From Candidatus Thorarchaeota archaeon (lineage in GTDB: Archaea > Asgardarchaeota > Thorarchaeia > Thorarchaeales > Thorarchaeaceae): a DNA stretch of 32,000 nucleotides. The notes under the pieces are model-generated. The model was not told the DNA's origin. It did no database searches and worked only from the letters and a program-made list of their open reading frames with translations. The DNA lies in contig SHMX01000001.1 of assembly GCA_008080745.1 (NCBI GenBank), positions 630,001 through 662,000 of the forward strand, given 5' to 3'. Within the stretch, counting starts at the first letter, position 1; each line of letters starts with the position of its first letter. Position numbers and translations under genes: made by a program. Shown one piece after another: positions 1 to 32,000 of this stretch.

Positions 1-106
1 CATCACCAAGAAATTTGCGGAGATCAAAATTGTTCCAATGTTTCATTATCTCATCTAAATCATCCAATTCGAAAGCACGAAGTGTAGTTAATTCACCATC
101 ATACAT
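1..106 (-). CDS. GNAT family N-acetyltransferase, RimJ/RimL-like (5' part only; runs off window)
   Basis: Manual translation from ATG at 106: MYDGELTTLRAFELDDLDEIMKHWNNFDLRKFLGD..., the typical N-terminus of RimJ/RimL-type acetyltransferases. TTTAAAT TATA-like box about 25 nt upstream suggests a leaderless mRNA. Not in the ORF track. Confidence 0.8.
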   Translation of the reverse strand, partial: MYDGELTTLRAFELDDLDEIMKHWNNFDLRKFLGD

Positions 107-160
107 AGTTCGAAATTTTTAGTGAGTTTGATTTAAACATATGGCCAAATGGACTGGCTA

Positions 161-442
161 TCATGGGGCACGGATCATATGAAGTGATTCACCAAATTTC
201 ATAGAAATTGCCTGCTCGGGACAGGCTTCAACACATTTGTTACAGCCCATACACATGGAGGGCCAAACTGCCGTAACTTTCCAGCGTTCAGGATTCCATG
301 GATCAGGATGGTCTTCTAGTGTTGGATGCATTAGAAACACTGCTGGGTCACAGACAAGCATACACTTTCTGCATTCGCGGGGGTCTGTATTGCCATCCGG
401 TCCGCATTTAGAATAATCGATTTGAATCTTAGTCTTCTTCAA
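161..442 (-). CDS. 2x[4Fe-4S] ferredoxin
   Basis: C-x10-CxxCxxxC (first cluster, with insertion) and CMGCNKCVEACP (second cluster); 11 nt downstream of the 289-aa Fe-S gene. Confidence 0.88.
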   Translation of the reverse strand: MKKTKIQIDYSKCGPDGNTDPRECRKCMLVCDPAVFLMHPTLEDHPDPWNPERWKVTAVWPSMCMGCNKCVEACPEQAISMKFGESLHMIRAP

Positions 443-453
443 TAAAATACCTC

Positions 454-1323
454 CTAGTATCTTCCTGCCTGACCGGGCACCTCATTTCGTGGAACAAGCT
501 CTAGTGCATCGTGTTTACAGGCGTGACGACAGACTCCACAACCGAAACACTTGTCCAAGTCAACAATTACTCTTTTTACCGACGGGAGATAGCGAAGCGC
601 ATTGAACTGACACATCTTTACACACTGTTGACAGCCTTGGCATTTATCTTGGTCGACATTGATGATGTACTCTGCCTTGTAAACCGTTTTCAATCCAAAG
701 TCATTTCTGAGTCGTAAACCACCACACTCTGGGCTCTCACAAGAACAGATAGCATTGATATATGGTACGGGTTGGAACCACACTGATGCAACATACCCCC
801 TCTTATTATGTTCTTCAAGGGCAGCTATTGCTTCTTCTCTGTCAAGTCGATATTTCACATCTTTGGGGATATAGCGTGGGAGTTTCTCAATCACACCAGA
901 TAATTGGCCGAAATTGATACAGACTGCATCTTTTACACCACGTTGCATCCAGCGGCACACACAGTAATTTTTGATGATAGGTTCAGCAGCAAGATTTCCA
1001 AGAATATGCTGAGCATCTTCCAAGGGAATAACTTGTCCAAAGTGACCATCTGCCCTGGCGGGATTTCGAGCATGATCCTCACTATGAATCTGAGATTCAG
1101 CAGCTTTTCGAATGATCCGTCCAATAATTGGCATCTGCATCTTGTAACCAAGCCCTACTGAGCTAAAACCCATAATCTTTCGAATGAATAGGGTTTCCAT
1201 ATTCTTCCATTGCTCTTCCAAGTACTCACGCAAGTTATGTTCGTCAGCTAGTTCATCAGAATATAATCTAGCGTTATTGTACCATTTTCCACCATCACCG
1301 TGTTTTAGGCACCATTCGCACAT
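454..1323 (-). CDS. 4Fe-4S dicluster domain protein with extra Cys-rich N-terminal and central regions
   Basis: C-terminal CQGCQQCVKMCQ and CFGCGVCRHACK; additional MCEWCLKH, CVCR and CSCESPEC motifs; GGTGA ribosome-binding site upstream. Confidence 0.88.
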   Translation of the reverse strand: MCEWCLKHGDGGKWYNNARLYSDELADEHNLREYLEEQWKNMETLFIRKIMGFSSVGLGYKMQMPIIGRIIRKAAESQIHSEDHARNPARADGHFGQVIPLEDAQHILGNLAAEPIIKNYCVCRWMQRGVKDAVCINFGQLSGVIEKLPRYIPKDVKYRLDREEAIAALEEHNKRGYVASVWFQPVPYINAICSCESPECGGLRLRNDFGLKTVYKAEYIINVDQDKCQGCQQCVKMCQFNALRYLPSVKRVIVDLDKCFGCGVCRHACKHDALELVPRNEVPGQAGRY

Positions 1324-1456
1324 TCAAAGTCACCAACATATGAGAGGGCACTAGAAAGAATGTGTATCCAGTCGTCCTATTTAAATTCTCAGAGTTGTTA
1401 TGACCTCATTTCGACAATTGACGAGTTAGCTGTTTCAATAGGAGAATAAATTAGAT

Positions 1457-1666
1457 TCAATCAGGGTTTCGTTCTTTTTTGCTTCTAGTATGAGCTGGCA
1501 TGGTTTTGGGAACTTGGCCAGTTCGAATGTGTTCTACATCACGTCCAACCATTCCAGCAGATGTGGAATCTGGTCTAGTATGTTCGGTTCTTCTTGTAAA
1601 TAGGGAAACAAGGTAGAAAAATATTCCAATAAAAACTCCAGTAACTGCCAACCAAATCATAATCAT
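1457..1666 (-). CDS. Small single-TM hypothetical protein
   Basis: Hydrophobic N-terminal helix followed by a basic tail; GAGGT ribosome-binding site 6 nt before the ATG. Confidence 0.6.
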   Translation of the reverse strand: MIMIWLAVTGVFIGIFFYLVSLFTRRTEHTRPDSTSAGMVGRDVEHIRTGQVPKTMPAHTRSKKERNPD

Positions 1667-1740
1667 TTATTGACCTCATTGAAAATAATACAGATTCCGA
1701 TATGAGCTTTTCACTATTAGTAAGAAGAGAAGATTCCCCT

Positions 1741-3192
1741 CTAGGTGATTTCTTCTAGGGGAGCTTCTGCTTCAGCAGTTTCAATCTGGAGATCACCAGC
1801 CTTGGGAATATCTTGTTTGAAACTCATAGCTATCAAGATGATGCCTGCTATTGAGATAATACCCATAATGAGGAATGCTAGTGAGAATCCATAGAGTGGA
1901 ACTAGCCACCCAAAGAATACCAATAGAGGTATGGATGCTGCCGTGAATGAGGTTGCTCGAAGAGAATACATACCATTCCTAATCTTATTAGGAACTACAT
2001 CAAGTAATACTCGATTTGTCAGGATTCCACCAACTGAGCCAAACAGAGAAGTGACCAAGAATATTATGAATATCATAACAATGGGGATTACTGACGCCAC
2101 TGGTAACACAAACAGAGGTAGGTTGACAAAGGGAATGACCAGCTGAACGGTTTCAGTAGTTCCCATTGGGGGAGGTGGAACTATCAAGAACATTACTGAT
2201 AGCAGGAAATAGAACGCTGCTCCATTGAAAGCAAATAAGCGAAATCTAGGAATCCATTTCCTGGGTTCATATTTCTTTGCTATCACTCCACTTCGTTCAT
2301 TCGTCATTGCCAATGGAAGAAACATAATAGTTCGGAATGTAGATATGGCAACATCACTTTGAAGATACACATTGTAGAATGGCCAAAGAATCAGATTACC
2401 CCAGACAGGGCCCACACTAAAGAAAATCATCTCACCAATGAAGAGTAGCAGGAAAAATTTACTAGACCATATAAATCGGACACCATCTTTTAGTAATTCG
2501 ACATATTCTCCCATTTCTGGACGATCTGTTCTCTGGGCCTCTACTTCTGGAAAGTCTTTGACATATCTGTGAACAAGAATCGCTAAAATCACAAACAGAA
2601 CGGCTTGTAGTTGAAATACCCAGGCACGCCCAAAGTACAAAGCTAGCCAGCTGCCAGGAACAAGTACAGCAGTAGCGGAGATTTGTGAAATCATGCCTAA
2701 CTTTCCTGAAAAGACGCCATATTCTTCACGTTTTTTATCATGAGGCATGGCTACTCGATAGTTGTTATCAAACCAAGCACCCCATGCCCCACTTTCTTGT
2801 GAGATTCCAAGGCCAAAGAGCATGTATATCAAAACAGGTAAAATCAAAGGAGGATTCGGGGTAATAAGAGAGGTAAGAAGGAAGGTAACTGCGTAACAGA
2901 GTAATGCAGACATGATTACATATCGCTGCCCCACCCAGTCGCCTATCGCTCCTGTAGGATAGTCCAGAATGACCTGTATAATGAATTGTAAAGCAACAAG
3001 ACCACCAACGATAGACATTCCCTTAACAGCATCGCCTCCACCCAGAGCTTCTGCGATAAACAGCATATAGAAAGTTGTACTTATCTGAAAAGACATTGAA
3101 AATACTGGAACCAAAGATGCCATTGTTTTGGCAAGACTTAGCCCCTGTTCGGTGGGGTTTTCAAAACCGAAGAATCTGGCTGTAAGGCTCAT
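1741..3192 (-). CDS. MFS transporter
   Basis: About 12 hydrophobic segments; motif-A-like DYPTGAIGDWVGQR in the TM2-3 loop; central hydrophilic loop. Confidence 0.9.
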   Translation of the reverse strand: MSLTARFFGFENPTEQGLSLAKTMASLVPVFSMSFQISTTFYMLFIAEALGGGDAVKGMSIVGGLVALQFIIQVILDYPTGAIGDWVGQRYVIMSALLCYAVTFLLTSLITPNPPLILPVLIYMLFGLGISQESGAWGAWFDNNYRVAMPHDKKREEYGVFSGKLGMISQISATAVLVPGSWLALYFGRAWVFQLQAVLFVILAILVHRYVKDFPEVEAQRTDRPEMGEYVELLKDGVRFIWSSKFFLLLFIGEMIFFSVGPVWGNLILWPFYNVYLQSDVAISTFRTIMFLPLAMTNERSGVIAKKYEPRKWIPRFRLFAFNGAAFYFLLSVMFLIVPPPPMGTTETVQLVIPFVNLPLFVLPVASVIPIVMIFIIFLVTSLFGSVGGILTNRVLLDVVPNKIRNGMYSLRATSFTAASIPLLVFFGWLVPLYGFSLAFLIMGIISIAGIILIAMSFKQDIPKAGDLQIETAEAEAPLEEIT

Positions 3193-3270
3193 TTCTAATC
3201 ACCATATATTATGAAATATATGCGTATATAATCGATAGCCACAATTATTGGACTCAATATGTGACTATTA

Positions 3271-3289
3271 GCACATGTTTAGAATGTGC
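3271..3289. promoter_or_regulatory. Inverted repeat upstream of the MFS gene, possible operator
   Basis: GCACAT-N7-ATGTGC in the 173-nt intergenic gap. Confidence 0.3.
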
Positions 3290-3365
3290 ATAAAGGAATG
3301 GTTGCTTCTATCTACGCAATAAATCGCCCAGAAAATATCGCTATGAGTATATCTGCATTTCCATA

Positions 3366-4442
3366 CTAACAATATCGCGTTTCTAAATCATCAAGTATGA
3401 ATAGAGTAGATTCCGAAAGACCATCTTTTTTCAAAATCAATAGTGCACGATTATACAGTCTGAAAAACTCGAATGGATTCCCTAAAGTTTCAATCATCTC
3501 TCCAAATAGATTGGCTTTGCTAATAATCTGCGTCATGTGATAACCGATCGGATGACCACTCATCGGTAGGTGTTCACGCACCTCTTTACCAATCTCTTCC
3601 CGATAATATCCTTCTAAAACACCTGTTTCGATTATCAAATCGATGCTCTGTAAAGTAGTTTCCGCCACGGTAACTTCATCACGATATGCCTGAACAAACT
3701 CAGTATATGCATCTACAGGATTTTCGCCATAGAACCATCGAGGCTTATCGATATTATCCGCAATCCCTTCAGCCTGAGTCTGGTTCAGAACCCACATCAG
3801 ATCTTGGTCCTCCGGTCGAACTATTTCTTTGTCATAACAAAGGATTGAATCCCTACACTGATGATGATATTCATGAGCAATAAGACGGGTTAGAAGTTGG
3901 GAATCTAGCTCCAGAGCCAATAAGCCATCAATCACCACCCATTCATATCCCCTAGCATCTCTCTGAAAGAAAACAAATGCGATATCTAGAGAGGGATATT
4001 CTATATTGGAGGGGAGATATTCAACAACCAAATCAAAAATATCGGTCTCAATATTAGCAGACTTTCCTTTTAGTTCATCAAATAGGGTTTCAAGTTCCAT
4101 TCGCCTTTTTACAACTTCTTGAAAATGACTCACAATCCCTCCAATAGATGCGTCTTGAGAAAAGTGAGCCTCGATTGCCCTCTTAGGATCGAGCGCTATA
4201 CTCATTGCGTTTTGTAGCTTCTCTTGAGAAAACTCGCTTTTAGTTAAGGCACTATATCCAGGACTGTTAAACAATGTGTGCCATAGTTCCTCTTGGGGGT
4301 TATGCTTAGATTCAAATGTGTCTACTATCTTCCAGAATAATTCAACACCACTAAAATCGAAGAGGACTTCTATCAATTCTTCCACAAAGGAGTAAACAGC
4401 AAGTCTGTCTAATATATCCAACTGGATAGTAATCCAATCCAA
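3366..4442 (-). CDS. Putative Zn-dependent protease (DUF5700/DUF2268-like gluzincin)
   Basis: IAHEYHH (HExxH) with downstream EGIAD third ligand; TTG start 12 nt after the giant surface-protein gene. Confidence 0.78.
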   Translation of the reverse strand: MDWITIQLDILDRLAVYSFVEELIEVLFDFSGVELFWKIVDTFESKHNPQEELWHTLFNSPGYSALTKSEFSQEKLQNAMSIALDPKRAIEAHFSQDASIGGIVSHFQEVVKRRMELETLFDELKGKSANIETDIFDLVVEYLPSNIEYPSLDIAFVFFQRDARGYEWVVIDGLLALELDSQLLTRLIAHEYHHQCRDSILCYDKEIVRPEDQDLMWVLNQTQAEGIADNIDKPRWFYGENPVDAYTEFVQAYRDEVTVAETTLQSIDLIIETGVLEGYYREEIGKEVREHLPMSGHPIGYHMTQIISKANLFGEMIETLGNPFEFFRLYNRALLILKKDGLSESTLFILDDLETRYC

Positions 4443-4454
4443 ACTAGTAAGTCT

Positions 4455-7400
4455 TCATTCATGAGATTCATCCGAGTCATATTCAACAAAATCTTCCTCA
4501 TGAACCTGCAAAACTCCTGTTTCCTCGGGTTCTGCTATGACTATATGTTTCTTTTTGATAGCATCCCAAATGATTTTGTATGCTTTTGCTTCTTCAATCC
4601 CACAAGCAGTCATGCTTGCTGCTAGTTCGCGTAATTCAAAAGCACCATCTTTAGTTGCGGCATCAATTTTTGCATCAATACATTTTGGCCCCTTAGGTAG
4701 AGCATCGGGATTAGTGATTATGTGTTTTCGAAGAAGATGACCATCCATAACCTCATCGAATACTGATTCAAATTGTAGAGTTTTCTCCTTCTCAAGAGCT
4801 CTACTGGGTGGTTCGGTATAGTCCCTGTCAAAAACAAATCCAATAATCTCTGCAAATTCCATCATCCTCAATTCGAGACTCTTAGTGGGCGAGTCAGATG
4901 TGATGAATGCACAGATAAGATTCTCTGTAACCACCACACGAATGATGTCAGAAATGGGATTGACACGGAATGTTTCTTGATCCACTCCAAACTCGGATCT
5001 GAATTGAGTAACAGCACTGATGAATCCAGAAATGAGAGTTTCATCAAGACCCTTTCGAACCATCTTCGAAAAGATAGGAATGCCAGTATAGCGATGAAGA
5101 ACAATCACTCCAAGAATGCTTTGTAGGTCATCGAATTTGCGTTTGACCAACATTGCCTCAATATTCTGTTCTCGCTTTCTCGACGAGTATAAACGCTTTC
5201 CAAAATATAAGGTGGTAATAGCACCCACAATAAGCAAAAATGGAGAAACCTGAAGCAAAGTTCGATTCATCAAACCAACCTGACTAACTTGTGAATTAAT
5301 GACCGATTCTGAATAGGATTCATCCATCTCATGATGGTCCATTTCGACATAAAACCGAATTCTGGCTGAATCAGTAGAACTTGGCAAAATAATGCTAGCG
5401 GAATACAAGCCATTTTCAAATTCCGTCATATCTCGTAAACCTTGTGGGCCGGTTTCTGTAAAAATCTGGAATTGAACTATAGCATCAGATACTGGTTTAC
5501 GGCTATCACGTTCCACCAAACGCAAGGACAGAGTAGTCAATTCTCCCTCAAATCCATTAAGACCCTCAATATCTACAATTTGAATTGTGATAGATTGAAC
5601 AGTAAACTCGAACTCTGAAACACAGGTTACAAATCCATCTTTTGAAAAAGTCAAGATTATGTCGTAAGTTCCTACATCTATTGGAATGATTGATAGATTA
5701 TATGGCCCAGATGTGGTTTCAGTAACTTGAGCCCAGGCTGATGCTGAACCAGAGATATCTATTGCGGCGCCGGTCACTGGAGTCTGATTGTACATAAGAT
5801 AATTGAAACTCAGATTGTAGAAACGCCCATAATACAGAGATTCCAAAAGCGTATATTCATTGATGGAAGTAGTAATTGGATCTATTTCAAGAGTGAACTC
5901 TGTTGCCGCATCGATATAGTTCTCCTTACTTGCAGTTATGTATAGATTCCATGAACCAGTAGTGTTAGTTTCAATCTTTACTAGATACATTTCACCAAAT
6001 TTTTCTATGGTCCAAATTAAACCAGAAGAGGGGATTGAAGATATTGTAATATCAGCACCAGATATATTCGATGCGGTGTCTAATCGTTCGAAAAGTAAGG
6101 CTAGTTCGTAGTCTTCCAGATATCGAAGAGTTTCCGCCGTTATGTCCCCAACAATAGACAGCATAGTTGGAATTGCCTGCACTATAAGAGTGAATCCTAC
6201 TGTGGAATTTTGATAATTAGGAAGTGTAGCTCGAAAGGCAAGTTGGTATGTCCCTATAAACAAAGAATTGATGGAGAGATTATACCTTCCATTACCAGAG
6301 TCTACTGCTGAAGAAATTGACACACCTTCAGGAATATCTAAACAAGTAACAGTTGCACCTATAAGGCCTAAAGAGTTCTCATCTCTAAATGTCAATTGCA
6401 CGTGACACTCTTGGTCTACTGAAACGGTCATACCAGACTGATCTATCGTAAGAACGGTAGGAATATTGCTAACAGTCAGGGTAAACGTAACAGATTTTGT
6501 AACATAATTAGTAAGATTTGCTTGGAAAAGTGCTACATAAGTACCTGTAAGATTGGGACGTAGTGTAATTTGATATAGACCATTACCCAATGGTATAGCT
6601 GTGTCTACTAAAATTCCAGAAATAGGTTCTGTACTGAGGAGTGTGATGTTCGCTCCATCAAGCCCATAACCAGTGTTATTCGAGTATTCCAAAACTAGAG
6701 AGTAGGTTTCCCCATAACGAAGCATCCCTGATGTTCCATTCAAAATTTGGAGAGTAGTGCTAATTTCACCAACAACAACCGAGAATGAAGTAACACGTTC
6801 TTGATAATTTGTGAGAATTGCAGAAAGAGTTACCAAGTAACTCCCCGAGATGCTAGGATTTACAACCAGCGTGTAATTTCCATCACCATTCTCAGTTATG
6901 GATATGCTAATACCAGAGGTGGGATTCACCACTTCAACCGTTGCATTCTCAAGACCATTTTCATTAAAATCACTATAAGATACTAGAACAGATAACTCAT
7001 CTGATACACCAATTGTTGAACTTGATGTGTTTAAAGTAAGGAGAGTTGGAATCTCCGAACCACGTAATGTAAAGGTGACACTTCGTGAAATGTGATTTGA
7101 TGCATTTGCACTAATCACTATTGTGAAAGTTTCAACATAAGTAGGAGTTAAGAGAATTGAATAATACCCCTCTTCAGATTCACTAAAAGTCGTGTATACA
7201 AGTCCAGCTGTAGGAGATACATCAGAAATAACAAGAGTAGCACCAGATATGCCATAATTCGTACTATTGGCATACCGCAATACCAAACGATATTCTTCGT
7301 CAACTTGGGATATATCTGATGTGCCATTGACAAGTTCAAGAGTTGAACCAATAGGATCAATTATCAGTGAGAAAGAAGCGTAGCTTGTTTGATAATTGTC

Positions 7401-10342
7401 AAGACTTGCTGAGAATTTCAAGAGATAAGTTCCCTCTGTGTCGGATGAAATGAGTAGCGTGTAATTACCATCAGTATTATCAGAAATCTCAATCGAAACC
7501 TCAGAAGGTTGGTCGATTACTCCTATTGCAGCACCTGCAAGGCCATTGAAGTATAAGTCTGAAAACGATGCCTGAACGGATAGAGTATCAGTTATACCTA
7601 CGGACACACTAGATACGTTCAAACCAAATGTTGTGGGTATTGCTGTAGCGGCCAACACAAATGTTGTCGTTTGAGATTCGTGATTTGTTAGATTAGCCTT
7701 GAATACGATAGTATATGTTTGAGCCAACGACGGTGTCAGTTCAATTGAATAGACGCCATCACCTTCATCAACAAAGACATCATAGGATAAGCCCAAGTCA
7801 GGTGAAACCGAAGTGATTTGAATATTGGCACTGGATAGTCCGAATCCCGTTATGTTTTCGAACTGTACAGCTAAATGATAGGACTGCCCAGTTTCAATAA
7901 AATCGGATGTCCCATTCAAACATGAAAAAGCAGTCTGTGCAGAGCTAACTATCAAAGTAAATGATTCTTGGGATGTTTCAAAATAGCTCTTTGCACCAGA
8001 TAATGTTACTGTGTAAGTTCCAGTTTCCAAACTAGAGAAATCAATAGAGTAGTTTCCATCGCCATTATCAACGGTCCCAATAGTAACAAGCCCATTAGTA
8101 GGACCGGAAAAACTCATACCAATGTCAGCTCCAGCAATTCCAGTACCGTTTTCAAAGGTGTATGTTAGATTGAAAAGTTCCGTTAGTCCATAATGAGATT
8201 CTACTGGTGTGTCCGATACTTCCTCGATATTAAATATCGTTGGATAGAAGATTTCAATCGCAAATTGGCACGAAGCATCATCAAAGTAAGGCCTTGAAGC
8301 ATTTACTATCACTGTGAAATAGCCGTTCTGTACTAAGGAGGTATCAAAGTCGCCCTCCCACCAATTACGTACAAGATTAGGAGAAAACGATACTGATCCA
8401 CCAGTCCAACTACCATCAATAGATGCAGATTCATCCATTAGATATTGTCCGGTATCTGTATCAATATACTGTAACATACTCGTAACCACAAGACCTGCTT
8501 CGGTTTCGATTAGACTATGGATGGGAGTAAGAATAGTGGAATGGTGCAAAGCGAACTGGGAGGAGTCAAAAGCAACTTCTGTTCCATTATTCCAGAAACA
8601 CTCCACACGCCATTGTCCAGCAGTAGTATTCAAACCACTAAATGTCCAAGATGTCGTATTGATGCTATTTCCAAGCGTGTTGAATACAGAATCCTGAGCC
8701 CAAACAGTTCCATTTGGAAGTATAACTGAAACATTGATGGCATTCTCCAGAGTGGGCATAGTTATAGTGGTTCCAATTTCAATAGAGGACCTAGATATAT
8801 TTCCACACCTGAAAGTTGTTGCATCGAACCAAGTTGTGCTACTTGAATTGTACTTTTGAACACTGATAGATTTAGCATAATTTGGCGATTCTGCAAGCAT
8901 ATTCCACCAACCAAGACGGTCGAGTAGAGAGGTGGGTATGATAGTTAATCCCATTTCTATTGTGCATTGGGAACTGACATCATTCAGGAATGGATCGAAA
9001 ATGGTTATGTTATCCCAATCAGCAGGGTACTCCAATAACATGGTATGATTGACATATTCGCTAGAGGCACCTAGATAGATAAATCCGCTAAGAGAACTAC
9101 TCGTTCCCTCTTCTATACTATAGGCTATCCCTTTCTTTGTGGGGTCGGTGGTCCAAGACGAGTTTGAGAAATGATGAGTAAGTAAGCGTACTTCGTACTC
9201 AAAAGAAACACTGACATTCGCTATAGTTTCAATGGTGAGTGTGGGGGCAGTCCAATAATCAGCATTATTGATTATTGCTGAACCATTGCCGGAGGTGCCT
9301 ATCACAGGAACGGTAAAGGATCCAGCATGAAACTGAAAGTCAACTTCTTCAAAACTGGGAATGAATTCACCTTCAACTGTGAAATCATCAAATAACACAC
9401 TAAAGGATCTGGTTCCCTCGGTCCCATCAATATAACCATCATTATCATAGTCTGCTCCAGGATTAATGGTGAATTCGGTTTCAACGTAAATACCAATTCC
9501 AATCTCAAAACAGACGGAGCATTATCGAAATCGAAATCAAGATTGCCGGAAGACAACCAAACACCTTGTTCAGTGATGTCATGTACTAGACTCATACCAT
9601 CCCAAGTCCAGAAACTATTATTCGCATAGATAACAATCCATACGTTATCCAAGGAGCTAATCTCATGTCCACCTGGCAGGTCAATAACTCCCGCCTCATA
9701 TAGATAATTAAAACTAATCGTGAAATTAGTTGTATATGGCGTGTTACTAAATGTCTGGTTCCACATTACATAGCTTCCTGCATAGTATGTATAATCAACA
9801 TTGGGAGAGCCTTCTTCACCACTGATAGAAGTACGAACCCAATTCGATTCATTATCATAACTTACACTCATAGACTGGTCTCCCCCCGAACTCTCATAAT
9901 AATCAACGTCCCATCCGTAAGGATACCCATCAAGACTGCCTGGAAGTGTTGTTGTTCCTCCAACCCCCTCATCAAAAGTACCATTCATCGCATATTGGCG
10001 TTTTAGGTTCCAAACATCAAGCTCAGCTTGGCTTCCCACCCAATTACGAGAGGCATCAATTGGAAGATTCTTTGATGTGTTTAGACCATTATCGGTTCTT
10101 GCATGAGTGTAATCAGATACGTAGGTAGCCCTTTGTTCAAGATCAATTGGATTTAGTGTACCTTCTCGTATTGATGATGCTATGGAAAAAGTAGTATCCT
10201 CTTCTAAGAATGGAAAATCTGGTTCCTGGTTCATATCTGGTTCCAGTTGAGGAGAGAATATTGTCAGATTTGAAGTTGTACTGAGTTGTACTAGGAGCAA
10301 AACAGTAGCAAGCACACCTAATTGAATCTTCCAACGAACCAT
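4455..10342 (-). CDS. Giant (~1960 aa) type I membrane surface protein: signal peptide, Ig-like repeats, one TM, cytoplasmic longin-like domain; split by a 1-nt frameshift at 9507-9510
   Basis: Track ORFs 9302..10351 and 4455..9398 join if one T is added to GTT-TT-GAG (A4 on + strand at 9507-9510): ...DNAPSV-F-EIGIGIYVETEFTINPGADYDNDGYIDGTEGTRSFSVLFDDF.... Length 5888+1 nt = 1963 codons. N-terminal hydrophobic signal, ~100-aa repeats with GxGxY turns, many N-x-S/T sequons, TM VSPFLLIVGAITTLYFG then KRLYSSRKR. Confidence 0.85.
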
Positions 10343-10432
10343 CAAGTTCAACTCGCATAATGAAGGTATGAAGCATCAGATTTAGTTAACGAACATTACA
10401 TACTGTAATCTGAAGACACATCCTCAATATTA

Positions 10433-10454
10433 GATGATATATTCGAATATCATC
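10433..10454. promoter_or_regulatory. Inverted repeat between the VOC gene and the giant surface-protein gene (terminator hairpin or operator)
   Basis: GATGATAT-ATTCGA-ATATCATC; a second, shorter ATTACA-TAC-TGTAAT repeat at 10395-10409. Confidence 0.35.
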
Positions 10455-10532
10455 GTTTTGTGGATGGACTCATTTGAAAAATAGACAATTGTAACAAGAC
10501 TATGATAGGAAAATGAGTTCATAACAAGATAA

Positions 10533-10955
10533 TCAATCAAATTGAAACACTTCGACAAGATTTCCTTCGGGATCTAGAAACTGGAAAAAGGTGTATTTCA
10601 CACTGAAATAGACCATCATAATGTCTGTCATCTCTGAAGGAGATGCAGTTTCACGAATGTGGAGATATGCTGCCTTAATATCATCTGTTTCAAAAACAAT
10701 GACTACTTTGGCTTTATTCTCATGCTGCCAACTAGTCAGAAAATTCAGGTAAGCTTGATCAACGTGTGTTTTGAATTCATCTTGATCCATTCGATCGAAG
10801 TCATATTCTAGATTCATTATGCCAAACGAGTCAAATTCAGCCCATCTGGTTTCATATCCCCTAGAAACCTCTTTGCTTAGTATTTTATCATAGAACTGAA
10901 CAAGTCGCTCCATATTGGTTGTGTTGATGTAAATCCCACTGTAGACAATCTTCAT
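10533..10955 (-). CDS. VOC (glyoxalase/bleomycin resistance) family protein
   Basis: N-terminal 'IYINTTNMERLVQFYDKIL' and C-terminal 'FLDPEGNLVEV' signatures. Confidence 0.88.
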   Translation of the reverse strand: MKIVYSGIYINTTNMERLVQFYDKILSKEVSRGYETRWAEFDSFGIMNLEYDFDRMDQDEFKTHVDQAYLNFLTSWQHENKAKVVIVFETDDIKAAYLHIRETASPSEMTDIMMVYFSVKYTFFQFLDPEGNLVEVFQFD

Positions 10956-11047
10956 GGAAATTCACTACTACGACGTGACACTTACTAAAACAAATATCGC
11001 TCATCAATTATGAATCATTATTACAAGACTCGTATCATACTACAAAC

Positions 11048-11104
11048 ATTGTCAATAATATTTGATAATTAGAATCCGATATTGTCAAAAGAATTAGTGA
11101 CAAT
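11048..11104. promoter_or_regulatory. Tandem inverted-repeat operator candidates in the divergent VOC / ArsR-like promoter
   Basis: ATTGTCA-N8-TGATAAT (11048-11069) and ATTGTCA-N10-TGACAAT (11081-11104). Confidence 0.5.
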
Positions 11105-11145
11105 TTGTTAAATATCTAGTTGAGAAGTGTATTATGTGAAAAAGT

Positions 11146-11943
11146 ATGAAATCGGATTCTGAAGATGTGTTGAAAGCGCTAACAAATTCAACACGAAGAG
11201 CAATAATGCGGCAGATTGCCCGAAAAGGTTCCGCTAGTTATTCTGAGATGATGAAAGTGTTAGGGCTGGATCCATATCTAATGAGTGGAAAATTCAATTA
11301 TCATCTCAAAGAGCTTACTGAAGTGGGGCTAATTGAGAAAGTAGATGATGAATATAGAATATCTGAGCTTGGAAAGAAAGCAATGATTCTGCTAGACCAG
11401 GTACAAGAAGATAGGAAGATTGACAAATATGGAGTTCTATCAGCAGTCTTATCCCTGAGTTCAAAACAAGAAGTCAGCCTCTTTATGAATCAAATGGGAT
11501 TAGTCTTTGGGCTAATGGGAACAATCTTCAGCATCATCTTTATGGGAATTTCAATAGACGAAGGCATATTTGGATGGCAAGTCGCATCGGTTTTTGCATT
11601 AATCTCTATTCTCACATTGGGAAGATCGATGATAAAAGTGGGAAGCATGATTAGAAATTTGAAAGTTGGCCTTTCAGCCATACTATTTTTTCAAACCGAT
11701 TGGTTTCTAATAAGATCTCCAAATAGAAACAACTTCCTTGCTGTGATTATATCCTCAATAACTGGCCTAGTTCTTACAATTCTCGTTATAGCTCTATCTT
11801 ACTCAGGCCCACTTGTTATTCCCTCGTTGGAAGCAATAATAATGATGGTGAGTGGATTTGTATCTCTTGCAGTAGCTGTAATCTACATCAGGAGAGCATA
11901 TAGACATGCAGAATTATTGGAGGAAAATATGTATGAAAAGTGA
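11146..11943 (+). CDS. ArsR-like winged-helix transcriptional regulator with C-terminal membrane domain
   Basis: LKALTNSTRRAIM...SYSEMMKVLG...KFNYHLKELTEVGLIEK...YRISELG, followed by about 4-5 TM helices. Confidence 0.85.
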   Translation: MKSDSEDVLKALTNSTRRAIMRQIARKGSASYSEMMKVLGLDPYLMSGKFNYHLKELTEVGLIEKVDDEYRISELGKKAMILLDQVQEDRKIDKYGVLSAVLSLSSKQEVSLFMNQMGLVFGLMGTIFSIIFMGISIDEGIFGWQVASVFALISILTLGRSMIKVGSMIRNLKVGLSAILFFQTDWFLIRSPNRNNFLAVIISSITGLVLTILVIALSYSGPLVIPSLEAIIMMVSGFVSLAVAVIYIRRAYRHAELLEENMYEK

Positions 11944-12073
11944 GAGGAATGAAGAAAAGACAGAGAAAGTATTGGAATTGCTAACAGATCCCTTAACTAG
12001 AAAAATTCTAGTCACATTGATGGGGTTGGATCCCAACATAATAGCAGAAACCAAGGTATCTGAAAAGTCATAA
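11933..12073 (+). CDS. 46-aa mini-paralog of the ArsR-like N-terminus
   Basis: MKSERNEEKTEKVLELLTDPLTRKILVTLMGLDPNIIAETKVSEKS; overlaps the regulator's stop by 11 nt; GGAGG at 11919-11923; resembles MKSDSEDVLKALTNSTRRAIM...VLGLDP. Not in the ORF track. Confidence 0.6.
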   Translation: MKSERNEEKTEKVLELLTDPLTRKILVTLMGLDPNIIAETKVSEKS

Positions 12074-12097
12074 TTCAGAAATGGAGTATTCTGGGAG

Positions 12098-12503
12098 CTA
12101 GTTCACTTTTGTGTGGCAGGAGGGACATCTCGCACGAGTTCTCGAACCCCATTCAACGTCATCTCGCTTTAGAAGACGGTCACAATTAGGGCATCGTTTT
12201 GAACTCCAATGCAAAACTCCTTTTTTATCATCTTTCTTGGAACTCCGGGGTTTTTTTTGATCTGGATCGTGAAGATGAGGAACGGGATTTGCCGGAGTAA
12301 GATGATGATGAGGACGAGATTTTTCCTGCTGCAACTCCAATTGAGCCAAAGAATGTGATTAACGCAATTCCAAATGGAATTACAGCCATTGTCAAATCGG
12401 ATGCTTGATAGAACTGATAGCCAATATATCCTGCACCTATTGCTACTATCAAGAGTACACAGGCAAGAGCATAATTCCCAGAGGTTTTCTTTCGCGATGG
12501 CAT
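12098..12503 (-). CDS. Two-TM membrane protein with Ser/Arg-rich linker and C-terminal Zn ribbon; split by a 1-nt frameshift at the T8 run 12251-12258
   Basis: Removing one A from TC-AAAAAAAA-CCCC joins ...SSSSRSRSKK to PRSSKKDDKKGVLHWSSKRCPNCDRLLK...CPSCHTKVN; 405 nt = 134 aa plus stop. Confidence 0.72.
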
Positions 12504-12571
12504 GGCAAATTCAACTCTTAATGAGGTTAATTTTGACTAGAGCTTTAATTATAATAATTATTTTAAAGAAG

Positions 12572-13882
12572 ATGGATGCACAGCACGATTTATCTGAGCA
12601 CCTCACCTCGTTTAAACCGGTGATTGCCGTGGAAGTCAAACATCTCACCATTGAAGTCGCTATTCAGCCTGAAATTTCGCATATTCGTGTAACAGGAAAA
12701 ATAACAATGACGGATATTGAAGATGAGGTGAAGTTCCTACTCAATCCATGCCTTGAGATTAATGAGATACATCTAATATCAAATAATGAGAGGATACCAG
12801 TTGAAAAAGTAGAAACAAGACCAGAACAAGACATCTTTATCCCATCAACTTGCTACGAGATAAAAATACCTGAAGAGTTTCAGGGGGAACAAGAATATGA
12901 ATTTGAGGTAGACTACGAGGGGAAAATCTATCGGTATTCTTTTCAAACTAGTAGGATACGTTCGGACTATGTGGAATTGGCCATCTATGCAATATGGTAT
13001 CCCATGGTTTCCTTTGCTGATAGACCCACCTTCTCCATAACACTTCAGACTCCAAAAGATTGGATATGGATTATGAATACATCCAGGGTTTCAGAAGATC
13101 CCCTGAGTTGGGAGGCAGGAACTCCACGAACAGACCTCACTTTGCATGGAAGGCCTAAATCCAACGCGATAAGAAATGAGGATAGCACCCTTTTCTGGGG
13201 AGAACCCCGTAATTTGGAGTTACTCAAACCTCTTGAGAAAGACTTCTACGAATATCAAGAGCTTATGAAGTCCTGGTTCGGTGAAGCTAGTTCAGAGAGT
13301 CTAAAGATTATTCTTGTTCCTCGAGATTTTGGAGGAGGATATGCAAGAAATGGATTGATTGTGATGCAGGACGATGTATCAGAAGAATACATTCGAGATA
13401 AAAAGGATAATCTACTGAGATTCTGGGCTCACGAACTAGCACATTCATGGTTCTGCAAGGCAACTGTTGAAGATTATCATAACTGGATTGATGAGGCATG
13501 TGCAGAATATACCTCATACCTAGCATCAGAGGAAATATTGGGACAGGAATGGTTTTCAGCAATATTGGATAGGGCAAGAAAACGACTAAAGGAACATGAT
13601 GGTTTATCATCTATCAAATCAATACTTAGGTCTCATCCGCATGCGCAAATTCTCTACTATCTCTATGGAGCATTGATACTTCATGAGATAAGAGAGAAAA
13701 TTGGTCGTGATACGTTCATCCAAGTATTAGAGAGATATGCTCAGACATGTCTGAAGAAGACTCGAACTACGACAGAAGATTTTGTCAAAGCGTTAGAGGA
13801 TGTAACAGAATACAAGTTGGGAGGTCTTCTTGACAAGAGGCTTTCAAATCCTCCAACGGAGGAAATACTCGAACCTAGTTAG
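12572..13882 (+). CDS. M1-family (gluzincin) aminopeptidase
   Basis: WAHELAHSWF...NWIDE (HExxH-x16-E) and downstream YYLYGALILHEIR with the catalytic Tyr region. Start moved from 12374 to ATG 12572 because the track's extension overlaps the opposite-strand gene. Confidence 0.88.
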   Translation: MDAQHDLSEHLTSFKPVIAVEVKHLTIEVAIQPEISHIRVTGKITMTDIEDEVKFLLNPCLEINEIHLISNNERIPVEKVETRPEQDIFIPSTCYEIKIPEEFQGEQEYEFEVDYEGKIYRYSFQTSRIRSDYVELAIYAIWYPMVSFADRPTFSITLQTPKDWIWIMNTSRVSEDPLSWEAGTPRTDLTLHGRPKSNAIRNEDSTLFWGEPRNLELLKPLEKDFYEYQELMKSWFGEASSESLKIILVPRDFGGGYARNGLIVMQDDVSEEYIRDKKDNLLRFWAHELAHSWFCKATVEDYHNWIDEACAEYTSYLASEEILGQEWFSAILDRARKRLKEHDGLSSIKSILRSHPHAQILYYLYGALILHEIREKIGRDTFIQVLERYAQTCLKKTRTTTEDFVKALEDVTEYKLGGLLDKRLSNPPTEEILEPS

Positions 13883-14084
13883 TTCCAATTCATTAGGGGA
13901 ATACAAAGGACGGAAGTAAGATTCAAAGAAAAGATGACCGGAGAATTCAATTCTGAAATATTGACTATCTGGTGAGGATTCTCTCAGGCACCTCCAACAA
14001 TCATCCGAAGAGAGTAGTGAAATATGAAAAAGATCTGGTTTTTCTAAAAAAAGGAAAGACACAAGTATTACTCAGTAAACTCAG

Positions 14085-15533
14085 GTGTCGATTACAATGG
14101 GCACGACCGGTACATTGATCGAGGAGAAAATTCCTACTAAAAGTGCAGTAGCGGTATCTATGGCAGATGCAAGTGTTGCACTCCTCCAGGGATTGATAGG
14201 TGCAGGACTGGCAATATACTTCACTACTGTCAGAGGACTCTCTGTTGAACTCAATTTTGCAGCATGGATGCTATTTCTAGTATGGAATAGCGTTAATGAT
14301 CCATTGATTGGGTATATAGCAGACAAAACAAAGCATGAATTAGGTAGGCGAATACCATATATCAGATATGGGATTCCAATACTTGTAATCGGATATATCA
14401 TGTGTTGGGCTCCCATTCCGGGGCTAGAAGGAGATCAGCTAGCACTTTTCATTCAGCTGCTTCTTGCATTATTCATCTACGATACTATGTATACAGCAGT
14501 GGCAACAGCACTGTACATCATGCCCTATGAGATGGCAGTGTCGAATAAAGAAAGAACAAGAGTTTTTGTTTGGAAGACTCTATTTAGTGTGGTCGCCATT
14601 GCAGGACCTATAATTATTCTTCCAATTATTCAACCAGGTCCAACAGACCCGGTCATGCCATACTTTACATTTCACCTTGTTGTGGCAGTGTTAGTAGGCT
14701 TTATCGTGTTTGTGTCTAGTTTCTTCTATAAAGAGAACAAGTATACCCAACACGAGGAACAGACCCCATTTGTTAAAGCATTGAAGCTTACATTCAAGAA
14801 TCGTTCCTTCATCGCATTCGAATTTATCAGTTTCACGAGTATCTATCTTGTGACTGCTTTGCCAATGGGCCTGATATATTATGTTGAACTGGTCTTAGAC
14901 TCGATGAATGATTTCTTCCTGCAAATAATTGGGCTTATTACAGGTGTTATCATTGGTTTCTATTTCTTCATAACACAAAACGAAAAGTTTGGTACCAAGA
15001 AAAGCATGCTATATCTTATCGCACCATTCGCAATTGGATGTCTCATCATCCTGCTCTTTGGGCTGTTTGTCATTCCTACCATGATAGGGATGGTTTTTGT
15101 GGGCATAGGATTCTCAGGCTCATTCATCATGATTCCCCTGATGAATGGCGATGTGATAGATTATGACGAAAGTGTGACGGGGTTGAGAAGAGAGGGTATG
15201 TATGCAGGTGTCAATAGCTTCGTAACAAAACCAGGCATCAGTATTGCGGAGGGATTAGTACCACTTCTTCTTGTTTCATTTGGATACATGCCCAATGTAG
15301 AGGCGGGTTTGCAGCCAGCTTCGGTAGAGATTGGAGTTTTGATATCGTGGATGGTAATTCCGGTCATACTTCTGAGCATCTCGTTCTTGGTAATATGGAA
15401 GTTCTATAATCTGGAAGGTCCCGAGTGGAGAGCCAAAAAAGAACAGCTGGCAAAGATTCATGCAGAAAAAGAGAGAGAACTATTAGCCAGCCTTGGTTAC
15501 GCCTATACAGACGAAGAACCAGTAGAAGAATAG
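14085..15533 (+). CDS. GPH family (MelB-like) glycoside-pentoside-hexuronide:cation symporter
   Basis: WNSVNDPLIGYIADKTK..GRRIPY and DVIDYDE..TGLRREGMY motifs; about 12 TM. Start may be ATG 14097. Confidence 0.9.
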   Translation: MSITMGTTGTLIEEKIPTKSAVAVSMADASVALLQGLIGAGLAIYFTTVRGLSVELNFAAWMLFLVWNSVNDPLIGYIADKTKHELGRRIPYIRYGIPILVIGYIMCWAPIPGLEGDQLALFIQLLLALFIYDTMYTAVATALYIMPYEMAVSNKERTRVFVWKTLFSVVAIAGPIIILPIIQPGPTDPVMPYFTFHLVVAVLVGFIVFVSSFFYKENKYTQHEEQTPFVKALKLTFKNRSFIAFEFISFTSIYLVTALPMGLIYYVELVLDSMNDFFLQIIGLITGVIIGFYFFITQNEKFGTKKSMLYLIAPFAIGCLIILLFGLFVIPTMIGMVFVGIGFSGSFIMIPLMNGDVIDYDESVTGLRREGMYAGVNSFVTKPGISIAEGLVPLLLVSFGYMPNVEAGLQPASVEIGVLISWMVIPVILLSISFLVIWKFYNLEGPEWRAKKEQLAKIHAEKERELLASLGYAYTDEEPVEE

Positions 15534-15541
15534 AGATGGTT

Positions 15542-15567
15542 TGCGTAGCAGCTCGAGCTGCTACGCA
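15542..15567. terminator. Perfect 26-bp palindrome between convergent genes (bidirectional terminator candidate)
   Basis: TGCGTAGCAGCTC|GAGCTGCTACGCA; GC-rich; includes the stop codon of the hydrolase gene. Confidence 0.6.
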
Positions 15568-16352
15568 TAGTAATTTTTCACAAAATCTACAATTAGATTG
15601 CTTAGTTTTTCGGGGACTTCAATATCTGGACTGTGTCCACATTTAGCGATGATTTCTAGTCGAGACCCTGGGATTGCTTCATGGAGTAATTTCCCATCCT
15701 CTGGGATGATGAGCTGGTCAAATTCCCCATGAATAACTAGAACAGGAATCTTTACGAACCTGAGTTTTTCTACCGCATCAAAGGTTGCAAATCCGATTGA
15801 AGAGAGGACATTTGCTTCATTTTCGCTGTTGAGGAATTTGTTTAGCAAATAGTTCAGAGTATCAGGATTATTCTCGATAAATTCTGGTGTGAGTGTATCC
15901 TTTGTAGCAGTCCACCAATATGCTTTATCTCCTTCATCAACCTGAGCTTCACGCCAAGCATATACCATATCAACTAGCCTTTCAGTTACTCGTGGTGTTG
16001 TATCTATTAGTACAGCAGAAGAGAACAAATCAGGGCGATCTATAATCATTTGTTGAACGACCATTCCTCCCAACGAAGTACCTATAACGGGAACAGGGGT
16101 AATTTCAAGATGCTCAACGAGTTGTATCATATCATCAGCAAAGGCCTCTGGAGGTGGAGTACCCTCTGTACAACCGGAGGTGCCATGGCATCTGAGATCA
16201 GGTAGTACTAATTCAAAATGTTTGGATAGAAACGGCTCTGTGAATTCCCAGGAAGTATTATCGCCCCCAAGCCCATGTACCAGAAGAAGTGGTGAGCCGC
16301 TACCACTCATCCGGTAGGTAATATGATGATTTTCAAGTTGCAAAGTAGGCAT
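15561..16352 (-). CDS. Alpha/beta hydrolase (enol-lactonase/MenH-like)
   Basis: LLVHGLGG oxyanion motif, GTSLGG nucleophile elbow, HGEFDQLI acid, CGHSP catalytic His. Confidence 0.92.
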   Translation of the reverse strand: MPTLQLENHHITYRMSGSGSPLLLVHGLGGDNTSWEFTEPFLSKHFELVLPDLRCHGTSGCTEGTPPPEAFADDMIQLVEHLEITPVPVIGTSLGGMVVQQMIIDRPDLFSSAVLIDTTPRVTERLVDMVYAWREAQVDEGDKAYWWTATKDTLTPEFIENNPDTLNYLLNKFLNSENEANVLSSIGFATFDAVEKLRFVKIPVLVIHGEFDQLIIPEDGKLLHEAIPGSRLEIIAKCGHSPDIEVPEKLSNLIVDFVKNYYA

Positions 16353-16423
16353 ACAATCACTATAAGATGAAGCGTATATATTATCTACCGTTCAAACCTA
16401 AGTGTGTGAAAAGATATTGGTTG

Positions 16424-18088
16424 TTACTCGATTATTTTTGTCACTGTGCCGATTGCACGGGTGTTTCCTTCCCGAAGGACAATCTTGTCTCCAACGGATA
16501 TAGCCTCGGGATATGACATGAATTCTAATTGAACGGTTGCAAAGTCACCAACAGAGAGAAACTCTGCATCATGAATCTTCTTCATGATCACGCTTTGCTG
16601 TATTGTCTGACATTGTAATACTGGAGTATAGCCAACGGATATTCTAGTAGGATGCCTTGTGACCACGATATCTGCTTCAAAGATACGACTTGATAGATTT
16701 TCATAATCTGGATCAATTACAACTTGTCCCCGTCGGATACGAAACTTGTCAACATCCTTTATGTCAAAGCCAAACATATCTCCAGCCTTGACGGTGCCTA
16801 CTCGTTTCTTAAAGACCTCAATAGATGCCACGCGTCCCTCTTGGTATTGACCCTTCTCATCAGGACCGATAAGAACGGGTTGACCCTTTTTGAAGACGCC
16901 CGAACGAACATTTCCTGTAACAACTACATTTGTTCCTGGAATCCCTCGATATACCTTGTCTACATATGAAATAGCAGGCCCTGTTACATCCGAATTTTTC
17001 AGGTCGGTTGGCAGAGATTGAAGTAGTTTCGTGAGCAGTGTTAGGGATTCAGCGATTGTGGCGGATGCTTCAATAATTGGTACTACCACACCATGGCGAA
17101 TCTCTTTCATAATTGGAACAATATCATCCTCAGTTTTGACACTCACTGGGATTCGACCTATCTCCTTCAGAGTCTGACGTGTAACTGTATTTACAAACTC
17201 AAGGTCTTCAGAATTAGCTTTATCGACTTTGGAAAGAGCTATCATGAATGGAACATCACGACCGGATATTAGGATAAGATGCTCACGAGTAATATCATCC
17301 AATCTCCGCTTACCCGTCTTCATCTCGGTTGAACGGATCAGATTTGCTTCTTCTTGTATGGGGATGAGGACCAATCCGTAATCTGCGTCTCCACCAAGTA
17401 TACTCCTAATCATTGTCTTAGAAAATTCCTTGTGACCGGGAGCATCGAAGAACATGAGTATCTTAGCAGAACGATCGAGTACACGGGCCCATTCAGCTTT
17501 GCTCAATGGGTTACTGAGATGAATTGGCTCTTGGTCTCTACTAAATCCCATAAAGGCCATATGTATGTCAGCAGTCTGCCCGCGGGTTATCTCCTGAGGA
17601 TGTGTTAAGAGAAACGATCTAGCTCGCCCCTGTCCATCATCTGGAACTCCAGTCACTAGAGCACCAACAAGAGTAGATTTTCCAGAGTTAACACGACCAG
17701 CCACATTGATAGAACAGGTTTCACGAACGTCTGCGTCTGCGACACGCTTCAACAAATAGATACCAACCAAACCCTTGGTGGTTTCCACACGGGTCTCTTC
17801 GATGATTTCTACATCGGCCGCATCACATATCGTAGAAAGAACCTTTTCAGATAGTTTCAGAGCTGACTCGCTAAGTCCAAAGATTTGCCATTCTTCTCCA
17901 TTTAGATCTTCAACACCAATCAAAAAAGTACCTTCAAAGGGTCTTTCGTGTGTCATATAGCGTATTCTGGAGATTAGCTTCTCTTTTCGTTTCTTTTTAA
18001 GGTCCGCTTTTGTCAGCTTCTGTTTGAACTCGGTAGTATCATTCTCGCCAATTCTGAGAATGCTTCGGAGTTCATCAATTGTGGCCAT
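16424..18088 (-). CDS. GTPBP1-type translational GTPase with N-terminal AlbA_2/Schlafen-like domain
   Basis: N-terminal GENDTTEFKQKL; G1 GRVNSGKST, G2 RGQTADI, G3 DAPGH, G4 SKVD; C-terminal EF-Tu-like beta-barrel domains II and III. Confidence 0.88.
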   Translation of the reverse strand: MATIDELRSILRIGENDTTEFKQKLTKADLKKKRKEKLISRIRYMTHERPFEGTFLIGVEDLNGEEWQIFGLSESALKLSEKVLSTICDAADVEIIEETRVETTKGLVGIYLLKRVADADVRETCSINVAGRVNSGKSTLVGALVTGVPDDGQGRARSFLLTHPQEITRGQTADIHMAFMGFSRDQEPIHLSNPLSKAEWARVLDRSAKILMFFDAPGHKEFSKTMIRSILGGDADYGLVLIPIQEEANLIRSTEMKTGKRRLDDITREHLILISGRDVPFMIALSKVDKANSEDLEFVNTVTRQTLKEIGRIPVSVKTEDDIVPIMKEIRHGVVVPIIEASATIAESLTLLTKLLQSLPTDLKNSDVTGPAISYVDKVYRGIPGTNVVVTGNVRSGVFKKGQPVLIGPDEKGQYQEGRVASIEVFKKRVGTVKAGDMFGFDIKDVDKFRIRRGQVVIDPDYENLSSRIFEADIVVTRHPTRISVGYTPVLQCQTIQQSVIMKKIHDAEFLSVGDFATVQLEFMSYPEAISVGDKIVLREGNTRAIGTVTKIIE

Positions 18089-18168
18089 GCGTTAGTTTCC
18101 CCAAATTACATTGAGGTGATACTGACAGGATATAAATTAAGATACCTCTGCAATAAAACGACTGCATT

Positions 18169-18188
18169 TTTAGAACACGTGTTCTAAA
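18169..18188. promoter_or_regulatory. Perfect 20-bp palindrome in the divergent GTPBP1 / M20 promoter
   Basis: TTTAGAACAC|GTGTTCTAAA; extends to 18166-18191 with one mismatch. Confidence 0.6.
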
Positions 18189-18249
18189 TATTTCGTCTCG
18201 GTCTAAAGATATTAAATAGGGGCAATATTATCTCCAAAACTGAAATTTC

Positions 18250-19590
18250 ATGACTTTGCTTGACGAAGCTATAAAGCTATTACAAGAATTGGTTCAGAAC
18301 TCTTGTGTGAATCCACCTGGAAATGAGATGAAATCTATCCAGTCAATTGCAAGATACCTGGATACCCATGAGATCAGATATGAAATATTCGAATCAGCAC
18401 CAAATAGAGGAAATCTATTTGCAGAGATAGAAGGTTCGGAAAAGGGTCCAAGTCTAATGCTAGGACCTGGACATGTTGATGTAGTACCTGTAGAGGATCC
18501 TTCAATATGGGCTGTACCCCCTTTTTCTGGTGAGATTAAAGATGACTATATCTGGGGGAGAGGTACAGTTGACATGCTCTTTATGGTAGTAAGTCAAGTG
18601 ATAGCTTTTACCCATCTGTGGAAAGAAGGATTCAGACCGAAGGGTGATGTAAAACTCCTTATCGTTGCTGATGAAGAAGCCGCTGGTAAGTATGGTACAA
18701 AATGGATGATTGAAAACTATCCAGATCGTATCAAGAGCGACTATGTCGTTTCGGAGATGGGAGGATTCAGAATGGGAGAGGGACTATTTTTGTATCAATA
18801 TGGCGAGAAGGGGGGAAGCTGGTTGAGATTGACCGCAAAAGGAACTGAACAACATGGTTCAATGCCGTATCAAGCAAATAATGCAGTTGAAAAGATAGGC
18901 AATGCAATTGTGAAACTTAGCCAATATGATGCACCTGTTGATACAACATACGTGAAACTCCTAGTTGAAGGTCTCCCGATTCAAGGGGTTCAGAAAAGAT
19001 TGATATCAAGTAATTTGACCGTCAATAAAGCAATCGAAATTATGGCAAAGAGCAATCTTGAACAGGCAAAATTGATACATGCACTTACAAGAATGACAAT
19101 CTCTCCAAACTTGGTGTCGGGAGGCACGAAGGTAAATGTGGTAGCTGGAGAAGCACATGTCGATATCGATGTGAGAAGCCTTCCTGGGCAAGACAGAGAG
19201 TACATCCATAATTTGCTTCAAGATGCATTAGGAGACCTAGCAGAGGACATTGACATTGGACCAGTTCCAGAAGATGCTGGTTCCGAACCATCTTATGGAA
19301 ATGCAAGCGAGATTGACACACCATTGGTTACCGTCATGGGAGATGTTCTAAAGGAACTTGTTGGAAACGATGCCACCCTTGTACCACTACTATCTCCGGG
19401 TGTTACAGATTGCAGATTTTTCAGACTGAAGTGGAATTCACAGGCGTATGGATTTTCTATATTTGATGATAGACTTCCTATGGGTGAGGTCATGGCGATG
19501 ATTCATGGCCCCAATGAGCGTATATCAATTGGTTCGTTGGATCTCACACTGAGAGGTTACAAAAGAATTGTTGAGCAGTTTTGTAGCTAA
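18250..19590 (+). CDS. M20/M25/M40 family metallopeptidase
   Basis: GHVDVVP, GRGTVDM, ADEEAAG, SE and C-terminal HGPNERI metal-binding motifs. Confidence 0.92.
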   Translation: MTLLDEAIKLLQELVQNSCVNPPGNEMKSIQSIARYLDTHEIRYEIFESAPNRGNLFAEIEGSEKGPSLMLGPGHVDVVPVEDPSIWAVPPFSGEIKDDYIWGRGTVDMLFMVVSQVIAFTHLWKEGFRPKGDVKLLIVADEEAAGKYGTKWMIENYPDRIKSDYVVSEMGGFRMGEGLFLYQYGEKGGSWLRLTAKGTEQHGSMPYQANNAVEKIGNAIVKLSQYDAPVDTTYVKLLVEGLPIQGVQKRLISSNLTVNKAIEIMAKSNLEQAKLIHALTRMTISPNLVSGGTKVNVVAGEAHVDIDVRSLPGQDREYIHNLLQDALGDLAEDIDIGPVPEDAGSEPSYGNASEIDTPLVTVMGDVLKELVGNDATLVPLLSPGVTDCRFFRLKWNSQAYGFSIFDDRLPMGEVMAMIHGPNERISIGSLDLTLRGYKRIVEQFCS

Positions 19591-20132
19591 GACTCTAATG
19601 CACGTTTAATGACCTGCTTGAACTTGAGATCAAGCTGTTCTAATCCAACACCCGTTTTGGCAGAAATCAAAGCGGATTCGGTGTTGTATTTCTCACAAAA
19701 CGAGTCCATCTCAGACTCAACTTCAGAAAAATCATCTCCAAGAAGGTCAATTTTATTACCAACCAGAATAAATCTCCAACCATCTCCACCCGTCATATCC
19801 CACCCTCCATGATCCTGTACAAGTGGAACCCAATAATTGTATAGGCTATCAAGACTAGGAAGATAGGAAGCATCGAAAAAAAGCACACCGGCTTTTGCAC
19901 CATCAACCATTTGTTTTAGGGTTTCGATAAACCGTTTTTGTCCCCCAAAATCCCATACGGATAGTGTCACATTCATCCCATTAGTCAATTCGGTTCTAAT
20001 GGTATCAAATGAAACCCCTACTGTAGTTCGCAGAAGAGCAGGATCTGGAAATGTACCCTTTGTCCAACGCTCTGAAAACGAAGTTTTTCCAACCTCGGAG
20101 TCTCCAAGTATTGCTACCTTTATTATCGTCAT
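19587..20132 (-). CDS. Rab/Ras-like small GTPase
   Basis: G1 GDSEVGKTS, G2 TTVGVSF, G3 WDFGGQ, G4 GNKID, G5 SAK; no C-terminal Cys. Confidence 0.93.
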   Translation of the reverse strand: MTIIKVAILGDSEVGKTSFSERWTKGTFPDPALLRTTVGVSFDTIRTELTNGMNVTLSVWDFGGQKRFIETLKQMVDGAKAGVLFFDASYLPSLDSLYNYWVPLVQDHGGWDMTGGDGWRFILVGNKIDLLGDDFSEVESEMDSFCEKYNTESALISAKTGVGLEQLDLKFKQVIKRALES

Positions 20133-20144
20133 TATGATACCCCT

Positions 20145-21563
20145 CTAATTATCTGATGTTGACTCCTTGGAGGATACAAATCGAAACAACATATCTATTG
20201 TGCGTGGGGTACCAAGAATAAGTAATATGATGATTCCGATGATTGAAAATGTCAGTATGCGAATTGGAAAGAGTTCTATGAACATGGCAACGATAGCAAA
20301 GCCAAATGATGCAAACATAAACGTCATAAAATGTACTGCTGCCTGAGGTGCACCAGCGCGAATGAGTTTTCTTGCAACTCCAAAGAAGACAAAAAATGCA
20401 GCAAATATCAAGAAAAATAGAAGTAGGAACAGAGTATCCCACTCAAAAACAGTAATTAGCGTATCTTCGTACTGAACCAACCGGACAAAGGGGAAACCGA
20501 GAGTGAATAATACCGCAGCATAAGCTATCAATGACTCTCTTACCAAGATCTGTGCTCTTTTTGAGAATCCCACAGAGGCTGCAGCTAAAAAGAAAGTACA
20601 TGCTGAAGACACACCAAGAATCCATTCGAAATAGAGTAGCCCTTCATCAAAATTTCCCAAATAGCTCAGATAGAATGAATAATTCATTGTGTGAGCAATG
20701 GAGATAATTGCAACAAATACAAGTGTGATTGAGATGTATCTCGGGGTCTTGGCTTTGCTCTCAGAGACTTGCCCGAGGAAGAAGTCTAGAGGTATGAGAA
20801 TAAATGTTGTTGCAATGGTAAGTAACAGCATCGTTTGAAAAATTAGAATATTGCCATCTACAAAGGCAGGAATCATTATTCCCAATCCAATGGTATAGGT
20901 GAAAAACAGAATACCTAGTAAAACCATATATCTCCACGGTCGGAGGAGAGACGCCAAAATAGCCGCACCAATTACAAATGGAAGTACCTGTAGGAAGAAA
21001 TACTTTGGATTAAGATACAGAATGAAAATTGGAAATCCACCCAACTCTGAAACTGCAAATAGAAAACCTGCAATGATGTATGAAAATACAAGCAATAAAC
21101 CGGATACACTGAATGGGGAAAAGGATTCTTTTACCAGATAAAGAGATAGTAGTAGACTGATAATCATTAGGATTGGGAGTCCGATTGACAAAAAGAAAGG
21201 TGGCACTGATATTGTCACACGAAGAAATGACTCGATAGTCATCAAGCCCACTATTGTAGATATCGCGCCGAGAGATATCTTCATTTTTTTACTGTCATCA
21301 ATGACCAGCTGAAGGAATGAGGCGATTAAGGTGCCAAACATCAGAGAAATAGCACTCACCGCAATAACCTGGGCATGTTGAAGAAAGGTTGCTACTAAAG
21401 CTAAGAAGAACAAGGAGAGAGCAAACAACTGAAGAGAGTTGGCTGTAGCTTGGGTAATGTTTGGTAATATTTTACGAAGCCTTACAAGATAGATGCCAAA
21501 CGAGATAAACAAAAGCAATGCTGAGAAGATGGTTGAAACGGTCAAACTTAGTACAAAATCCAT
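20145..21563 (-). CDS. Polytopic membrane protein (~14-15 TM) of unknown function
   Basis: 472 aa of almost continuous hydrophobic helices with short basic loops; GGAGGT ribosome-binding site before the ATG. Confidence 0.85.
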   Translation of the reverse strand: MDFVLSLTVSTIFSALLLFISFGIYLVRLRKILPNITQATANSLQLFALSLFFLALVATFLQHAQVIAVSAISLMFGTLIASFLQLVIDDSKKMKISLGAISTIVGLMTIESFLRVTISVPPFFLSIGLPILMIISLLLSLYLVKESFSPFSVSGLLLVFSYIIAGFLFAVSELGGFPIFILYLNPKYFFLQVLPFVIGAAILASLLRPWRYMVLLGILFFTYTIGLGIMIPAFVDGNILIFQTMLLLTIATTFILIPLDFFLGQVSESKAKTPRYISITLVFVAIISIAHTMNYSFYLSYLGNFDEGLLYFEWILGVSSACTFFLAAASVGFSKRAQILVRESLIAYAAVLFTLGFPFVRLVQYEDTLITVFEWDTLFLLLFFLIFAAFFVFFGVARKLIRAGAPQAAVHFMTFMFASFGFAIVAMFIELFPIRILTFSIIGIIILLILGTPRTIDMLFRFVSSKESTSDN

Positions 21564-21567
21564 TATG

Positions 21568-21942
21568 CTACCTCCATAAATCTCCTATTTCTTTTCCTCT
21601 GTCATGGACGACCTTTGAAAGTTTTGAGCCTAGTTCCTTTGGAGAGGCACCGGGATTATCAAGAACTGCCTGTATTGCATCGGTAGCCGCTTCCTCAGAA
21701 TCCCCCTCACATATGATAACATAGTCACCCTGTTTGCAATATCCAATCACACCATCGTCTGATTTCATGAATCTCAAAGTGGGCCCGTCATCAGAATCGG
21801 TGGACTTGACTAAAGCAGCTGAAACCAGTTGAATAATTCCCGCCAGCATAGCAACTCGTTCTTCACTCTCATCATCATGAGGATACAAAATTGTGGAATG
21901 GAGATCATTTGGTCGCACTCTGGCAACAAGTCGGACAGTCAT
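21568..21942 (-). CDS. Stand-alone longin/roadblock-like domain protein
   Basis: Residue pattern fits beta-beta-alpha-beta-beta-beta-alpha-alpha (VRLVARV / TILY / ERVAMLAGIIQLVSAALVK / LRFMK / VIGYCK / YVIICE / EEAATDAIQAVL / KELGSKLSKVV); GGAGGT site; ATGA overlap with the upstream gene. Fold call is by eye. Confidence 0.62.
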   Translation of the reverse strand: MTVRLVARVRPNDLHSTILYPHDDESEERVAMLAGIIQLVSAALVKSTDSDDGPTLRFMKSDDGVIGYCKQGDYVIICEGDSEEAATDAIQAVLDNPGASPKELGSKLSKVVHDRGKEIGDLWR

Positions 21943-22220
21943 TTTCTCTTACCTCCAAAAACACCCGTAACCCAATCCATTTCATCTGATTCTTCATCAT
22001 CTGAGGGAGGGTTCAACGGTACTCGAATATCGCGGACAGCTAGTGAATCATTTCTAAAATATAATGTCACAAGTAGGCTGTGATTCGTGGCGCATCGGGC
22101 AATCAATGTTGGAGACCTTCCTTCTGTTAGAATTATTTGCTTTATTCGTTCAACCTCAGTATCAGGTAAGTCAAGTATAGCCTCTGAAGAACACTCAGGG
22201 CATGTAAATGTTAGAATCAT
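21939..22220 (-). CDS. Small Zn-ribbon-like protein
   Basis: CPEC near the N-terminus and CATNH as the probable second knuckle; acidic tail DDEESDEMDW. Confidence 0.75.
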   Translation of the reverse strand: MILTFTCPECSSEAILDLPDTEVERIKQIILTEGRSPTLIARCATNHSLLVTLYFRNDSLAVRDIRVPLNPPSDDEESDEMDWVTGVFGGKRK

Positions 22221-22399
22221 ATATTGTCCCCAATGCCTATTTCATAGATTATCAGACGAATTAATTCACCACACACAGGAATACATATAGTAATTATTAG
22301 TGCAGAGTTGAGGATTAGCAATCACTTCAATCACACCCATACCAACTTATTTATAATTAACAATAGTTATTAGCAAGCTGGATTGATTGGTGAACTAAC

Positions 22400-23398
22400 A
22401 TGAGATATAGAAAGGTTGGAAAGAGTGGATTAAAGATAAGCGAAATTTCACTTGGTTCCTGGCTAACCTATGGTGGAACAGTGGATGACAAGATTGCAAA
22501 GAATTGTATGAGAACAGCAATTGAACAGGGAATAAACTTCATTGATTCTGCAGAAGTTTATGCAAAGGGGCAAGCTGAAAAGGTAATAGGGGAATGGTTG
22601 AAAGAAGAAACCGTGGAAAGGAAAAAACTTGTTTTATCGAGTAAAGTTTTCTGGCCTACAAGTGACGCCATCACTGACTGGGGAAATACCAGAAAAAACA
22701 TCATGAACGCCATCCAGGGAACTCTTGAACGGTTAGGTACAGATCACATAGATATCTACTATTTACACAGGTATGACTATACTACACCGCTGAAAGAAAC
22801 TGTAGAGGTGTTAGACGATCTCATCAGAGCAGGAAAAATCCACTACTGGGGTACATCCGTATGGACAGCAGCCCAACTTGAACGTGCTAATGCGGTGGCA
22901 AAAGCTCTCAATCTTAGACCGCCCATAGTGGAACAACCAATGTATAACATGTTCTTCAGACACATTGAATACGAGATAATGCCAGTAGCAAAAACCCATG
23001 GGATGGGCTTTACTGTTTGGAGTCCATTGTATCAGGGATTGCTCACAGGGAAGTACAACGATGGTATTCCAGAGGGTTCTCGTGGAAGCCGATCCGAGTC
23101 TCTCAAAGAGAAGCTTACAGAAGAGAATCTAGAAAAACTGAGAAGACTAGGAGAGCTTGCTGATTCATTGGACATCTCAATGAGCCAGATGGCTCTAGCA
23201 TGGATTCTAAGACGACCAGAGATATCCGCTGCAATAACTGGTGCCACAAAACCTGAACACGTAATCGAAAATGCCCAGGCTTCTGATATAACATTATCAT
23301 CAACCACTCTTGAAGAGATTGAAGATATTATGGACAACGAACCAGAATGGCCAGAAACCTACGGTCCAAATATCTACCACAAAGATAAGATGAGATAG
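22400..23398 (+). CDS. Aldo/keto reductase (Kv-beta/Tas-like)
   Basis: ISEISLGSW, FIDSAEVY (Asp, Tyr), SSKVFW (Lys), YYLHRYD (His); GGTGA ribosome-binding site. Confidence 0.95.
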   Translation: MRYRKVGKSGLKISEISLGSWLTYGGTVDDKIAKNCMRTAIEQGINFIDSAEVYAKGQAEKVIGEWLKEETVERKKLVLSSKVFWPTSDAITDWGNTRKNIMNAIQGTLERLGTDHIDIYYLHRYDYTTPLKETVEVLDDLIRAGKIHYWGTSVWTAAQLERANAVAKALNLRPPIVEQPMYNMFFRHIEYEIMPVAKTHGMGFTVWSPLYQGLLTGKYNDGIPEGSRGSRSESLKEKLTEENLEKLRRLGELADSLDISMSQMALAWILRRPEISAAITGATKPEHVIENAQASDITLSSTTLEEIEDIMDNEPEWPETYGPNIYHKDKMR

Positions 23399-23519
23399 AA
23401 ACCAAATAGTAGGGATTTCAACCCCAATCACTCCAATTTGAGATGGTAATTTCATACTCTACTAGCCGGAAATCTAAATTGGAAGTAAAACAATAGTATA
23501 TGGTTGTGTAGGTGAGAAA

Positions 23520-24095
23520 GTGAATCGGGAAAAACTACGTGATATGATGTTTAAACTGGTCTTGATAGGTGATGCAGCAGTAGGTAAGACAAGCATAAGG
23601 CGTAGGTACATGGGCACCGGATTTGTTGCTCAACACCTTGCGACGATAGGGGTAGACTTTGCGCAAAAATATGTAAATTATGAGGAGCAGACAGTGCGTT
23701 TGGTCATTTGGGACCTTGCAGGGCAAGAGGCATATGAGAGAATTAGAAGTTATTATTACCAGGGCTGCAGTGCGGTTGTCCTGGTATATTCAGTTGTTGA
23801 TAGAAGATCCTTCGATAATGCCAGTAAATGGTTGGTTGAGGCACACAAATACATTGGTGGCCTTCCACCATCATTAGTACTAGGAAACAAGATAGACCTC
23901 CGAGAACAACGGAGGAAACATGAGATAGTCACGAGGGAAGAAGGACAAGAATTTGCCCAAATATTCAGTGAAAGAATGGAAGTTCCAGTTTTATTCAGGG
24001 AAACCTCTGCATTAACAGGAGAGAATATCAACACGGCATTTCAAGAACTTACCGAATTGATGATTGAAATTTATAGAAAGAGAAAACACGAATGA
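23520..24095 (+). CDS. Rab-like small GTPase
   Basis: GDAAVGKTS, TIGVDF, WDLAGQE, YYQG, GNKID, ETSA; GTG start with AGGTGAG site. Confidence 0.95.
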   Translation: MNREKLRDMMFKLVLIGDAAVGKTSIRRRYMGTGFVAQHLATIGVDFAQKYVNYEEQTVRLVIWDLAGQEAYERIRSYYYQGCSAVVLVYSVVDRRSFDNASKWLVEAHKYIGGLPPSLVLGNKIDLREQRRKHEIVTREEGQEFAQIFSERMEVPVLFRETSALTGENINTAFQELTELMIEIYRKRKHE

Positions 24096-24108
24096 CAATA
24101 GAAAAATT

Positions 24109-24128
24109 CAGGAGGCTATAACCTCCTG
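24109..24128. terminator. Hairpin between convergent Rab and CPBP genes
   Basis: CAGGAGG-CTATAA-CCTCCTG flanked by A/T tracts. Confidence 0.55.
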
Positions 24129-24155
24129 TTTAGATATTACTTTGAAAATATAGTG

Positions 24156-25004
24156 TTATTTCATGATATCATCTATTGTGACTTTTTCCTCAGAGGATAA
24201 CGATCTCATTTTGAATACGATGATTACCATTATTGCAAACCCGATATTGACAAGAAGGGTGTACACTGCAGGAATGGTAAATCCAGCATCATATATCAGG
24301 AAGCCAACAGTATTAGTTATTGCATGATATAGTGTCACGGTAATCAGGTTCCCGTTAGTTGAATTGTATATCCAAGTGTATAGGATAGTTACAATAATTG
24401 TATGTAGGGAGAAAATGAGAAAATTGCCGTAGATCTCAATTTGCGCACTTGAGGGAATCACGAAATATTGCCAATGCCAAAGGGACCAAACAATTCCCAG
24501 AGCCAGACTCGCAACCAAGGCATTTTGCGTCTTCTGTAAAGCAGGGAGTGCAAAGCCTCTCCAACCTATTTCTTCCCAGATATTCATCAAAAAATTGCTC
24601 AAAAGAATAGGGATGAATACTGCAAAGTTTGCATTTAGAAATTCAAAAGTTGAACCCATTAGAACCATCATACCGATGGCAGTATAAAAGGTCACAAAGG
24701 GAAGAATGATTGCCACCATAATCATTGGTCTATTAGATATCGACCGAGTGAGTCCAGAGAAGACATTTTTTGCGCCATCACTACCAAATGCCAAAGCAGC
24801 CGTTATGACCGCGGCTATCGTAGGTGAACCGCCCCCAAGCAGGACAAACGGTGTAACCAATGTGGTGGGGAATAATCCATATTCTGATAGAACCAGTGGT
24901 AGGTATCCAATAAAACCGATTATCAGAGCCAGCAAAGAAAATACAAAGAAGGCATACTTTAGAATGAAACTATGATTAGATGATGTCGATTCTGTATCAT
25001 TCAT
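24156..25004 (-). CDS. CPBP family intramembrane metalloprotease (CAAX protease/Abi-like)
   Basis: WEEIGWRGF, WSLWHW and LYHAITN motifs; about 7-8 TM. Confidence 0.92.
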   Translation of the reverse strand: MNDTESTSSNHSFILKYAFFVFSLLALIIGFIGYLPLVLSEYGLFPTTLVTPFVLLGGGSPTIAAVITAALAFGSDGAKNVFSGLTRSISNRPMIMVAIILPFVTFYTAIGMMVLMGSTFEFLNANFAVFIPILLSNFLMNIWEEIGWRGFALPALQKTQNALVASLALGIVWSLWHWQYFVIPSSAQIEIYGNFLIFSLHTIIVTILYTWIYNSTNGNLITVTLYHAITNTVGFLIYDAGFTIPAVYTLLVNIGFAIMVIIVFKMRSLSSEEKVTIDDIMK

Positions 25005-25060
25005 CGTGAATCTACACTCCGGAATATTCTATTGGAATTAATAAAAGTAGAGATGGATAA

Positions 25061-25783
25061 TCAAATCTTTCGGGACCTGATGCAGATGAAGCTAGGCCAT
25101 TTACTTGACTCTTCATAGGTTGCAGGATCGTGAAGTTTACATATCTCAATAGGTTTTGGTTCTAGAAGTTCCTCGATATGAAAACCAGCATCAAATAACG
25201 CACTCATCATATCGGATAATGGCCTATGAAAATATTGCATCGTGACAGGGTTGCCAAACCCCCTCCAACGATATTCCATTCGCTTTATACTGAAGTACTC
25301 TCTTTCAGATTTTATGAATGCTTTATCAAAAGGATGTCCTGCTGAAAAAATCAGGACGCCTTTTTCTTTTAGGATTTCAGAAAACCGCCTGAATAATGTG
25401 TGCCAATCTTGAACATAATCAAGTACCAAAGGACATAATATAAGGTCAAAATAATTAGAAATCAAAAACGGTAGATTATCTTCTATATCCGCTTGAATAA
25501 AGTTTGATTGCTCACATAGTCTTTTTCGTGCCAGTCGTAGCATAGTAGGACTGATATCTAGGCTGACGACTCTAGCACCATTAGATATGAGATATTCCGC
25601 ATATCTGCCCGGGCCTGAACCTATATCCAGAACCATAAGACCGTCTAGTTCGGGAAGTAAAGAGGTAACCGCAGGCCAATCAATATACGCATTGTGTGCT
25701 TTTGTATCAACTCTAGCTGCATAACTCTCAGCAATCTCTTCATAAACATCAAGAGCGATAGGACGATCATGTGAATCAGGCAT
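25061..25783 (-). CDS. Class I SAM-dependent methyltransferase
   Basis: VLDIGSGPG motif I, LDISPTML motif II, FDLILCPLVLDY; AAGGAG site upstream. Confidence 0.92.
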   Translation of the reverse strand: MPDSHDRPIALDVYEEIAESYAARVDTKAHNAYIDWPAVTSLLPELDGLMVLDIGSGPGRYAEYLISNGARVVSLDISPTMLRLARKRLCEQSNFIQADIEDNLPFLISNYFDLILCPLVLDYVQDWHTLFRRFSEILKEKGVLIFSAGHPFDKAFIKSEREYFSIKRMEYRWRGFGNPVTMQYFHRPLSDMMSALFDAGFHIEELLEPKPIEICKLHDPATYEESSKWPSFICIRSRKI

Positions 25784-26047
25784 CGATTTGAAACTCCTTT
25801 ATTGTGTGAAAAGACAATGTGATTAAAATTCAGCTTGTCTGGATTATCAGAGGTCTAATCGAGGTATAAAGGAAATCTATTTTGTTGTGAAGTGTGTCTA
25901 AATGTCTAAATACCGTTTCTTATGTGCATTAAAATGGGCAGCAAGAAGCCCTTTTACTCCATAAACATTCGAGCCGAGTAAATGTAACATTGTACTCTTG
26001 CAGAATATGTACCACTCCATCATCGAGAATCTTCTCCCATGAGGACT

Positions 26048-28765
26048 TCAATCAGTTCTGAATCTGGGAACACGTTTGGAAATGGTTTTCCAAACCTGCC
26101 CAATGATGAGAGGTGCCAAGCTCAATAGGATGATAATACCCCATCCCAAAAGACCTGGATCTACTAGACTAAGAAGAGTTGATAATCCAGGCAGATATAC
26201 CGGGACTATTAGCAGAGGCACACAGAGTGCAATTGCAACCCAGACATAGGGGTTTGTTGTGACCTCATTGTTGAGAATATCAGACTCGGAGGACCTCATG
26301 TTGAACACATGCCAGAGTTGCGAGAAAGCCAGAGTCAGAAATACCATAGTTCCTACAACAGCCACACCTAGATTAAGGATGGAAGAGGATACCATCGCAG
26401 TTACCAAAACAGCAGTGGTAATGATGGATCCATAACTTCCTATCGATAGCCAATGATTTTTAGTAATAATTGGCTCATCGGAACCTCGTGGTGGGCGATT
26501 CATAACGGTAGGATCACCTTCACCAACACCCAATGCTAAGGCAGGAAACACATCAGTAACTACATTCAGAAACAATATCTGCAGGGGCGTGATGGGTAAT
26601 GGACCTGGTAGCAAGGAAAAGAGAGCAATCACTATAATTTCGCTCATGTTACATGATAGTAAATAGAGGACAAATCGCCGGATATTGTTAAAAATGACAC
26701 GTCCTTCTTCGATAGCGTACACAATGGTTGAGAATCGATCATCTCTCAGGACTATATCCGCGGCTTCCTGGGCAACCTGGGTCCCTCTCATACCCATTGC
26801 TACACCTATATCCGCTTTCTTCAGGGCCGGTGCATCATTTACTCCATCTCCTGTCATAGCAACAACACGGTTCTCGCGCTGATGCAGTTCCACCAAATCC
26901 AATTTCTGTTCAGGTGATACTCTCGCCATTACATTGGCGTTCAGAAGATTGGAACGTTCATCATCCGACAGGTGGTCTATATCTTCCAGTTCCTCTCCAA
27001 GAACCACTCTCGTTTCAGTATCAACTAGGCCAACCTCTTTCGCAATCTTCTCAGCAGTTTCAGGATGATCACCTGTCACCATCACAACCTGAATGCCTGC
27101 ATTCTTACAAGAGCGGATGGAATCCTCAACCTCCGCCCGAGCAGGATCAAGAAGTCCTGCAAGTCCGAGGAAAGTCAAGTCTGAATAAGGATTAATCTCT
27201 TCATCATCGACACTCTTCTGTGCAAATCCAATGACTCGAAGACCATCACTTGCCAGCTCTTTGTTTCTTTTTCTCCATTCATCTCGTACTGTATCATCTA
27301 ATTCCTTCACGCCACTGCGGGTTAGAATGCTTGATGATACCTCCAACACTTCTTCAGGAGCTCCCTTTACAGAAACCATCAATTCGTCATCATTACGGTT
27401 AAAACATGCCATCATTTTCAATTCGGGATCAAAGGCAATCTTCTTGACTCGTGGGAACTCGTCTAACAGTTCTTCAGGATCGAATCCTGCCTTCACACCC
27501 GCAACCAGTATTGCAATCTCCAAGGGTTCACCTATACTCTGCCCATCCTCTTTCAATTGCTCAGGCTCTGTAGATGCCTCATTAGCGAACAATCCAACTT
27601 TGAGCAACTCCTGTATTATCTCATCTCTCTTGGGATCTATTGTTTTGTCATCTCTATGAAATTCACCCTTGAGGGCCATTCCGGTTCCCGTAACATTTGT
27701 GATACCAGACGCATCCCAAATCGTAGTCACGGTCATACGGCTCTCCGTGAGAGTGCCTGTCTTATCAGTACAGATAACACTAGTCGTCCCTAGAGTTTCC
27801 ACAGAGGAGAGTCTATCAACAATGGCATTCCGTCGTGCCATCCTCCACATTCCTCTAGCTAATCCAAGAGTGGCAACCAGGGGCAGACCTTCGGGAACAG
27901 TAGCGATGGCAAGGGCAATGCCTGTTTCAATCATCAAAATTAATTCTCGACCTGCAAGAACTCCCATTAGAGTGACCAAAACACCAATAGAAAGAGTGAC
28001 ATAGACCAGATTGTGGCTCAGCTGATTGAGACGTTTCTCAAGGGGCGTCACAGCCTCCTCAGCTTTTTGAGTTAGGGAGGAGATTGTGCCAATCTCGGTC
28101 TGCATTCCAGTTCTCACGACGACACCCAGTCCAGAACCCCTTGTGACCGATGTACCCTTGTAAGCAATACAGGAACGATCAGCTGCTCTGGTATCAGGTT
28201 CATCTGGGTCCGTACTTTTGCTAACAGGGACCGATTCACCTGTTAGAGCTGATTCATCCATCTGCATTTTCGAGGTCTCTATCAATCGAAGATCAGCCAC
28301 TACAAGGTCGCCACTCTCAATTCTGACGATATCGCCAGGTACGACTGTTTTTGCATCGACCTCTTTCAAGTCTCCATTACGTCGAACAGTGGCACTAACA
28401 CTCTCTAGCTCTTGAAAAGCTTCCATCGATCTGATGGCTCGGTATTCTGTACCAAATCCAATTGTTGCATTGATTAGAATGACTACAAAAATGGCGAAAG
28501 CTTCCGCAGCATCACCAAGAAAAAAAGCTAGAAGGGATGCAAAGAAAAGAATACCAATCATAATGCTCTTGAACTGTTCTAGGAGGATATCCCAGACACT
28601 TCTTTTGGCGACCTCTCGTAATCTATTATCACCATATTCTTCTCGTCGTTGTTTTGCATCATCGATATCCAAACCTTGCTCCGGATCAACCTCCAAAGTT
28701 TCAAGTACGGTTTCCACCGATTTGCTCCAAGGTTTTTCTATTGCAATCTTCTTTTGAGTCATCAT
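26048..28765 (-). CDS. P-type ATPase, P2A (Ca2+/cation-transporting)
   Basis: TGES, PEGL (M4), DKTGT, KGAPE, TGD, GDGVND; M5 SCNMSE and M6 NVVTD ion ligands; M8 carries Q rather than E, as in single-site prokaryotic P2A pumps. Confidence 0.95.
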   Translation of the reverse strand: MMTQKKIAIEKPWSKSVETVLETLEVDPEQGLDIDDAKQRREEYGDNRLREVAKRSVWDILLEQFKSIMIGILFFASLLAFFLGDAAEAFAIFVVILINATIGFGTEYRAIRSMEAFQELESVSATVRRNGDLKEVDAKTVVPGDIVRIESGDLVVADLRLIETSKMQMDESALTGESVPVSKSTDPDEPDTRAADRSCIAYKGTSVTRGSGLGVVVRTGMQTEIGTISSLTQKAEEAVTPLEKRLNQLSHNLVYVTLSIGVLVTLMGVLAGRELILMIETGIALAIATVPEGLPLVATLGLARGMWRMARRNAIVDRLSSVETLGTTSVICTDKTGTLTESRMTVTTIWDASGITNVTGTGMALKGEFHRDDKTIDPKRDEIIQELLKVGLFANEASTEPEQLKEDGQSIGEPLEIAILVAGVKAGFDPEELLDEFPRVKKIAFDPELKMMACFNRNDDELMVSVKGAPEEVLEVSSSILTRSGVKELDDTVRDEWRKRNKELASDGLRVIGFAQKSVDDEEINPYSDLTFLGLAGLLDPARAEVEDSIRSCKNAGIQVVMVTGDHPETAEKIAKEVGLVDTETRVVLGEELEDIDHLSDDERSNLLNANVMARVSPEQKLDLVELHQRENRVVAMTGDGVNDAPALKKADIGVAMGMRGTQVAQEAADIVLRDDRFSTIVYAIEEGRVIFNNIRRFVLYLLSCNMSEIIVIALFSLLPGPLPITPLQILFLNVVTDVFPALALGVGEGDPTVMNRPPRGSDEPIITKNHWLSIGSYGSIITTAVLVTAMVSSSILNLGVAVVGTMVFLTLAFSQLWHVFNMRSSESDILNNEVTTNPYVWVAIALCVPLLIVPVYLPGLSTLLSLVDPGLLGWGIIILLSLAPLIIGQVWKTISKRVPRFRTD

Positions 28766-28873
28766 GAGAGACCTACTTCTGTAATCAGGAACCGATGGGA
28801 GAACATCTCCCAGTGTGATAATCCATCAGGCAAAACTAGGAGTATCTTTGGTAATCTTGTGCAATATCCTAGT
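28766..28873 (-). promoter_or_regulatory. Structured leader of the P-type ATPase (two stem-loops)
   Basis: Minus strand: ACTAGGA...TCCTAGT followed by TTT (28873-28832), and TGGGAGA-TGT-TCTCCCA (28812-28796). Confidence 0.35.
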
Positions 28874-28937
28874 AGTAAATTAACTATAATATACTCATAT
28901 TTAATATCTGTTCTAAGACAAAGGAAGAGTGAAATGT

Positions 28938-29705
28938 TCAAACGATATCAATGAGAGGATGCCACCGGGCAGGTAGTCCAAGATACATTCGAATATTGTA
29001 GATATGCTCACGTTCATGTTCCAAAAATCTACGAAGAACTTTTCGAGCAGTCCATCTCTCTTGAGGAAACTGTGTATATTCCGTTCGTGTGAAAATTGTA
29101 TTTCCACAAGCGGGTACAATTTCTCTCAAAGTTAGAATACTGGCGGTTCTCACTTCATCAAGCCTTTCAATTATTGGGAGTTTGTCTACATCTGAATGAG
29201 GGATACTGAGGTGTTTCTCATATAGCCAATCCGTCTTGGGACCAAATCGAGAGAGGTAAAATTCTTCTGCGTTACAGATGTGATGTAGGATATCGAGGAT
29301 ATTGCGTTTTTTTCCCTCAGGAATATCAAGAAGAGTTGATTCGGGAACGGTTCTGATCAAATCTAATAAATCTTGGCGATTATATCCCATATTGCGGATG
29401 ATTATATCTAATTCTGAATTGGAAACGGATTCCAAATCGAAAATAAAAAGTGCAACTTCTCCTCCCGAATCGCCCAGTTCTGATACTCCTTCAATAATTT
29501 CTGCTGGTTGTAATGCTCCATCATTCTGAGATTGTGTCAGAGAGGTATGAGATTCTAACCACCAGATCTGGAAGTCCAGCTCTTGTTGAAGACGTGCCAT
29601 CAGCTCATGAAAGCTATTCCCTCTTGCATGAGTTCCAATCAATTCGATTATTCTTCCATACCACAAACCAGTCATACCAGTTTCTATTGCAGCAGAATAA
29701 TTCAT
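28938..29705 (-). CDS. DinB-family protein with N-terminal HicB-like domain
   Basis: Residues 1-53 follow the HicB pattern (YSAAIE...WYGRIIELIGTHARGNSFHELMARL); C-terminal four-helix pattern with HHICNAE and RFLEHEREH metal ligands. Own BRE/TATA (AAAACC-TTATAT) about 33 nt upstream. Confidence 0.8.
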   Translation of the reverse strand: MNYSAAIETGMTGLWYGRIIELIGTHARGNSFHELMARLQQELDFQIWWLESHTSLTQSQNDGALQPAEIIEGVSELGDSGGEVALFIFDLESVSNSELDIIIRNMGYNRQDLLDLIRTVPESTLLDIPEGKKRNILDILHHICNAEEFYLSRFGPKTDWLYEKHLSIPHSDVDKLPIIERLDEVRTASILTLREIVPACGNTIFTRTEYTQFPQERWTARKVLRRFLEHEREHIYNIRMYLGLPARWHPLIDIV

Positions 29706-29801
29706 GTTTCTCAGAGAATCGGGTGCATGATTGTCAAGATATAAGGTTTTACAGAGTAAGGAAGGAGAAGAATGAAGTTCACAAGTAGTTAGAATTCAGA
29801 T

Positions 29802-29844
29802 AAAAAGAGAAACGAGTGCTCAGGTTGCTTCCAACGCGAGCACT
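29802..29844 (-). terminator. Hairpin plus U-tract ending the micro-peptide transcript
   Basis: Minus strand AGTGCTC-GC-GTTG-GAAG-CAAC-CT-GAGCACT followed by CGTTTCTCTTTTT. Confidence 0.6.
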
Positions 29845-29924
29845 TCACTGAGAGTGAGTTCACCGCTCTTGCTAGAGTCTTGGTGTTTTGGAGTCGATTG
29901 CTTATCTTGAACGCTTGAGTTCAT
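29820..29924 (-). CDS. Micro-peptide P3 (34 aa), weaker third ORF of the array
   Basis: MNSSVQDKQSTPKHQDSSKSGELTLSEVLALEAT; AGGAGA site 8 nt upstream; 3' end lies inside the terminator hairpin; the repeated motif falls in another frame. Confidence 0.35.
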   Translation of the reverse strand: MNSSVQDKQSTPKHQDSSKSGELTLSEVLALEAT

Positions 29925-29929
29925 TGAGA

Positions 29930-30013
29930 TTATCTCCTGAAGTAAGCGTGGGTGATAGCCTTGGTTGAGGGGGACTTGGTGTCCTTGATGATCTTGGTTT
30001 TAGAAACTGCCAT
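29930..30013 (-). CDS. Basic micro-peptide P2 (27 aa)
   Basis: MAVSKTKIIKDTKSPSTKAITHAYFRR; GGAGGT site 8 nt upstream; 18 of 26 non-start sense codons end in G/C; shares STKA-[LI]-[ST]-x-AY...RR with P1. Confidence 0.65.
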   Translation of the reverse strand: MAVSKTKIIKDTKSPSTKAITHAYFRR

Positions 30014-30019
30014 TGAGTT

Positions 30020-30124
30020 CTACCTCCGGTAGGTGTAAGCGTAGGACAGAGCCTTGGTGCTCTGGGTCTTACGGGTGTTGTTCTTTTTCTCGGATTCAGT
30101 TCGGGAGTTCTTTGCAAACGCCAT
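30020..30124 (-). CDS. Basic micro-peptide P1 (34 aa)
   Basis: MAFAKNSRTESEKKNNTRKTQSTKALSYAYTYRR; 24 of 33 non-start sense codons end in G/C; homologous C-terminus to P2. Confidence 0.65.
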   Translation of the reverse strand: MAFAKNSRTESEKKNNTRKTQSTKALSYAYTYRR

Positions 30125-30195
30125 GATTGTTCACAACATATACTCCTCCAAGTTAGTATATAATGGAAAGCCACGATTATAGGACACACAATGTA

Positions 30196-30210
30196 GTCAC
30201 AATTTGTGAC
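30196..30210. promoter_or_regulatory. Perfect inverted repeat in the divergent promoter of the peptide array and the 148-aa gene
   Basis: GTCACAA-T-TTGTGAC. Confidence 0.5.
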
Positions 30211-30279
30211 CATGAAAACCAAGTGCCATAACCTAAGAAGTAATCAATCAAATAATGAAGAGATAAACAGTGAGTTGGA

Positions 30280-30726
30280 TTGAGTCTAGAGAATGAAATT
30301 AAAACCTGGTTCTGGGTGCCCAAATTCTGGGTACCATTGTACTTGTTAGGATTGGTATTAGCTATTCTTTCACCAAGTTTAGTTATGTTGTCATGGGCTA
30401 TTCCCATCATTATAGTTGTAGCAGCTGCCCCAATCATATACAAAAATCTTGTAGGCGGAGGTTGTAGTCTCAGATTTCAAATTTGTGCCTTAGTTAAAGG
30501 AATGGTAGCAGGTATATTGTTTGGAGGTCTATCACTATTAGCCGATATGATACTTCAAAATACTATATCATTGACGACTATGTCAATTGTCCTTGGTTTA
30601 GAAGGGGTATATTTGACTTGGTTTTTTGCAGGAGTAATTGGAGGTATCGGTGCTAGAATCATTGAGGTTCAACAGTACTCAACTGTTGGTACAATTCGTC
30701 CCATCGTAGAAACCAAAGATCACTAG
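30280..30726 (+). CDS. Hypothetical membrane protein (about 4 TM)
   Basis: TTG start; hydrophobic helices; GGGCSLRFQIC with two Cys in a loop. Confidence 0.75.
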   Translation: MSLENEIKTWFWVPKFWVPLYLLGLVLAILSPSLVMLSWAIPIIIVVAAAPIIYKNLVGGGCSLRFQICALVKGMVAGILFGGLSLLADMILQNTISLTTMSIVLGLEGVYLTWFFAGVIGGIGARIIEVQQYSTVGTIRPIVETKDH

Positions 30727-30782
30727 TCTACACAGTATGATTCATTCACAAGTACTATTCTAAAGAAAATGAATTGAAGATT

Positions 30783-32000
30783 ATGAGTGATAATTCAGAG
30801 GTATCAAGTACTGGAGTCAATATTGGAAGAATTGTAGCATTATTTGGCGGTGTGATTCTTATCACTAGCGGTGTAAGATTCACCTATTTTGGATTATTAC
30901 TTGCAACGATTATGCCAGTGACGGGAGTAATACTTGCAATAGTAGGTATGTTATCTGGAGTAGGAGTCCTACTTGGTATTCTTACCTATCCTCGTTGGAA
31001 CGTCACATCTATCGTTTTAATCATAATATCATCGATTTGGGGGATTTTTGTAAGCACAGGAATATTTCTAGGGCCAATATTAGGGGTGGGTGGTGGAATA
31101 ATCTTATTGCTGTCCAAACGAATGTCTATTGGAAAGAGGAAACTTATCACATTGTTCCTAACCATATTGATTCTGATTCTACCGCTTCTAGGAATTATAC
31201 GTTCCCAGTCTGAAGATTTTCAGTATATTATGGTAGGAGACACCAAAAGGCAATACCTGATTCATATCCCTGAGAGCTATAACGGTTCAGATGCAGTACC
31301 ACTATTACTAGCCCTTCATGGTGGCGGTGGAAGTGCAAAAAGTATGCGAAATGCCAATGGTTTTGACGCAGTTGCGGACAAATATAATTTCATTCTTGTA
31401 TATCCTGATGGAACAGGGGACATGTCATATCAGTTTCATACATGGAATTCCGGATATATTGATGCATATGCTTTCAAGAACAACATTGACGATGTATTGT
31501 TCTTATCAACGCTCATTGATGAACTTCTTGACACCTATAACGTAAACAAGTCAAGAGTATACATGACTGGTCACTCTAATGGTGCTATGATGACATATAG
31601 ATTTGGAGCGGAGCATCCAGATTCTTTAGCTGCAATCGCTCCTGTGTCAGGTAGTATAGGAGGTAGGATGTCAGAAGAAAGTAATCTCTATGTCATTCCT
31701 AGCCCTTCAGAACCACTCTCTGTAATCCATATCCATGGAAGATTAGATGAACAGGTCTTATATGAGGGGGGAAAAGGTGAGAAGGGATTCCTAACCGATC
31801 GAGTTGACCTATCAGTAAATGATTCAATACAATTTTGGATTAATCACAACAACTGTTCAAACAGCCCATCACTTGAAAAGAGTGATAATGAACGTATCGA
31901 ACTTGCTCGATTTGGTTCAGGTGAGAAAAATACTGAGGTTGCATTGATTACACTACTCTATGGAAGTCATGCATGGTCGAATATGAGTGCCGAGATTGCG
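30783..32000 (+). CDS. PHB-depolymerase/LpqC-like esterase with N-terminal multi-TM anchor (3' end beyond window)
   Basis: Open from ATG 30783 to the window end (406 codons, no stop): about 5 TM, then RQYLIHIPESY, LLALHGGGGSA, VYPDG, WNSG, DDVLFL, YMTGHSNGAMM (GxSxG), IHGRLD. Not in the ORF track because it has no stop. Confidence 0.88.
   Translation, partial: MSDNSEVSSTGVNIGRIVALFGGVILITSGVRFTYFGLLLATIMPVTGVILAIVGMLSGVGVLLGILTYPRWNVTSIVLIIISSIWGIFVSTGIFLGPILGVGGGIILLLSKRMSIGKRKLITLFLTILILILPLLGIIRSQSEDFQYIMVGDTKRQYLIHIPESYNGSDAVPLLLALHGGGGSAKSMRNANGFDAVADKYNFILVYPDGTGDMSYQFHTWNSGYIDAYAFKNNIDDVLFLSTLIDELLDTYNVNKSRVYMTGHSNGAMMTYRFGAEHPDSLAAIAPVSGSIGGRMSEESNLYVIPSPSEPLSVIHIHGRLDEQVLYEGGKGEKGFLTDRVDLSVNDSIQFWINHNNCSNSPSLEKSDNERIELARFGSGEKNTEVALITLLYGSHAWSNMSAEIA

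Follow-up and report, generated by a model that had tools for sequence, protein, structure and literature searches.

Organisation of the locus

In the window, i.e. the whole 32,000-nt stretch of Thorarchaeota DNA analysed here, 575 nt separate the start of a DinB_2-family gene (29705) from that of a divergent gene for a 148-aa membrane protein (30280), the gap length given in the first-pass annotation made from the sequence alone. This interval holds a putative transcription unit consisting, in order, of an operator palindrome, a TATA box, three small ORFs (P1, P2 and P3), a hairpin and a T-tract (Table 1). P1, P2, P3 and a 106-aa frame overlapping them were present on the minus strand as that annotation had written them, its P1 and P2 sequences and their common motif were quoted exactly, and the palindrome, TATA box and hairpin with T-tract that it had claimed were all located in the sequence.

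Table 1. Coordinates of the P1-P2-P3 unit, its component features and related loci. Positions without a prefix are those of the window; C2, C8 and C12 are other contigs of the same genome.
Feature	Position	Strand	Remarks
Whole transcription unit, ~410 bp	29800..30211	minus	One of five near-identical genome copies
Operator-like palindrome GTCACAAATTGTGAC	30196..30210	minus	Family consensus GTmACA-N3-TGTGAC; conserved in ~42 copies, ~20 genomes
Two direct half-sites, GTGTCC (30187..30182) and GTGGCT (30174..30169)	30169..30187	minus	GTGGCT abuts the BRE/TATA region
TATA box ATTATATAC	30156..30164	minus	Core pattern GTGGCT-N4-WWTATATAC
TTGTGAA	30130..30136	minus	Conserved, ~26 nt after the TATA centre
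P1, 34 aa	30020..30124	minus	Net charge +7; predicted single helix; consensus MALAxNNR..KKN..QSTxA[LI]xYAY..R
P2, 27 aa	29930..30013	minus	Net charge +6; P1 paralogue; consensus MALAK...STxAIxxAYFRR
P3, 34 aa	29820..29924	minus	Acidic; variable N-terminal part, conserved end L[TS]xxEVLALEAT
Overlapping 106-aa frame	29902..30222	minus	+1 frame relative to the peptide ORFs
Terminator-like hairpin and T-tract	29801..29844	minus	8 bp, 1x1 internal loop, 4 bp, GAAG loop; overlaps the last P3 codons and stop
Other four copies of the unit	C2:572624-573031, C8:31714-32121, C12:4341-4750, C2:311739-312149		88–98% identical
MFS_1 transporter gene (3192..1741), same regulon	1741..3290	minus	Degenerate palindrome; promoter core 3242..3224, 31 nt before the gene

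The ends of P1 (CGG AGG TAG) and P2 (AGG AGA TAA) contain the sequences GGAGG and AGGAG, respectively, 8–9 nt before the next ATG (8–10 nt with the ends of other genera included). The predicted ribosome-binding site of each downstream ORF lies inside the last Arg codons and stop codon of the preceding one, and the Shine-Dalgarno sequence of P2, GGAGGT, sits in the final codons and stop of P1. This double use of the terminal Arg-Arg codons, proposed in the first-pass annotation, matches the 3' end of the 16S rRNA, GGATCACCTCCT. In other genera, P1 ends with GTG AGG TGA, which gives GAGGTGA. CGT, the one internal Arg codon clearly preferred in the ribosomal-protein genes, is preferred at internal positions; the terminal Arg residues are encoded by AGG or AGA because these codons double as the ribosome-binding site.

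The hairpin (29844..29815; -18.1 kcal/mol, z = -2.0) is followed by the T-tract. Paired compensatory changes were found at locus L019 (C>T with G>A) and locus L024 (G>A with C>T), and locus L048 has a wholly different 8-bp hairpin in the same place. The predicted hairpin, which overlaps the end codons of P3, is likewise under selection.

Coding capacity and selection

Among nine close copies of the unit, pN/pS values in the ORFs' own frames were 0.43 for P1, 0.13 for P2 and 0.35 for P3; those in shifted frames were 0.8–3.4 overall and 2.0–2.4 for P1. Indels between close copies comprise a 6-nt in-frame change within P1 and a 1-nt change in the P1-P2 spacer. The latter breaks or fuses the 106-aa frame in other copies, and the pN/pS of this frame is 2.4–3.4; it is not under purifying selection and was rejected as a gene. 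All three ORFs are kept with their starts and stops in ~42 loci of ~20 genomes, their middle parts diverging. Homologous loci conserve the reading frames, and not merely nucleotides or structure, which is the distinction on which the first-pass annotation had made its reading depend.

Conservation of P1 and P2 is strongest over the last 12–14 residues, beside the stop codon, and extends to the N-terminal MALA(K/T)N and the central KKN. All genera have the same P2 end, YFRR. There is some freedom at the aromatic positions, which are occupied by Y/F/H and in P2 also by D/Q/L/E. A role as histone-tail-like modification substrates, one of those suggested at first, is weakened because the Lys of the STKA motif varies across the family (K/D/E/R/N/Q), and the likeness of RKTQSTKAL to the histone H3 tail was judged superficial.

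P3 had initially been regarded as the weaker ORF, which it is not, as no peptide segment of the unit is better conserved than its last eight residues, EVLALEAT. Across genera, this conserved end is encoded by synonymous codons for Leu (TTG/TTA/CTT/CTG/CTA), Ala (GCA/GCG/GCT/GCC) and Thr (ACC/ACG/ACA), and likewise for Glu; hence, it is the peptide itself that is under selection.

The codons preferred in the ribosomal-protein genes of this genome are AAG, ACC, AAC, TTC, GAC, CAC, GTC, CGT and GGT. On the axis defined by this codon use, P1 and P2 together score 0.163, above all 1,849 long ORFs of the genome; 0.14% of random 60-codon windows attain this score. For the other two frames of the P1+P2 region, the scores are -0.11 and 0.04. 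The counts of G/C-ending codons given initially, 24/33 for P1 and 18/26 for P2, are exact, and GC3 of the neighbouring genes is 0.30–0.39. Frame-specific selection and extreme codon adaptation both support the original proposal of a dedicated, probably highly expressed locus for K/S/T-rich peptides.

Copies in the genome and concerted evolution

The unit is present in five copies in this genome (Table 1). Homology between them starts exactly at the palindrome TAGTCACAAATTGTGACTA and stops after the hairpin and T-rich tract, the flanks being unrelated. A sixth, divergent P1'-P2'-P3' unit at C2:~49400-49870 has a different promoter. Four copies are present in a genome of the same genus and several in most family genomes, with up to 11 profile matches per genome. 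As the unit recurs five times here and is found in almost every genome of the family, it is far beyond chance. Many copies in family genomes lie at contig ends, as expected because the repeat breaks assemblies.

At least three copies occupy positions conserved across genera, namely beside the RNase P RNA and cbf5 genes (on a ribosomal-protein contig), after PolX, and near tuf. Neighbours of the five copies are genes for DinB_2, membrane, PolX, GNAT, DsbD-like, FtsX/MacB-like and DsrE-like proteins and for RNase P RNA. The copy on C12 shares only 81% identity with the orthologue at the same position in the sister genome but 89–92% with the other copies in its own genome, and the copies of the sister genome likewise cluster together. 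Copies within a genome are therefore old paralogues that have been homogenised by gene conversion, and the homogenised five-copy state fits selection for dosage. Homologues, synteny, copy-number variation and purifying selection, which the first-pass annotation had proposed to look for, were all found. The multicopy state, concerted evolution, family restriction and exporter-linked promoter (see below) lay beyond what that annotation could see.

The sharp common ends, formed by a hairpin-forming palindrome on the left and a hairpin on the right, would also be expected of a miniature mobile element or of a structured non-coding RNA gene in which the ORFs are incidental. The breaking of assemblies at contig ends would agree with this, as would the folding of the whole transcript, which is somewhat better than that of shuffled sequences (z = -2.4). 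However, purifying selection is frame-specific, the conserved peptide ends vary synonymously, the positions are syntenic across genera, and the left 'end' is a promoter that also serves ordinary genes. No inverted terminal repeats or target duplications were found in an alignment of the copies with their flanks. A search with Rfam 15 covariance models gave nothing in the window or the other four copies, save the RNase P RNA beside the C12 copy, and a tRNA scan gave nothing in the unit or its other copies. An element of the MITE or IS200-IS605-like (PATE) type was rejected on account of synteny, the missing inverted repeats and frame-specific selection. The mobile-element or RNA interpretation is thus already largely refuted and retains next to no probability.

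Distribution and database searches

Matches to a P1 profile were found in 23 of 26 genomes of the family versus 0 of 124 others of the phylum; by this comparison, the unit is restricted to one Thorarchaeota family of the Asgard archaea. A profile search of 1.84 billion representatives gave 42 matches, nearly all of them unnamed ORFs of 29–37 aa from the same family. A match of 532 aa was a spurious repeat protein, and the other longer matches were upstream-extended gene calls.

The first-pass annotation had recognised no named family, and the databases agree: P1, P2 and P3 gave no match in Pfam, even at E ≤ 10, nor in NCBIfam or the ESM Atlas. Literature searches on small ORFs and small proteins of Thorarchaeota, and on the motif strings, turned up no account of the family. 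Since the peptides correspond to nothing among family models, solved structures, named proteins and papers, the family appears to be new. Among sequencing runs, the stretch is listed for only two, both marine-sediment DNA runs of one study, and for no RNA run.

Promoter and regulon

In all copies, the promoter has the same layout: GTmACA-N3-TGTGAC, ~9 nt, GTGACC, 7 nt, GTGGCT, 4 nt, ATTATATAC, ~22 nt, TTGTGAA, 5–6 nt and ATG. The half-sites follow the consensus GTGaCC-N7-GTGGCT-N4-ATTATATAC, and the palindrome together with the repeated GTGAC-like half-sites spans the region from about -75 to the TATA box. Given the usual archaeal distance from TATA box to start, transcription would be expected to begin within TTGTGAA, leaving a leader of ~8–11 nt.

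The promoter core was found in 72 of 76 family genomes versus 2 of 224 other genomes of the phylum, and the reversed pattern, used as a control, gave 0 matches in the family. In this genome, there are only seven palindrome sites, i.e. those of the five cassettes, one MFS locus and the promoter of a bactofilin-like gene. On C4, the promoter precedes a micro-ORF and an MFS_1 gene.

A shortened form of the promoter precedes the bactofilin-like gene and directly follows a gene for an Sso10a-family winged-helix protein, at C3:523367-523690. This arrangement, with the palindrome promoter directly after the winged-helix gene, recurs in several genera, at no fewer than 11 of the 14 loci, and marks the Sso10a-family protein as a candidate regulator. 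The case for this role is weak, since the winged-helix protein also occurs in families that do not have the promoter.

Association with MFS exporters

Forty promoter sites were sampled in other genomes. About 13 precede P1-P2-P3 units, nine precede P1, or P1 and P2, followed by a DHA3/MFS_3 exporter (nearest named relatives Mef(A), EntS and Tap), and ten precede an MFS_1-family gene, either after P1(-P2) or with no ORF between. At one site, a P2-like ORF is followed by a gene for a cytoplasmic S41 C-terminal processing peptidase. MFS exporters therefore lie downstream of the shared promoter in about half of the sampled loci, often together with P1/P2. Conversely, among 52 Thorarchaeota MFS_1-family loci, 37 have the promoter ahead of the pump gene, 16 directly and ~21 with P1/P2 ORFs between. 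The stop codon of P2 is 5 nt before the start of the pump gene at loci L074 and L101.

The linked transporters belong to MFS_1 and MFS_3/DHA3, and no ABC/PCAT exporter or immunity gene is among the linked genes. A stand-alone ORF for a C39 peptidase was observed elsewhere in the genome, unlinked to the unit. A sequence search of the PDB with the MFS protein of the window found nothing. Taken together, the comparisons firmly establish, at the level of sequence, a family-restricted, multicopy operon of micro-proteins that are predicted to be translated and that share one promoter-defined regulon with efflux transporters.

The position of the ORFs before pump genes recalls the leader peptides of bacterial genes for macrolide or chloramphenicol resistance (mef, erm and cat/cml), where a short ORF likewise stands directly before a DHA3-type pump and has conserved C-terminal residues by the stop. 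P1 and P2 could accordingly be cis-acting sensor uORFs, at whose C-terminal ends ribosome stalling would control translation of the next gene (P3, pump or peptidase). Such a role would suit the varied cargo that follows the promoter and P1(+P2), which includes DHA3 pumps, MFS_1 pumps, the S41 peptidase, a membrane protein and P3; the strongest conservation, in the 12–14 residues beside the stop; and the Shine-Dalgarno sequence of the next gene, which would lie under the terminating ribosome. Unlike those leaders, the Thorarchaeota peptides are conserved over their full length, including MALA(K/T)N and KKN, and form five stand-alone terminated units without attenuator hairpins. Most units in this genome terminate after P3 with no pump, and the five copies are homogenised and show extreme codon adaptation. 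Moreover, no alternative hairpin sequesters the start of the pump gene, the gap at L074 and L101 being 5 nt, and 16 of the 52 MFS_1 loci have the promoter without any peptide ORF. Control by leader peptides is hence very unlikely.

The locus with the S41 peptidase bears on another possibility, in which P1 and P2 are RiPP-type precursors. Distantly encoded enzymes would modify or cut out a short C-terminal core, for example YAYTYRR or AYFRR, and the MFS pumps would export the small product as MccC exports microcin C. This locus couples a P2-like ORF to a C-terminal processing enzyme, MFS pumps are big enough for a small product, and the prochlorosins offer a precedent, their precursors being multicopy, dispersed and conserved in the recognition part. 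Nevertheless, no RiPP maturation enzyme was found beside any of the ~80 loci examined, and a search of this genome did not detect an S41 peptidase. The aromatic positions vary as described above, and conservation of the peptides peaks in the very segment where a variable core would be expected. The precursor model is therefore very unlikely.

Properties of the peptides and comparison with known systems

AlphaFold2 predicts a helix over residues 3–33 of P1 (mean pLDDT 68). P3 is predicted to be disordered apart from a C-terminal helix over residues 25–32 (pLDDT 80–85). The mean net charges in the family are +4.8 for P1, +5.7 for P2 and -3.8 for P3. None of the three peptides has a hydrophobic segment, signal peptide or known leader. 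Their mean Eisenberg hydrophobicity is -0.2 to -0.5 and their helical moment 0.22–0.36; the negative hydrophobicity and modest moments argue against membrane-lytic peptides, including membrane-active bacteriocins and those of the PSM type. A predicted complex of P1, P2 and P3 scored 0.11 against a mark of 0.32.

The psm-alpha operon of Staphylococcus aureus consists of tandem genes for paralogous peptides of ~20–35 residues, was long missed by annotation and has a separate exporter, Pmt. PSMs are hydrophobic amphipathic helices exported by an ABC transporter, and they are made at a very high level from a promoter that a dedicated regulator binds directly. The Thorarchaeota unit is similar in its stand-alone tandem small ORFs, each with its own ribosome-binding site and none with a signal peptide, in the probable single helices of P1/P2, in exporters encoded apart and, by prediction, in high expression under a dedicated regulator. 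It differs in that P1/P2 are strongly hydrophilic, the linked pumps are of the MFS type and a third, acidic peptide is added. Although a helix is predicted, its hydrophobicity and helical moment do not fit the hydrophobic face of a PSM-type amphipathic helix, and the Pfam PSM-alpha and PSM-beta models did not match P1, P2 or P3.

In microcin C systems, a tiny structural gene lies in one operon with the gene for the MFS exporter MccC. This pairing resembles the unit, as do the multi-peptide leaderless bacteriocins (aureocin A70, garvicin KS), which have several small cationic peptide genes in a row with an export or immunity transporter gene next in many loci. The Thorarchaeota peptides, in contrast, are without a hydrophobic or Trp-rich core and without maturation genes, and their loci are chromosomal and syntenic, not plasmid-borne. 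Bacteriocin and leader models of NCBIfam/TIGRFAM and Pfam did not match the three peptides. The P3 end L[ST]xxEVLALEAT resembles LSxxELxxIxGG, the pattern of double-glycine leaders; this likeness was rejected, as 0 of 20 P3 homologues matched a leader model at E ≤ 10.

Genes of the Phr, SHP and ComS types in Firmicutes encode peptides that must be exported and cleaved; the genes are frequently multicopy and have a promoter under the cognate regulator. They share with the unit the form of unannotated small ORFs with a conserved C-terminus, but the P2 end YFRR is invariant across genera and not diversified, and no Opp-type importer is linked. No gene for an RRNPP/Rgg (TPR-type) receptor adjoins the five copies. 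AcrZ of E. coli is a 49-aa protein with a transmembrane helix that is co-regulated with, and bound to, the AcrB pump. It is likewise a small protein in an efflux-pump regulon, and differs from P1, P2 and P3, which have no hydrophobic segment.

Proposed function

The explanation that we consider best overall, with slightly more in its favour than against it, is a family-specific multicopy micro-protein operon that is switched on together with exporters and acts with them, P3 being perhaps an acidic partner. Under this proposal, a dedicated regulator, for which the Sso10a-family winged-helix protein is the candidate, would switch on the whole set together. Upon induction, five copies with optimal codons would yield very large amounts of peptide. 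P1 and P2 would be functional products and not leader peptides; the likeliest course is that the peptides, whole or as a piece released from the conserved C-terminal region, would be exported as an effector or signal. In the stand-alone units, P3 takes the position of the exporter and is perhaps an acidic cytoplasmic partner of the basic peptides.

One specific step of this proposal is held with less confidence. It is possible but doubtful that the MFS pumps export P1/P2 or a piece of these peptides, or that peptides and pumps act together. Co-regulation alone would account for the common promoter. Against export, there is no signal peptide, no linked modification enzyme and no pump gene adjoining any of the five copies in this genome. 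MFS pumps are, to our knowledge, exporters of small molecules and very short peptides, not of 30-residue helices. As to function, our best guess, still unproven, is that of inducible, abundant peptides that work with the pumps or are exported by them.

The same charges and the lack of an export signal are compatible with P1 and P2 being inducible cytoplasmic polycations, i.e. basic helices that would bind nucleic acids, ribosomes or another polyanion under stress, with P3 as the acidic counter-partner and the pumps merely co-regulated. The charges are consistent throughout the family, codon use is like that of ribosomal-protein genes, and five copies under concerted evolution suit a bulk demand. 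Three of the five copies also lie beside genes for translation or nucleic-acid functions (RNase P RNA/cbf5 on the ribosomal-protein contig, the tuf-S7-S12 region and PolX). Co-regulation, however, needs neither the repeated presence of P1/P2 in one transcript with exporters of two unrelated MFS subfamilies nor their translational coupling, and the conserved ST.A[IL]..AY motif suggests a specific partner and not general charge. We regard intracellular polycations as a rather unlikely alternative to the micro-proteins acting with exporters.

A more elaborate version of the exporter-linked proposal would have the cassettes, pumps and operator-rich promoter make up a self-regulated circuit of peptide secretion, in which P1/P2 or their C-terminal fragments are exported and, as a signal or effector outside the cell, act back via the Sso10a-family regulator on the promoter they came from, P3 being the intracellular antagonist. 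We rate this as distinctly unlikely. If true, it would be the first system of peptide communication or secreted peptides in Asgard archaea, and among the first in any archaeon.

Significance

No closer relatives of eukaryotes are known than the Asgard archaea. Few of these have been cultured, and their biology is mostly inferred from annotated genes of more than 50–100 codons. The family described here is invisible to standard annotation, and its codon use together with the number of copies predicts that its loci rank among the most highly expressed in the cell. The unit also defines a whole regulon, comprising operator, candidate regulator, pumps and peptides, with a promoter that precedes most copies of two exporter families, and it can serve as a sharp marker in marine-sediment metatranscriptomes and metaproteomes. 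Should the peptides leave the cell, the question of signalling or antagonism by peptides among Asgard archaea would arise; should they be retained inside, they would represent a new class of abundant polycationic micro-proteins.

Further cassettes and promoter-linked genes

In addition to the five near-identical copies of the P1-P2-P3 cassette, the genome of the window (G000) includes a sixth, divergent cassette (P1'-P2'-P3'; table), in which the peptides end in AVALYHAYVYRR, STKAIGYSYQYR and DEVLRLECT, respectively, and which has a hairpin and T-tract of its own. Its promoter differs from the palindrome promoter (GTmACA-N3-TGTGAC) and contains GGTTTG..CAAACC palindromes instead.

At the promoter of the MFS_1 gene in the window (region 1741-3290, minus strand) the palindrome is degenerate. 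A gene for a DUF5700 putative zinc peptidase (window 4442..3366) lies just upstream of this gene and its promoter core. The small ORF preceding the MFS_1 paralogue at locus L006 encodes MKPVIKK...ENLYYEYRWGV, and the same order of palindrome promoter, small ORF and MFS_1 gene was found at locus L115 of the sister genome. Locus L056 of another genome, G237, includes two copies of the promoter spaced 1.7 kb apart.

The order of winged-helix gene, palindrome with TATA box, and bactofilin-like gene is kept in at least 11 of the 14 family loci. A stand-alone Peptidase_C39 ORF is found nearby. The end of P3 resembles a double-glycine leader, a likeness that received no support from any leader model.

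Locations of the features
Feature	Location	Strand	Description
Sixth cassette, divergent	G000 C2:~49400-49870	minus	P1'-P2'-P3'
L056, one promoter copy	G237 C1:570800-574200		P2-like ORF, then, 20 nt further on, a 490-aa cytoplasmic S41 peptidase
L056, other promoter copy	G237 C1:570800-574200		P2-like ORF, 71-aa ORF, MFS_1 pump
L052/L076	G000 C3:523367-525044		107-aa Sso10a-family winged-helix gene, palindrome and TATA box, 414-aa bactofilin-like gene
Peptidase_C39 ORF	G000 C3:519744-520268		174 aa; ~3 kb from winged-helix locus
MFS_1 transporter gene	window 3192..1741	minus	cassette-type promoter core at 3242..3224, 31 nt upstream
L006	G000 C4:63943-65715		full palindrome promoter, 33-aa ORF, 479-aa MFS_1 paralogue
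Archaeal RNase P RNA gene	G000 C12:4769-5102 (L004:1929-2262)	minus	Rfam RF00373, 163 bits
EF-1alpha (GTP_EFTU) match	G000 C2:310307-310999	minus	one in-frame TGA inside match
RimJ/RimL-like GNAT (Acetyltransf_3) gene	G000 C2:311167-311748		adjoins cassette copy near tuf

Neighbours of the cassette copies

The RNase P RNA gene is convergent with the C12 cassette copy and lies ~19 nt from the cassette end, and the same contig carries a large cluster of ribosomal-protein genes. In several further genera (L066, L073, L098, L107 and L108), P1-P2-P3 units are followed after ~1.1 kb by a GNAT (Acetyltransf_3) gene like that adjoining the C2 copy near tuf. Both P1 and P2 start with Met-Ala at the N-terminus. 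The proximity of the GNAT gene to the cassette may reflect either positional shared ancestry or a functional link.
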